48,166 nucleotides of DNA from Planctomycetaceae bacterium (GTDB taxonomy: Bacteria > Planctomycetota > Planctomycetia > Pirellulales > UBA1268), in contig SXHR01000117.1 in assembly GCA_005773625.1 (NCBI GenBank), positions 1 through 48,166 of the forward strand. Direction: 5' to 3'. A model generated the notes under the pieces. It saw only the letters and a program-made list of their open reading frames with translations, searched no databases and was not told where the DNA came from. Position 1 is the stretch's first letter, and each line of letters starts with the position of its first letter. This document shows, piece by piece, positions 1 through 48,166 of this stretch. The position numbers were made by a program, and so were the translations under genes.

Positions 1-11
1 ATAAAGCTTCG

Positions 12-488
12 GTGAATGTCATGCTTGTTGAAATCCACTCAGTGCCGCTTGCACGAAAGCTATTCTGCAAGAACATGAGTGCATCATCGAGTGTTTGTCG
101 TCTGCGGACGATGTCGCCGGAGATTGCGGCAGAATACGTACGGTGTCAGCCCGGCTACCTCATCAGCCTCGATACTCTGCCTGCGGACACCGCAAGGGAG
201 TTCGCCAAAGACACCCAAGATATCGACCTGCCAGCACTCACCCAGCTGACTCCGGACGTCGCTACAGCTCTCACCGATCGACAGCCCGCGGTTTATCTGC
301 GCGGACTCAAAACACTCGACGGCCCCGATGCCGTCGCTGTCGCAGAGGCGTTGGCCAGCACGCCCGCTCCGGTGTACATGCCATTTCTCGAGCGCGTCTC
401 AGACGCCGCCCTCGCCGCACTCCGAAAGAAGGCGACGATCACGATTCCGCCCGACGAGAAGCTGACGATCGTTCCGTCGGCGCCATGA
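12..488 (+). CDS. hypothetical protein with short Leu/Ala-rich repeats (start uncertain; frame is open to the window edge, so possibly 5'-truncated)
   Basis: Open frame 12..488 with no in-frame stop upstream to position 3. Repeated units of the type SLDTLPADTAREFA / ALTQLTPDVATALT / VSDAALAALRK. Internal ATGs at 75 and 111. No catalytic motif recognised. Confidence 0.3.
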   Translation: MNVMLVEIHSVPLARKLFCKNMSASSSVCRLRTMSPEIAAEYVRCQPGYLISLDTLPADTAREFAKDTQDIDLPALTQLTPDVATALTDRQPAVYLRGLKTLDGPDAVAVAEALASTPAPVYMPFLERVSDAALAALRKKATITIPPDEKLTIVPSAP

Positions 489-521
489 ACACGCCGATGA
501 CCCGTAAGGGACAGCGGTCGC

Positions 522-770
522 TCAATCCGGGCCCGCCTCAGACGAGGCCCTGACGCTTGCGGCCAATCCAGAAGAGGCCACGGAGCGGCTGGCCAGGAAG
601 TCGCGGTGGGCGGACATGATCACGATCTCGTTCCGGCCGGAGTCGTAGCGGCTCCGCCAGGGCTGGCCGTGTTCCGCCTCGAGCCGGTAGCCGGGCAGGC
701 CCCGGCCGCCGGCGGCGTCGGCGTCGGCGAGCGCATCGTCGACGAACTTGAGCTCCACCTCAGGGGTCAC
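522..770 (-). CDS. short hypothetical ORF, possibly a gene remnant
   Basis: 82-aa ORF with only a GTG start, squeezed between the stop of the 12..488 ORF and the DTW gene stop. The segment 'YRLEAEHGQPWRSRYDSGRNEIVIMSAHRDFL' reads like an internal piece of a larger protein. Confidence 0.2.
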   Translation of the reverse strand: MTPEVELKFVDDALADADAAGGRGLPGYRLEAEHGQPWRSRYDSGRNEIVIMSAHRDFLASRSVASSGLAASVRASSEAGPD

Positions 771-802
771 ACGGTCTGTCGGTTTTCACGCCGGCCCGGT
801 CT

Positions 803-1486
803 TCACCCGGCGGAACGGGGCATTTCCAGTCGCTCGAGCACCGCGGGAAGCTCCGCTCGGAGCGGCGAGTCGCGGAGAAAATCCGCCGCGAGTTGCCGCT
901 GACCACGGGCCCGCAGCGTCGCATAGACGTGGAGCTCGAAATGCAGCCGAAACCGGTCCGCAGCCCGCGTGTCTCCGAGTGCACGCATGACGCCGAGCAG
1001 CGCCTCGGCCGTCGAGAGGTGGCCGGTGGCATGCTGATCCCGCAGCCAGAAACGGCTCACACCGCCGGCAGGCAGCCGCACGCACCTGCCGAGCCGCTCG
1101 ACCGCACGGAGCATGTGGTTGGCCTGCCGCCAGTTGCCGTCGAGCAACAGCACCTGCGGCGTCGCCGCCCCACCGCCCGCCGGCAGCTCCTCGCCGCGGG
1201 GATGGAGCACCCAGAGCTCGTGGCCCGGGAGCCGAAGGGCCTCGGGCTGAAACACGCCGGCGTGAAAGCGGTCCTCCCGCTGATAGACATGGCACCTCGC
1301 GGCCGCGACCGCGCGGGCGACGAGGCCGCCGGTGCTCGAGGGCCGCCACTGTTCGCTGCGGTGAATCAACACGTCCACCCGGACGGTGGTCTCGACCGGC
1401 GGCACCGCGCCGCAGACGCACCACCGGGGCGGCAGACGGCAGACGTCGCAGCGGGGCGTACCTGCGAGGACGACGCTGCGGGCCAT
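803..1486 (-). CDS. DTW-domain protein (tRNA-uridine aminocarboxypropyltransferase family)
   Basis: N-terminal Cys cluster 'CDVCRLPPRWCVCG' and the signature 'LLLDGNWRQA' (DTW/DGTW-type motif). ATG at 1486. Confidence 0.75.
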   Translation of the reverse strand: MARSVVLAGTPRCDVCRLPPRWCVCGAVPPVETTVRVDVLIHRSEQWRPSSTGGLVARAVAAARCHVYQREDRFHAGVFQPEALRLPGHELWVLHPRGEELPAGGGAATPQVLLLDGNWRQANHMLRAVERLGRCVRLPAGGVSRFWLRDQHATGHLSTAEALLGVMRALGDTRAADRFRLHFELHVYATLRARGQRQLAADFLRDSPLRAELPAVLERLEMPRSAG

Positions 1487-1532
1487 TGACCACTCCTCTC
1501 CGGACCGGGGCGGACTTCAGGACAGCCGCCGC

Positions 1533-3005
1533 CTACGACCGCTTCCGGCCCCGGGGCCCGAACTTCCTCGGCTTCCCCGGCCGTCCGCCGCCCCCGCGGT
1601 TCTGAAACCGGGCCGGCGGCTGGCGGTGTTTCCGCGGCTCGTCACGGGCCGGCGGCATGTCATCGGCAGCCGACCGGGTGATCGCCGGCGGCGAGAAGTG
1701 GTGCAGGATCGCGGCGGCGACCTCGGTGGGCGTGTAGCCCTGCTCCAGCAGCCGCTCCACCAGCAACGACTGCCGCGGAAACTCCCCCGCCTCCAACGTG
1801 GTGCGGAGCTTGTCGAACAGCGCGTCGGACCGACGGCTCTCGACCGCCTCGGCCGAGGGCACCTGCTCCCGACGAATCTTGGCCTTCGTGAACCGTTCGA
1901 TCGACTGCAGTTTGTAGATGCCCGCCCCAGAGACGAGCGTGACCGCCCGGCCCTTCCGGCCCGCCCGGCCCGTGCGGCCGATCCGATGGACGTAGTCCTC
2001 GGCGTCGTAGGGCAGGTCGTAGTTGACCACGAGCTCGAGGTCGTTGACGTCGATCCCACGGGCGGCGACGTCGGTCGCCACGAGGAAGGCGAACGCCGCC
2101 TTCTTGAAGTTGTTCATGACCCGCGTTCGCTGGGCCTGGGCCATGCCGCCGTGAAGCCGCTCGGCCGCACACCCCCGGGCCACGAGTGAATCGGCGAGTT
2201 CCTCCACCATCTGCTGCGTGTTGCAGAAGATCACGCCGCTCTTCACGTCGTAGAAATCGATCAGCCGCGCCAGGGCGTCGAACTTGGCGTGATGCCGCAC
2301 CTCGTAATAGATCTGATCGACCAGCGGCGGGCCGACGACGACCCGCTGCTCGATCTTCACCACCTTGGCGTCACGCGAGTGTCCGCGGACCAGCGACTGG
2401 ATGGGGGGCGAGATCGTCGCCGAGAAGAAGACCGTCTGCCGGTCGGCGGGGGCCGCGGCGAGGATCTTCTCGATGTCCTCTCGGAAACCCCTGTCGAGCA
2501 TCCGGTCGGCCTCGTCGAGCACCACCATCTTCACCCCCGAGAGGTCGAGGGTGTTGCGGGCGAGATGATCCGCCAGCCGTCCGGGGGTGCCCACGACGAT
2601 GTGGGCCCCACGCTTCAACTCGACGAACTGCCGCTCATAGGGCGCTCCGCCGTAGATCGGCACGGATCGCACGCCTTTCTTGCAGACCGCGAGTTTGTGC
2701 ACCTCATCGGCGACCTGGGTGGCCAGCTCGCGGGTGGGAGCGAGAATCAGCACCTGCGTGACGGGCTTCGTGGCCTCGACCCGCTCGATCGCCGGAATGC
2801 AGAACGCGGCCGTCTTGCCCGAGCCCGTCTCCGACTGGCCGATCACGTCGTGCCCCTTCATGATCAGCGGGATCGTCGCCGATTGGATCGGCGAGGTCTC
2901 CTCGAAACCGAGCCGCTCGACGGCCTCGATCACCTCGGGCGACAGGCCGAGAGTGGCGAAGGGCACGTGACCGGGGCGTGACTGCGGGGCGGCGGAGCTG
3001 GGCAT
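1533..3005 (-). CDS. DEAD-box ATP-dependent RNA helicase with Arg/Gly-rich C-terminal tail
   Basis: Q-motif region 'FATLGL..IQSATIP', motif I 'SETGSGKTAAF', motif II 'VLDEADRML', 'SAT', 'HRIGRTGRAG'. RGG-like tail 'FQNRGGGGRPGKPRKFGPRGRKRS'. Start moved to the ATG at 3005 (MPSSAAP...); the track ORF extends to 3095. Confidence 0.9.
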   Translation of the reverse strand: MPSSAAPQSRPGHVPFATLGLSPEVIEAVERLGFEETSPIQSATIPLIMKGHDVIGQSETGSGKTAAFCIPAIERVEATKPVTQVLILAPTRELATQVADEVHKLAVCKKGVRSVPIYGGAPYERQFVELKRGAHIVVGTPGRLADHLARNTLDLSGVKMVVLDEADRMLDRGFREDIEKILAAAPADRQTVFFSATISPPIQSLVRGHSRDAKVVKIEQRVVVGPPLVDQIYYEVRHHAKFDALARLIDFYDVKSGVIFCNTQQMVEELADSLVARGCAAERLHGGMAQAQRTRVMNNFKKAAFAFLVATDVAARGIDVNDLELVVNYDLPYDAEDYVHRIGRTGRAGRKGRAVTLVSGAGIYKLQSIERFTKAKIRREQVPSAEAVESRRSDALFDKLRTTLEAGEFPRQSLLVERLLEQGYTPTEVAAAILHHFSPPAITRSAADDMPPARDEPRKHRQPPARFQNRGGGGRPGKPRKFGPRGRKRS

Positions 3006-3174
3006 GCGAAAGACTGCTCTGGGGAGTTGATGGAGAACCGTATGACAAAAAAGAGGGCCGGAGGGCGCCTTCACGACGCGCTCCGGCCCTGACAACGTGT
3101 TTGGTTTTCAGACGCTGCTGCCGAGCAGGCCATGGACCCGGGAAACCCTCGGGTTTCCCGCGATCCACGGACGA

Positions 3175-3480
3175 CTAGTAGCGCCGACCGCCGCCGCCGC
3201 CGTAACCACCGCGACCGCCGCCACCGCCGCTCTCACGGGGCTTGGCTTCGTTGACGGTGAGGGGCCGGCCGTCGAACTCCTTCTCGTGCATGCCGCTGAT
3301 CGCCCGCTGCGCGGCGTCGTCGGCCTGCATCTCCACGAATCCGAAGCCCTTGCTGCGGCCCGTCTCACGATCCTGGATGACCTGAGCACTCACGACCGTG
3401 CCGAACTCGAGGAACATCTGCTCGAGCGCCTCGCTCGTGACGCTCTATGCGAGGTTACCGACGTACAGTTTCTTACCCAT
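3175..3480 (-). pseudogene. RRM-type glycine-rich RNA-binding protein interrupted by an in-frame TAG at codon 12
   Basis: Hand translation from the ATG at 3480 gives [53 protein letters not shown].... RNP-2 (LYVGNL) lies upstream of the stop (3445..3447) and RNP-1 (KGFGFVEM) downstream. The track ORF 3175..3417 starts after RNP-2. AGGAG lies 10 nt upstream of the 3480 ATG. Confidence 0.6.
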
Positions 3481-3499
3481 GAACAAAACACTCCTACCG

Positions 3500-3526
3500 A
3501 TGACCCAATTGTGCTTTCGGGGTCAT
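3500..3526 (-). promoter_or_regulatory. hairpin in the RBP 5' leader next to the Shine-Dalgarno sequence
   Basis: Inverted repeat ATGACCC (3500..3506) / GGGTCAT (3520..3526) with a 13-nt loop, 4 nt from the AGGAG at 3491..3495 (minus strand). Part of a 353-nt untranslated gap upstream of the RBP gene. Confidence 0.25.
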
Positions 3527-3833
3527 ATCGAAAGGGCCAGAGATTGGCAGCCCGCCAGAGGGTAAAGGCGAGGATAAAGAAGCAGCGGACGCGGCCGTTC
3601 GGCCACCGCGGAACCTCTAGCGTCGTCCAGCACCAACGCCACTACTCTAGATCGGAATCTGGCGAAAAGCAACGCCGTTTCCGGGACCGGCGAGCGCTGA
3701 ACCGAGCCGGCGGCCCACGCATGCGGCGGCGGACGGCTCGGGAAAACCGCCGCATTTCCTGCCATCGGCGGCGGGCAAAAGGCTGCACGCCGCTCGGTGG
3801 CTGCGGGGCCCCGGCCCCTTTTCCCCAAAACTG

Positions 3834-4217
3834 CTACAGCGTGGGGTAGAGGCCCTCCAACTGCTCCAGGTAGGTGAGAATGTGGGCCCGGGCGGCCCGC
3901 AGCTCCTGTTTTGCGTGGGCGTCCCGCGGTGGTGAGCCGGGTGGCTCACTCATGGCTCCGGCCGCTTCCCGCAAGGCGGGCCACAGGAACCGCTGTTCGC
4001 AATCGGTTTGGACGGCCCGCTTTCTGCCGATGCCGCACTCGTGGGCGTCGTGGCTGATGTCGCTCTTCAGCGAGGCCAGCCGTCGCTTGGCGGCCACCGC
4101 GTCGGGTCCGGCCGGCACGGGCCCGTCGTCGCCAGTCGTGATCTCCTCGATCCGGTCCCGATAACGCCGCAATCGCAGGATCACACTGCGGGCCTCGTTT
4201 CGCTCGTTGCTGCTCAT
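3834..4217 (-). CDS. hypothetical protein
   Basis: 127-aa frame from the ATG at 4217 (MSSNERNEARS...). GC-rich third positions. No motif recognised. Confidence 0.45.
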   Translation of the reverse strand: MSSNERNEARSVILRLRRYRDRIEEITTGDDGPVPAGPDAVAAKRRLASLKSDISHDAHECGIGRKRAVQTDCEQRFLWPALREAAGAMSEPPGSPPRDAHAKQELRAARAHILTYLEQLEGLYPTL

Positions 4218-4423
4218 CCGACGTCCGCTCCAGTCCGAAGGGGGAAATGGCGGCGGTCCGTACCGATGCCGAGACCCTGCACGCCACCCCCGCATGGGGT
4301 CGCGGAGGATTCATGGGGCAGCATCCTACCAGACAGGGGCCGCGCCCCGCTTTTTCCGCCGGAAGCTCGCTCGTCGGCTCTGGTCGGCGGCGGCCGCAGC
4401 GGGTGGTTCCCCGCGGCCGGCGG

Positions 4424-4996
4424 TCAGGCGATGCCTTCCGCCCTCATGGCCTGCCAATCGGCATCGGACGCCTTGGCCATGGTGCCGAAGAGGTAGTCGC
4501 CGGCCAGGAGGGCGACGTTGAAGTTTTTGTCGGGATAGCGGTGGTGGAGATAGTGGTGCCGCGCCAACGACTTGTAGATCGGCCATTTGGCGAAGAACCG
4601 GTTCGCCGGTTTGTGCATCTCCATGTGGATCAGATTCCACATCAGGTGATGCAGACAGACGATGATGGGAAACATGATCGCGCCGGTCGTCGAGAAGAAT
4701 GCGAGGAGCAGGCTCACCGGCAGCGACTCGATGAGTCCCTCCCGGAGGTTGAGCCGAATCCCGCGATCCTCCCCATGCGGCACGGGCTCGTCATGGAACT
4801 TCCTGCGATACTGCCGGTGATGCTCGACGGCATGGCTGTCGAAGATTTTCTTGCGGGCGGCGAGATTCCGCAGGAAGAGAAACTTGGGCCGACGGTGCAT
4901 CAGGCGGCTGTGCACCTGATGCTCGATGAGCGACATCACCACGGCGAGTCCCACGAACCACGCGGCAGTCTGGAGCGACAGCAGAACCATTGGCAT
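4424..4996 (-). CDS. fatty acid hydroxylase / sterol desaturase superfamily membrane protein
   Basis: Histidine boxes 'HQVHSRLMH', 'HAVEHHRQY', 'HMEMH', 'HHYLHHRY'. Hydrophobic N-terminus from the ATG at 4996 (MPMVLLSLQTAAWFVGL...). GAGGTGG precedes the start. Confidence 0.75.
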   Translation of the reverse strand: MPMVLLSLQTAAWFVGLAVVMSLIEHQVHSRLMHRRPKFLFLRNLAARKKIFDSHAVEHHRQYRRKFHDEPVPHGEDRGIRLNLREGLIESLPVSLLLAFFSTTGAIMFPIIVCLHHLMWNLIHMEMHKPANRFFAKWPIYKSLARHHYLHHRYPDKNFNVALLAGDYLFGTMAKASDADWQAMRAEGIA

Positions 4997-5263
4997 CTTC
5001 CCACCTCGTGAATCGGTGACTTTGGTCTTGAAATCCCGCCGGCGGCGACGGACGAACGTCCGAACCCACTCTGGCCCTTCCAGACCAAGTGGGGGGACGA
5101 TAGCCCGTCCTGCCGCAGGGCGATAGGCCGATCCGGCGAGGGTTTTCCACCACCCGCTCAGCACCGTTCGCCGCGGGCGGCCGCCGCCGACCACCGGCCA
5201 ACGGGCTCCGACCGCCGTTGCGAAAAATCGGGGGGAGTCGTTAGGATCCGACCAGATTTCGTT

Positions 5264-5295
5264 TCATCACTCGACGCCATCATCACTCGACGCCA
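5264..5295 (+). repeat. perfect tandem duplication of a 16-mer (TCATCACTCGACGCCA x2)
   Basis: 5264..5279 and 5280..5295 are identical. The second copy runs directly into the AGGAGA in front of the 5308 ATG. Confidence 0.9.
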
Positions 5296-5307
5296 GGAGA
5301 TCCGGCC

Positions 5308-5394
5308 ATGGGCAAGGGAAACAACTCGCAGAAGAACGACAAGAAAAACAAGAAGCCCAAGCAGGACAAGACGAAGGCCCCGGTCAAGAAGTAA
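5308..5394 (+). CDS. candidate 28-aa lysine-rich small protein (below the ORF-track size cutoff)
   Basis: ATG at 5308 preceded by AGGAGA (5295..5300). Hand translation is MGKGNNSQKNDKKNKKPKQDKTKAPVKK, ending at TAA 5392..5394, with 12 Lys in 28 residues. Mostly AAG/AAC codons. Confidence 0.4.
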   Translation: MGKGNNSQKNDKKNKKPKQDKTKAPVKK

Positions 5395-5431
5395 CCGGCC
5401 CGCCGGCCGCTGCGGCCAAGAGGTCGGGATC

Positions 5432-5464
5432 ACCGGGACCACCGGGTTCAACCGGGACCACCGG
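5432..5464 (+). repeat. 14-bp direct repeat ACCGGGACCACCGG x2 separated by 5 nt
   Basis: Copies at 5432..5445 and 5451..5464, in the convergent gap between the small ORF and the PEP-CTERM gene stop (5467). Confidence 0.7.
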
Positions 5465-5466
5465 CA

Positions 5467-7239
5467 TCAGGTCGAGCACGGCCTTTTCCGGCGAGCGAGC
5501 CGCATTCCCGCGCCGACGGACAGGGCCGCAATCCCGATCGCGATCGTGGACGGCTCGGGCACCGCGAAGACGGTGATGACGTCCTGCCGGAACGTGCCCG
5601 TGTAGCCGTTCGCGTCGAGATCCGCGAACGTGAGGGTCGGCTGCCGCCGCACGTTGAGCCACGTGTTGGCCAGCACCTGCAGATCGACGAGATCGACGAT
5701 GTTCGCGTCGGCGGCATTGGCGGCGTAGGTCGTTGCCAAGGGGTCCATGCTCGCAAAATCCCCCGTCGCCCAGGTCTTGCCTCCGGTACCTGACGCCATG
5801 GTGTGGTAGTTGTCGCGGACGATGTTGAGGTCGAGGAGGTCGATCGCGAGATCCATGTTGGCGTCGCCGTCGCGGAGAGCGGGCAGAAACGTCTGCAGGA
5901 TCTTGACGTCCTTCCAGTCCACGGCGTTGTTGCCGTTGAGGTCGAACTTGTAGCTGCCGGAGCCGATGGCGGCACCACGCACGCCGACGACCGACCGCAG
6001 CAGCGACAGATCATTGAGATCGACGTCGTCGTCCCGGTCGAAGTCGCCGACTTTGAAGTCGTAGGCGCCGGCGATCAGGCTCGCGGTCCCCGACTCGACG
6101 TACATCACCTGGGCAACCTCGAACCCGTTGGGATGCTGCACCGTCCGCGGCTGCATCCGCAGGGTGTTGGCCGTGGGGTTCGCGATGCCGAGAGTGGCGG
6201 CCCGCTCGTCGCGGGTCACGACCTTGGAAAGCCGCCCCTGCGGGTCGATTTTGTAGATGCCTCGGCGATCCGGGCTGCTCAGGGTGTTGTTGAAATAGAG
6301 CTCGCCCCCGGGGCCGGCCGCCATCGCGGTGTTGCCGATGCCGCTCGTCCCGGATTCCATGAAGTCGGCCAGCGTCGCCGCCGGGACATGGACCGTGCGG
6401 CTCGAGACCGTGCCGTTGAAGACGACCTTGTCGATCCCGCCCACGTTGTTCGTGGCCTGGCTGCCGTTGAAGAAGATCGTGTCGGTTCCCGATGACGAGA
6501 GGACGGCGACCTCCGTGTTGAGGCTCGAGTCGGCGAACAGGCGGCCGACCGTGCCCGCCGCGACGTCAGCGCGGTAAAGCCCGCCGTAGGCGGTGCTCGT
6601 GTCGATGATGTAAATCGCCTGCCCGTCGCCGGAATAGGCGAACTGCCGGGAGAAGTTGCTGTTGCTCCCGGTGGTGACGGGATTGGCCAGGCCGCTCGCA
6701 GACGCCAGTTCGGCCTGCGTGACGAGCGACGCGAACGGACCGGTGCCGGTGGCGACGTTGTAGCTGTAGAGTCGCTGGGTCAGGTCATTGCGGCGGCCAC
6801 TGGAAACGGTCACGGCCTGGCCGCCGTCGGAGATGACCGCGAGTGAGTAGGCCGGCTGGCTGCCGATGGCGACGGGATTGAGGAGAAATCCGCCGACCAC
6901 GGGGCTTCCGCCGCCGTTATTGGGATCGCCGTTCTTGAGAAAGAGCGTCCACTCGGTCAGTGCCGCCAGTGGGGTGACGACCTGGGTGCCCCCCACGTTT
7001 GCGATCCGCCGGATCTCAGCCCCCGGCCCGAACCCGGCGGTGTAGATGGTGCCCCCATTCGCCCCGGTCGGATCGTAGCCGAAGGTCGAGAGCGTCGTCC
7101 CGCCGAGGGCGTTCGCCTTGGACACGACCGTGGTGACGACGTCCTGCGCGTTCGCCCAGCCGTGGAGCGTCGCGAGCAGGACGGCGACCGCAAACCGCCG
7201 GAGGTTCTGCCAGCGCCCGGGATAGCGATTGAGTGTCAT
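5467..7239 (-). CDS. secreted surface protein with dockerin-like Ca-binding repeats and a PEP-CTERM sorting signal
   Basis: Signal peptide from the ATG at 7239 (MTLNRYPGRWQNLRRFAVAVLLATLHGWANA). Asp-rich repeat pairs 'DFDRDDDVDLNDLSLL', 'DLNGNNAVDWKDVKIL', 'DGDANMDLAIDLLDL'. C-terminus 'VPEPSTIAIGIAALSVGAGMRLARRKRP' is PEP motif + TM helix + basic tail. Confidence 0.75.
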   Translation of the reverse strand: MTLNRYPGRWQNLRRFAVAVLLATLHGWANAQDVVTTVVSKANALGGTTLSTFGYDPTGANGGTIYTAGFGPGAEIRRIANVGGTQVVTPLAALTEWTLFLKNGDPNNGGGSPVVGGFLLNPVAIGSQPAYSLAVISDGGQAVTVSSGRRNDLTQRLYSYNVATGTGPFASLVTQAELASASGLANPVTTGSNSNFSRQFAYSGDGQAIYIIDTSTAYGGLYRADVAAGTVGRLFADSSLNTEVAVLSSSGTDTIFFNGSQATNNVGGIDKVVFNGTVSSRTVHVPAATLADFMESGTSGIGNTAMAAGPGGELYFNNTLSSPDRRGIYKIDPQGRLSKVVTRDERAATLGIANPTANTLRMQPRTVQHPNGFEVAQVMYVESGTASLIAGAYDFKVGDFDRDDDVDLNDLSLLRSVVGVRGAAIGSGSYKFDLNGNNAVDWKDVKILQTFLPALRDGDANMDLAIDLLDLNIVRDNYHTMASGTGGKTWATGDFASMDPLATTYAANAADANIVDLVDLQVLANTWLNVRRQPTLTFADLDANGYTGTFRQDVITVFAVPEPSTIAIGIAALSVGAGMRLARRKRPCST

Positions 7240-7271
7240 GAGCAAGGGACTCTGTCGCGAGAAGGGAGAGT

Positions 7272-7955
7272 TCAGTTGCCGGGCTCGAAATAAGCCGTGT
7301 GGCCGTCGAGATAGAGCGCGTTGTAGCCCACCTTGCCCGGGCCGGCACCGCGGTGCGCGTAGATCCGCTGGGTCTGGGGAATCGTGTATCCCGCGAAGGG
7401 CCCACGAAATCCGCTCAGGCCCGGGTGGAGGTTGTAGTTGTCCCACGCAAGGAGCGTGGTCGATTGGTTGGCGGGGTTTTTCTTGTCGAGTGCCGCCGCC
7501 ACGCTGAAGGCGTAGGTGTTGCGGTGGGCCCGCTGGGCGTCGTCCCTGCCGGGACAGATCCAGACCCCGCTGTCGGACGACAGCATTCCGAGGCGGACGA
7601 GCAACGCCTCGAGTCCGTACACTTCCGGAAGGGCCTTGGGATCACCGGCCGATCGCATGCCGGGAGCCATGCGGTAGGAATGGTTGCCGGTCTTGTACGC
7701 GTTGGGGAACCACCCGTTGCGGCTGTCGCGGTAGAGGTGGGTGGCCAGCCCGATTTCACGGAGGTTGACGGAGCACTGCAGCAACCGGGCCCGGTCCCGC
7801 AGATACTGGACTGCCGGAAACAGCACGGCGACCAGCATGCAGACGACGGCGACCACGGTCAGCAGCTCCACCATCGAGAAGGCGGCCCGCGAACAAAACA
7901 GCTGACGCCGCGGATCCCGGGCAGGCGAGCGGCGGCTTTCGTCGTTGGTCAGCAT
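7272..7955 (-). CDS. DUF1559 protein: prepilin-type N-terminal cleavage/methylation domain plus H-X9-DG motif
   Basis: 'AFSMVELLTVVAVVCMLVAVLFPAVQ' is a class III signal/pseudopilin N-terminus. C-terminal '...HRGAGPGKVGYNALYLDGHTAYF'. Start set to the ATG at 7955; the track ORF runs on to 8645 through low-complexity sequence. Confidence 0.85.
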   Translation of the reverse strand: MLTNDESRRSPARDPRRQLFCSRAAFSMVELLTVVAVVCMLVAVLFPAVQYLRDRARLLQCSVNLREIGLATHLYRDSRNGWFPNAYKTGNHSYRMAPGMRSAGDPKALPEVYGLEALLVRLGMLSSDSGVWICPGRDDAQRAHRNTYAFSVAAALDKKNPANQSTTLLAWDNYNLHPGLSGFRGPFAGYTIPQTQRIYAHRGAGPGKVGYNALYLDGHTAYFEPGN

Positions 7956-8039
7956 CAAACGACCGCATCCATACCAGAGCGTGGAGCAAATTTTTTTCCG
8001 AGCATAGCGGAGTTCCCCCCCGTCTGCGAGCCATTGGCT

Positions 8040-8086
8040 GGGGGGGAAGGGAGGGGATGGAAGGGAGAGAGGAAGGGGATGGGGGG
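8040..8086 (+). repeat. 47-nt almost pure polypurine, G-run-rich tract in a divergent promoter gap
   Basis: GGGGGGGAAGGGAGGGGATGGAAGGGAGAGAGGAAGGGGATGGGGGG. Purine apart from two T, with at least six runs of three or more G. A C7 run sits at 8015..8021. Confidence 0.85.
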
Positions 8087-8210
8087 CAAAGCCCCGCCTC
8101 CTCCCGCGATCTTCGCGTAACCTCTCCGGCGGGGGCGGTGTCATACTGACGTCGGCCCCGCGTGGGCCAATGCCCTGGCCCCTTCCCTCGCCTCCCCCGG
8201 AGATTTGCCC

Positions 8211-9260
8211 ATGCGACGCATTGGCCTTGCCCGACTGTTCGCCGTTCTCGCCCTCACATGCCCGGCCGTCGCCCCGCTCGTGGCCGCCCCGCTCGATCTC
8301 GCCGCTGTGCCGGCCGACGCGAAGTGGGTCATGCACCTCGACATGGACGCGGCCCGCGCGTCCACGGTGATGGAGCGTGCCATGGCCAAGGCGATGAAGA
8401 TGCATCCGCATGCCGGCGGCATGATGGACATGGTCGCCAAGATGTCGGGCATGGATCCGCGGACCGACCTCAAGGACGCGACCGCCTACGGTCCCGACAC
8501 CGACAAGAAGAACGGCGTGCTCATCGTGCGGGGCAAGGCCAACCGTGAGTTTCTGACCCGCATGGTGGAGAAGGCTCCGGACCACAAGACGATGACCCAC
8601 GAGGGGCACACGATGCATGCCTGGACCCACAAGCGCGGCCGGCATGGCGGCACGGTCGTCGGAGCCTTCTACAAGGACGACGTGATGGTCTTCTCGCGGA
8701 CCGAAGAGGCCACGAAGGCCGCTCTCGACGTGCTCGACGGCCGAAAGCCCTCGACCCCTGCCGAAAGCCCGCTCAGCGGCCGCGTCCGCCCGGGCTCGAT
8801 CGTCGTGGCCAGGGCGGCCGCAATCGATCCCAACACGAAGTGCCCCGTGCTCCGCAAGGGCGACGGCTACCGCGTGGCTCTCGGCGAGGAAGAGGGCAAG
8901 GTGTTTTACCGGGCGCGGCTCGACATGCAGTCGGCGGAGGCTGCCGGAGAGGTACGGGACGTCGTCAAGGGCCTGACCTCGCTGGCGTCGCTCCGCTGGG
9001 GCTCGGAAGAGGCGGTCATGGGGCTCGTGAAGACCATGAAGATGGATGTCGAGGGGGACACCTGCAGCATCGCCTGGGATGCCTCGGCCGACGACGTGTG
9101 GAGCGTGGTTGACAAGGCGATGACCCGCTGCGAATCGAAGCAGTATCGCGGCCGCTCGTCCTGCAAGAGCTGCGACAAAGGCTCGTGCGACGAGGGTTGC
9201 CCGATGAAAAAGAAGGAAGGCGAGTCGGCCAAGAAGCCCCTTGGCGACGACGAGTTCTGA
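8211..9260 (+). CDS. secreted Met/His-rich protein with Cys-rich, Lys-rich C-terminal tail (function unknown)
   Basis: Signal peptide MRRIGLARLFAVLALTCPAVAPLVAAP. 'MKMHPHAGGMMDMVAKMSGMD' and 'HKTMTHEGHTMHAWTHKRGRHGG' patches. Tail 'CESKQYRGRSSCKSCDKGSCDEGCPMKKKEGESAKK'. GGAG lies 10 nt before the ATG at 8211; the track starts at TTG 8205. Confidence 0.6.
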   Translation: MRRIGLARLFAVLALTCPAVAPLVAAPLDLAAVPADAKWVMHLDMDAARASTVMERAMAKAMKMHPHAGGMMDMVAKMSGMDPRTDLKDATAYGPDTDKKNGVLIVRGKANREFLTRMVEKAPDHKTMTHEGHTMHAWTHKRGRHGGTVVGAFYKDDVMVFSRTEEATKAALDVLDGRKPSTPAESPLSGRVRPGSIVVARAAAIDPNTKCPVLRKGDGYRVALGEEEGKVFYRARLDMQSAEAAGEVRDVVKGLTSLASLRWGSEEAVMGLVKTMKMDVEGDTCSIAWDASADDVWSVVDKAMTRCESKQYRGRSSCKSCDKGSCDEGCPMKKKEGESAKKPLGDDEF

Positions 9261-9294
9261 TCTCCTCAGGCCGCTCTCCGGGGGTGACGGAACA

Positions 9295-9903
9295 ATGGGT
9301 GTCCGCGGGCAAGACGACGTCGAACTCGTCGAGCTGGCGATCAGTGGCTGCGAGGCGAGCCTCGCAGCCCTGATCGCGCGGCATCAGACGGCGATCGTCC
9401 ACTACGCCGCCCAGATCCTCGCCCGTGGGGGGCGGCGGGCCGATGCGGAGGACGTGGCCCAGGAGACCTTCATCCGGGCCTGCCGGAGCCTCGGGGAATA
9501 CCGGTCGTCAGGGCCCTTCGGGGCCTGGTTGTTCGCCATCGCCCGGCGGACGTGCCTGAATCACCTGCGGACGGAGCGGCGACACGCACGGCGAACCGCG
9601 GTCGTCGCCGATCGGACCAGCGGCATCCCGCGGCCCGACGACACCGCGATCGCGGCGGAACAGCGAATCCGGCTCTGGGAAGTGGCGCGGGAGACGCTGC
9701 CGGAGAATCAGTTCACCGCCCTCTGGCTGCGGTATGTCGAGGAGATGCCGCTGACCGACATCGGCGGCGTGCTCCGGCGCTCGCCCGCGGCCGTAAAACT
9801 CCTGCTCGTCCGGGGCCGGCGGCGTCTGGAGCCGGTGCTTGCCGAGTTTGCCCCGGGCCGACCGCTCAGCGAAGTTCGAATCATCGTGGAGGGTGCCATA
9901 TGA
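9295..9903 (+). CDS. ECF-type RNA polymerase sigma factor
   Basis: Region 2 'DAEDVAQETFIRACRSLGEYR...FGAWLFAIARRTCLNHLR' and region 4 'LPENQFTALWLRYVEEMPLTDIGGVLRRSPAAVKLLLVRGRRRL'. ATG at 9295. Confidence 0.85.
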   Translation: MGVRGQDDVELVELAISGCEASLAALIARHQTAIVHYAAQILARGGRRADAEDVAQETFIRACRSLGEYRSSGPFGAWLFAIARRTCLNHLRTERRHARRTAVVADRTSGIPRPDDTAIAAEQRIRLWEVARETLPENQFTALWLRYVEEMPLTDIGGVLRRSPAAVKLLLVRGRRRLEPVLAEFAPGRPLSEVRIIVEGAI

Positions 9904-10424
9904 ATGACGTGGATCGACTGACCGACGACGCCTTGGCCTCGGTCTTGCGGCATGAGGCCCACCATGACCGCCCCGGCTTCTCGCCGGACCTCCACGCGAG
10001 GATTCTGGCGTCGGTCAAGGACGGCACCCCCCTTCCCGTCCACGTTCCGCCTCGGGGACGGGCCACCATGGGGATTGCCGCAGGCATCGCCGCAACCGCC
10101 GCCCTGCTGGCGATCGCCATCGCAGCCCGGCCCACCCGGCAGCCGACGGTGGAGGTGGTGGACGTAGCGGACATGGCGGAAGTGGCAGATGCGTCAGGCA
10201 TGCGCGGCATACCTGACACGGCTGCGACCATCCCGCCGGCGCGGGAGCCGGGGCTCTCCAGCGACGGGATTCCGCCGCTCAGCGGGATTCCCACGCTCGA
10301 CGAGATCGGCGAGGCGTTGCTCGCGGAAACGACATCGCTGGCGGCTGACGCCGCCGGCCTGCCCCGCTGGAACGAGCTCGTGGAGTCTGCGCCTTGGCAG
10401 CTGCCGCCGCGGGAGACGCCCTGA
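9900..10424 (+). CDS. putative anti-sigma factor (single-pass membrane protein)
   Basis: ATG at 9900 overlaps the sigma stop (ATGA). Short cytoplasmic N-domain, one TM helix 'MGIAAGIAATAALLAIAIAA', Pro-rich exterior part. Call rests on position after an ECF sigma gene. Confidence 0.55.
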   Translation: MNDVDRLTDDALASVLRHEAHHDRPGFSPDLHARILASVKDGTPLPVHVPPRGRATMGIAAGIAATAALLAIAIAARPTRQPTVEVVDVADMAEVADASGMRGIPDTAATIPPAREPGLSSDGIPPLSGIPTLDEIGEALLAETTSLAADAAGLPRWNELVESAPWQLPPRETP

Positions 10425-10489
10425 CCGACCCCGACGACATCAGCCCACGCCGGGACAACGCCGCGATCGTGGGCTGACGGCCAGCCGCG

Positions 10490-11509
10490 TCACGCCGGCT
10501 TTGCCGGAGCGTGCCCGCGGGGTCCGAAGGCCAGCACCGTCGCGGCGCCGACCGCGACGACCAGCATGCCCGCGAGGAAGAACGGGCTCACGCTCGACAG
10601 CGGCGTCTCGTGGAGGGCCAGCGTGGTGAGCGTGTTGATCACCGGCGCACAGCCAAACACGACCGGCATCACCGTGAAGGGCTTGCCACCGAGCGTGAAT
10701 GCCAGGATCGTGCCGAGGGCCCCGATGGCGCCGAGCGAGCCCGCCCCGAGGCTCCAGAGCATCCCCGCCATGTTCCACTGGCCGGTGTCACCCAGCGGCC
10801 CGAGCAGGGCCAGCGGTACGAGCACGGCGATCAGAAAATACGCCGCTCCGATGCAGATCAGCGGCCGGAGCCGGCTCCCCTGCATGCCCGCCTGACCGCG
10901 GTGCAGCACCGGGCCGTACGACCCCCAGGAGAGCATCGCCAGCGCGATCGAGAGGAGAACCGCGACGAGCCGCTCCGCCCTCTGCTCGACCGACCGCTTT
11001 GGAGCGTCGGCAGGTGCCGCCGTCTCCACGGCGGCGGTCGCCGCCGGCCGTGCCGGCTGCGGCTTGAACACCAGCACCGTGACGGCCCCCGCGATCACGA
11101 GGAGCAGACCGGCGAGGAAAGGGGCCTTCAGCTGGCCGAAGCCCCGGTTCATCGCGGCGGTCAGGAGGGTGTTGATCACCGGCGCGCCGCCGAAGACGAG
11201 CGGCATGACGTAGATCGGCTGCCCGCCGAAGTGGAGCGCGAGGATCACGCCGAGGGCCCCAAGCGCGCCCGCCGCACCGGCCAGCAGGCTCCAGACCACG
11301 CCCCGCGTCGTCCAACTCCCCTTTTCCCCCTTGAGGAGCAGGGCCAGCGGCACGATGACGGCGATCACGAAGTAGGCGATGCCGACACAGACGAAGGGCC
11401 GCAGCGGCGAGTGCATGTCGTCGCGGCCGAAGTGGAGCACGGGGCCGTACATGCCCCAACACAGTGCCGTGAGCCCGATTGCGGCCAACATCCCGAGAAA
11501 CTGAAACAT
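10490..11509 (-). CDS. polytopic membrane protein built from two homologous halves (DMT/EamA-like architecture)
   Basis: 339 aa from the ATG at 11509 (MFQFLGMLAAIGL...). The halves align by eye: 'WGMYGPVLHFG..SPLRPFVCVGIAYFVIAVIVPLALL' vs 'WGSYGPVLHRG..SRLRPLICIGAAYFLIAVLVPLALL', and 'VMPLVFGGAPVINTLLT' vs 'VMPVVFGCAPVINTLTT'. The start overlaps the upstream gene stop (TGATG). Confidence 0.7.
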   Translation of the reverse strand: MFQFLGMLAAIGLTALCWGMYGPVLHFGRDDMHSPLRPFVCVGIAYFVIAVIVPLALLLKGEKGSWTTRGVVWSLLAGAAGALGALGVILALHFGGQPIYVMPLVFGGAPVINTLLTAAMNRGFGQLKAPFLAGLLLVIAGAVTVLVFKPQPARPAATAAVETAAPADAPKRSVEQRAERLVAVLLSIALAMLSWGSYGPVLHRGQAGMQGSRLRPLICIGAAYFLIAVLVPLALLGPLGDTGQWNMAGMLWSLGAGSLGAIGALGTILAFTLGGKPFTVMPVVFGCAPVINTLTTLALHETPLSSVSPFFLAGMLVVAVGAATVLAFGPRGHAPAKPA

Positions 11510-13227
11510 CACCTGTCTCCTCGTGGCATCACCAGGGGAATCGTCACGGGCCAGCCGGGAAACTGCCGCGGCACGCCATCGGGGCCGGTGGCCGGAAACC
11601 GCGGCCAGCACTCCAACGTGATCGCCTCCTTCACGAAATCGAACCGGGCCATCCCGTAGCCGTCGGCACGCCGCTTCTCGTCGGCCCCATCCTGGGGATT
11701 CGCGTAGGCCGCGACCGTGATCTTGTTGCCGAGGCCGTCTTCGTAGTCGCCGGTCCACGGCAGCGGACTGTCCGGCACGGGATTGGCCCCCGGCCGCTCG
11801 TCGAGCGGATGCCACCAACGACCGTAGATCGTGTTGATGAGCGCGGGGGCCGTGAACGCCCAGGGGCCGTCCCCGTGCGCGTCGATGCCGTGCCTGACGA
11901 CCGTGGCGAGGTGCTGGTCGCCGCAGAAATGGGTGGCGTTTGCCGCCGCGAGCAGCCGGAGCGCCGCGTTGCGGCCGCTCTGCGGCCAGCCGTTGCAGTC
12001 GAGATCGGCGAGCAGCCGGTTGTCGGGAGTGCCGTGGAGATGGACGGCGCCGCAGAAGGCCGTGGCTGAAAGCGCCGCTTTCGCACGGATGCCATCGCGT
12101 TGGCGGCTCCACCGTTCCAGCCAGGCGAGCTGCCTGCCGCCGAGGAGCTCGAGCCCCGGCTTGTCGATGCTCGCTCGATCGTAGGCCGGATCGGTGATGT
12201 GGTCGGGCCGCGGACCCATCTCGGGGATGCTGCCATACGGCCCCGTCTTGAACTTGCGATCCTCGATGATCGCGCAATCGAGACCGCCGACCACGAGCCG
12301 CGTGAAGAAGACGCCGATGCCCTGCTCGATCGGCGCGGGATCGACCGGATCGGGGAGGTGCCAGGTCTGCTGCCGCTGCACCATGTTGACGTAGCCGGCC
12401 GGATAGAAATAGCCGCCGTCGGCGCCGTCGATCCGCTCGGCCCGGCGGCCGCCGGCTCCCCAGAGATTCGCATGGCCGACGTCGTGATCGTCCGGAATCG
12501 TCACGGTGGGTCGATCGCGGATCACGTCGCGGAACTGCAGCCCGAACTCGATCCAGCCGACCGTGTGCTGCGTGTGCCGGTAGGTCTGGTCGCCGGCGAA
12601 GAAGAGCAGGTCGGGATCGGCCTTCACGAGGCTCGCCACGAGTTCGGCACGCGGCCCCGGGGTGAGCGACGAGTTGCACGACATCACGCCGAGCGTGAGC
12701 GTCGGCTTGTCCGCCGGATCGCGCCGCACGAGTCCGGCGAAAACGGCCTCGTCGCCGTGTCGCACCCGGTAGGGCCAGTCGCGGGAGGAATCCCAGTTCT
12801 CGACCCGGAAGTTGGCATCCCAGCCCGGGTAGTGCACCTCCGCCCGCGCGGCCTCGACCCAGGCGTCACCGCGGAGGATTTCAAGCCGCGCCTCGCCGGC
12901 CTCGCCCGGCTTGAGGGGGAAGAGCTGCGCCGAGAGCTTCAGGGTGCCCCGTGCCTCGGGCCTGACCGTCACCGTGTAGAGCGCGAAGGCGATGACGTCG
13001 GCACGCGGCACGTCGAGCGCGAACGGGCGGCCGTCCGCGCCCCGCGTGCCTGACTTCCACCAGGCACCGGTCGCCCACCCGTCGAGATCGGGAGCCGCGT
13101 CGCCGAACGGCCGCGGGTCTGGTTCGGCGGGGACGACCGCTGCCTGCAGCGGTGAGCGAAACCCCGCCGCCATGACCATTGCGACGCCGACAAGCACGGG
13201 ACCGACACTCGACCGTTGCCTGATCAT
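11509..13227 (-). CDS. PhoD-like metallophosphatase, secreted
   Basis: Signal peptide from the ATG at 13227 (MIRQRSSVGPVLVGVAMVMAAG). 'LGVMSCNS', 'LLFFAGDQTYRH', 'TIPDDHDVGHANLWG', 'LLGGRQLAWLERW', 'DCNGWPQSGRN', 'HFCGDQHLA' follow the order of PhoD-type metallophosphoesterase motifs as remembered. Confidence 0.6.
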   Translation of the reverse strand: MIRQRSSVGPVLVGVAMVMAAGFRSPLQAAVVPAEPDPRPFGDAAPDLDGWATGAWWKSGTRGADGRPFALDVPRADVIAFALYTVTVRPEARGTLKLSAQLFPLKPGEAGEARLEILRGDAWVEAARAEVHYPGWDANFRVENWDSSRDWPYRVRHGDEAVFAGLVRRDPADKPTLTLGVMSCNSSLTPGPRAELVASLVKADPDLLFFAGDQTYRHTQHTVGWIEFGLQFRDVIRDRPTVTIPDDHDVGHANLWGAGGRRAERIDGADGGYFYPAGYVNMVQRQQTWHLPDPVDPAPIEQGIGVFFTRLVVGGLDCAIIEDRKFKTGPYGSIPEMGPRPDHITDPAYDRASIDKPGLELLGGRQLAWLERWSRQRDGIRAKAALSATAFCGAVHLHGTPDNRLLADLDCNGWPQSGRNAALRLLAAANATHFCGDQHLATVVRHGIDAHGDGPWAFTAPALINTIYGRWWHPLDERPGANPVPDSPLPWTGDYEDGLGNKITVAAYANPQDGADEKRRADGYGMARFDFVKEAITLECWPRFPATGPDGVPRQFPGWPVTIPLVMPRGDR

Positions 13228-13381
13228 AGACAAACGACCCTCACGGGGACGATCCGTCGGCACGAACGCCGAAGGACCAGGCGGAGACTCCGGGTCACAA
13301 TGTCGTGCCTGGACGTGATGGTCGCAAGCGGTGGCCGCGGCCGACGGCGATCTCCGGACGTGGCGGCGCTCCTGCGCTGCA

Positions 13382-14677
13382 TCAATCATCGACGGCGGGC
13401 GGTGTGCCGTTCGGGACCCCGTCATGCTCCGCCAACAGCCAGGGCAGGTTGAACCGTGCCAACGAAATCCGGGCGTATGGGAAGCTCTTCTCACCGGCCG
13501 GGGCATCGCGTCCCCGCTCGAAGATGCAGAGCATCGTCCCATCGGGCAGCACGGCGAGGTCGCTGTAGGCGCTCGGCCCGGGCTCGAGAACCCGGCTCAC
13601 GGGCCAGGTCAGGCCGTTGTCGCGGCTGAGTTTCACCGAGAGATTCCGGCGGTCGCGACGCTTGCCAGGCTTCGGCTGGACGGCGGCGCCTCCGAGCGAG
13701 TCGGGCCCCGAAAAGAGCAGCCACCGCCGCCGGTCGCCGGCGGCGCCGACATCGACCGAGGCCAGTCCCGCCATACAGATGGGCTCGGGCAGATCGTTCA
13801 CCGCCGCGGGCCGCGTCCATCCCGTGGCCCCGTCGTCGCTGAAGGCCACGAACTTCCGATGCACGACCGCGTGGTTGCGGATCAGACAAAAGACCCGGCC
13901 GTCGGCACATTGGGCCACGGCCGACTCGGTGGGGCTCGGCGTATCTTCGCCATTGCTGCAGATGATCTCGCCGTGTTCCCAGGTCGCCCCCCGATCGTCG
14001 CTGAAGATCGTGGCCACGGCGGCACCGTGGTGGGCCGAGCCCCTGGAGGTGGCGAGCCAGACGGGCACGACGAGCCGCCCGCCGTGGAGTTGGATGCCGT
14101 GTCCGGGGCCGGTCGCGATCACCCGCCACGGCCATTCATCACGAAACCCGGCGAACGTGGCCGTGATGTCGACGGGGTCGCTCCAGGTGACGCCGTCGTC
14201 CGTGCTGCGCAGATGGAAGCAGCGCATGTATTCGACACAGTAGAGGAGATGCACCGTCCCGTCGCGCTCGACGATGGCGACCGGATTGTTGACGGTCTGC
14301 TCCCCGTCGCGGCCGATGGCCTTGCCGTCGGGCTGCTCCGCGTTGGCCGGGTTCCGCGGAAGTCGCGGCCCGAGATGGGCCACCTGCCGCGGCGGGGAAA
14401 AGCTGCGTCCGCCATCGGTGCTCCGCCGCATGTGCACCTCGATCTCCCCCCAGTCGGCACACGAGGTCGTCCGGGCCTCGCAGTAGACCAGCACGGTGCC
14501 GCGGGGGGTGACGACGATCCCCGGAATCCGGTGGCAGAAGACGCCGCCGGTTCGCCCCCCGAAAAGATCGCTCGTCTCGTGAACCGGCACCGGCTCCGAC
14601 GCGGCGGCCGCTGCCGCCATCACGGCGAGCAAGAGGCAGGCGGCGGGCCAGACGCGGCCGCCGGCGTTCATTCCCAT
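13382..14677 (-). CDS. exo-alpha-sialidase (GH33, BNR/Asp-box), secreted
   Basis: RIP motif 'FCHRIPGIVV'. Asp-boxes 'STDGGRSF', 'STDDGVTW', 'SDDRGATW', 'SDDGATGW', 'SRDNGLTW'. Signal peptide from the ATG at 14677. Confidence 0.85.
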   Translation of the reverse strand: MGMNAGGRVWPAACLLLAVMAAAAAASEPVPVHETSDLFGGRTGGVFCHRIPGIVVTPRGTVLVYCEARTTSCADWGEIEVHMRRSTDGGRSFSPPRQVAHLGPRLPRNPANAEQPDGKAIGRDGEQTVNNPVAIVERDGTVHLLYCVEYMRCFHLRSTDDGVTWSDPVDITATFAGFRDEWPWRVIATGPGHGIQLHGGRLVVPVWLATSRGSAHHGAAVATIFSDDRGATWEHGEIICSNGEDTPSPTESAVAQCADGRVFCLIRNHAVVHRKFVAFSDDGATGWTRPAAVNDLPEPICMAGLASVDVGAAGDRRRWLLFSGPDSLGGAAVQPKPGKRRDRRNLSVKLSRDNGLTWPVSRVLEPGPSAYSDLAVLPDGTMLCIFERGRDAPAGEKSFPYARISLARFNLPWLLAEHDGVPNGTPPAVDD

Positions 14678-14907
14678 GAAGTGTTCGCCTTCCCAAGCCC
14701 GAAGCGGCTCCCACGGGCCGACCGGAAAAGCCGCGGAACGGTGCCCGATCACGGCCCCGTTCCGCTCCTGTCTCGATGAACGTCGGCCGTGCTACATTCT
14801 GCCGGGGTCAGGGCCTGGCCGCAATGTCCCCGGGCACGCCGGTGGGCCACGCAGGGCGGTCACCGATCCGCCCACGGAGATCGTCAAGGAACCGACGTGA
14901 AACAATC

Positions 14908-15840
14908 ATGAAGAACCGCTTTCGAGGGTTGATCCCCGCCACCTACACCCCGCTGACCTCGAAGGGCGAGGTCGATCTCGACGCCATCCGTCCGCTGGTC
15001 GAGCGGCTGCTGGCCGACGGTGTGGACGGGCTCTATGTCTGCGGCAGCACCGGAGAGGGCGTGTCGCTGCGGGTGGACGAACGGAAGGCGGTCACCGAGG
15101 CCTTCATCGCCGCCGTCAACGAACGGGTGCCTGTGATCGTGCACGTCGGGCACAATTCGCTGACGGAGGCCTGCCATTTGGCCGCCCACGCCACAACGGT
15201 CGGCGCGGCCGCGACGTCGGCCATGCCGCCGACCTACTTTCGGATCGGCGACGTCCGCATCGTGGCCGACTGCTGTGCGGAGATTGCCGCCGCCGCCCCC
15301 GGCCTGCCCTTCTACTACTACCACATCCCGATCATGTCGGGCGTCGCCCTCGACGTGGTGTCGCTGCTCGGGCAGGTCGCCGACCGGATCCCGAACTTCG
15401 ACGGCGTGAAGTACACCGCCAACACGATCCACGAATATCAGGAATGCGTCGCCTTCGATGGCGGACGGTTCGACATGCTCTACGGCTACGACGAGCTGCT
15501 CCTGCCGGCGCTCGCCGTGGGGGCCCGCGGGGCCGTGGGCTCGACGTTCAACATCGCCGCGCCCCTCTACCGGCGGGTCATGCAGGCCTTCGACGCCGGC
15601 AGGCTCGGCGAGGCCCGGGAGGAGCAGTTGCGGGCCATCCGGATGATCCGAGTGGTCATGAAGTGGCCCTTCCACCCGGCGATGAAGGCGGTCCTGGAGA
15701 TGCTGGAGACGCCCTGCGGCCCCTGCCGGCTCCCGTTGCCGACGCTCACCGCCGCCGACACGCTCGCGCTCGGCGAGGAGCTCCGGCAGATCGGCTTCTT
15801 CGAGTGGGCCCGGCCCACGCCCCCGATGGCCAAGCGGTAG
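14908..15840 (+). CDS. nanA: N-acetylneuraminate lyase (DHDPS/NAL family)
   Basis: 'GLYVCGSTGEG', 'YYHIPIMSGV', 'GVKYTANT' (Schiff-base Lys context), 'LYGYDELL', 'GSTFNI' parallel the E. coli NanA blocks as remembered. Sits inside the sialidase cluster. ATG at 14908. Confidence 0.8.
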   Translation: MKNRFRGLIPATYTPLTSKGEVDLDAIRPLVERLLADGVDGLYVCGSTGEGVSLRVDERKAVTEAFIAAVNERVPVIVHVGHNSLTEACHLAAHATTVGAAATSAMPPTYFRIGDVRIVADCCAEIAAAAPGLPFYYYHIPIMSGVALDVVSLLGQVADRIPNFDGVKYTANTIHEYQECVAFDGGRFDMLYGYDELLLPALAVGARGAVGSTFNIAAPLYRRVMQAFDAGRLGEAREEQLRAIRMIRVVMKWPFHPAMKAVLEMLETPCGPCRLPLPTLTAADTLALGEELRQIGFFEWARPTPPMAKR

Positions 15841-15849
15841 GCCCGATCG

Positions 15850-17082
15850 ATGCGTTCCACGAATGAATCCGATGCGACGAGGGCCCTGCGGACCGCATGG
15901 ATCGTGGTCGCGCTGCTCGTGCCGGTGGCCATGCTCAACTATCTCGACCGGCAGATGCTGGCCGCGATGAAGACCTCGATGATGTCCGACATCCCCGACA
16001 TCGGAAGCCGTGCCAACTGGGGCATCGTGCTGGGGTCGTTCAAGTGGGTCTACGCCCTGTGCAGCCCATTCGGCGGCTACGTCGCCGACCGCTTCAGCCG
16101 TCGGCACGTGATCGCGGCGAGCCTGCTGGTCTGGTCGGCCGTCACCTGGTGGACGGGCCTCGTCGACACGTTCGCGGAGTTGATCGCGGCCCGGGCCATC
16201 ATGGGCATCAGCGAGGCGATCTACATTCCCGCGGCCCTGGCGATGATCACCGACTTCCACCACGGCTCGACGCGGTCGCGTGCGGTGGGCGTTCACCAGA
16301 TGGGCATCTACGCGGGCATCATCATCGGCGGATTCTCCGGATACGCGGCCGACAATCCCGACATCGGATGGCGGAAGGCATTCATGGCCTGCGGGCTCGT
16401 CGGCATCGCCTATGCCCTGCCCCTGTTCTTCCTGCTGCGAAACCCGTCGCGGCCCAAAGACTCCGCATCCGGGCCGTCACTCGGGGCGGCCGCCCGTGAG
16501 CTCTTCTCGAATCCCGGATTCCTCCTGATGATGCTCGCCTTCACCCTCCCCGGCATCGCGGGCTGGGTGGTGAAGGACTGGATGCCCGACATCCTCAAGG
16601 AGAAGTTCGCCCTCGGGCAGGGCAAGGCGGGCGTGACGGCGGTGCTCTACGTGCAGATCGCCTCGGTCATCGGGGTGCTCGTCGGCGGCTGGCTTGCCGA
16701 CGGCCTAATGAAGCGGACCCCCCGGGGCCGGATCTTCACCAGCGCGCTCGGCATGAGTTTTTTCCTGCCCGCGCTCTTCGGCGTGGGGAACGCGGGCACG
16801 CTGACGATCGCGATCGGCTGCCTGATGCTCTACGGGCTCGGCTGGGGATTCTTCGACTGCAACAACATGCCGATCCTCTGCCAGGTGGTGCGGCCGCAGC
16901 TCCGGGCGACCGGCTACGGGTTCATGAACATGATCAGCATCGCCATCGGGGGCGTGGCGGACTGGGGCTTCGGCGCGCTCCGCGACATGGACATCCCCCT
17001 GAACCTGATCTTCAGCGCCTTCGGGGCCGTCGCGATCATCTCGGTCGCGGTGGTGCTTGCGATCCGTCCTCGAGAGGCGTGA
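15850..17082 (+). CDS. MFS transporter (candidate sialic acid/sugar-acid importer)
   Basis: 12-TM-like profile. 'LNYLDRQML' and 'GGYVADRFSRRHV' (MFS loop 2-3 motif). 10 nt after nanA. Confidence 0.8.
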   Translation: MRSTNESDATRALRTAWIVVALLVPVAMLNYLDRQMLAAMKTSMMSDIPDIGSRANWGIVLGSFKWVYALCSPFGGYVADRFSRRHVIAASLLVWSAVTWWTGLVDTFAELIAARAIMGISEAIYIPAALAMITDFHHGSTRSRAVGVHQMGIYAGIIIGGFSGYAADNPDIGWRKAFMACGLVGIAYALPLFFLLRNPSRPKDSASGPSLGAAARELFSNPGFLLMMLAFTLPGIAGWVVKDWMPDILKEKFALGQGKAGVTAVLYVQIASVIGVLVGGWLADGLMKRTPRGRIFTSALGMSFFLPALFGVGNAGTLTIAIGCLMLYGLGWGFFDCNNMPILCQVVRPQLRATGYGFMNMISIAIGGVADWGFGALRDMDIPLNLIFSAFGAVAIISVAVVLAIRPREA

Positions 17083-18274
17083 TCAGCCAGGCGGCCGGCG
17101 TGCGGACCCGCGGCCGCACCTCGCCCGTGACCAGCGCATGGCCGCCGTCCCAGGGCACGATCGTCGTCGCGAGCTGACAGGTCGGCGAATCGCCCGCGAC
17201 GCTCCAGGCATCGGCCCCGGCGTCGTGCACCAAACACCCGCGGGGAAACCCGGGGTGCTCATCCTTGAGCGTGCTGGTCTGGCTGAAGAGCCGTCCGTCG
17301 TCACCTGAGAGGACCGCGATCCGCGCTCCCGGGAGCGGCACGGCGGTGCCCGCCATCCGCGGCGCCGGCATGTCGGCCAGCCGCTTCCAGCCCGCTGCCG
17401 TCAGGCCTCGGCCGGCCGCCTCCCAGACCGCCGGATCAAACTCATGGGCATCGCAAAGCGGCTCGATCGCCGCGTCGCCGTTGGCCTGGTCGGGCCGGCG
17501 GCCGCTCAACACGCACAGCCGCGGGCCGGTCTGCGCCGCTCGCGAGACCACCACCGGGGCCGTCCGCGGGCCGCCCGGCACATCGGGCAGTCGTTCCCAT
17601 TTCGGGCCCCGCGGCCCATCGGCAGCCGGGTCGAAGCCGGTGAGATCGAGCCGATAGACGGTCGCGTCGGCCGTCAGGCGATTCGCCCCATGCTGGCCGC
17701 ATGCGACGTAGACGGTGGAGCCGATCGCGGCGGCTCCGCCGAAACACCTGGGCTCCGGCAGCGCGGGGAGCGGATGACGCTCGAGCCGCCGCAGCGCAGG
17801 ATTCCACGCCAGGAGCGTGACCGTGTCGAAGACTTCGCTGCCATCCTCACCGCCGATCATGACGACGCCGAGCGGCGTGCTTGCCGTCGCCCCATATCCC
17901 ATCGGGCGTGACAGGGGCGGCTGGGCGATCCACTCGTGGCCCCCCTGGTCGTCGGTCGTCAGCACCCAGACGGCGGCGTGCCAGATCTTGATCGCCGTCC
18001 AGCGGTCGCCCCCGCCGGGTGTGGGGAAGTTCGCGCCCCCCGCGACGACCAGCGCTCCCTTGTGGGTGCCGACGTAGCAACCGGCGACGCCGAGCGGGTC
18101 GGGGAGATCGGGCAGCCGACGCCATTCCAGGCGGCCGCCGGGCACCGTGGTGGATGCGTTTTGCATCGTGCTGCTTCCTTCCCGGCTGATCGGAGTGGCA
18201 GGCGCCGCCGCCCGGGCCGACGAGGCGGCAAGCGCGATGGCGAGCACGGCTGCCAGGGCCGGGCCGGTTGTCAT
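17036..18274 (-). CDS. Kelch-repeat protein, NanM / cyclically permuted mutarotase-like, secreted
   Basis: Signal peptide [22 protein letters not shown]. '[31 protein letters not shown]' plus repeated 'G...V.V.GG' Kelch blades. Cluster context with nanA and sialidases. Confidence 0.6.
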
Positions 18275-18361
18275 GGGAGTTCCTTCCGAGCGGATCGCGA
18301 CATCGCGACGCCCAACAGCGTATCATCCGCCACGGCAGGCACTCCCCGGAGACCCACGATC

Positions 18362-19510
18362 ATGCCACGTTTTGCCACGGTGCTCTGGCTGCTCGCCGCC
18401 CTTGTCGTCGGGAGAACGGCCGCGGCCGCCGCCGTTGATCAGCCCGCGGCGGCGACCGTGTTCACCAGCGGCGAGGGGGGCTACAGCACGTACCGGATTC
18501 CGGCGGTCACGGTCACCGGGAAGGGCACCGTGCTGGCATTCGCCGAGGGGCGGAAGCATGGCGGGGGCGATTCCGGAAAGATCGATCTGGTGCTGAAACG
18601 ATCCACGGACGGCGGGGACAGCTGGAGCGATCTGCAGGTCGTCTGGGCCGACGGCGACAACACCTGCGGCAATCCCTCCCCGGTCGTCGATCGCGACACG
18701 GGCGTGATCTGGCTGCCGATGACCTGGAACCGGGGCGACGATCGGGAGGCCGAAATCATCGCGGGCAAGAGCACGGACACGCGGCGGGTGTTCGTCACCT
18801 GCTCGCGGGACGACGGCCTGACGTGGGACGAGCCGCGTGAAGTGACCTCCACGACCAAACGGGAGGGCTGGAGATGGTATGCCACGGGTCCGGGCAGCGG
18901 CATTCAGCTCGAACATGGCCCGCATGCGGGCCGGATGCTGGTGGCGTGCGACCACAGCCGGGCCGGCGACGGCCGCTTCGGTTCCCACGCCATCGTCTCG
19001 GACGATCACGGCGAGACCTGGATGCTCGCCGGGATCGTGCCGGGGCCCGACGTCAATGAATGCACCGCCGCCGAACTGACGAAGGGGGCGGTGCTGATCA
19101 ACATGCGAAACTACGACAAGTCGAGGAAGGCCCGGCAGGTGGCCGTGAGCGACGACGGGGGGACGACGTGGCGCGACCAGCGGTTTGCGGAGGCGCTGGT
19201 CGAGCCGATCTGCCAGGCGGCGATCGAGCGGTGCCGCTGGCCCGGGGAGGGAAAGCCGGGCGTGCTGCTGTTCAGCAATCCCGCCAGCACGTCGAAGCGG
19301 GAGCGGATGACGATCCGGGCGAGCTTCGACGATGGGAACACCTGGCCGGGGGAGCTGCTGATCCACGCCGGCCCCGCCGCCTATTCCGATCTCGCGATCC
19401 TCGCGGACGGCCGGGTCGCCTGCCTCTACGAGGCCGGCGCCCGCAAGCCGTACGAGACGATCCGGCTCACGCGGATTCCGCTTGAGGCCGTGACCGGAAC
19501 ATCCCGCTGA
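18362..19510 (+). CDS. exo-alpha-sialidase (GH33), secreted, second copy
   Basis: '[10 protein letters not shown]' RIP motif. Asp-boxes 'STDGGDSW', 'SRDDGLTW', 'SDDHGETW', 'SDDGGTTW', 'FDDGNTW'. Signal peptide [17 protein letters not shown] from the ATG at 18362. Confidence 0.9.
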
Positions 19511-19676
19511 ATGATCACGCCTTTGGGAGGGTCGCTCCTGCCGCCGGGGCCGGACGTCGGCGGCGAAGCCGACCTCCCGCCCCTGTGGCGCCTGCCGCGG
19601 GCACGGTAGGATTGCGGCCGCTGCGACGTTCCGACGCAAACCTCCCCCCGCCCGCGCGAGCCCGCCACCAACTCCC

Positions 19677-22600
19677 ATGTTCGACCCCGTCCGCGGCCAA
19701 CCCGACGTCCCCGCTCTCGAAGCCTCGATCGCCGCCTGGTGGCGGGAGCGCGGCACGTATGAACAGTCGCTCGAACGCCGCCGCGGAGCCCCACGGTTCG
19801 TCTTCTTCGAAGGTCCGCCGACCGCCAATGGGATGCCGCACCCCGGCCACTGCCTGACGCGGACGATCAAGGACCTCTATCCCCGGTATCGCACGATGCG
19901 GGGGCAGTATTGCGAGCGGAAGGCCGGCTGGGACACGCACGGCCTCCCCGTCGAAGTCGAGGTCTGCAAGGAGCTCGGCATCCATTCGAAGGCCGAGATC
20001 GAGGCCTACGGCGTCGAGCCCTTCATCCACAAATGCCAGGAGAGCGTCTGGCGCTACATGAAGGAGTGGGAAACGCTCACCGAGCGGATCGGCTTCTGGA
20101 TCGACCTCTCCAAGGCCTACGTCACCTACCATCAATCCTATGTCGAGAGCGTGTGGTGGGCGCTCGCCGAGCTCTTCGACAAGGGGCTGCTCTATCAGGG
20201 GCACAAGATCGTCTGGTGGTGGGCCCAGGGGGGCACCGCGCTCTCCAGCGGCGAGGTGGGCCAGGGCTACAAGGAGGTCGCGGACCCGAGCGTCTACGTG
20301 GCCTTCCCCCTGCTCGACGCCGCCGGTGCGGCGACCAACCGCAGCCTCGTCGCCTGGACGACCACTCCCTGGACGCTGCCCGCCAACCAGTTCGCCGCGG
20401 TGAAGGCCGATCTCGGGTATGTCGTGCTGCGTGAAAGCGGCGTCGCCGCAGCCCCGGAATACATCGTGGCCGAGCCGCTCGCCGCCGGCCTCGGCGAGAA
20501 GCTCAAGAAGGAGTTCGAGGTCGTCGAGCGGCTCCCTGGCTCCACGCTCGTCGGCCTCTCCTATCTGCCCCCATTCGACACGTTTCGTCCGGCCGGCCCC
20601 CCGGCCACCGCGCCGCTCGCCGCGGGCGGCACGGAAGCGGTCGCCTGGCGGGTGGTCGCCGCCGACTTCGTGACCACCGACTCGGGCACCGGCATCGTCC
20701 ACATCGCGCCCGCCTTTGGCGAGGTGGACTACACCGTCCTCGTCGCGGAACAGGGACGGTTTGCCCCCGGACTCGGCCCGGCGCTCCTCAACCCCGTCGC
20801 CCCCGACGGCACGTTCACCGACGTCTTCGGGATGGGCAGCGGCCGGTTCGTGAAGGACTGCGACCGCGACATCACCCGCGATCTCCGCGGCCGCGGCCTG
20901 CTCGTCCACCAGGAGCAGTACGTCCACGATTATCCCTTCTGCTGGCGGGCCGACGCCGATCCGCTCATCCAATACCCGCGACAGAGCTGGTTCATCCGCA
21001 CCAGCCAGTTCCGCGGGCAGATGCTCGCCAACAACGCCCATATCGACTGGCTGCCGGAGCACATCAAGGACGGCCGGTTCGGCAACTTTCTCGAGACCAA
21101 CGTCGACTGGGCGCTGTCGCGGGAGCGGTACTGGGGCACGCCGCTGCCAATCTGGGTGTGCGAGGAGACCGGCAGGGCGGAAGCCGTCCGCTCCCATGCC
21201 GACCTGCTCGCCAAGCCGGGCGTGCAGGGGGCCGACGTGTTTGCGAAGGCCAAGGCGGCCAATCCCGATCTCTCCGACGACCTCAAGGTCCACAAGCCCT
21301 ACATCGACGCGGTCAGCTACGACTCGCCGTTCGCGCCGGGGGCGAGGATGCGGCGGGTGACGGAGGTGATCGACTGCTGGTTCGACTCCGGCGCGATGCC
21401 TTTTGCCCAGTGGGGCTGGCCGCATCGCGGGCAGGCCGAGTTCGAGGCCCAGTTCCCGGCCGATTTCATTTCGGAGGCGATCGATCAGACGCGGGGCTGG
21501 TTCTACAGCCAGGTCGCGATCAGCACGCTCCTGTTCGGAGACGACGCGGGCGCCGCGGCGCGACCCGCGCCGCACCCCTTCAAAACCTGCATCGTCCTCG
21601 GTCACATGCTCGGCGAAGACGGCCAGAAGATGAGCAAGAGCAAGCGGAACTACCGCGAGCCCGCCGAGATCTTCGACAAGTTCGGCGCCGACGCGCTCCG
21701 CTGGTTTTTCCTCGCCGGCCAGGCCCCCTGGACGAGCATTCGCTACAGCGAACGGGCCATCAAGGAGAGCATCCCCGAGTTTCTCCTGCGGCTCTGGAAC
21801 GTCTACTCCTTCTTCGTGATCTACGCGCGGATCGACGGCTTCGATCCCGGTGCGGCACTCGAGGAGCCCGGCATGCTCGACCATGCCGATCTGGCGGCGG
21901 CCCGGGGGGCGAGGCCGGTCTCCGAGCGGTGCGAACTCGACCGCTGGATGCTCTCCGAGCTCAACGCCGTCGCCGCCGCGATGACGGCGAAGATGGACGC
22001 GTACGACCACTTCGGCGCCGCCCAGCAGCTCACCGGGCTCGTCGACGCCGTGAGCAACTGGTTCGTGCGTCGCAGCCGCGACCGCTTCTGGGCGGCGGGC
22101 AGGGCCGATGGCGGTCCGGAGACGAACCAGGCGAAACTCGACGCCTACTGGACGCTCTACGAGACGCTCGTGACGATCACCAAGCTCGCCGCGCCGTTCG
22201 TGCCGTTCACGACCGAGGCGATCTGGCGGAATCTTGCCGGCGCGGCCTGCGGAGGCCGTGCCCCGGAGAGCGTGCATCTCACCGACTATCCCGCCGGCGA
22301 CGCCCGGCTCGTCGATCAGGATCTGATCCGGCGGATGGCGGTGGTTCGCGACGTGGCCTCGCTGGGCCGGGCGGCCCGGGCCGCCGAGAAGCTCAAGGTG
22401 CGTCAGCCCCTGCAGAAGGTGGAGGTGATCCTCTCCGATTCGCGGCCCGACGACGCCGCCTGGCTCGGGGCCCATGCCGATCTCGTCTGCGACGAGCTCA
22501 ATGTCAAGCAGTTCGAGGTCTGCGGCCAGCCCGATCGCTACATCACGCGATCCATCCTTCCCGACCTCAAGAAGCTCGGTCCCAAGCTCGGCAAGGATCT

Positions 22601-23123
22601 GCCGAAGGCCCGCGACGCGCTGGCCAAGGCCGACGCCGCGGCCCTGCTTGCCGCGCTGACCCGTGACGGCCGCGCGGAGATTCCCCTCGCCGGCGGCGGC
22701 ACGGCCGTGGTGGATCAGGACGACGTGCTCGTGCGGACGACGGCGAAGCCCGGCTGGGCCGCGGCCGAGGGGCCCCGCGCGGTGGTCGTGATCGCGAAGG
22801 AACTCACGCCCGAACTCGTGGCGGAGGGCCTTGTCCGCGAGGTCGTCCATGTGATCCAGACGCAGCGGAAGGTGCTCGACCTCGAGTTCACCGATCGCAT
22901 CGACCTCGTCTTCGCGACGGAGTCGGCCGAACTGCGGGCGGCGCTCGAGCGGCACCGCGACTTCGTCGCCGGCGAAACGCTCGCCGCGTCGCTGCACTTC
23001 GGCACCCCCCCCTCCGACTCCGAGCCCCACGACATCGACGGCCACCCCCTGGCCATCTCCCTCACCAAAAAGGTGCCCGACACCGACTCCGGGAAACCCG
23101 TTCCCATCCCCGGATTCCGCTGA
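19677..23123 (+). CDS. ileS: isoleucine--tRNA ligase
   Basis: 1148 aa. HIGH-type motif '[15 protein letters not shown]', 'KMSKSKRN', class I editing-domain-sized insertion. Starts MFDPV.... Confidence 0.95.
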
Positions 23124-23133
23124 AGATCTTCTC

Positions 23134-23721
23134 ATGAACACCCTGCGAATCGCCGTGCTGCTGTCCGGCTCGGGCCGGACGCTGGAGAATCTGCTGGACC
23201 GGATCGCGGCCGGCCGGCTCGCGGCGACCGTGGTGACGGTCGTGTCGAGTCGGGCCGATGTCCGCGGCGTGCGGATCGCCGAGACCGCGCGGATCCCGGT
23301 GCAGGTCCTCGCCCCGGCCGGGCGACCGCTCGCCGCGTGGAGCGACGACATCTTCGCCGCGTGTCGCGCGGCGAAGCCCGACCTGGTCGTGATGGCGGGA
23401 TTCCTGCATCTCGTCGAAATCCCCCCCGACTTCGCCGGCCGCGTCATCAATATCCATCCCTCGCTGCTGCCCGCCTTCGGGGGCAAGGGGTTTCACGGCA
23501 TGCACGTTCACAAGGCGGTCATCGACCGGGGCTGCACCGTGTCGGGATGCACGGTGCATCTCGTGGACGGTGAATACGACCACGGCCGGATTCTCCTGCA
23601 GAAGACCGTGCCGGTGCTGCCCGGCGACACGCCCGATGCGCTGGCCGCGCGGGTGTTTGCGGCCGAATGTGACGCTCTTCCGGAGGCGATCAACCGGTTC
23701 GCCTCCGGGTCCCTGCCCTGA
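23134..23721 (+). CDS. purN: phosphoribosylglycinamide formyltransferase
   Basis: 'IAVLLSGSGRTLENLL', 'DLVVMAGFLHLV', 'INIHPSLLPAFGG', 'GCTVHLVDGEYDHGRILLQ'. Confidence 0.9.
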   Translation: MNTLRIAVLLSGSGRTLENLLDRIAAGRLAATVVTVVSSRADVRGVRIAETARIPVQVLAPAGRPLAAWSDDIFAACRAAKPDLVVMAGFLHLVEIPPDFAGRVINIHPSLLPAFGGKGFHGMHVHKAVIDRGCTVSGCTVHLVDGEYDHGRILLQKTVPVLPGDTPDALAARVFAAECDALPEAINRFASGSLP

Positions 23722-23747
23722 CCACCACGTCTTCAAGGAGGTCCCTC

Positions 23748-24269
23748 ATGCATCGCTCCCTCGGCAACGTGATCGCCGACACGCTCACCCTCTCGCTCGG
23801 CTACGCCGAACGCCTGCTCAAAGGCGTGCCGGCGGACCGATTCCCCCGCTTCGCCGCCCCGGGGGGCGTCGTGATCGATTCGAATCACCCGGCCTTCATC
23901 TACGGCCACCTCAGCCTCTACGCACCGAAGATCCTCCGGCTGATCGGCCATCCCGCGCCGGCGATCCCCGAGGGTTTCGAGCTGCGGTTTTCGAAGGACG
24001 CGAAATGCGTGGATGACGCCGACTGCGATCTCTACCCCGGCCGGGACGAGGTCGTCGCCTTCTTTCTGGAGGGTCACCGGATGGTCACGGCGGCGCTGCG
24101 CAGCACCGAGGACGCGGCGTTCGACCAGCCGAATCCGGCCGAGGGACGAATGAAGGAACTCTTCCCCACGGTCGGGTCGGCACAGACCTTCTACTGCGGC
24201 GGCCACCTGATGATGCACCTCGGCCAGATGAGCGCGTGGCGCCGCATGGAGGGTCTCGGCGTGGCCTGA
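23748..24269 (+). CDS. DinB-family protein
   Basis: Four-helix-bundle-sized protein (173 aa) ending in 'GGHLMMHLGQMSAWRRMEG', typical of DinB/YfiT-like proteins. Confidence 0.65.
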   Translation: MHRSLGNVIADTLTLSLGYAERLLKGVPADRFPRFAAPGGVVIDSNHPAFIYGHLSLYAPKILRLIGHPAPAIPEGFELRFSKDAKCVDDADCDLYPGRDEVVAFFLEGHRMVTAALRSTEDAAFDQPNPAEGRMKELFPTVGSAQTFYCGGHLMMHLGQMSAWRRMEGLGVA

Positions 24270-24350
24270 CGCCTCCGGGATCGCGTACACTTCAGGCCCC
24301 CGCCGCCCGCGGGGCCGGGCCTTTCCCTTCTTTCCGCAGGAGTCCTCGTC

Positions 24351-24896
24351 ATGAACCACGCCCAGGTCGGACCGATCTCCCAGCTCAAGTCGGGCCTGCT
24401 CTGGCTCGGGGGCACGCTGGCCATCCTCGGCATCCTGGCGATTGCCGCGCCCTGGGCCGCGTCCACCGTGGTGGACTACATGGTCGGCGGCTCGCTGATC
24501 GCGGCCGGGGTGACCCAGCTCGGCATGACGGCCAGCACGCTCACCTGGCGGGGTTTCTGGTTGACGCTGGCCTGCGGGGCGCTCTCCCTCGTCGCGGGCA
24601 CCGCGATGCTCGCGATCCCGGTGGAAGGCGTTCACGCGATGGCGACGTTTCTGGGATTGGTGCTGCTGTTCGAGGCCGCCGCGAAACTGACGGCGGCGTT
24701 CTCGGTGCAGCGGGATTTCCCCTGGGGATGGATCCTGGCCGACGGGCTGCTCACCGCCGTGCTCGGCGGCATCCTGCTCACGAGCCCGACACAACAGACC
24801 GGTCTCTACCTCGGCATGTTGATCGGCATCAACCTGCTTTCGAGCGGCCTGTCCTTCCTCGCCTCGGGCCTGTGGATCAAACGCGAACTCGGCTGA
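24351..24896 (+). CDS. HdeD/DUF308-family membrane protein
   Basis: 181 aa, six hydrophobic segments with repeated G/A-rich helix pairs ('LGILAIAAPW', 'GGSLIAAGVTQL', 'ALSLVAGTAMLA', 'LTAVLGGILL'). Confidence 0.6.
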   Translation: MNHAQVGPISQLKSGLLWLGGTLAILGILAIAAPWAASTVVDYMVGGSLIAAGVTQLGMTASTLTWRGFWLTLACGALSLVAGTAMLAIPVEGVHAMATFLGLVLLFEAAAKLTAAFSVQRDFPWGWILADGLLTAVLGGILLTSPTQQTGLYLGMLIGINLLSSGLSFLASGLWIKRELG

Positions 24897-24918
24897 GCGG
24901 CCCGTGCGGCGGAGCGGA

Positions 24919-25455
24919 TCATCCGGCCCGGTCTTCCCCGCTCCCATCCTGCCGCGGGCCCGTCGCAGGAGCGTCGGGCGGCGACAGATCGCGGAAGCTC
25001 CGCAGCATCATGCCAATGCCCGCCGCGATCATGCCCAGCATGAGGAGCAGGTTGCTCGTCCGCATGTCCATGTGAAACTGAATGCGGCTGAGGATTTCGA
25101 TCACGATCACCGCCAAGCCGACGTAGAAGAGCGCCCAGCCCCACTTCAGCCGCGCGTCGTAGAACAGCAGCACGAGCCCTAGGAAGACGGGGGCGAAAAC
25201 GATCCCGGTGCTCATCGCGGCCTGACCGCCGCCGAACACGCCACGGCTGAACATCCCCGAGACCATTCCGAAGGGGTTGGTCATCACGTGGACGTTGCTC
25301 AGGAAAAACCACAGCCCGGCGGCCGCCAGCACGAGTCCGGTGAAGAACAGCCAGGTGCCCCCCGGCGTGCCGCCGGCACCCCGGACGAGCTCCTCGTGGA
25401 TCGACCGAACGTTGTCGATGTCCTTCTCGAACTGCCGCCGCGATGAATCCGCCAT
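24919..25455 (-). CDS. hypothetical four-TM membrane protein
   Basis: From the ATG at 25455 (MADSSRRQFEKDIDNV...). Hydrophobic segments 'WLFFTGLVLAAAGLWFFL', 'IVFAPVFLGLVLLF', 'WALFYVGLAVIVIEIL', 'LLLMLGMIAAGIGMML'. Confidence 0.5.
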   Translation of the reverse strand: MADSSRRQFEKDIDNVRSIHEELVRGAGGTPGGTWLFFTGLVLAAAGLWFFLSNVHVMTNPFGMVSGMFSRGVFGGGQAAMSTGIVFAPVFLGLVLLFYDARLKWGWALFYVGLAVIVIEILSRIQFHMDMRTSNLLLMLGMIAAGIGMMLRSFRDLSPPDAPATGPRQDGSGEDRAG

Positions 25456-25529
25456 GATGGCTCCCCTGTACCGAGTTCGTCCCGTGGCGGACCGTGCCCG
25501 CCGGCGGATCACCGCCCGCCGTCAGCATA

Positions 25530-26030
25530 TCAATCCTGCCGCCTGCATCTGCCGTCGAGACTTCGCCAAAACGCCTCGGCATCGGCCCAGCTTTCCCGCG
25601 TCTCCACGTGGACCACCGCGGCCCCCGCGTGGCGTGCCTGCGTGAGAGCGTGGTGGACCAACGCCGTGGCCACCCCGCGGCGGCGGGCGACCGGAGAAAC
25701 GACGAGCCAGCCGATCGAAAACCGCCTCGATTCCCCCGATCCGGCAACCGTCAGCGTGACCATTCCGGCCGGCTGGACGCCGTCGATCCGGGCGAGCGAT
25801 ACCAACACGTCGCGGCCCGGCCGCGGCGAGCACTCGCCGAGGAGCCCCGCCGCGTTCAGGCCCGCCGCCATGCCCCCCCGGCTGTCCCGGCAGTCATCGA
25901 CGAGAGCCCGGATCGCCGCGGCATCCCGGCCGGCGTCGAACGAATCGATCGCGATCCCAGCCGGACCGGCCCCGCGGTCAGGGCAGGCCAGCGGGCCAAC
26001 GACGTCGAAGGTGTAGCGAACAACGCTCAT
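25530..26030 (-). CDS. GNAT-family N-acetyltransferase
   Basis: 'IGWLVVSPVARRRGVATALVHHAL' is the acetyl-CoA binding R/Q-x-x-G-x-G/A segment. ATG at 26030, with a GTG one codon upstream. Confidence 0.7.
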   Translation of the reverse strand: MSVVRYTFDVVGPLACPDRGAGPAGIAIDSFDAGRDAAAIRALVDDCRDSRGGMAAGLNAAGLLGECSPRPGRDVLVSLARIDGVQPAGMVTLTVAGSGESRRFSIGWLVVSPVARRRGVATALVHHALTQARHAGAAVVHVETRESWADAEAFWRSLDGRCRRQD

Positions 26031-26033
26031 CAC

Positions 26034-26158
26034 AGGCCGATTTCAGCAAAAAAACGCTCGAAAACCAAAAACTCGCTTTTTTTGACGTTTGCTGACTCTT
26101 TGATGATCGTTTTCTGGCTTTTTATGCCGCAAAATGGCTGTTTTCACTTACTGCTTGC
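26034..26158. promoter_or_regulatory. AT-rich divergent intergenic region (probable promoter/operator region of the microcompartment locus)
   Basis: Only strongly AT-rich stretch in the central window, with A7/T7 runs: 'GCAAAAAAACGCTCGAAAACCAAAAACTCGCTTTTTTTGACGTTTGCTGAC'. A TTGACG hexamer is present. Lies between the GNAT (minus) and DeoR (plus) genes. Confidence 0.35.
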
Positions 26159-27043
26159 GTGAACGGCGACCTAAACCTATCATCGAATGTGCATCACGCT
26201 GACGGATCGAAGAGAGAAAACGTGCAGAATCACGATCGTCGTGGCCGCTTGCTCGACCTGATCCGCGTCCGCGGGTTCGCCGCTCTCGAGGAGTTGGTGC
26301 GGGAGCTCGGCGTTTCGGAATCGACGGTCCGGCGGGATCTCGACGCCCTGGAGGAACAGGGTTCTGCCCGGAGAACCCACGGCGGCGTGCTCTACGCCGG
26401 CGGCGTGCCACGACTGGCCGAGTTTGACGAGCGACAGCCGGCTCACTGGGCCGCCAAGCGGGCCATTGCGGCCAGGGCCGCCGCCATCATCGGCGACGGG
26501 GAGACCGTCCTGCTCGACGGCGGGACCACCACCTACGAGGTCGCACGACTGCTCGTGGGCCGGTCGCTGCAGGTCGTCACCAACAGCCTGCCGGTCGCGA
26601 ATCTCTTCGCGACCGAATCGCGGACCGACCTCGTGCTCCTCGGCGGCTACGTGTCACCGCGGACCGGCGTCTGCCTGGGCCCCTACGCCAACGAGCTGCT
26701 CGGCCGTCTCCATGTCACGACCACGGTGCTCTCGGCCGCCGGCATCGCCGAGGAGGGCCTGTTCAACGCCCACCTGCTCCTCGCCGAAACCGAACAGGCC
26801 ATGCTCAAGGCCGCCGGCCGGGTGATCGTCGTCGCCGACAGTTCGAAGTTCGGCCACAAAAGCCTGACCCTCGTCTCCGGACTCGATGCCATCGACGTCT
26901 TCGTCTCCGACGAGGGCCTCTCCGAAAGTTGGCGGCAGAAAATTGCCGCCGCCAAATCCGAAGTTATTGTCGCACAGATCCCCGCGGGCGACGACGTCCA
27001 GGGGGCCACCGGATCTCTCCCGACACGACGTCATCCCGCATGA
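26159..27043 (+). CDS. DeoR-family transcriptional regulator
   Basis: HTH '[29 protein letters not shown]' followed by a DeoR C-terminal sugar-phosphate sensor-like domain. Both candidate starts are GTG (26159 and 26222); 26222 ([11 protein letters not shown]...) gives the more typical N-terminus. Confidence 0.85.
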
Positions 27044-27759
27044 TCACCCCAACCATGACCGCTCCTGCCGCCGCATCCACGGGCCTCGATCGCTCTTCCG
27101 TCGAACGGATCGTGCGCGAGATCGTGCTCGCATCCGCCGGCATTCCCCCGTCGCAGGCCGCCGCGGCTGCACGGCAGGTCGAGCCGAAACTCGTGGTGAG
27201 CATCTCGGCCCGGCATTGCCACCTCACGGACGAACATGTCGAGAAGCTCTTCGGCCCCGGCCGGAAACTCACCCCCATGAAGGGCCTCTACCAGGACGGC
27301 TTCTACGCCGCCGAAGAGACCGTGATGCTCGTCGGGCCCAAGCGCAAGATGCTGCCGACGGTCCGCGTGCTCGGCCCCACCCGCAAGGCCTCCCAGGTGG
27401 AGCTCGCCTTCACCGACGGAATCTCCCTCGGCATCGACCTGCCCGTTCGGGCCAGCGGCAAGATCGCGGGCACCCCGGGATGCGTCCTGGTGGGCCCTGC
27501 CGGCGCGATCGAACTCGGCGAGGGCGTGATCCGTGCCGAGCGGCACGTCCACATGAGCTTTGCCGACGCCGAGCACTTCGGCGTCAAGGATGGCGATCGC
27601 ATGAGCCTGGCCATCAAGGGCTCCTGCGGCACCGTGTTTCGCGACCTGCTCGTGCGGGCCGATGCCACCAGCAAACTCGAGGTGCACATCGACACCGACG
27701 AGGGCAATGCCGCCGACCTCGACCACGCCGAGAGCGTGGAACTCGTGAGGCAGTCATGA
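27040..27759 (+). CDS. pduL: phosphate propanoyl/acyl-transferase PduL type, with N-terminal encapsulation-peptide-like helix
   Basis: Two PduL repeats, '[20 protein letters not shown]' and '[23 protein letters not shown]'. N-terminus '[17 protein letters not shown]' then an Ala/Pro linker. The ATG at 27040 overlaps the DeoR stop (ATGA). Confidence 0.9.
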
Positions 27760-27911
27760 CCAAGAAACGAGCCGCCCGGGCGAAGTCGCCCCGGCCGCGG
27801 CGGACGCAGACGCGACAAGACAAGACCGTTCAGCCGGCGCGTGCCGGTGCGGTCGGCGGGGACGGCCCCGCCAAGGCTGGTTGGTTGTTCGAGACAGGAG
27901 CGGTGCAACAG

Positions 27912-28196
27912 ATGGCCAAGAACGTCGAAGCCCTCGGGATGATCGAGGTGAAGGGGTTCGTCACGCTCGTCGAAGCGGTTGACGCGATGATGAAGGCGGC
28001 GAACGTGACTTTCATGGGTTGGGACAAGATCGGCAGCGGGCTCGTCACGGCATTCGTGTCGGGTGACGTGGCCGCGGTGAAGGCGGCGACCGACGCGGGT
28101 GCGGCGGCCGGCGGCCGGATCGGCGAGGTCGTGAGCGTGCAGGTGATCGCGCGGCCGCACGAGGACCTGCAGGTCGTGCTGCCCGTGGGCGGCTGA
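27912..28196 (+). CDS. BMC-H shell protein (Pfam00936-type hexamer subunit); alternative start at 27756 would add a 52-aa basic extension
   Basis: '[27 protein letters not shown]...[23 protein letters not shown]...[11 protein letters not shown]'. AGGAG lies 11 nt upstream of the ATG at 27912. Confidence 0.9.
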
Positions 28197-28281
28197 TCGT
28201 GATTCTGGATCGGGACCGGGTTTTTCACTTCGTTGATCAGTGTCATTTCTCTCAAAGTTTTCTCTCTCACAAGGACATCAG

Positions 28282-28551
28282 ATGAACACGGCGATCGGAC
28301 TTCTGGAGACCAAGGGACTCGTGGGCCTGATCGAGGCCACCGACGCGATGGCCAAGGCGGCCAACGTGAAGATCCTCAAGCGGGTGAGCATCGGCAACGC
28401 CTACGTGGCGACGGTCGTGCAGGGTGATGTGGGCAGCGTGCGTGCGGCCGTCGAGGCCGGTGCCAATGCTGCCCAGCAGGTCGGCGAACTCATCGCCAGC
28501 CATGTGATTCCGCGTCCGGCAGAGACCCTCGTGGCCTCGTTCTTCGCCTGA
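28282..28551 (+). CDS. BMC-H shell protein, second paralog
   Basis: 'AIGLLETKGLVGLIEATDAMAKAANVKIL...YVATVVQGDVGSVRAAVEAG...SHVIPRPAETL'. ATG at 28282. Confidence 0.9.
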   Translation: MNTAIGLLETKGLVGLIEATDAMAKAANVKILKRVSIGNAYVATVVQGDVGSVRAAVEAGANAAQQVGELIASHVIPRPAETLVASFFA

Positions 28552-28634
28552 TGCACTTTCTCAATGACGGATCGACGGCCCCCGCCCCAGGCATGCCAGG
28601 AGCGCACGCGTAGGAAACGCGCACGGTTTCAACC

Positions 28635-29894
28635 ATGAAAATCCTCGTCGCCAATCTCGGGTCCACCAGCTTCAAGTACCGGCTCTTCGACCTGCCCGAA
28701 AGGGCGGGCGAATCCGGTGCCGAGCGGGAACTGGCCCGAGGTGCCGTTGATCGCATCGGAGCGGCCGAGAGCCGTGTCTCTTCGATGGCCGGGAATCGGG
28801 CGGTCGAGGCGGTGATGCCGGTGCCCGATCATGCCGTCGCCCTGCAGGCGGCGCTCGAGCAACTGACAGCCGAGGGGGGGCCGCTGACGAGCGTGGATGA
28901 GGTGGCGGCGGTGGGCTTCAAGGCCGTGCACGGCGGCCGCGTCAGCGGCGTCGTGCGGGTCGGCCCGGATGTCCTCGCCGCCATGGAGGAGATGGCGGCC
29001 GTGGCCCCGGCCCACAACCCGCCGTATGTGCGGGCGATGCGGCTGCTCGGGGAACGGATGCCGGGCGTGCCGTTGATCGCGGCGTTCGAGACGGGGTTTC
29101 ACGCGACCATCCCCGACAGAAACGCCCTCTACGCGGTGCCGACCGACTGGGTCGAGAAGCATCGCGTGCGGCGGTGGGGCTTCCACGGGGCGAGTCATCG
29201 CTTCGTGGCGGAACGGTTGGGGGCCCTCGTGCCCCGATCCGGCGCCCCCCTGGGGCCGTCCGCGAAACCCCTGCGGGCGATCTCCTGCCATCTGGGCGGG
29301 TCGAGCAGCGTCTGCTGGATCCGGGACGGCAGGAGCGTGGGAACCTCGATGGGGATGAGTCCGCAGTCGGGTCTTCCCCAGAACAACCGGGCCGGCGACT
29401 TCGATCCCTTCGCGCTGCTCCACGTGGCGAAGCACACGGGTCGCGGATTCGAGGAGCTGCTTGCCGAGCTTTCGGGCAAAGCCGGCCTGGCCGGCATGTC
29501 GGGGACATCGGGCGACATGCGGGACCTCGAGCAGGCGGCCGCGGAGGGCAACGAGCGGGCCCGCACCGCGATCGACGTCTACGTGGCGTCGATCCGGCAC
29601 TGGCTGGGCGGGGGCATCGTGGAACTCGGCGGCCTCGACGCCATCGGCTTCGCGGGGGGCATCGGTGAAAACTCGCCGCTCACGCGGACCGAGGTGCTCG
29701 CCGGGCTCGAGGATCTCGGGATCGTGATCGACCCGGTGAAGAACGACGCGAAGGCCTCCGGTGAGCGGTCGATCCATGCCGCCTCCTCACGGGTCGCCGT
29801 CTGGGTGATTCCCACGAATGAAGAGCTCATCGTCGCGCGGCAGGCACGTGACCTGCTGGTTGACGTCGCATCCAAGAACGGGAAAGGTGCCTGA
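28635..29894 (+). CDS. ackA: acetate/propionate kinase family
   Basis: 'MKILVANLGSTSFKYRLFD', 'VHGG', 'RRWGFHGASH', 'ISCHLGGSSS', 'GFAGGIGENS', 'IPTNEELIVARQA'. Confidence 0.9.
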   Translation: MKILVANLGSTSFKYRLFDLPERAGESGAERELARGAVDRIGAAESRVSSMAGNRAVEAVMPVPDHAVALQAALEQLTAEGGPLTSVDEVAAVGFKAVHGGRVSGVVRVGPDVLAAMEEMAAVAPAHNPPYVRAMRLLGERMPGVPLIAAFETGFHATIPDRNALYAVPTDWVEKHRVRRWGFHGASHRFVAERLGALVPRSGAPLGPSAKPLRAISCHLGGSSSVCWIRDGRSVGTSMGMSPQSGLPQNNRAGDFDPFALLHVAKHTGRGFEELLAELSGKAGLAGMSGTSGDMRDLEQAAAEGNERARTAIDVYVASIRHWLGGGIVELGGLDAIGFAGGIGENSPLTRTEVLAGLEDLGIVIDPVKNDAKASGERSIHAASSRVAVWVIPTNEELIVARQARDLLVDVASKNGKGA

Positions 29895-30202
29895 TGTTCG
29901 TCGCCCTGGTGACCGGCTCCGTGGTGGCCACGCAGAAAACCGCTTCGATGACCGGCCACAGGCTGCTCGTCGTCGAGCCCTACCGTCTTGACGAGAAAAC
30001 ACGGACCCAACTCGTCTCGACGGGACGCACCTTCATCGCCGTCGACACGCTCGGGGCCGGCGAGGGGCAGTTCGTGCTCGTCACGCAGGGCTCGAGCGCC
30101 CGTCTGACCCCCGAAACCAAGTCTCTTCCGATCGACGCGGTGGTGATCGGCCTGATCGACACCGTTCGCGTCGAGGGCACCGAAGTCTTCAGCAGAAAGT
30201 AA
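29894..30202 (+). CDS. BMC-P vertex protein (EutN/CcmL family), paralog 1
   Basis: '[15 protein letters not shown]...GHRLLVVEP...[23 protein letters not shown]...[11 protein letters not shown]'. Start overlaps the ackA stop (TGATG). Confidence 0.9.
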
Positions 30203-30215
30203 TGGAACCCAACCC

Positions 30216-31703
30216 ATGAGCACCGCCTCGGCCCCCGACATCGCCGCCATTGTCCGCCAGGTGATCGCAGAGATCGCCGGCAACAACGCCCGGCCAGCCC
30301 CCGCCACCGCCCCGGCTCCGGCCCCGGCCGCCTCCGGCTCACTGACCGGCGCCAACGGCGTCTTCGGCGGCGTCGATGAGGCCGTCCGCGCGGCCACCGA
30401 AGCCTTCGAGCAGCTCGAGAGGCTCGGCGTCGAGGGCCGCCGCAGGGCGATCTCCCACGTGCGGCGGATCGCGATCGACGACGCCGAGGAACTCGGCCGC
30501 ATGGAGTTTGCCGAGACGAAGATCGGCCGACTCGACCACAAGATCGGCAAGCTCAAGGTGCTCGGCGAAAAGGTTCCGGGCGTGGAGTTCATGCAGAGCG
30601 AGGTGTTCAGCGGGGACCACGGGCTGGCGGTGATCGAGCACGCCCCGTTCGGCGTCATCGGCGCGATCACCCCCGTCACCCACTCGCTCCCCACGATCGC
30701 CTGCAACGCGATCAACATGATCGCCGGCGGCAACACCGTGGTGGTCAATCCGCACCCGAGCGGCCGGAAGGTGGCGGCGGAGGGCGTGCGCCGGTTCAAC
30801 GCGGCGATCCACCGCGACATCGGCATCGACAACCTGATCTCGCTCGTCGCCGAGCCCTCGCTCGAATCGGCCGGCGCGCTCTTCAATCACCGCGGGGTGA
30901 AGCTGATCTGCGTGACCGGCGGCCCCGCGGTGGCCAGGGCGGCGCTCCAGTCGAGCAAGCGGGCGATCGTGGCCGGCCCCGGCAATCCGCCGGTGGTCGT
31001 GGACGAGACCGCGGACCTCGACAACGCGGCCCGGTCGATCATCGCGGGCGCGGCCTTCGACAACAACCTGCTCTGCATCGGCGAGAAGCAGGTCTTCGTG
31101 GTGGCGGGGGTTTTCGACAGGATGATGGCCGCGATGGAGCGGGCCGGCGGGCTGCGGCTCAATGCGTCGCAGGTCGACGCGCTCACGAAGCGGGCCATCG
31201 TGATGACCGGCGAGGGCACGCACCGTCACTGGGTGCCCTGCAAGGATCTCCTCGGCCAGGATGCGTCGCTGCTCGCCCAGGCGGCCGGGGCGACGGGTCG
31301 CGACGGGCTCGAGCTCGTGTTCGGTGAGACCGACAACGACAACCCCTTCGTGCCGACCGAGCAGATGATGCCCTTCCTGCCGTTCGTTCGCTGCAAGGAC
31401 GCCGACGAGGCGATCCGCCTGGCGTACGAGAGCGAGCACGGCTTCCGCCACACGGCGATCATCCACTCCAACGACGTCCGCACGATGACGACGATGGGCC
31501 GGCTCCTCGACACGACGCTGTTCGTCAAGAACGGCCCGAGCGTCGCGGGCCTCGGCCTCGGTGGCGAGGGCTACCTCTCGTTCTCGATCGCCACGCCGAC
31601 CGGTGAGGGCGTCACCACGCCGCTCACGTTCACCCGGCAGCGGCGTTGCACGCTCGTCGACGACCTGCGGATCCTCGGCAGCCCGGCGGCCGTTCGCTCT
31701 TGA
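30216..31703 (+). CDS. CoA-acylating aldehyde dehydrogenase (PduP/EutE-like) with N-terminal encapsulation-peptide-like helix
   Basis: N-terminus '[17 protein letters not shown]' + Ala/Pro linker. '[16 protein letters not shown]', 'NPHPSG', 'AGPGNPP', '[11 protein letters not shown]' (catalytic Cys context), 'HTAIIHS'. Confidence 0.9.
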
Positions 31704-31709
31704 TCGATT

Positions 31710-31733
31710 GGTTTCCCGACCGGTTTCCCGACC
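31710..31733 (+). repeat. perfect tandem 12-mer (GGTTTCCCGACC x2) inside a C-rich leader with five CCGACC motifs
   Basis: Copies at 31710..31721 and 31722..31733, flanked by CGATTG on both sides. CCGACC occurs 5 times between 31704 and 31790. Confidence 0.85.
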
Positions 31734-31790
31734 GATTGCCTCCCCCGATTCAGACCACCGACCGCACCTCCGACCCCGACCCTCACCTCC

Positions 31791-32054
31791 ATGCAACTGG
31801 CCCGGATCATCGGCACGGCGACGGCGACGGTAAAGCACCGCTCGCTCAACGGCACGCGCATGCTCGTCGTCCAGCCGCTCCTCGCCGATCGCCGCTCGCC
31901 CGACGGCGACCCCCAGATCGCCATCGACACCCTGGGTGCGGCGGTCGGCGACACGGTCGTGATCACGAGCGATGGCCGGCTGCTCCGGGACCTTCTCAAG
32001 AGCGATGCGACACCGGCCCGCTGGAGCACCCTGGCCCTGGTTGACAACCGATGA
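31791..32054 (+). CDS. BMC-P vertex protein (EutN/CcmL family), paralog 2
   Basis: 'MQLARIIGTATATVKHRSLNGTRMLVVQPL...IAIDTLGAAVGDTVVITSDG'. Confidence 0.85.
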   Translation: MQLARIIGTATATVKHRSLNGTRMLVVQPLLADRRSPDGDPQIAIDTLGAAVGDTVVITSDGRLLRDLLKSDATPARWSTLALVDNR

Positions 32055-32818
32055 ACACGTCCCCACTCGACGCAACCGCCGTGCAAGCCCTCGTCGCCGA
32101 GGTGATCCGTCGCATCGGCGCGGCGCAATCCCCTCCGCATCGGACACCGGCTGCGAGCCCGGCCCCGAACGGGGCGGCCGTCGCCCCGCCGGCCGCCGCC
32201 GCCAATCCGGGCTTCACGATCACCGAACGGGTGGTCACGCTCGCCCTGCTGGAGCGGATTCCTCCGGGAGTGAGCCGGGTCGCCATCCATGCCGCCGCGG
32301 TGATCACGCCCTCCGCCCGCGATCATGCGCGGGATGCGGGCATCGAGCTGGCCCGCGGTTTGGGGGCCACGCCGGCCGCGTCTGCCGGCCGGCCCTTCAT
32401 CATCGCCCAGGCGGCCTGCCGCGGTGACGCCTCCGGCCGCGCCGCGGCCATCGCCCGGGCCGTTCCCCACGCCCAGCACCTCCCCTCGTCGGGGCTCACC
32501 GACGTGATCGCGGCCCTGGCCGGACACGCCTCGAAGGACGGTGCCGTGGGCGTGCTGCTGACGGGCAGGCCGGCGGTGGCCGTGATCCTCGCCAACCGGT
32601 CGTCCAGCCTGCGGGCGGTGACGGCCCGCGATGCCGCCGGACTCGCCGCCGCGGCCGGCGAGACCGCTGCCAACCTGCTCGTGGTCGATCCGGCCGCCTT
32701 CCCGGCCGCGGCGCTCGAGCGGATCTGCGCCGACCTGCACCGCACCCCGGCGGCTTCCCTGCCGGAGGAACTCGCCGCCGCCCCCGCGGGCTGCGGCTGC
32801 AAGGGCCACACGCACTGA
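32051..32818 (+). CDS. microcompartment-associated protein of unknown function (N-terminal encapsulation-peptide-like helix, Ala/Pro linker, C-terminal globular part)
   Basis: ATG overlaps the stop of the preceding BMC-P gene (ATGA). 'DATAVQALVAEVIRRIGAA' then 'SPPHRTPAASPAPNGAAVAPPAAAANP'. Later 'GVLLTGRPAVAVILANRSSSLRAVTARD...ANLLVVD'. No enzyme motif recognised. Confidence 0.55.
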   Translation: MNTSPLDATAVQALVAEVIRRIGAAQSPPHRTPAASPAPNGAAVAPPAAAANPGFTITERVVTLALLERIPPGVSRVAIHAAAVITPSARDHARDAGIELARGLGATPAASAGRPFIIAQAACRGDASGRAAAIARAVPHAQHLPSSGLTDVIAALAGHASKDGAVGVLLTGRPAVAVILANRSSSLRAVTARDAAGLAAAAGETAANLLVVDPAAFPAAALERICADLHRTPAASLPEELAAAPAGCGCKGHTH

Positions 32819-32889
32819 CCGCCGACCACCCCCCTGCTCCAGACAGCGTCGACAGAACGCCGACAAAAACACGTCAGAACCAGAACATC

Positions 32890-33171
32890 ATGCGACTCGG
32901 CAAGACCATCGGTACGGTGACGCTCGTCGAACCCCATCCCACGATGCGGGGCGGGGTGCTGCGGCTCGTCGTGCCGCTGGCCACGAGCGACCTCGCCGCC
33001 GGTGACGGCCCGGCCGAGCCGCTCGTCGCCTGGGACGACCTCGGTGCCGGCGACGGCCAGCTCGTCGCCTTCAGCGAGGGGGGCGAAGCGGCCCAGCCGT
33101 TCCGTCCCGACGACAAGCCCGTGGACGCCTACATCGCCGCCCTCATCGACCGCCTCGACACCCCGTCATGA
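32890..33171 (+). CDS. BMC-P vertex protein (EutN/CcmL family), paralog 3
   Basis: 'MRLGKTIGTVTLVEPHPTMRGGVLRLVVPL...VAWDDLGAGDGQLVAFSEGGEA...PVDAYIAALID'. Confidence 0.85.
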   Translation: MRLGKTIGTVTLVEPHPTMRGGVLRLVVPLATSDLAAGDGPAEPLVAWDDLGAGDGQLVAFSEGGEAAQPFRPDDKPVDAYIAALIDRLDTPS

Positions 33172-33338
33172 CCGCCACGACCCGCACCACCGGCAGCCAC
33201 GACCCAGCCCGACGGGATTTCGCGACCCGCAGGGCGACCGCGACCGTCAACGTGGGCAAGAATCGTCAGGAAGCGCACATCGCAGCCACCCCCCGACACA
33301 CTCGACTCGACTGACCACCGCCACAAGAAGGAGCATCC

Positions 33339-34241
33339 ATGGCAACCATCGCCCCGAAGACCACCGACAAGTCCCTCTCCCAGCTCAAGGAGGAGATCTG
33401 CGACATCGGTCGGCGGATCTACAACAAGGGCTTCGCCGCCGGCAACGACGGCAACATCTCCTTCCGGCTCGGACCCAACGAGGTGCTCTGCACCCCGACC
33501 ATGATCTCGAAGGGCTTCATGAAGCCCTCCGATCTCTGCATCGTGGACATGGAGGGCAACCAGATCGGCGGCAACCGCAAGCGGTCGAGCGAGATCCTCC
33601 TGCATCTCACGATCATGAAGGAGCGGCCCGAGATCAAGTCGGTCGTCCACTGCCACCCGCCGCATGCCACCGCCTTCGCCGTGGCCCGTGAGCCGATTCC
33701 GCAGTGCGTCCTCCCCGAGGTCGAGGTGTTTCTCGGCGACGTGCCGATCACCCGCTACGAGACCCCCGGCGGCCAGAAGTTCGCCGACACCGTCAAGCCG
33801 TTCGTGAAGCAGGCCAACGTCGTGATCCTCGCCAACCACGGCACCGTCAGCTTCGGTGAGACGGTCGAGAAGGCCTACTGGTGGACGGAGATTCTCGACG
33901 CCTACTGCCGCATCCTCATGCTCTCCAAGGATCTCGGCCGGGTGACCTACCTGACCAAGCAGGAGACGAAGGAACTGCTCGACCTCAAGGCCAAGTGGGG
34001 CTACACCGATCCGCGGCTCGAAAAGAACATGGAGAACTGCGACATCTGTGCCAACGACGTCTTCCGCGCCAGTTGGGGCACGACCGGCGTGGCCCGCAAG
34101 GCCTTCGACGCCCCCCACCCGATGGGCGCCGATCCGGAGAACGCCACCCGTCCGATCACCCCGGCCGGGCTCGACACCGAGTCGCTCGTGAAGATCGTCA
34201 CGGAACAGGTCTGCAAGCAACTGGGCATCGCGGCGGCCTGA
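33339..34241 (+). CDS. class II aldolase (fuculose-/rhamnulose-1-phosphate aldolase family) with C-terminal extension
   Basis: 'GFAAGNDGNISFR', 'VVHCHPPHATAF' (metal His), 'ILANHGTVSFG'. About 80 extra C-terminal residues ending in the amphipathic 'DTESLVKIVTEQVCKQLGIAAA'. AAGGAG precedes the ATG. Confidence 0.9.
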   Translation: MATIAPKTTDKSLSQLKEEICDIGRRIYNKGFAAGNDGNISFRLGPNEVLCTPTMISKGFMKPSDLCIVDMEGNQIGGNRKRSSEILLHLTIMKERPEIKSVVHCHPPHATAFAVAREPIPQCVLPEVEVFLGDVPITRYETPGGQKFADTVKPFVKQANVVILANHGTVSFGETVEKAYWWTEILDAYCRILMLSKDLGRVTYLTKQETKELLDLKAKWGYTDPRLEKNMENCDICANDVFRASWGTTGVARKAFDAPHPMGADPENATRPITPAGLDTESLVKIVTEQVCKQLGIAAA

Positions 34242-34284
34242 CCCGCCCGCACAACGGCATCACCAGAAAAAGGAGCTCGAGAGC

Positions 34285-35217
34285 ATGAAGGTCGGCATCA
34301 TCGGCGGCGGCGGCATCGTGGGTTCTTCGGCGGGCTTCGCGCTCCAGCTGGGCGGTCTCGTCCACGAGATCGTGATCGTTGACGCCAATGCGGACCTCGC
34401 CGACGGCCAGGCGCTCGACATGATGCACGGCGCGCCTGCGATCGCCGACCAGGTGATCCACGCGGGCGGCTACGAGGCCCTCGCCGACGCCGACGTGATC
34501 TGCATCACGGCGGGCCTGCGGCGGAAGCCCGACGAGAGCCGGCTGGCGCTCATCAACCGCAACGTCGTGCTCTTCCGCTCGATTCTGGGCGAGATCAAGG
34601 CGAAGGGCATGCGGGCCGATGCGATCGTGCTGGTGGTGTCCAACCCCGTCGACATCCTCACCTACCTCGCAGAGAAGGAACTGAACCTGCCGAAGGGCCG
34701 CGTGATCGGCCTCGGCACGCTGCTCGACACCCTCCGGTTCCGCAGCCTCCTCGCCATGAACCTCCAGGCTCCCGCCACGCAGGTGCAGGCGATGATTCTG
34801 GGCGAGCATGGCGACAGCATGGTGCCCGTCTGGAGCAGCGCCAGCGTCGCCGGCCTGCCGCTCGAAAAGTATCCGGGCTACACGCAGAAACTCGGCGCGG
34901 ATGTCTTCCAGCGTGCGAAGACATCGGGCGCCGAGATGATCAAGAAGAAGACCGGCGCGGGATTCGCGGTGGGCGTCTCGATCGCCGAGGTGATCCATGC
35001 GATCACGCTCGACGCGAAGCGGGTGCTCCCGGTCTCGACCGTCCAGACCGGCTGCTACGGCATCCGCGACGTGGCTCTCTCCGTGCCGACCATCGTGGGC
35101 CGCGCCGGGGCCGAGAAAACGCTCGAAATCGACCTCTGGCCGAAAGAGGTGCAGGGGCTCAAGGCCAGCGCCGGCGTCCTGCAGAAAACGCTCGGCGACG
35201 TGCTCGCTTCGGTCTGA
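34285..35217 (+). CDS. L-lactate/malate dehydrogenase family oxidoreductase
   Basis: 'MKVGIIGGGGIVGSS' Rossmann motif, 'ITAGLRRKPDESRLALINRN', 'VVSNPVDIL', 'GEHGDSMVPVWS'. Arg sits before the KP of the substrate loop. Confidence 0.88.
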   Translation: MKVGIIGGGGIVGSSAGFALQLGGLVHEIVIVDANADLADGQALDMMHGAPAIADQVIHAGGYEALADADVICITAGLRRKPDESRLALINRNVVLFRSILGEIKAKGMRADAIVLVVSNPVDILTYLAEKELNLPKGRVIGLGTLLDTLRFRSLLAMNLQAPATQVQAMILGEHGDSMVPVWSSASVAGLPLEKYPGYTQKLGADVFQRAKTSGAEMIKKKTGAGFAVGVSIAEVIHAITLDAKRVLPVSTVQTGCYGIRDVALSVPTIVGRAGAEKTLEIDLWPKEVQGLKASAGVLQKTLGDVLASV

Positions 35218-35223
35218 CGCGGC

Positions 35224-38200
35224 CTACCGTTCGGCCGCGCGGAGCCTGGCGATCTCGGCGACCGCCACCCCCCAGATCCGCGCGGTGCCGTCCCACGACC
35301 CGGTGAACAGGCTTTTTCCGTCCGGCGCGAAGGCGATCCCCCACACCTGATCGCCGTGCCCGCGGAGCGCCGGAGTGGCCCGCCCGGTCGCGACGTCCCA
35401 GATCCGCGCCGTGCCGTCGGCCGACGCCGCCGCGATCCGCCGACCGTCGGGCGAGAAGGCCACCTTCCAGACCTGGTGGGCCGGCCCCGTCAGCACCCCC
35501 GCGGACATGCCGTCAGCCACGTGCCAGAGCCGCACCGCGCCGTCCGAACCCGCCGTCGCGAGGAGCGATCCGTCGGCTGAAAATGCCACCCAGTTGACCG
35601 GCCCCTCGTGCCCGCGGAACTGCCGCTGCTCCACGCCGTCGGCGACCCGCCAGAGTCGCGCGACACGGTCCTCGCAGGCCGTCGCCACGAGCGTGCCATC
35701 GGGGGAAAACGCCGCGCAGAAGGGCCGCCGTGGATGCTTCAGCGGCGGACCATGGGGGCGTGATGCCTTCAGGTCCCAGAGGCGGGCGGTCCGGTCGTCG
35801 GCGGCTGTCGCCATCAGCCGGCCGTCGGATGAGACGTCGATCGAGTAGATGCGGCGCTCGTGCTGCTCGATCGGGGCTTCCTGCTCGAGGTCGTCCAACG
35901 CCCAGATCCTCACCCCGCCATCGTCACAGCCGCCGGCCACGCGGCGGCCGTCGTCGAGGAAGCGAACGGCGCTCACGCGTCCCACGGCCCCGTCGAGCAA
36001 TCCCCTGGGCAGCAACGTCGCCGCGTCCCAGAGTCGGATGGTCGAGTCGGCCAGGCCGGTGGCCACGAGCCGACCGTCGGGCGAACAGCCCACGGCGAGC
36101 ACCTTGTCGCCGCAGGCCATCCTCGACGACACCGCGAAGTCGACGTCCCAGGTGCGGGCCGTTCCGTCGGCCGATCCGGTCGCCACGCTGCCGCTGCCGG
36201 GCACGCTGTCCACCGACCAGACCGCCGCCGAGTGCCCGCGCAGCCGTGCCACCTCGACGCCGCCCGACGTGCTCCAGACCCGCAGCACGCCGTCGCCCGA
36301 CGCCGTTGCGAGGCGGCCGCCGTCACCGACGAACGACAACGCGTTGACCCGGAACGGATGCCTGAGTTCGAGCCCCTGGCCGCCGTCGACCGCATTCCAG
36401 AGCCGGGCCGATCCGTCTTCGCTGGCCGTGGCGACCGTCCGCCCGTCGGGGGCGAACTCCACGTCGAACACCCGACCCCCGTGCCCCCTCAGGGTGCAGC
36501 GCACCTCGCCCCGTGCCACGTCCCAGACCCGGGCGGTGGCGTCGAGCGATCCGGTGGCGACCGCCCCGTCATCCGGCGAGAAACAGGCCGCGTAGACCGT
36601 GCCTTTGTGCCCCTCGAGTCGCCGACGTTCCTGCCCGGTCGCCACGTCCCAGATCCGGGCCGTTCCATCCCGCCCGCCGGTGACGAGCGAACGGCCGTCG
36701 TGGGAAAAACTCGCGGCGTAGACCCCGCGATCGTGCCCGGTGAACCGGCGGGCCAGCGTGCCATCGGCGGCGTTCCAGATTCGCACCTCGCCATCGGCGG
36801 CACCGGAAGCGATCCTCGCGCCATCGGGGGAGAAGTCGAGCGTCCACACGCAGCCGGCGTGGCCCGGGAGCACGAGTGCGTCGGCGGCCGGAGCCGATTC
36901 ATCGAGCGACTGCACCCGCAGGCTCCCGTCGGCCGAGCCCATGGCGATCCGGCCGCCATCCCCCGCCCACGCCACCGCAGTGACCGTCGTGCCGTTCCCC
37001 TCCAGCACCCTCAACGACTCGTCCAGCGAGGCCGCGACGCAGTCGAGCTCGATCGGCCGCGACGTGCCCGCATCACCCACGAGCCCCCGGGCCGCATCCA
37101 GCAGCCGCCGGGCTTCGCCCACGTTGTCGCGATCCCGCGCCTCGGCGGCCAGCAGCACGTTGGAACCATAGAGCTGGCTCCGCGCGAGGGCCGCCTGCCG
37201 CTCCGCCTCCGACTCGCGAAGTTCCGCGATCCGCCGGGCGTCGTCGGCGAGCGCCCGCTGCCGCTCGGAACGCAGGAAGAAGAAGGAGATGCCCGCCACG
37301 GCGGCGACGAGCGACAACAACACCCCCGCCGCCGCCAGCGAGGCCACGCGGTGGCGGCGGGCAAGACGCATCAGCGTCTCCCAGGAGGTCGGGGGCCGCG
37401 CCAGGATCGGCTCGCCGGCCAGCCAGCGATCGAGGTCAGCCTCCAGTTCGACCGCGGTGGAGTAACGATCCGCGGCCCGCTTCTCGAGGCACTTGCCCGT
37501 GATGGTCGCCAGCGTCCTGGCATCGATGCGGCCGAGCCGCCCGGCCCGGGCCGCCGACTCGACCGCGTCGAGCGGCACGCCGGCGGGGTCGCCGAGGATT
37601 CGCGCCACCTCGACGACCGACTTGCCGCTCACGTCGTAGGGCAGCGTTCCCGAGATCAGTTCGTGGAGCACGAGGCCCAGTGCGTACACGTCGGTGCGGG
37701 CATCGACGTCGCCCTCATCGACGCCGAACTGCTCGGGGCTCATGTACCGCAGCGTGCCGATGACGTCGCCCGCGCGGGTCATCGCCGTCGCCTCCCCCGG
37801 CTCCGCATCGATCGACCTGGCCACCCCGAAATCGATGACCTTCGGTTCCCCGTCGCCATCGACGAGCATGTTGCCCGGTTTGAGGTCGCGGTGAATCACC
37901 CCCTTGCGATGGCCGTGGGCCACCGCCCCGCAGATCTTCCGGAAGAGGAGCACGCGGTCGCGCATCGGCACCGCATGCATCCGCACGTGCTCGATGATCG
38001 TGCGGGCGTCCTCGACGAGTTCCATCACGAAAAAGGGAACGGTGCCGCTCGCATCCACATGGACGCCGAAGGTGTGGATCTGGGCGATGTTGGGATGCCG
38101 CAGCCGGGCCAGCACCTGCGCCTCGTATTCGAAACGTCGAGCGAGCGCCGCCGACGCCAGACCTCCCCGGATCACCTTCACCGCGACGCTCCGAACGGGC

Positions 38201-38436
38201 GACTCCTGCCGCGCCTCGTAGACGCGGCCCATTCCCCCTTCGGCCAGGAGGCGGACGATCGTCACGCCGCCGAGTTGGCAGCCCGGTTTCAGTTGCCCGT
38301 TGGATGAGTCCGCATCGCCCCCGGTCCAACCGAGGCCGAAGTGCTCGTCGCATCTGCTGAGGCCCGATGCGTCGCCAACGCCGGCGGATCCGACGACCGG
38401 TTCTGAGGGCTCACGATCGGCGCCGGAGGGGCTCAT
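35224..38436 (-). CDS. Ser/Thr protein kinase with transmembrane segment and long WD40 beta-propeller region
   Basis: Kinase motifs 'VAVKVI', 'HRDLKPGNML', 'DFGVAR', 'YMSPEQ'. TM helix 'VASLAAAGVLLSLVAAVAGISFFF'. More than 12 WD40 units, e.g. 'GHxxxVxxxxFSPDGxxxATxxxDxTARxWD'. Confidence 0.9.
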   Translation of the reverse strand: MSPSGADREPSEPVVGSAGVGDASGLSRCDEHFGLGWTGGDADSSNGQLKPGCQLGGVTIVRLLAEGGMGRVYEARQESPVRSVAVKVIRGGLASAALARRFEYEAQVLARLRHPNIAQIHTFGVHVDASGTVPFFVMELVEDARTIIEHVRMHAVPMRDRVLLFRKICGAVAHGHRKGVIHRDLKPGNMLVDGDGEPKVIDFGVARSIDAEPGEATAMTRAGDVIGTLRYMSPEQFGVDEGDVDARTDVYALGLVLHELISGTLPYDVSGKSVVEVARILGDPAGVPLDAVESAARAGRLGRIDARTLATITGKCLEKRAADRYSTAVELEADLDRWLAGEPILARPPTSWETLMRLARRHRVASLAAAGVLLSLVAAVAGISFFFLRSERQRALADDARRIAELRESEAERQAALARSQLYGSNVLLAAEARDRDNVGEARRLLDAARGLVGDAGTSRPIELDCVAASLDESLRVLEGNGTTVTAVAWAGDGGRIAMGSADGSLRVQSLDESAPAADALVLPGHAGCVWTLDFSPDGARIASGAADGEVRIWNAADGTLARRFTGHDRGVYAASFSHDGRSLVTGGRDGTARIWDVATGQERRRLEGHKGTVYAACFSPDDGAVATGSLDATARVWDVARGEVRCTLRGHGGRVFDVEFAPDGRTVATASEDGSARLWNAVDGGQGLELRHPFRVNALSFVGDGGRLATASGDGVLRVWSTSGGVEVARLRGHSAAVWSVDSVPGSGSVATGSADGTARTWDVDFAVSSRMACGDKVLAVGCSPDGRLVATGLADSTIRLWDAATLLPRGLLDGAVGRVSAVRFLDDGRRVAGGCDDGGVRIWALDDLEQEAPIEQHERRIYSIDVSSDGRLMATAADDRTARLWDLKASRPHGPPLKHPRRPFCAAFSPDGTLVATACEDRVARLWRVADGVEQRQFRGHEGPVNWVAFSADGSLLATAGSDGAVRLWHVADGMSAGVLTGPAHQVWKVAFSPDGRRIAAASADGTARIWDVATGRATPALRGHGDQVWGIAFAPDGKSLFTGSWDGTARIWGVAVAEIARLRAAER

Positions 38437-38911
38437 CCCTCCGTTATACCGCCGAGAAGTGGCCCCCCGGACACCACGGAACTCCTGCTAACAAACCTCG
38501 CCCGGCCCCTCGGAGGAAGTGACGGCGGACCGGCGGTAGGACTTTTCCAACAGGGCATCCCGGGCACGCGTAATCCGCTGAACGCGACCAACGGTGCCGG
38601 CCGACTGATCGGACCCTCCAAGCAACCGCCACCGCCGGAGACGAATGTGCGCGGCCAGGATAATCCGGACCGGATCGACTTCCCCGGCGGGTAATCCAAG
38701 CACCCGACGGGCCGAATCCGCTGACGGAAATCGCGCACGCACCCGCAGCGAGGACGGAGCAGTTCCGGCACCCTGATCGAATAATTTCATGACTCTTGAA
38801 GCCCGTTTCCCACGACGCACTCCCTCTGCCTGTTTAGACGAGCGGGAGCCTGCAGAAGGGCAAAAAAATCTTTTAGACTCCTGCGGAGCAGGCTCTCGGC
38901 GAGGAACGGCC

Positions 38912-39535
38912 ATGGACACGGATGACTCAATCGCGTTCGAAATCGCCTCCTGCCTCGATCGTCTCGCCGCCGGTGACCTGGCCGCCCGCGACACCATCCT
39001 CGAGATCTGCAGCAGCCGGCTGCGGGCCCTCGCCAGCCGGATGCTCACGCGGTTTCCCAACGTCCGCCGCTGGGACGACACCGACGATGTCTTCCAGAAT
39101 GCGGCGATGCGACTGCACCGCGCGCTGGGGCAGATGCGGCTCGAATCGCCACGGTCGGTGATGGCACTGGCGGCGACGCAGATTCACCGTGAGCTCATCG
39201 ACCTCGCCCGCCACCATGCCGGCCCCATGTCATTTGCCGCCAATCACGCGTCGAGTTTCCCGCGACCGACCAGCGACGACGGTGCGGCGGCGGCTCAGCC
39301 GATCGAGGGCGTGGAACATCCCACGGAGGAACTCGACCGCTGGACGCTCTTTCACGAGGCGATCGGCAACCTCTGCGACGATCACCGGGAGGTCTTCCAG
39401 CTCGTCTGGTATCTCGGGGCCGATCAGAAGACGATCGCCGCGCTCCTCGACGTCTCCGAAAGGACCGTGAAGAGCCGCTGGCGTGAGGCCCGCGAGACGG
39501 TGCGGGCCGCGCTCGACGGCCATCGGCCCGAGTGA
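38912..39535 (+). CDS. ECF-type sigma factor, divergent from the WD40 kinase
   Basis: 'RWDDTDDVFQNAAMRLHRAL' (region 2-like) and 'DHREVFQLVWYLGADQKTIAALLDVSERTVKSRWREARETV' (region 4 HTH). ATG at 38912. Confidence 0.8.
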   Translation: MDTDDSIAFEIASCLDRLAAGDLAARDTILEICSSRLRALASRMLTRFPNVRRWDDTDDVFQNAAMRLHRALGQMRLESPRSVMALAATQIHRELIDLARHHAGPMSFAANHASSFPRPTSDDGAAAAQPIEGVEHPTEELDRWTLFHEAIGNLCDDHREVFQLVWYLGADQKTIAALLDVSERTVKSRWREARETVRAALDGHRPE

Positions 39536-39554
39536 CCGGCGGACCGGGGCCCGC

Positions 39555-40241
39555 TCAGGGTGATTCCGCGGCGGCGACCGGCCTCCAGCGGATGCCGCGG
39601 ACCTCGCCCGTCGTGGCGTAGGTGGCGATTCCCAGCGGCTTCGAGGGCATCACCTCGTCGCGGATCGAGATTCGGCGACCCGTGGTGTCTTGATCGATGA
39701 TCGATTCCCCGTCCAGAAAGCACTCGATCCGACCCCGGGTCACCCGCACCTTCACGCCGTACCAGCGTCCCTTCTCGAAGACGCGGGTGTCGGTCGTCTC
39801 GTTGTCGGCCGCATCCCGGCCATCGATGCTCGACAGCCCGGTGACGGCGCCTCCCCATCCGCCGAGGATCAGGCTGCAGGAATCGTCCCCCACGGGAAAC
39901 GTGAGACCGCAGAAGAAGTCGCTCCCTTCGACCCGCCGGGCGTCGAGGGTGAGCTCGTAGTCGAGCCGCGGAAAGTCACCCGACCAGGTGATGCCGCTCA
40001 TGTCGCCCCCCCTGGGGATCCGGATGACGCCATCGGCCACGGTCGGCTCCCCCTCGGCGCCGAACGGCGTCTGCTTCCAGGCACCGAGGGCCCGGCCGTC
40101 GAAGAGCGACTGCCAGCCCGGCTCATCGGCCGCCGGCGGCGACGCGTCGGCGGCGATCGCACCGGCGGCGATTCCCAGCGGGATGATCAGCGCCAGCAGC
40201 GGGCTGACCAGACGGATCGGCAAGCGTCCTGCAGCGTGCAT
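39555..40241 (-). CDS. DUF1080 (3-keto-disaccharide hydrolase-like, concanavalin-type) secreted protein
   Basis: Signal peptide then 'GWQSLFDGRALGAWK', the usual DUF1080 opening, and 'RIECFLDG'. The ATG at 40241 overlaps the upstream stop (TGATG). Confidence 0.7.
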   Translation of the reverse strand: MHAAGRLPIRLVSPLLALIIPLGIAAGAIAADASPPAADEPGWQSLFDGRALGAWKQTPFGAEGEPTVADGVIRIPRGGDMSGITWSGDFPRLDYELTLDARRVEGSDFFCGLTFPVGDDSCSLILGGWGGAVTGLSSIDGRDAADNETTDTRVFEKGRWYGVKVRVTRGRIECFLDGESIIDQDTTGRRISIRDEVMPSKPLGIATYATTGEVRGIRWRPVAAAESP

Positions 40242-41353
40242 CAGGGCGTCGCGGTCGCTTCCGCGCCGAACTCCCGCGCGATCTTCCCGGCTTTTTCGGC
40301 GTAGGTCGAACCGGGATACAGTTCCTGCACCGACCCGGCGAGCTCCCGAACCTGCTTCCGAACCGCGGTCGGCACCCTCGCGAGAACGTCGGGGCCGGCA
40401 ATCTCCGCGACGCCCAGCGTCTTCAGGATTTTCTCCCGCATCGATTCGAGCACGGCACACTGCTGCGCCGACTTCACGGCGTCGGTGAAGGCCTTGTCCT
40501 TCTTCCACTCGCGGATGAGCTTCTTCGCCTCCGTGCCGACGTCGGTGCCCTTGAAATCGACCGCGGACCGCTGCAGGAGGTTTGCGGCGGCCACGGGATC
40601 CGACGACTTCGCGGCGATCGCCCGGTCGAGCGACTGCCGGGCATGGGCCTCGAGTTTGCCGATCACGAATCGCGCCTCGTCGGCCAGCTCCTCGTCTTTC
40701 GACGTCGTCAGTTCCTTCATCTTGCGGAATACGGTGGGAATGACGGACTCATCTTTCAGGGTCGTCGCCAGCGAGGCGAGCTTGACGAGTTGCCTGCCCT
40801 CCAGAAGCGGCGGCGGTGCGGCCTTGAGGGCTTCCACGACGGCGTTGTGCGCCTCACCGGGTGCTCCACGGAAAACGCATTTGCCGGTGTGGTCGAAGAC
40901 CATGCAGTGGGGAATCCCCCTGAAGTCCATGCCGCCGGCCACGTTGGCGTTCTCGACGATGGGGAACGTGACCCCGAGGGCATCGACCGTCTTCTTGATT
41001 TCGGCGGGCGGACCTCCCTGGGCATGCGCGCCCACGACGACGAGGCCTTTTCCGGAGAACGACCGGTGAAGCTCCTCCAACTTCGGCATGCTGGCGATGC
41101 ACGGCGGGCAGTGCACGCCCCAGAAATCGAGCACGACCACCTGGCGGGCGAACGCCTGCGGGGCCAGCGGCGGCCCGGATACCTGCGGGCCGAGCTGGAT
41201 GCCGGCCACGGAGATGTCCATGTTTTGAGCGACTGCCACGCCCGCCGACCCGAGGAGGCAGGCTCCCCAGGCCGCGACCACCACCAACCAACGAGCCCGC
41301 GTGCTCGGTGCCGGGGGACGGAGGGAACAACGCATCGTGTCGCGACCGCTCAT
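40241..41353 (-). CDS. thioredoxin-fold redoxin (TlpA/ResA-like) with C-terminal helical domain, secreted
   Basis: 'VVVLDFWGVHCPPCIASMPKLEEL' CxxC motif. Signal-like N-terminus 'WLVVVAAWGACLLGSAGVAVA'. Confidence 0.75.
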   Translation of the reverse strand: MSGRDTMRCSLRPPAPSTRARWLVVVAAWGACLLGSAGVAVAQNMDISVAGIQLGPQVSGPPLAPQAFARQVVVLDFWGVHCPPCIASMPKLEELHRSFSGKGLVVVGAHAQGGPPAEIKKTVDALGVTFPIVENANVAGGMDFRGIPHCMVFDHTGKCVFRGAPGEAHNAVVEALKAAPPPLLEGRQLVKLASLATTLKDESVIPTVFRKMKELTTSKDEELADEARFVIGKLEAHARQSLDRAIAAKSSDPVAAANLLQRSAVDFKGTDVGTEAKKLIREWKKDKAFTDAVKSAQQCAVLESMREKILKTLGVAEIAGPDVLARVPTAVRKQVRELAGSVQELYPGSTYAEKAGKIAREFGAEATATP

Positions 41354-41459
41354 GCGGGGGGTTTCCAGGAACAGGCCGTTGCCGGGAAGAGAGCAACGCT
41401 CGTGGGGAGGGAATCGGCAGCGTTCGCCGCCCGGTGACCCCGGCCGCGGAGCACGAAGT

Positions 41460-43589
41460 TTAGCGTCCCGCGGGAACCGTCGCCAATACTTCTTTCACGA
41501 GGCTTTCCGCCCGGTAGACCCTGCGGAGCGCGGCGAGGATTCCGGTGGCATCGACCGAGATCGCTCGGGCACGTCGGTCGTCGTAGGCGACGTCGAGCAC
41601 CAGCGACTCGATGTTGCCGTCGAAGATCACGCCCACGAGCCGGCCGTGGCGGTCCACGACGGGGCTCCCCGAGTTGCCGCCGATGATGTCGGCGGTCGAG
41701 GCGAAGTTGAACGGCGTCGCCATGAAGCCGGCATCGGCCTGGAGCGCGTCGCGCATCGCCTGCCAGCGTGGCGGCAGGTCGAAGGGGGGCGTGTCCCGCT
41801 TGGCCGCGGCCCGGGCGAACAGTCCGGCGTAGGTCGTGATCGGGTCGATGCGTCCCGGCCCTGGACCGCCGTAGCCCCGCACGGTGCCGAAGGCGAGCCG
41901 CAGCGTGAAGGTGGCATCCGGATACATCGCCGTGCCTTCGGTGGCAAAACGGGCCGCCGCAATTTCGGCGTGCGCCTGACGTTTCACCTCCTCGGCCTCC
42001 TCGGCGATCCGCCGCAGCGACCGCGATTCCCCATCCACGAGCCTGGCCAGCGCGAGCATCGTGTCGGAGGACGCGGCCAGCGCCGCCGCGCCGCCCTCGT
42101 ACAGCGGGCGGCGGTGGTCGGGAGGGGCCCCCGCCCCGCCGGCCGACCGGCGGCCGAGGCCCGTTCCGGCGATCAACTCAGCGGCCCGGTCGCGGGGCGA
42201 TTTGCCCGCGAGCACGCTCGTCACCAGTTCGTCGTCTCCGCCGAAGGCGGTGGCCAGCCAGGTCAACGAATCGGCGAGCGTGACGGCCTCGAGTTCGTCA
42301 TACAAAGGCTCGGCTGAGAACAGCCCGATCTCGAGCGACTCGCGGTTGGAGTCGCGGTATTCCCGCAGTCGTTCACCGCTGGGCTTGGACCGCTCCTCGA
42401 CGGCCCGCAGGATCGTCCGTGCACGACCGAAGAAACCGCTGTTGAAAGCCAGGCCGCCCTCGAGCGCGCGAAGCCGCAGGGCGATTCCGTCGAGCGTCGC
42501 CTGAGCCTGCTCGATGCGGACGTACGGCGACGTGCCGCCGGCGGGCCGCTGCTCGAGGGTCTTGCGCCTCTCGTGCTCCTCCGCGCGCTTGGCCGCGAGG
42601 ATTTGCGGATCGAGCAAGCCGGCGAGCACGCCCTGCCTGGCCTTGCGGCCATTCTGCACGCCGAACAGATCGCCCATCGCCTGCCGTCGCTCCTCGGGGC
42701 CGCGGGCCGAAAAGGCCCCGTAGACGGCCTCGAGCCGGTTGAGCGTCGCGAGCTGGAAGGGGATCGAACGGTCGCGCATCGAGACGAGTTCCGCGACGGT
42801 TCTGCCCCGGTCGGTATTTCCCGGATGACCGGAGACGAACACCAGATCGCCCTCGGCCACGGCCTCCGTGCCCCAGGCGAGATGATGCGGCACGCGGGCG
42901 GGCCTGCCCTCCTCGTAGGCTCGAAAGAAGCAGATGTCGAGGTTGTATCGCGGAAACTCGAAGTTGTCGGCGTCACCGCCGAAGAAGGCGATCTGCTGCT
43001 CCGGGGCAAACACGAGCCGCACGTCGGTGTATTTCTTGGAGCGATAGAGATGATACGCGCCGCCCTGATACAGGGTGACGACGTCGCTGCGCAAACCGGT
43101 TGCGGCCAACGATTCCTGTTCGATCGCCGCCATCGCGGCCCGCCGCGCCGGAAAAGCCTCGTCGGGCGGCATGTCGGCCGCGACGGCCGCCTGCACGCGG
43201 GCCGTCACGTCCTCGATCGAGACCAGCACATTCAGCTCGAGATCGTGGCACTTGAGTTCGTCTGCCGGAGTCGCGGCGACGAAACCGTCGCGGGCGTAGT
43301 CGTGTGTCGCATCGCCGAGCTTGTGGATGCTGTCGGCGCCGACGTGATGGTTGGTGATCACCAGCCCGTCGGCCGACACGAACGAGCCGGAGCCGCCGGA
43401 GTTGAACCGCACGCTCGACTGCTGCAGGTGCAGCAGCCACTCCGGCGTCAGCGCCGCGTTGTGGTCCTGCTGGAGGCGATCCAGCGGCGGCGAGCTGAAG
43501 AGCCACATTCCCTCGTCGGCCCGGACCGGGGCTGCGACGAGCGCGCAAGAGATCGCCGAAAGCCAGAACCTTGACATGTGCATATACAT
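41460..43589 (-). CDS. S46-family serine peptidase (dipeptidyl-peptidase 7/11-like), secreted
   Basis: 'ADEGMWLFS' N-terminal motif, 'VITNHHVG' (His), 'IIGGNSGSPVVDRHGRLVGVIFDGN' (Ser). Three nearby ATGs at 43589, 43583 and 43577. Confidence 0.85.
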   Translation of the reverse strand: MYMHMSRFWLSAISCALVAAPVRADEGMWLFSSPPLDRLQQDHNAALTPEWLLHLQQSSVRFNSGGSGSFVSADGLVITNHHVGADSIHKLGDATHDYARDGFVAATPADELKCHDLELNVLVSIEDVTARVQAAVAADMPPDEAFPARRAAMAAIEQESLAATGLRSDVVTLYQGGAYHLYRSKKYTDVRLVFAPEQQIAFFGGDADNFEFPRYNLDICFFRAYEEGRPARVPHHLAWGTEAVAEGDLVFVSGHPGNTDRGRTVAELVSMRDRSIPFQLATLNRLEAVYGAFSARGPEERRQAMGDLFGVQNGRKARQGVLAGLLDPQILAAKRAEEHERRKTLEQRPAGGTSPYVRIEQAQATLDGIALRLRALEGGLAFNSGFFGRARTILRAVEERSKPSGERLREYRDSNRESLEIGLFSAEPLYDELEAVTLADSLTWLATAFGGDDELVTSVLAGKSPRDRAAELIAGTGLGRRSAGGAGAPPDHRRPLYEGGAAALAASSDTMLALARLVDGESRSLRRIAEEAEEVKRQAHAEIAAARFATEGTAMYPDATFTLRLAFGTVRGYGGPGPGRIDPITTYAGLFARAAAKRDTPPFDLPPRWQAMRDALQADAGFMATPFNFASTADIIGGNSGSPVVDRHGRLVGVIFDGNIESLVLDVAYDDRRARAISVDATGILAALRRVYRAESLVKEVLATVPAGR

Positions 43590-43696
43590 CTGTACACTCC
43601 TTGTCAGCGGGCCGTCGCGGAGGCATCCACGACACCACCCGCATGTCACCAACCGCGTCACCTTCCACGTGCCGTTCCTCCAATGGAGCAGATCAC

Positions 43697-45268
43697 ATGC
43701 TTGCCCGTCTTCAGACTTTTTCCCTGGTCGGCATCGAGGCGGTGCCGGTCGATGTGGAAGTCGATGTTTCCGGCGGGGCCCTGCCCGCCACCGTGCTCGT
43801 CGGCATGCCGGACGCCGCGATCCGCGAGAGCACCCACCGGGTCGCGAGGGCGATGGTCAACTCGGGTTTCACCAGGCCCAACGACCGCATCGTCGTCAAT
43901 CTCGCCCCCGCCGCCCTCCCCAAGCAGGCCGCCACGTTCGACCTGCCGATCACGCTGGGGATCCTCGCCGGAAGCGGCCAGTTCTCGTCCGACCGGCTTC
44001 TCGACTATGCGGTCATCGGGGAGTTGTCGCTGGAGGGATCGACCCGCCCGGCTCGCGGCGCACTGTCGATCGCGATCGCCGCGGCGCGGCAGAAATGCGA
44101 ACATTCCCGGGCCGGACGACCGCTGAAGGGCGTGGTGGTGCCGGCCGCCAGCGCGATGGAGGCCGCCGTCGTCCAAGACATCGAGGTGATCCCGGTTTCG
44201 TCGCTGACGGAGGCGGTGCAGTTTTTTGCCGGCAACCTCGAGATCGCCCCCACGCCGGCCCGGGTCTCTGAATGGTTCGACCGCTTCGCCTTCTACGACA
44301 TCGACTTCGCCGATGTCCGCGGCCAGGAGGCCGCGAAGCGGGCGATCTGCGTCGCGGCCGCAGGCAACCACAACTGTTTGATGGTCGGCCCGCCGGGGGG
44401 CGGCAAGACGATGCTGGCGAAGCGGGTGCCCACGATCCTGCCACAGCTTTCGTCGGCCGAGTCGATCGAAACGACGCGGATCTACAGCGCGCTTGGCCTC
44501 ATGCAGCCTGGCCAACCCCTGATGGTCACGAGGCCCTTTCGCGCACCGCACCACACGATCTCCGAAGCCGGGCTCGTCGGCGGCAGATCGATCCCCATGC
44601 CCGGTGAGATCTCGCTCGCCCACAAGGGCGTGTTGTTTCTCGACGAACTTCCGGAGTTCAACCGTCGCACGCTGGAGGTGCTGCGTCAGCCGCTCGAGGA
44701 TGGCGAGGTGACGATCAGCCGGGCGAAATCGACCACCCGTTTTCCTGCCGATTTCATGCTGGTGGCCGCGATGAATCCCTGCCCGTGCGGATACCGCGGC
44801 GAACCGCGACGGACCTGCCAGTGCACCGCGCCTCAGGTGGAAAAATACATGAGCAAGATTTCCGGGCCGCTGCTCGATCGGATCGACATCCACCTGGAGG
44901 TGCCGGCGGTTCCCTTCCGCGAACTCTCGGCCTCACGCTCCGGCACATCGAGCGGCCAGATGCGTGAGGCGGTGCTGGCGGCCCGAATCAGGCAGGCGGA
45001 GCGGTTCGGCGAGGCGGGCGGCGGCACCACCCGGTGCAATGCCCGAATGACGAGCAGGGAGATCCGCCAGTTTTGCCGGACGGAGCCCGCCGCCGCCGAA
45101 TTGCTGCAGGCCGCCGTGGGCGACTTGGGCCTCTCCGCCCGGGCGCACGACAAGGTGCTCCGCGTGGCGCGAACGGTCGCGGACCTGGACGGGGCCGACA
45201 CGATCGCCTGCAGCCACATCAGCGAAGCCATCAACTACCGCCTGCTCGATCGCGGCCTGTGGCAGTGA
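43697..45268 (+). CDS. comM: YifB/ComM family Mg-chelatase-like AAA+ ATPase
   Basis: 'FSLVGIEAVPVDVEVD' Lon-protease-like N-domain, Walker A 'MVGPPGGGKTMLA', 'GVLFLDELPEF', Cys cluster 'NPCPCGYRGEPRRTCQC', 'LSARAHDKVLRVARTVADLDG'. Confidence 0.9.
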   Translation: MLARLQTFSLVGIEAVPVDVEVDVSGGALPATVLVGMPDAAIRESTHRVARAMVNSGFTRPNDRIVVNLAPAALPKQAATFDLPITLGILAGSGQFSSDRLLDYAVIGELSLEGSTRPARGALSIAIAAARQKCEHSRAGRPLKGVVVPAASAMEAAVVQDIEVIPVSSLTEAVQFFAGNLEIAPTPARVSEWFDRFAFYDIDFADVRGQEAAKRAICVAAAGNHNCLMVGPPGGGKTMLAKRVPTILPQLSSAESIETTRIYSALGLMQPGQPLMVTRPFRAPHHTISEAGLVGGRSIPMPGEISLAHKGVLFLDELPEFNRRTLEVLRQPLEDGEVTISRAKSTTRFPADFMLVAAMNPCPCGYRGEPRRTCQCTAPQVEKYMSKISGPLLDRIDIHLEVPAVPFRELSASRSGTSSGQMREAVLAARIRQAERFGEAGGGTTRCNARMTSREIRQFCRTEPAAAELLQAAVGDLGLSARAHDKVLRVARTVADLDGADTIACSHISEAINYRLLDRGLWQ

Positions 45269-45446
45269 TCGCCGCCGATCGTTCGCGATCAGCAGATCGC
45301 GACGTTGGGCGATCCATCAGGATCGACCGTCGCGCCGAATAACGGCCGTGTGAGGGTTCGCGGTCCTTTAAGGCTCCAGTTGAGGGCCTGAGCGAGACGT
45401 CAGGACACCGTGTTGGGGCTACCACACACGGCATCGCCTTGGCACG

Positions 45447-45535
45447 AGCGAACGACTAAGTTGAACAGCTCGCAGCCAACAACCTCACCATACCGCAGGA
45501 CGCTATCGCGATTCTGCTGCATCGCTTGGTTCGGC
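45447..45535 (-). repeat. attC-like site 1 (distal end of array)
   Basis: 89 bp. + strand boxes AGCGAAC ... GTTCGGC. 77 of 89 positions identical to site 3 by hand alignment. Lies 12 nt after the ParE stop. Confidence 0.75.
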
Positions 45536-45547
45536 CTGCTCGGGCTT

Positions 45548-45844
45548 TTACTCTCGACTCTGCCACACAGCAGCGTCACGGTTGCCCTGGACTACGGCCA
45601 TCACCTCCAGACGATCTTCGTGGACACGGTAATAGACGACATAGGTGAAGCGCCGCAGTCGCGCTGCACGCAAATTCCGCCAGATGATGCCATGTAACTC
45701 GGGCATACCTGAAATCCAAAGCAGGACATCTTGAACTTGAATCAAGAAGGCCTGCCCCAAGCCAGGTCGCAGTGCATCGAAGTAACCAATCGCCTCTGCC
45801 GCGTCCTTCGTGGCTTCTGGACGCAGGACGACGGGCAAGCTCAT
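45548..45844 (-). CDS. ParE/RelE-family toxin
   Basis: 'RLRRFTYVVYYRVHEDRLEVMAVVQGNRD' is a typical ParE/RelE C-terminus. The ATG at 45844 overlaps the antitoxin stop (ATGA). Confidence 0.8.
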   Translation of the reverse strand: MSLPVVLRPEATKDAAEAIGYFDALRPGLGQAFLIQVQDVLLWISGMPELHGIIWRNLRAARLRRFTYVVYYRVHEDRLEVMAVVQGNRDAAVWQSRE

Positions 45845-46062
45845 GAACTCCTCGACAATCGCGCCAGCACCGTTTCCCAAGGTTCAGCGGCCCCAGGATT
45901 GGCGTCAGCCGCTGCGATTCGCCGCTCTAGTTCTTGGATATGCCAGTCGGGAGGTGTGTATGGCGCATCGTCGGGAAGGCTGTCCCAGATCAGACCGATC
46001 AACTCCACCCGCTGCTGTGCGTCGAGGCGGTCGATGCCAAATTGCGATAAGGTCAGGCTCAT
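45841..46062 (-). CDS. putative addiction-module antitoxin
   Basis: 'LDAQQRVELIGLIWDSLPDD...WHIQELERRIAAADANPGAAEPWETVLARL' matches the remembered 'addiction module component' pattern. ATG at 46062. Confidence 0.7.
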   Translation of the reverse strand: MSLTLSQFGIDRLDAQQRVELIGLIWDSLPDDAPYTPPDWHIQELERRIAAADANPGAAEPWETVLARLSRSS

Positions 46063-46140
46063 TGACGATGTCCTCCGCAGTTGGAAGCAGCCGCCATTCA
46101 TCATACCGGGCGGCAATCACACGAGGAAGTCAGCGTAGTG

Positions 46141-46229
46141 GCCGAACGGCCCCGATCGATGGCTCGCGACCAAGAGATTATCCACACCGCCGGGCTTCAT
46201 CGCGAGTCCATTGCATCGGGTGGTTCGGC
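46141..46229 (-). repeat. attC-like site 2
   Basis: 89 bp. Boxes GCCGAAC ... GTTCGGC. Inner arms GGCTCGCG / CGCGAG-T-CC. Same subfamily as site 5. Confidence 0.8.
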
Positions 46230-46376
46230 AGGCTCTTACATAAACTCCTGCCACTTCTCTAAGACTGGCTCTAGGAGAACACGGGATTCAGCATCAGACG
46301 CATCTCAGGGTCGCGAAATCCCCGAAAGAAATGCAGCGTCAACCGCTGACGCCAAGTCGCCTGTTGGACTAGCGTG

Positions 46377-46748
46377 TCAGATAGTGCCCCACACCGCTGC
46401 AACGTAGCAGGCCACCTGACACCCTGTCAGCGCGCATCCGATGGTCGAGATGCCAATGCCACATACTCGCTCGCGCACCGCCTTCGTGGTAACTACGGTC
46501 CAGATGCTACCAATGAGAGCCAAGGCAATCGGTAAGGCGATTGCGAGGATCAAAAAGGCAGACTTTTCAGGGATTGGATCTGCGGACAACATAACGATAC
46601 TGAGCGATTGATACAGCAATAGTACGAGGATAACGGGGGCGAGAGTCCTATGGCGACGGAAAACAACGAAGGCGCTGGTGGCCGTAAAAGCAAGTGGTAT
46701 GGCGCCAAAGAAGAGCGCCGGCACCAGGTACATGAGAAGTGTTTCCAT
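46377..46748 (-). CDS. small three/four-TM membrane protein, function unknown (single-gene cassette)
   Basis: ATG at 46748 (METLLMYLVPALFFGAIPLAF...), outside attC site 3. The longer track ORF to 46862 would read through that site. Lower GC than the core genome. Confidence 0.5.
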   Translation of the reverse strand: METLLMYLVPALFFGAIPLAFTATSAFVVFRRHRTLAPVILVLLLYQSLSIVMLSADPIPEKSAFLILAIALPIALALIGSIWTVVTTKAVRERVCGIGISTIGCALTGCQVACYVAAVWGTI

Positions 46749-46786
46749 CTCGGTGCCGTGCTCCAGTTGTCGGGGCTCCGTCGCCC

Positions 46787-46875
46787 GCCGAACGACAAAG
46801 TTGAGCAGCTCGCAGCCAACCCGCTCACCATACCGCAGGATGCTATCGCGAGTCCGCTGCATCGCGTGGTTCTGC
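46787..46875 (-). repeat. attC-like site 3
   Basis: 89 bp. Boxes GCCGAAC ... GTTCTGC. Confidence 0.8.
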
Positions 46876-47053
46876 GTCCCGTGAACCGCAGTCGTCGCTC
46901 CGATGCTCTTTTGGCTCCTCGGAAAGCATTCGGATTATGCGTCGCGCGAGAGACACCTGTGACTGGGTTGCGATACCAATCATGCCTGCCACCGTGCCTC
47001 ACCAACACGCAACCGCTCGCCTCGATTGCCTTGATCAGATCGACACGCTTCAT
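46843..47053 (-). pseudogene. hicA: HicA-family toxin, apparently frame-broken by an internal deletion
   Basis: 'MKRVDLIKAIEASGCVLVRHGGRHDWYRNPVTGV' is a normal HicA N-half. The expected continuation '...LARRIIRMLSEEPK' is present only in the +1 frame. The usual '..PVPRH.EI...' segment between them is missing. The in-frame reading runs through attC site 3 to 46550. Confidence 0.55.
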
Positions 47054-47241
47054 GGCATGACGAGCTCACCAACCTTGCGAGCGCCTGGAATATGTCCGCC
47101 CGACAGATCAAGGTACAGATCCTTCAAGTGCTCGACCAAATCCTGCAAGGTCTCGCCTTGCGTCCAGTAATCCGGATATTCCTCAAGGTAGCCAAGCCAC
47201 CAGTTGTCTTCTTGCCAGTGAACGTACTTAACCGAGTGCAT
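47050..47241 (-). CDS. hicB: HicB-like antitoxin (short form)
   Basis: 'WWLGYLEEYPDYWTQGETLQDLVEHLKDLYLDL'. The stop overlaps the hicA ATG (ATGA). ATG at 47241. Confidence 0.7.
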   Translation of the reverse strand: MHSVKYVHWQEDNWWLGYLEEYPDYWTQGETLQDLVEHLKDLYLDLSGGHIPGARKVGELVMP

Positions 47242-47351
47242 GAGACACCTCACCAAACGCCGCGACGGAGATCACTGTCACGTCAAGTCTACCGCGGCGG
47301 TCGCGTCGAAGGCCAACCGCGCGCCTACGGCGAAGCCGAGGTGTATTTCAC

Positions 47352-47441
47352 GCAGAACGACGGCATTGAGCCGCTCGCAGCCAACCAGCCCAGCTACACC
47401 GCAGGGCGCCACCGCGAGTCGGCTCCAATGCTTGGTTAGCC
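47352..47441 (-). repeat. attC-like site 4
   Basis: 90 bp. Boxes GCAGAAC ... GTTAGCC. The MazF stop codon (TAA, 47436..47438) lies inside the GGCTAAC box on the minus strand. Confidence 0.8.
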
Positions 47442-47771
47442 GCTTTGTGGCTGACCCGGAAGGACAAGCAGCATCACGACGCGACTTTCCACGAGACCCA
47501 ACAGCTCGTCCGAAAGATCGCCAAGCTTTCGCATTAGCTTAACGGTTGGAAACGTTCCAATGCCTTGCACATCGAACGCGCCATTCTTCAACCACCCAAC
47601 ATTCGTTGGAATCTCAAACCGTGTTCCCCGCACGCTTGTTGTGTGGGGAATGACCGTTGTCAATGCACGTTCATCATCGAGCACAGGACCGCTGAGAACC
47701 AGAGCCGGACGCACCTTCGCGGCGTAGCCCATATCTACGAGCCAGACCTCACCCCTTTTCGGCTTCGCCAT
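47436..47771 (-). CDS. MazF/PemK-family toxin
   Basis: 'KRGEVWLVDMGYAAKVRPALVLS...TVIPHTTSVRGTRFEIP'. ATG at 47771. Confidence 0.8.
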   Translation of the reverse strand: MAKPKRGEVWLVDMGYAAKVRPALVLSGPVLDDERALTTVIPHTTSVRGTRFEIPTNVGWLKNGAFDVQGIGTFPTVKLMRKLGDLSDELLGLVESRVVMLLVLPGQPQSG

Positions 47772-47952
47772 GGCCGGCCTCCTCGGCGTCATACATGGCG
47801 AAGACTGATTCACCAGCCGCCGTCAGTTCCTCATCTGAGAGCGGACCGGCGTTTGCCTCAGAGATTCGAGCCAACTCCAGAAGCACCGCGTGCTGCTCGC
47901 CACGCGACAAGGCGGAGAATGTGTGGATCAGTTCGACGGCGACGTCGCTCAT
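47749..47952 (-). CDS. putative antitoxin of the MazF-like toxin
   Basis: 67-aa acidic protein directly upstream of the toxin, overlapping its start by 23 nt. Family not recognised. Confidence 0.5.
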   Translation of the reverse strand: MSDVAVELIHTFSALSRGEQHAVLLELARISEANAGPLSDEELTAAGESVFAMYDAEEAGHGEAEKG

Positions 47953-48021
47953 GGATTAGTCCTCGTGAACATCGTTATACCCCACACGGTGACGGCACGC
48001 ACTCGGAGCCCGCTTTCACGC

Positions 48022-48111
48022 GGCTAACGGCAAAGATCAAAGGCTCGCGGCCCTCGGGTCTGCAACCACGCGCGGCGATGCCCGCGAGTCCTTTGCATCG
48101 TGTGGTTAGCC
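48022..48111 (-). repeat. attC-like site 5 (belongs to a cassette continuing beyond the window)
   Basis: 90 bp. Boxes GGCTAAC ... GTTAGCC. Inner arms GGCTCGCGG / CCGCGAG-T-CC. Confidence 0.8.
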
Positions 48112-48166
48112 CTTGAGGATCCACCGTGGCAGGGGAATTGCGTTGCTTCTTGCGGCTATCAAAAGC

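Follow-up and report, generated by a model that had tools for sequence, protein, structure and literature searches.

Organization of the locus

The window considered here, that is, the whole stretch of 48,166 nucleotides that was analyzed, comes from a Planctomycetaceae bacterium (contig SXHR01000117.1), and its last part, positions 45447-48166, is taken up by five imperfect palindromes of 89-90 nt with small genes between them. To the left lies the chromosomal flank, a plus-strand gene for a comM/YifB-type Mg-chelatase-like ATPase (43697..45268; PF01078, 1e-94), which is outside the element; this junction between comM and the array recurs in six independent assemblies. The array has a GC content of 0.58, as against 0.63-0.74 elsewhere in the window, its ORFs are all at most 183 aa long, and its cassette genes are all on the minus strand.

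On the plus strand each of the five palindromes starts with a 7-mer of the form xxxxAAC and ends with one of the form GTTxxxx. Site 1 (45447..45535), the most distal, has the boxes AGCGAAC and GTTCGGC and a degraded stem; site 2 (46141..46229) has GCCGAAC and GTTCGGC; sites 3 (46787..46875) and 4 (47352..47441) have the hybrid boxes GCCGAAC and GTTCTGC, and GCAGAAC and GTTAGCC, respectively; and site 5 (48022..48111), part of a partial cassette that leaves the window, has the self-complementary pair GGCTAAC and GTTAGCC. The start-to-start spacings of sites 1-5 are 694, 646, 565 and 670. At all four junctions in the window, the right 7-mer of one site is the exact reverse complement of the left 7-mer of the following site (GTTCGGC to GCCGAAC twice, GTTCTGC to GCAGAAC, and GTTAGCC to GGCTAAC). 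A 25-nt motif from the right arm occurs four times in the window, always inside the array, with no occurrence expected, and neither a motif search allowing three mismatches nor a covariance model built from the window sites (R1) finds a copy of the repeat in positions 1-45446.

These observations bear out most of what an earlier note, made from the sequence alone, had said of the repeats: their positions and lengths, the unit sizes, the exact pairing of 7-mers across cassettes, the drop in GC and the 183-aa ceiling on ORFs were all recovered, and the dispersed single copies in the manner of REP or MITE elements, which it had named as evidence against an array, are absent from the remaining 45 kb. 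To the mismatch between the boxes of one site, which it reported for sites 3 and 4, site 1 can be added. Its division of the sites into two subfamilies survives in part: sites 1 and 3 group together at 86.5% identity, site 4 takes an intermediate place (70-71%), and the proposed pairing of sites 2 and 5 dissolves, as their 65.6% identity lies within the 58-66% seen for the other pairs of sites.

Each cassette would comprise one or more minus-strand genes followed by an attC, which we read as four complete cassettes and a fifth begun at the window edge. Cassette 1 (45453..46146, minus strand, 694 bp) encodes an Unstab_antitox antitoxin (45841-46062; PF09720, 5.7e-14) and a ParE-family toxin (45548-45844; PF05016, 4.6e-5), supported by gene calls in the same-species contig L011, and then attC 1. 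Cassette 2 (46147..46792, minus strand, 646 bp) has a single ORF from the ORF list, for a predicted 123-aa hydrophobic protein (46377-46748, minus strand), ahead of attC 2; this membrane ORF has no Pfam or NCBIfam match. Cassette 3 (46793..47357, minus strand, 565 bp) combines a 63-aa ORF (47050-47241, minus strand) that is HicB-like by position only with the frameshifted remnant of a HicA toxin (about 46880-47053, minus strand), and ends in attC 3; the remnant matches PF07927 over residues 5-41 only, at 2.4e-5, below the curated cutoff, and lacks about 38 nt relative to homologous cassettes. Cassette 4 (47358..48027, minus strand, 670 bp) carries a 67-aa putative antitoxin (47749-47952, minus strand) and a PemK/MazF toxin (47436-47771, minus strand; PF02452, 2.3e-10) followed by attC 4; neither the 67-aa ORF nor the HicB-like ORF has a Pfam or NCBIfam match. 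Cassette 5 is represented by its 3' end (48028..48166, minus strand), comprising attC 5 and 55 nt, and is cut by the window edge. Three of the four complete cassettes are hence recognizable toxin-antitoxin modules, and the earlier description of the cargo as mostly uncharacterized has to be abandoned. A scan of the region for sigma-70 promoters was uninformative (one match, 1.1 expected); terminator-like matches in it number 7, with 2.6 expected.

Architecture and folding of the sites

The bottom strand of an attC site is described as an R' box RYYYAAC and an R'' box GTTRRRY, with AAC and GTT invariant, a central spacer of 5-6 nt in each arm and a total length of 57-141 nt; on the arm opposite the AAC, extrahelical bases occupy position 16, as a rule with G, and position 23/24, with a conserved T, and 6 bp of stem lie between the two (PMC5027507). 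AAC and GTT are present in all five window sites and the RYYY/RRRY positions are partly matched (e.g. GCCGAAC, GGCTAAC). The spacers measure 6 nt in the 5' arm and 5 nt in the 3' arm, and the bulges fall at 16 and 23, 6 bp apart, in the 3' arm of the plus strand; site 2, with its 6/5-nt spacers and extrahelical C (16) and T (23), matched the attC layout in a geometry scan. Across 39 distinct members of the family position 23 is T in 37 and position 16 is C, rather than the usual G, likewise in 37; a C occupies the latter position in one of 13 class 1 sites.

The minimum-energy fold is a clean hairpin at sites 2, 4 and 5 only (z -2 to -4, with -3.1 for site 2 and -3.2 for site 5), and no better than that of shuffled sequences at sites 1 and 3. 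The latter two are retained as degraded sites because in the alignment they show the same arms with 2-3 stem mismatches (two in site 3). The fold of the plus strand, which the earlier note proposed to inspect for conserved extrahelical bases, shows these bulges, and clean hairpins at three sites out of five. Covariation points the same way: among the 39 family members compensatory changes are found at 12 of the 14 pairs of the L stem, 94.9% of the cells pair, and covariation scores 0.43, where shuffles give 0.15 and slid registers at most 0.10. Across arrays, the boxes match perfectly to the next site at 37 of 53 junctions; a perfect match is found with the own partner in 12 of 70 cases, with the previous site in one of 54 and in 9.7% of random pairs.

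The complementarity of the 7-mers was considered for orienting the array and rejected, the relation being strand-symmetric, and we oriented it by bulge position and gene direction. The single shared orientation of the genes noted earlier holds, with the refinement that the strand is minus, so that the plus strand is the bottom strand, which folds.

Covariance models

A scan of the whole window with Rfam returned no family at the gathering threshold, which is uninformative because Rfam holds no attC model. R1, a covariance model from the window sites, scores site 1 at 88.2 bits. In clinical plasmids totalling 99 kb, R2, for which only planctomycete sites were used, places all 13 mapped class 1 attCs above all other matches. 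R3 draws solely on these 13 attCs of class 1 integrons and served as a surrogate for the IntegronFinder attC_4 criterion; it rests on a model-guided alignment (A5), a MAFFT alignment of the class 1 attCs (A3) having been dropped with its arms out of register, and its alignment and structure were derived via R2, so that the structure annotation is common to both models. With E-values from a shortened calibration, R3 recovers site 5 at 47.5 bits (E 1.8e-11), site 2 at 41.1 (E 1.5e-9), site 4 at 38.5 and site 3 at 26.8 (E 2.4e-5), while site 1, at 14 bits (E 0.14), is below recognition; the 48-kb window contains no further match with E < 0.1.

Cassette turnover among strains and genomes

When the window is compared with four same-species contigs (L011, L012, L013 and L016), entire cassettes are present in some and missing from others, at identical ComM and a DNA identity of about 99%. 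The breakpoints are confined to the tetranucleotide AACG at 47356-47359 and 46145-46148, which is the presence/absence polymorphism at AA|C junctions that the earlier note had anticipated. In L012 an extra cassette precedes the site 4 hairpin, because of which this site begins there with GGCTAAC as against GCAGAAC in the window; L016 departs from the window directly after the AAC of site 2 and has GCCGTAC in place of an AAC box at one site. The order of the three distal cassettes is conserved in most strains. Beyond the point corresponding to the right edge of the window, L011 and L012 carry further cassettes with attCs, and in L011 the array, which includes an IS3-family element, extends for more than 7.6 kb with at least 10 attCs and continues past the end of the contig.

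Homology to other genomes of the Planctomycetota spans single cassettes from boundary to boundary. That of cassette 4 to locus L026 covers 47355-48029, exactly one cassette, and at least five other neighborhoods contain this cassette too. Identical or near-identical cassettes also turn up in contigs from Synechococcus, Kuenenia and Chitinophagaceae bins.

Integrases of related loci

A phmmer search found no IntI-like ORF anywhere in the 48-kb window, extending the earlier observation that the array stretch has none, and the window likewise contains neither attI nor Pc; nor is there an intI in six same-species contigs, every one of which ends inside the array. The cassettes being on the minus strand, an integrase is expected to the right of 48166, co-directional with them; any IntI of this array would thus be expected on the minus strand beyond the right window edge, and because of this polarity its absence from the left side is uninformative.

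Five related loci have the same attC family adjoining a co-directional integron integrase. Four of these integrases, from GTDB MAG loci L017, L124, L096 and L079, pass TIGR02249 (419-443 bits; cutoff 265) and, in a gapless alignment of the IntI-specific region, share 49% identity with IntI1; matches of the window-derived model at 58-99 bits adjoin them. L144 has the same layout, with a tblastn match to IntI and R2 matches of 87-97 bits. In all five, the 3' end of intI points toward the array and the gene is on the strand of the cassette genes, an arrangement equivalent to a minus-strand intI to the right of 48166 in the window. In L017 the attI junction, GCCTAAC (3085-3091), marks the end of the first cassette 280 bp beyond the intI stop. 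Among metagenomic relatives of IntI both layouts of intI are present.

The 30 nt that follow site 5 on its right had no exact match in the JGI metagenomes scanned, and none of the cassettes in the arrays of the window, L011, L012 and L016 recurs in 80 IntI loci from JGI. The array of L001 opens with a tyrosine recombinase of 647 aa, which was considered as its IntI and rejected, as it has only a 20.8-bit XerA-type match and an AAA ATPase in its flank; it probably belongs to a phage or another mobile element.

Discussion

The identification of the five repeats as attC recombination sites is strongly supported: geometry, recognition by R3, box pairing, gain and loss at AA|C and adjacency to IntI in relatives all agree, and the attC/gene-cassette reading of the earlier note stands. 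Positions 45447-48166 are very probably where the cassette array of a chromosomal integron ends distally, and the genome is probably one of the Planctomycetota. The alternative as originally put, a chromosomal integron seen at its distal end or a cluster lacking an integrase, is still the right framing, with the odds shifted to the former; that the source genome harbors a complete sedentary chromosomal integron with IntI in cis we consider probable.

In such a system the plus strand, as the attC bottom strand, would fold into a bulged hairpin, to which IntI, a tyrosine recombinase, would bind, cutting between A and C of 5'-AAC-3'. Recombination between two attCs would excise a cassette as a circle and that between attI and attC would insert one at the integrase-proximal end. 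The outer four bases of a left box would match the preceding site because the exchange by IntI takes place at AA|C. The toxin-antitoxin cassettes possibly stabilize the array, and its distal cassettes presumably depend on their own promoters.

A real array without intI in cis is unlikely. The definition of such CALINs asks for two or more attCs spaced by less than 4 kb and for the absence of intI over 4 kb to both sides (PMC4889954); as far as it extends, the window formally fits, its left side being clear over 45 kb, and the array is cut at 48166 on the integrase-proximal side. Loss of the integrase, its separation from the array by a rearrangement or an IS insertion, or entry of the cassettes at a secondary site could account for such a state; an IntI encoded elsewhere, in the same genome or in the community, would then act in trans in any reshuffling. 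The missing intI in the 45 kb leftward and in the six same-species contigs, the IS3-family element in L011, the degradation of sites 1 and 3, the broken toxin gene and the commonness of such elements reported by Cury et al. (PMC4889954) are all consistent with this. However, the polarity places the integrase rightward, beyond the window; the L011 array counts at least 10 attCs and runs on past its contig, only 6.6% of CALINs exceeding 10 sites (PMC4889954); the turnover of cassettes at AA|C between strains implies a recently active IntI; and in relatives this attC family is accompanied by intI in cis. A more specific version is quite doubtful: an integrase-less cluster reshuffled in situ by a trans-acting IntI, its sites belonging to a Planctomycetota-wide attC class with C for G at the first extrahelical base that co-evolved with co-directional integrases, and its cassettes crossing phyla.

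That the sites are bona fide attCs past recombining, with the strain differences arising by homologous recombination between similar hairpins, is improbable. The mismatched stems of sites 1 and 3, the GCCGTAC of L016 and the conserved order of the three distal cassettes would accord with such a fossil array, but both mapped breakpoints lie in the 4-nt AACG and not in the longer identical stretches of the hairpins, an exchange at AA|C predicts exactly these hybrid boxes, and the homology of cassettes to other genomes stops at the same points. Intergenic palindromes of the REP/BIME or MITE-like kind, or terminators, unrelated to integrons, are effectively refuted: the hairpins are intergenic and downstream of genes, in a region with the surplus of terminator-like matches given above, but no T-tract follows them, the other 45 kb have no copies, the bulge positions are fixed and conserved, the boxes are complementary cassette by cassette, a class 1 attC model recognizes the sites, and IntI adjoins the same attC family in relatives.

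The chromosomal integron favored here resembles the sedentary chromosomal integrons typified by the Vibrio cholerae superintegron in being chromosomal, in the large number of small, uniformly oriented cassettes with an attC behind each, in the relatedness of its attCs, in the interspersed toxin-antitoxin cassettes, in a GC content below that of the host chromosome and in cassette content that varies by strain. It differs from them in that its attCs, at 89-90 nt, are only 58-87% identical in pairs and have C rather than G as the first extrahelical base. The Treponema denticola type, with intI directed toward attI and co-directional with the cassettes (PMC3607928), is paralleled in the relatives only, whose integrases, with 49% identity to IntI1, are proteins of planctomycetes. 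With the class 1 attCs (from aadA, dfrA, blaOXA, aac, arr, ere and lnu cassettes) the window sites share the 7-nt boxes, the 5-6-nt spacers, a 3-bp L box, the bulge at 16, the 6-bp stem, the T bulge at 23 in a G-T-C context and a 5' AACG; each family is recognized by the covariance model of the other, and the dfrA14 attC even has the same C bulge, in ATTGCAT. In contrast, the central loop is longer in the window sites, about 35 nt against 3-60, and the cargo consists of toxin-antitoxin and unknown genes instead of resistance genes.

Planctomycete integrons and attCs have been surveyed before (PMC4889954, PMC8352920, PMC2426708), and to call the integrons of such planctomycete-like genomes poorly characterized, as the earlier note did, was overstated. 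The understanding of how integrons function is unchanged by this array. What it offers is a clean chromosomal integron array outside the Proteobacteria, with turnover caught between strains about 99% identical and the crossover located to within 4 nt. It indicates that the class 1 attC architecture carries over to the Planctomycetota nearly unchanged, the base at position 16 excepted. The array can be of use to catalogues of the environmental cassette pool, and its sites 2, 4 and 5 are natural substrates for testing non-proteobacterial integrases. Finally, it shows the same toxin-antitoxin cassettes circulating among many freshwater and groundwater genomes.

The attC sites and their orientation

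The right end of the window (45447-48166) is very likely an integron cassette array, as the earlier note had claimed, a reading based on the attC layout of its repeats, their matches to a class-1-derived covariance model and crossovers between strains within an AACG tetranucleotide. The five repeats of 89-90 nt lie where originally described (sites 1 to 5: 45447-45535, 46141-46229, 46787-46875, 47352-47441 and 48022-48111), and all five have xxxxAAC at the 5' end and GTTxxxx at the 3' end. The cross-site complementarity was exact: at 4/4 junctions the left 7-mer of the following site is the reverse complement of the right 7-mer of the preceding one. Boxes are not self-complementary within sites 3 and 4, as reported, nor within site 1. 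As to whether the element is scattered, a 25-nt right-arm motif (<=3 mismatches) occurs four times against an expectation of zero, always within the array, and R1, the covariance model of the five sites, has no further match in the 48-kb window. The GC content of 0.58 in the array against 0.63-0.74 over the remaining 45 kb bears out the noted drop. The array is flanked on the left by a convergent comM/YifB-type ATPase gene (43697-45268, + strand). Non-coding DNA lying between the stop codon of this gene and site 1 (45327-45446) is, along with that site, 76% similar to L073, a Pirellulales MAG contig, and could be what remains of a cassette or a conserved end of the array.

When the + strand is folded as DNA, sites 2, 4 and 5 form a long hairpin (z -2 to -3.2) with two single-base bulges, both on the 3' arm, whereas sites 1 and 3, with arms as in the others but 2-3 mismatches, fold no better than shuffles; the proposed folding thus succeeded for three sites and failed for two. 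Read from its 3' end, the + strand has a 7-nt box, a 5-nt spacer, 3 bp, a C bulge at position 16, 6 bp, a T bulge at position 23 and then the stem; its 5' arm has a 7-nt box with terminal AAC, followed by a 6-nt spacer. This is the layout published for the attC bottom strand, namely R' RYYYAAC and R'' GTTRRRY boxes, spacers of 5-6 nt, a length of 57-141 nt and extrahelical bases opposite AAC at positions 16 (usually G) and 23/24 (a conserved T), with a 6-bp stem between them (PMC5027507). Accordingly, the + strand is the bottom strand. The 7-mer rule cannot orient the array because it is strand-symmetric; the orientation follows from the bulges and the gene direction. Every plausible array gene is on the minus strand, and the cassettes are minus-strand units of gene(s) then attC, with canonical polarity. 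The earlier wording suggests otherwise, although the accompanying junction coordinates are compatible with the minus strand. Position 16 (column 118 of A2, the attC family alignment; window 45523, 46217, 46863, 47428 and 48099) is C in 37/39 planctomycete sites and G in 12/13 class 1 attCs; the class 1 attC of dfrA14 resembles the planctomycete family in having C here, in the same ATTGCAT context.

Covariance-model tests

Across 39 distinct family members, 94.9% of the L-stem cells are paired, with compensatory changes in 12/14 pairs and a covariation score of 0.43, compared with 0.15 for shuffles and <=0.10 for slid registers. In related contigs, R1 places one site between essentially all cassette pairs, in each case on the opposite strand to the genes. 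As a class 1 reference we used the integron arrays of seven clinical plasmids, with attCs mapped by a simple geometry scan, which at identical settings picks sites 2, 4 and 5 of the window. R2, built from planctomycete sites only, ranks 13/13 mapped class 1 attCs above all other positions in 99 kb, with the strand correct. Conversely, R3, whose sequences are only the 13 class 1 attCs and whose structure annotation derives via R2, scores site 5 at 47.5, site 2 at 41.1, site 4 at 38.5 and site 3 at 26.8 bits, with E-values, resting on a shortened calibration, of 1.8e-11 to 2.4e-5. Site 1 reaches only 14 bits, and nothing beyond the other four falls below E 0.1 in the 48 kb. With R3 as a surrogate for the attC model suggested earlier, 4/5 sites are recovered.

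Cassette contents and turnover

Three of the four complete cassettes, all minus-strand, have toxin-antitoxin-like contents: cassette 1 (45453-46146) pairs a ParE-family toxin with an Unstab_antitox antitoxin, cassette 3 (46793-47357) combines a HicA toxin with a 63-aa ORF placed as an antitoxin would be, and cassette 4 (47358-48027) has a PemK/MazF toxin beside a 67-aa ORF. Cassette 2 (46147-46792) encodes a 123-aa hydrophobic protein without a family match, and of cassette 5 only the end is present (from 48028). The HicA gene (46880-47053, minus strand) is frameshifted, with ~38 nt missing relative to homologous cassettes in L078, L063, L033 and L107, a deletion also found in the same-species contigs L011 and L014; the 63-aa ORF upstream is intact.

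Six contigs from other assemblies, with an identical ComM and DNA ~99% identical to the window, differ from it by whole cassettes. L011, L012 and L013 are the same as the window as far as GCAGAACG (47359) and thereafter have a different attC; in L012 one extra cassette is followed by the site 4 hairpin again, with GGCTAAC replacing GCAGAAC. L016 parts from the window directly past the position of the AAC box in site 2. Each of the two crossovers lies within a 4-nt AACG interval, which is the presence/absence polymorphism at AA|C junctions that the earlier note had proposed to look for. Were cassette 4 excised as a circle, the expected junction would be GGCTAA + CGACGGCATTG. In a comparison of 11 arrays, the four outer bases of a box were a perfect match to the following site at 37/53 junctions, as against 12/70 for the own partner, 1/54 for the previous site and 9.7% for random pairs. 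One same-species contig has the crossover box GCCGTAC rather than GCCGAAC (L016:7048-7054), a point mutation that should disable that site. The L012 counterpart of site 5 has identical arms and 7 substitutions, all in the loop (window 48059-48075), with complete divergence immediately after 48111; near-identical attCs are therefore borne by different cassettes.

With genomes of other species, homology to the window is confined to single cassettes: the 93.6% match of 47355-48029 to L026 is exactly cassette 4, and the assembly collection lists the 67-aa protein of this cassette in 513 blocks, with no fewer than five distinct neighbourhoods. Contigs binned as Synechococcus, Kuenenia and Chitinophagaceae (L075, L087, L033 and L082) also carry individual cassettes with 84-96% identity to those of the window or L012, a pattern that may reflect mis-binning of repeat-rich contigs or exchange across phyla.

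The integrase

The claimed absence of an integrase in view holds: an IntI1 query, 100% identical to the annotated IntI1 in the plasmid collection, found no IntI-like ORF in the 48-kb window. An attC-motif scan of species-representative genomes recovered mostly Planctomycetota MAGs (Pirellulales, Planctomycetia, Planctomycetaceae and Kuenenia). Four of these MAG loci (L017, L124, L096 and L079) have one ORF each that scores 419-443 bits with the integron-integrase model TIGR02249 (cutoff 265), is 49% identical to IntI1, aligns with it without gaps over the IntI-specific region (ALERKYP...WxWxWVF) and adjoins R1 matches of 58-99 bits. The JGI contig L144 is arranged likewise: tblastn finds an IntI match in it, and its R2 matches score 87-97 bits. 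[quoted passage not shown] Both layouts occur among JGI metagenome relatives of the planctomycete IntI (L144-L223): L144, L167, L152 and L217 carry their attCs downstream in a co-directional arrangement, L212, L220 and L172 upstream in a divergent one.

By analogy with these loci, a minus-strand intI would be expected to the right of 48166, about 0.3 kb beyond an attI with a xxxxAAC junction, so that finding no integrase in the 45 kb to the left is uninformative. The array of L011 includes no fewer than 10 attCs and extends over >7.6 kb up to the contig end; an IS3-family insertion sequence (HTH_Tnp_1 + rve; L011:16473-17653) lies within it, and attC sites resume beyond. The integrase of this species was found neither in the JGI metagenome scans nor among the JGI IntI loci. 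We consider the array to be probably the distal end of a complete chromosomal integron, and an integrase-less cluster to be unlikely. In L001, whose array has >18 attC-like sites, a 647-aa tyrosine recombinase and an AAA ATPase (L001:3-3650) lie directly upstream of the first; we rejected the recombinase as an integron integrase, and the segment resembles a mobile element, perhaps a phage, at the array edge.

Significance

Planctomycete integrons are better characterized than had been supposed: genome surveys have found them (PMC2426708, PMC4889954), an attC covariance model specific to Planctomycetes is already published (PMC8352920) and toxin-antitoxin cassettes are well known in chromosomal integrons. 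The array thus belongs to a known kind. Of modest interest are the strain-level turnover of cassettes at 4-nt resolution, the C at position 16 throughout the planctomycete attC family, the co-directional integrase in relatives and the cassettes on contigs assigned to other phyla, which are possibly mis-binned.
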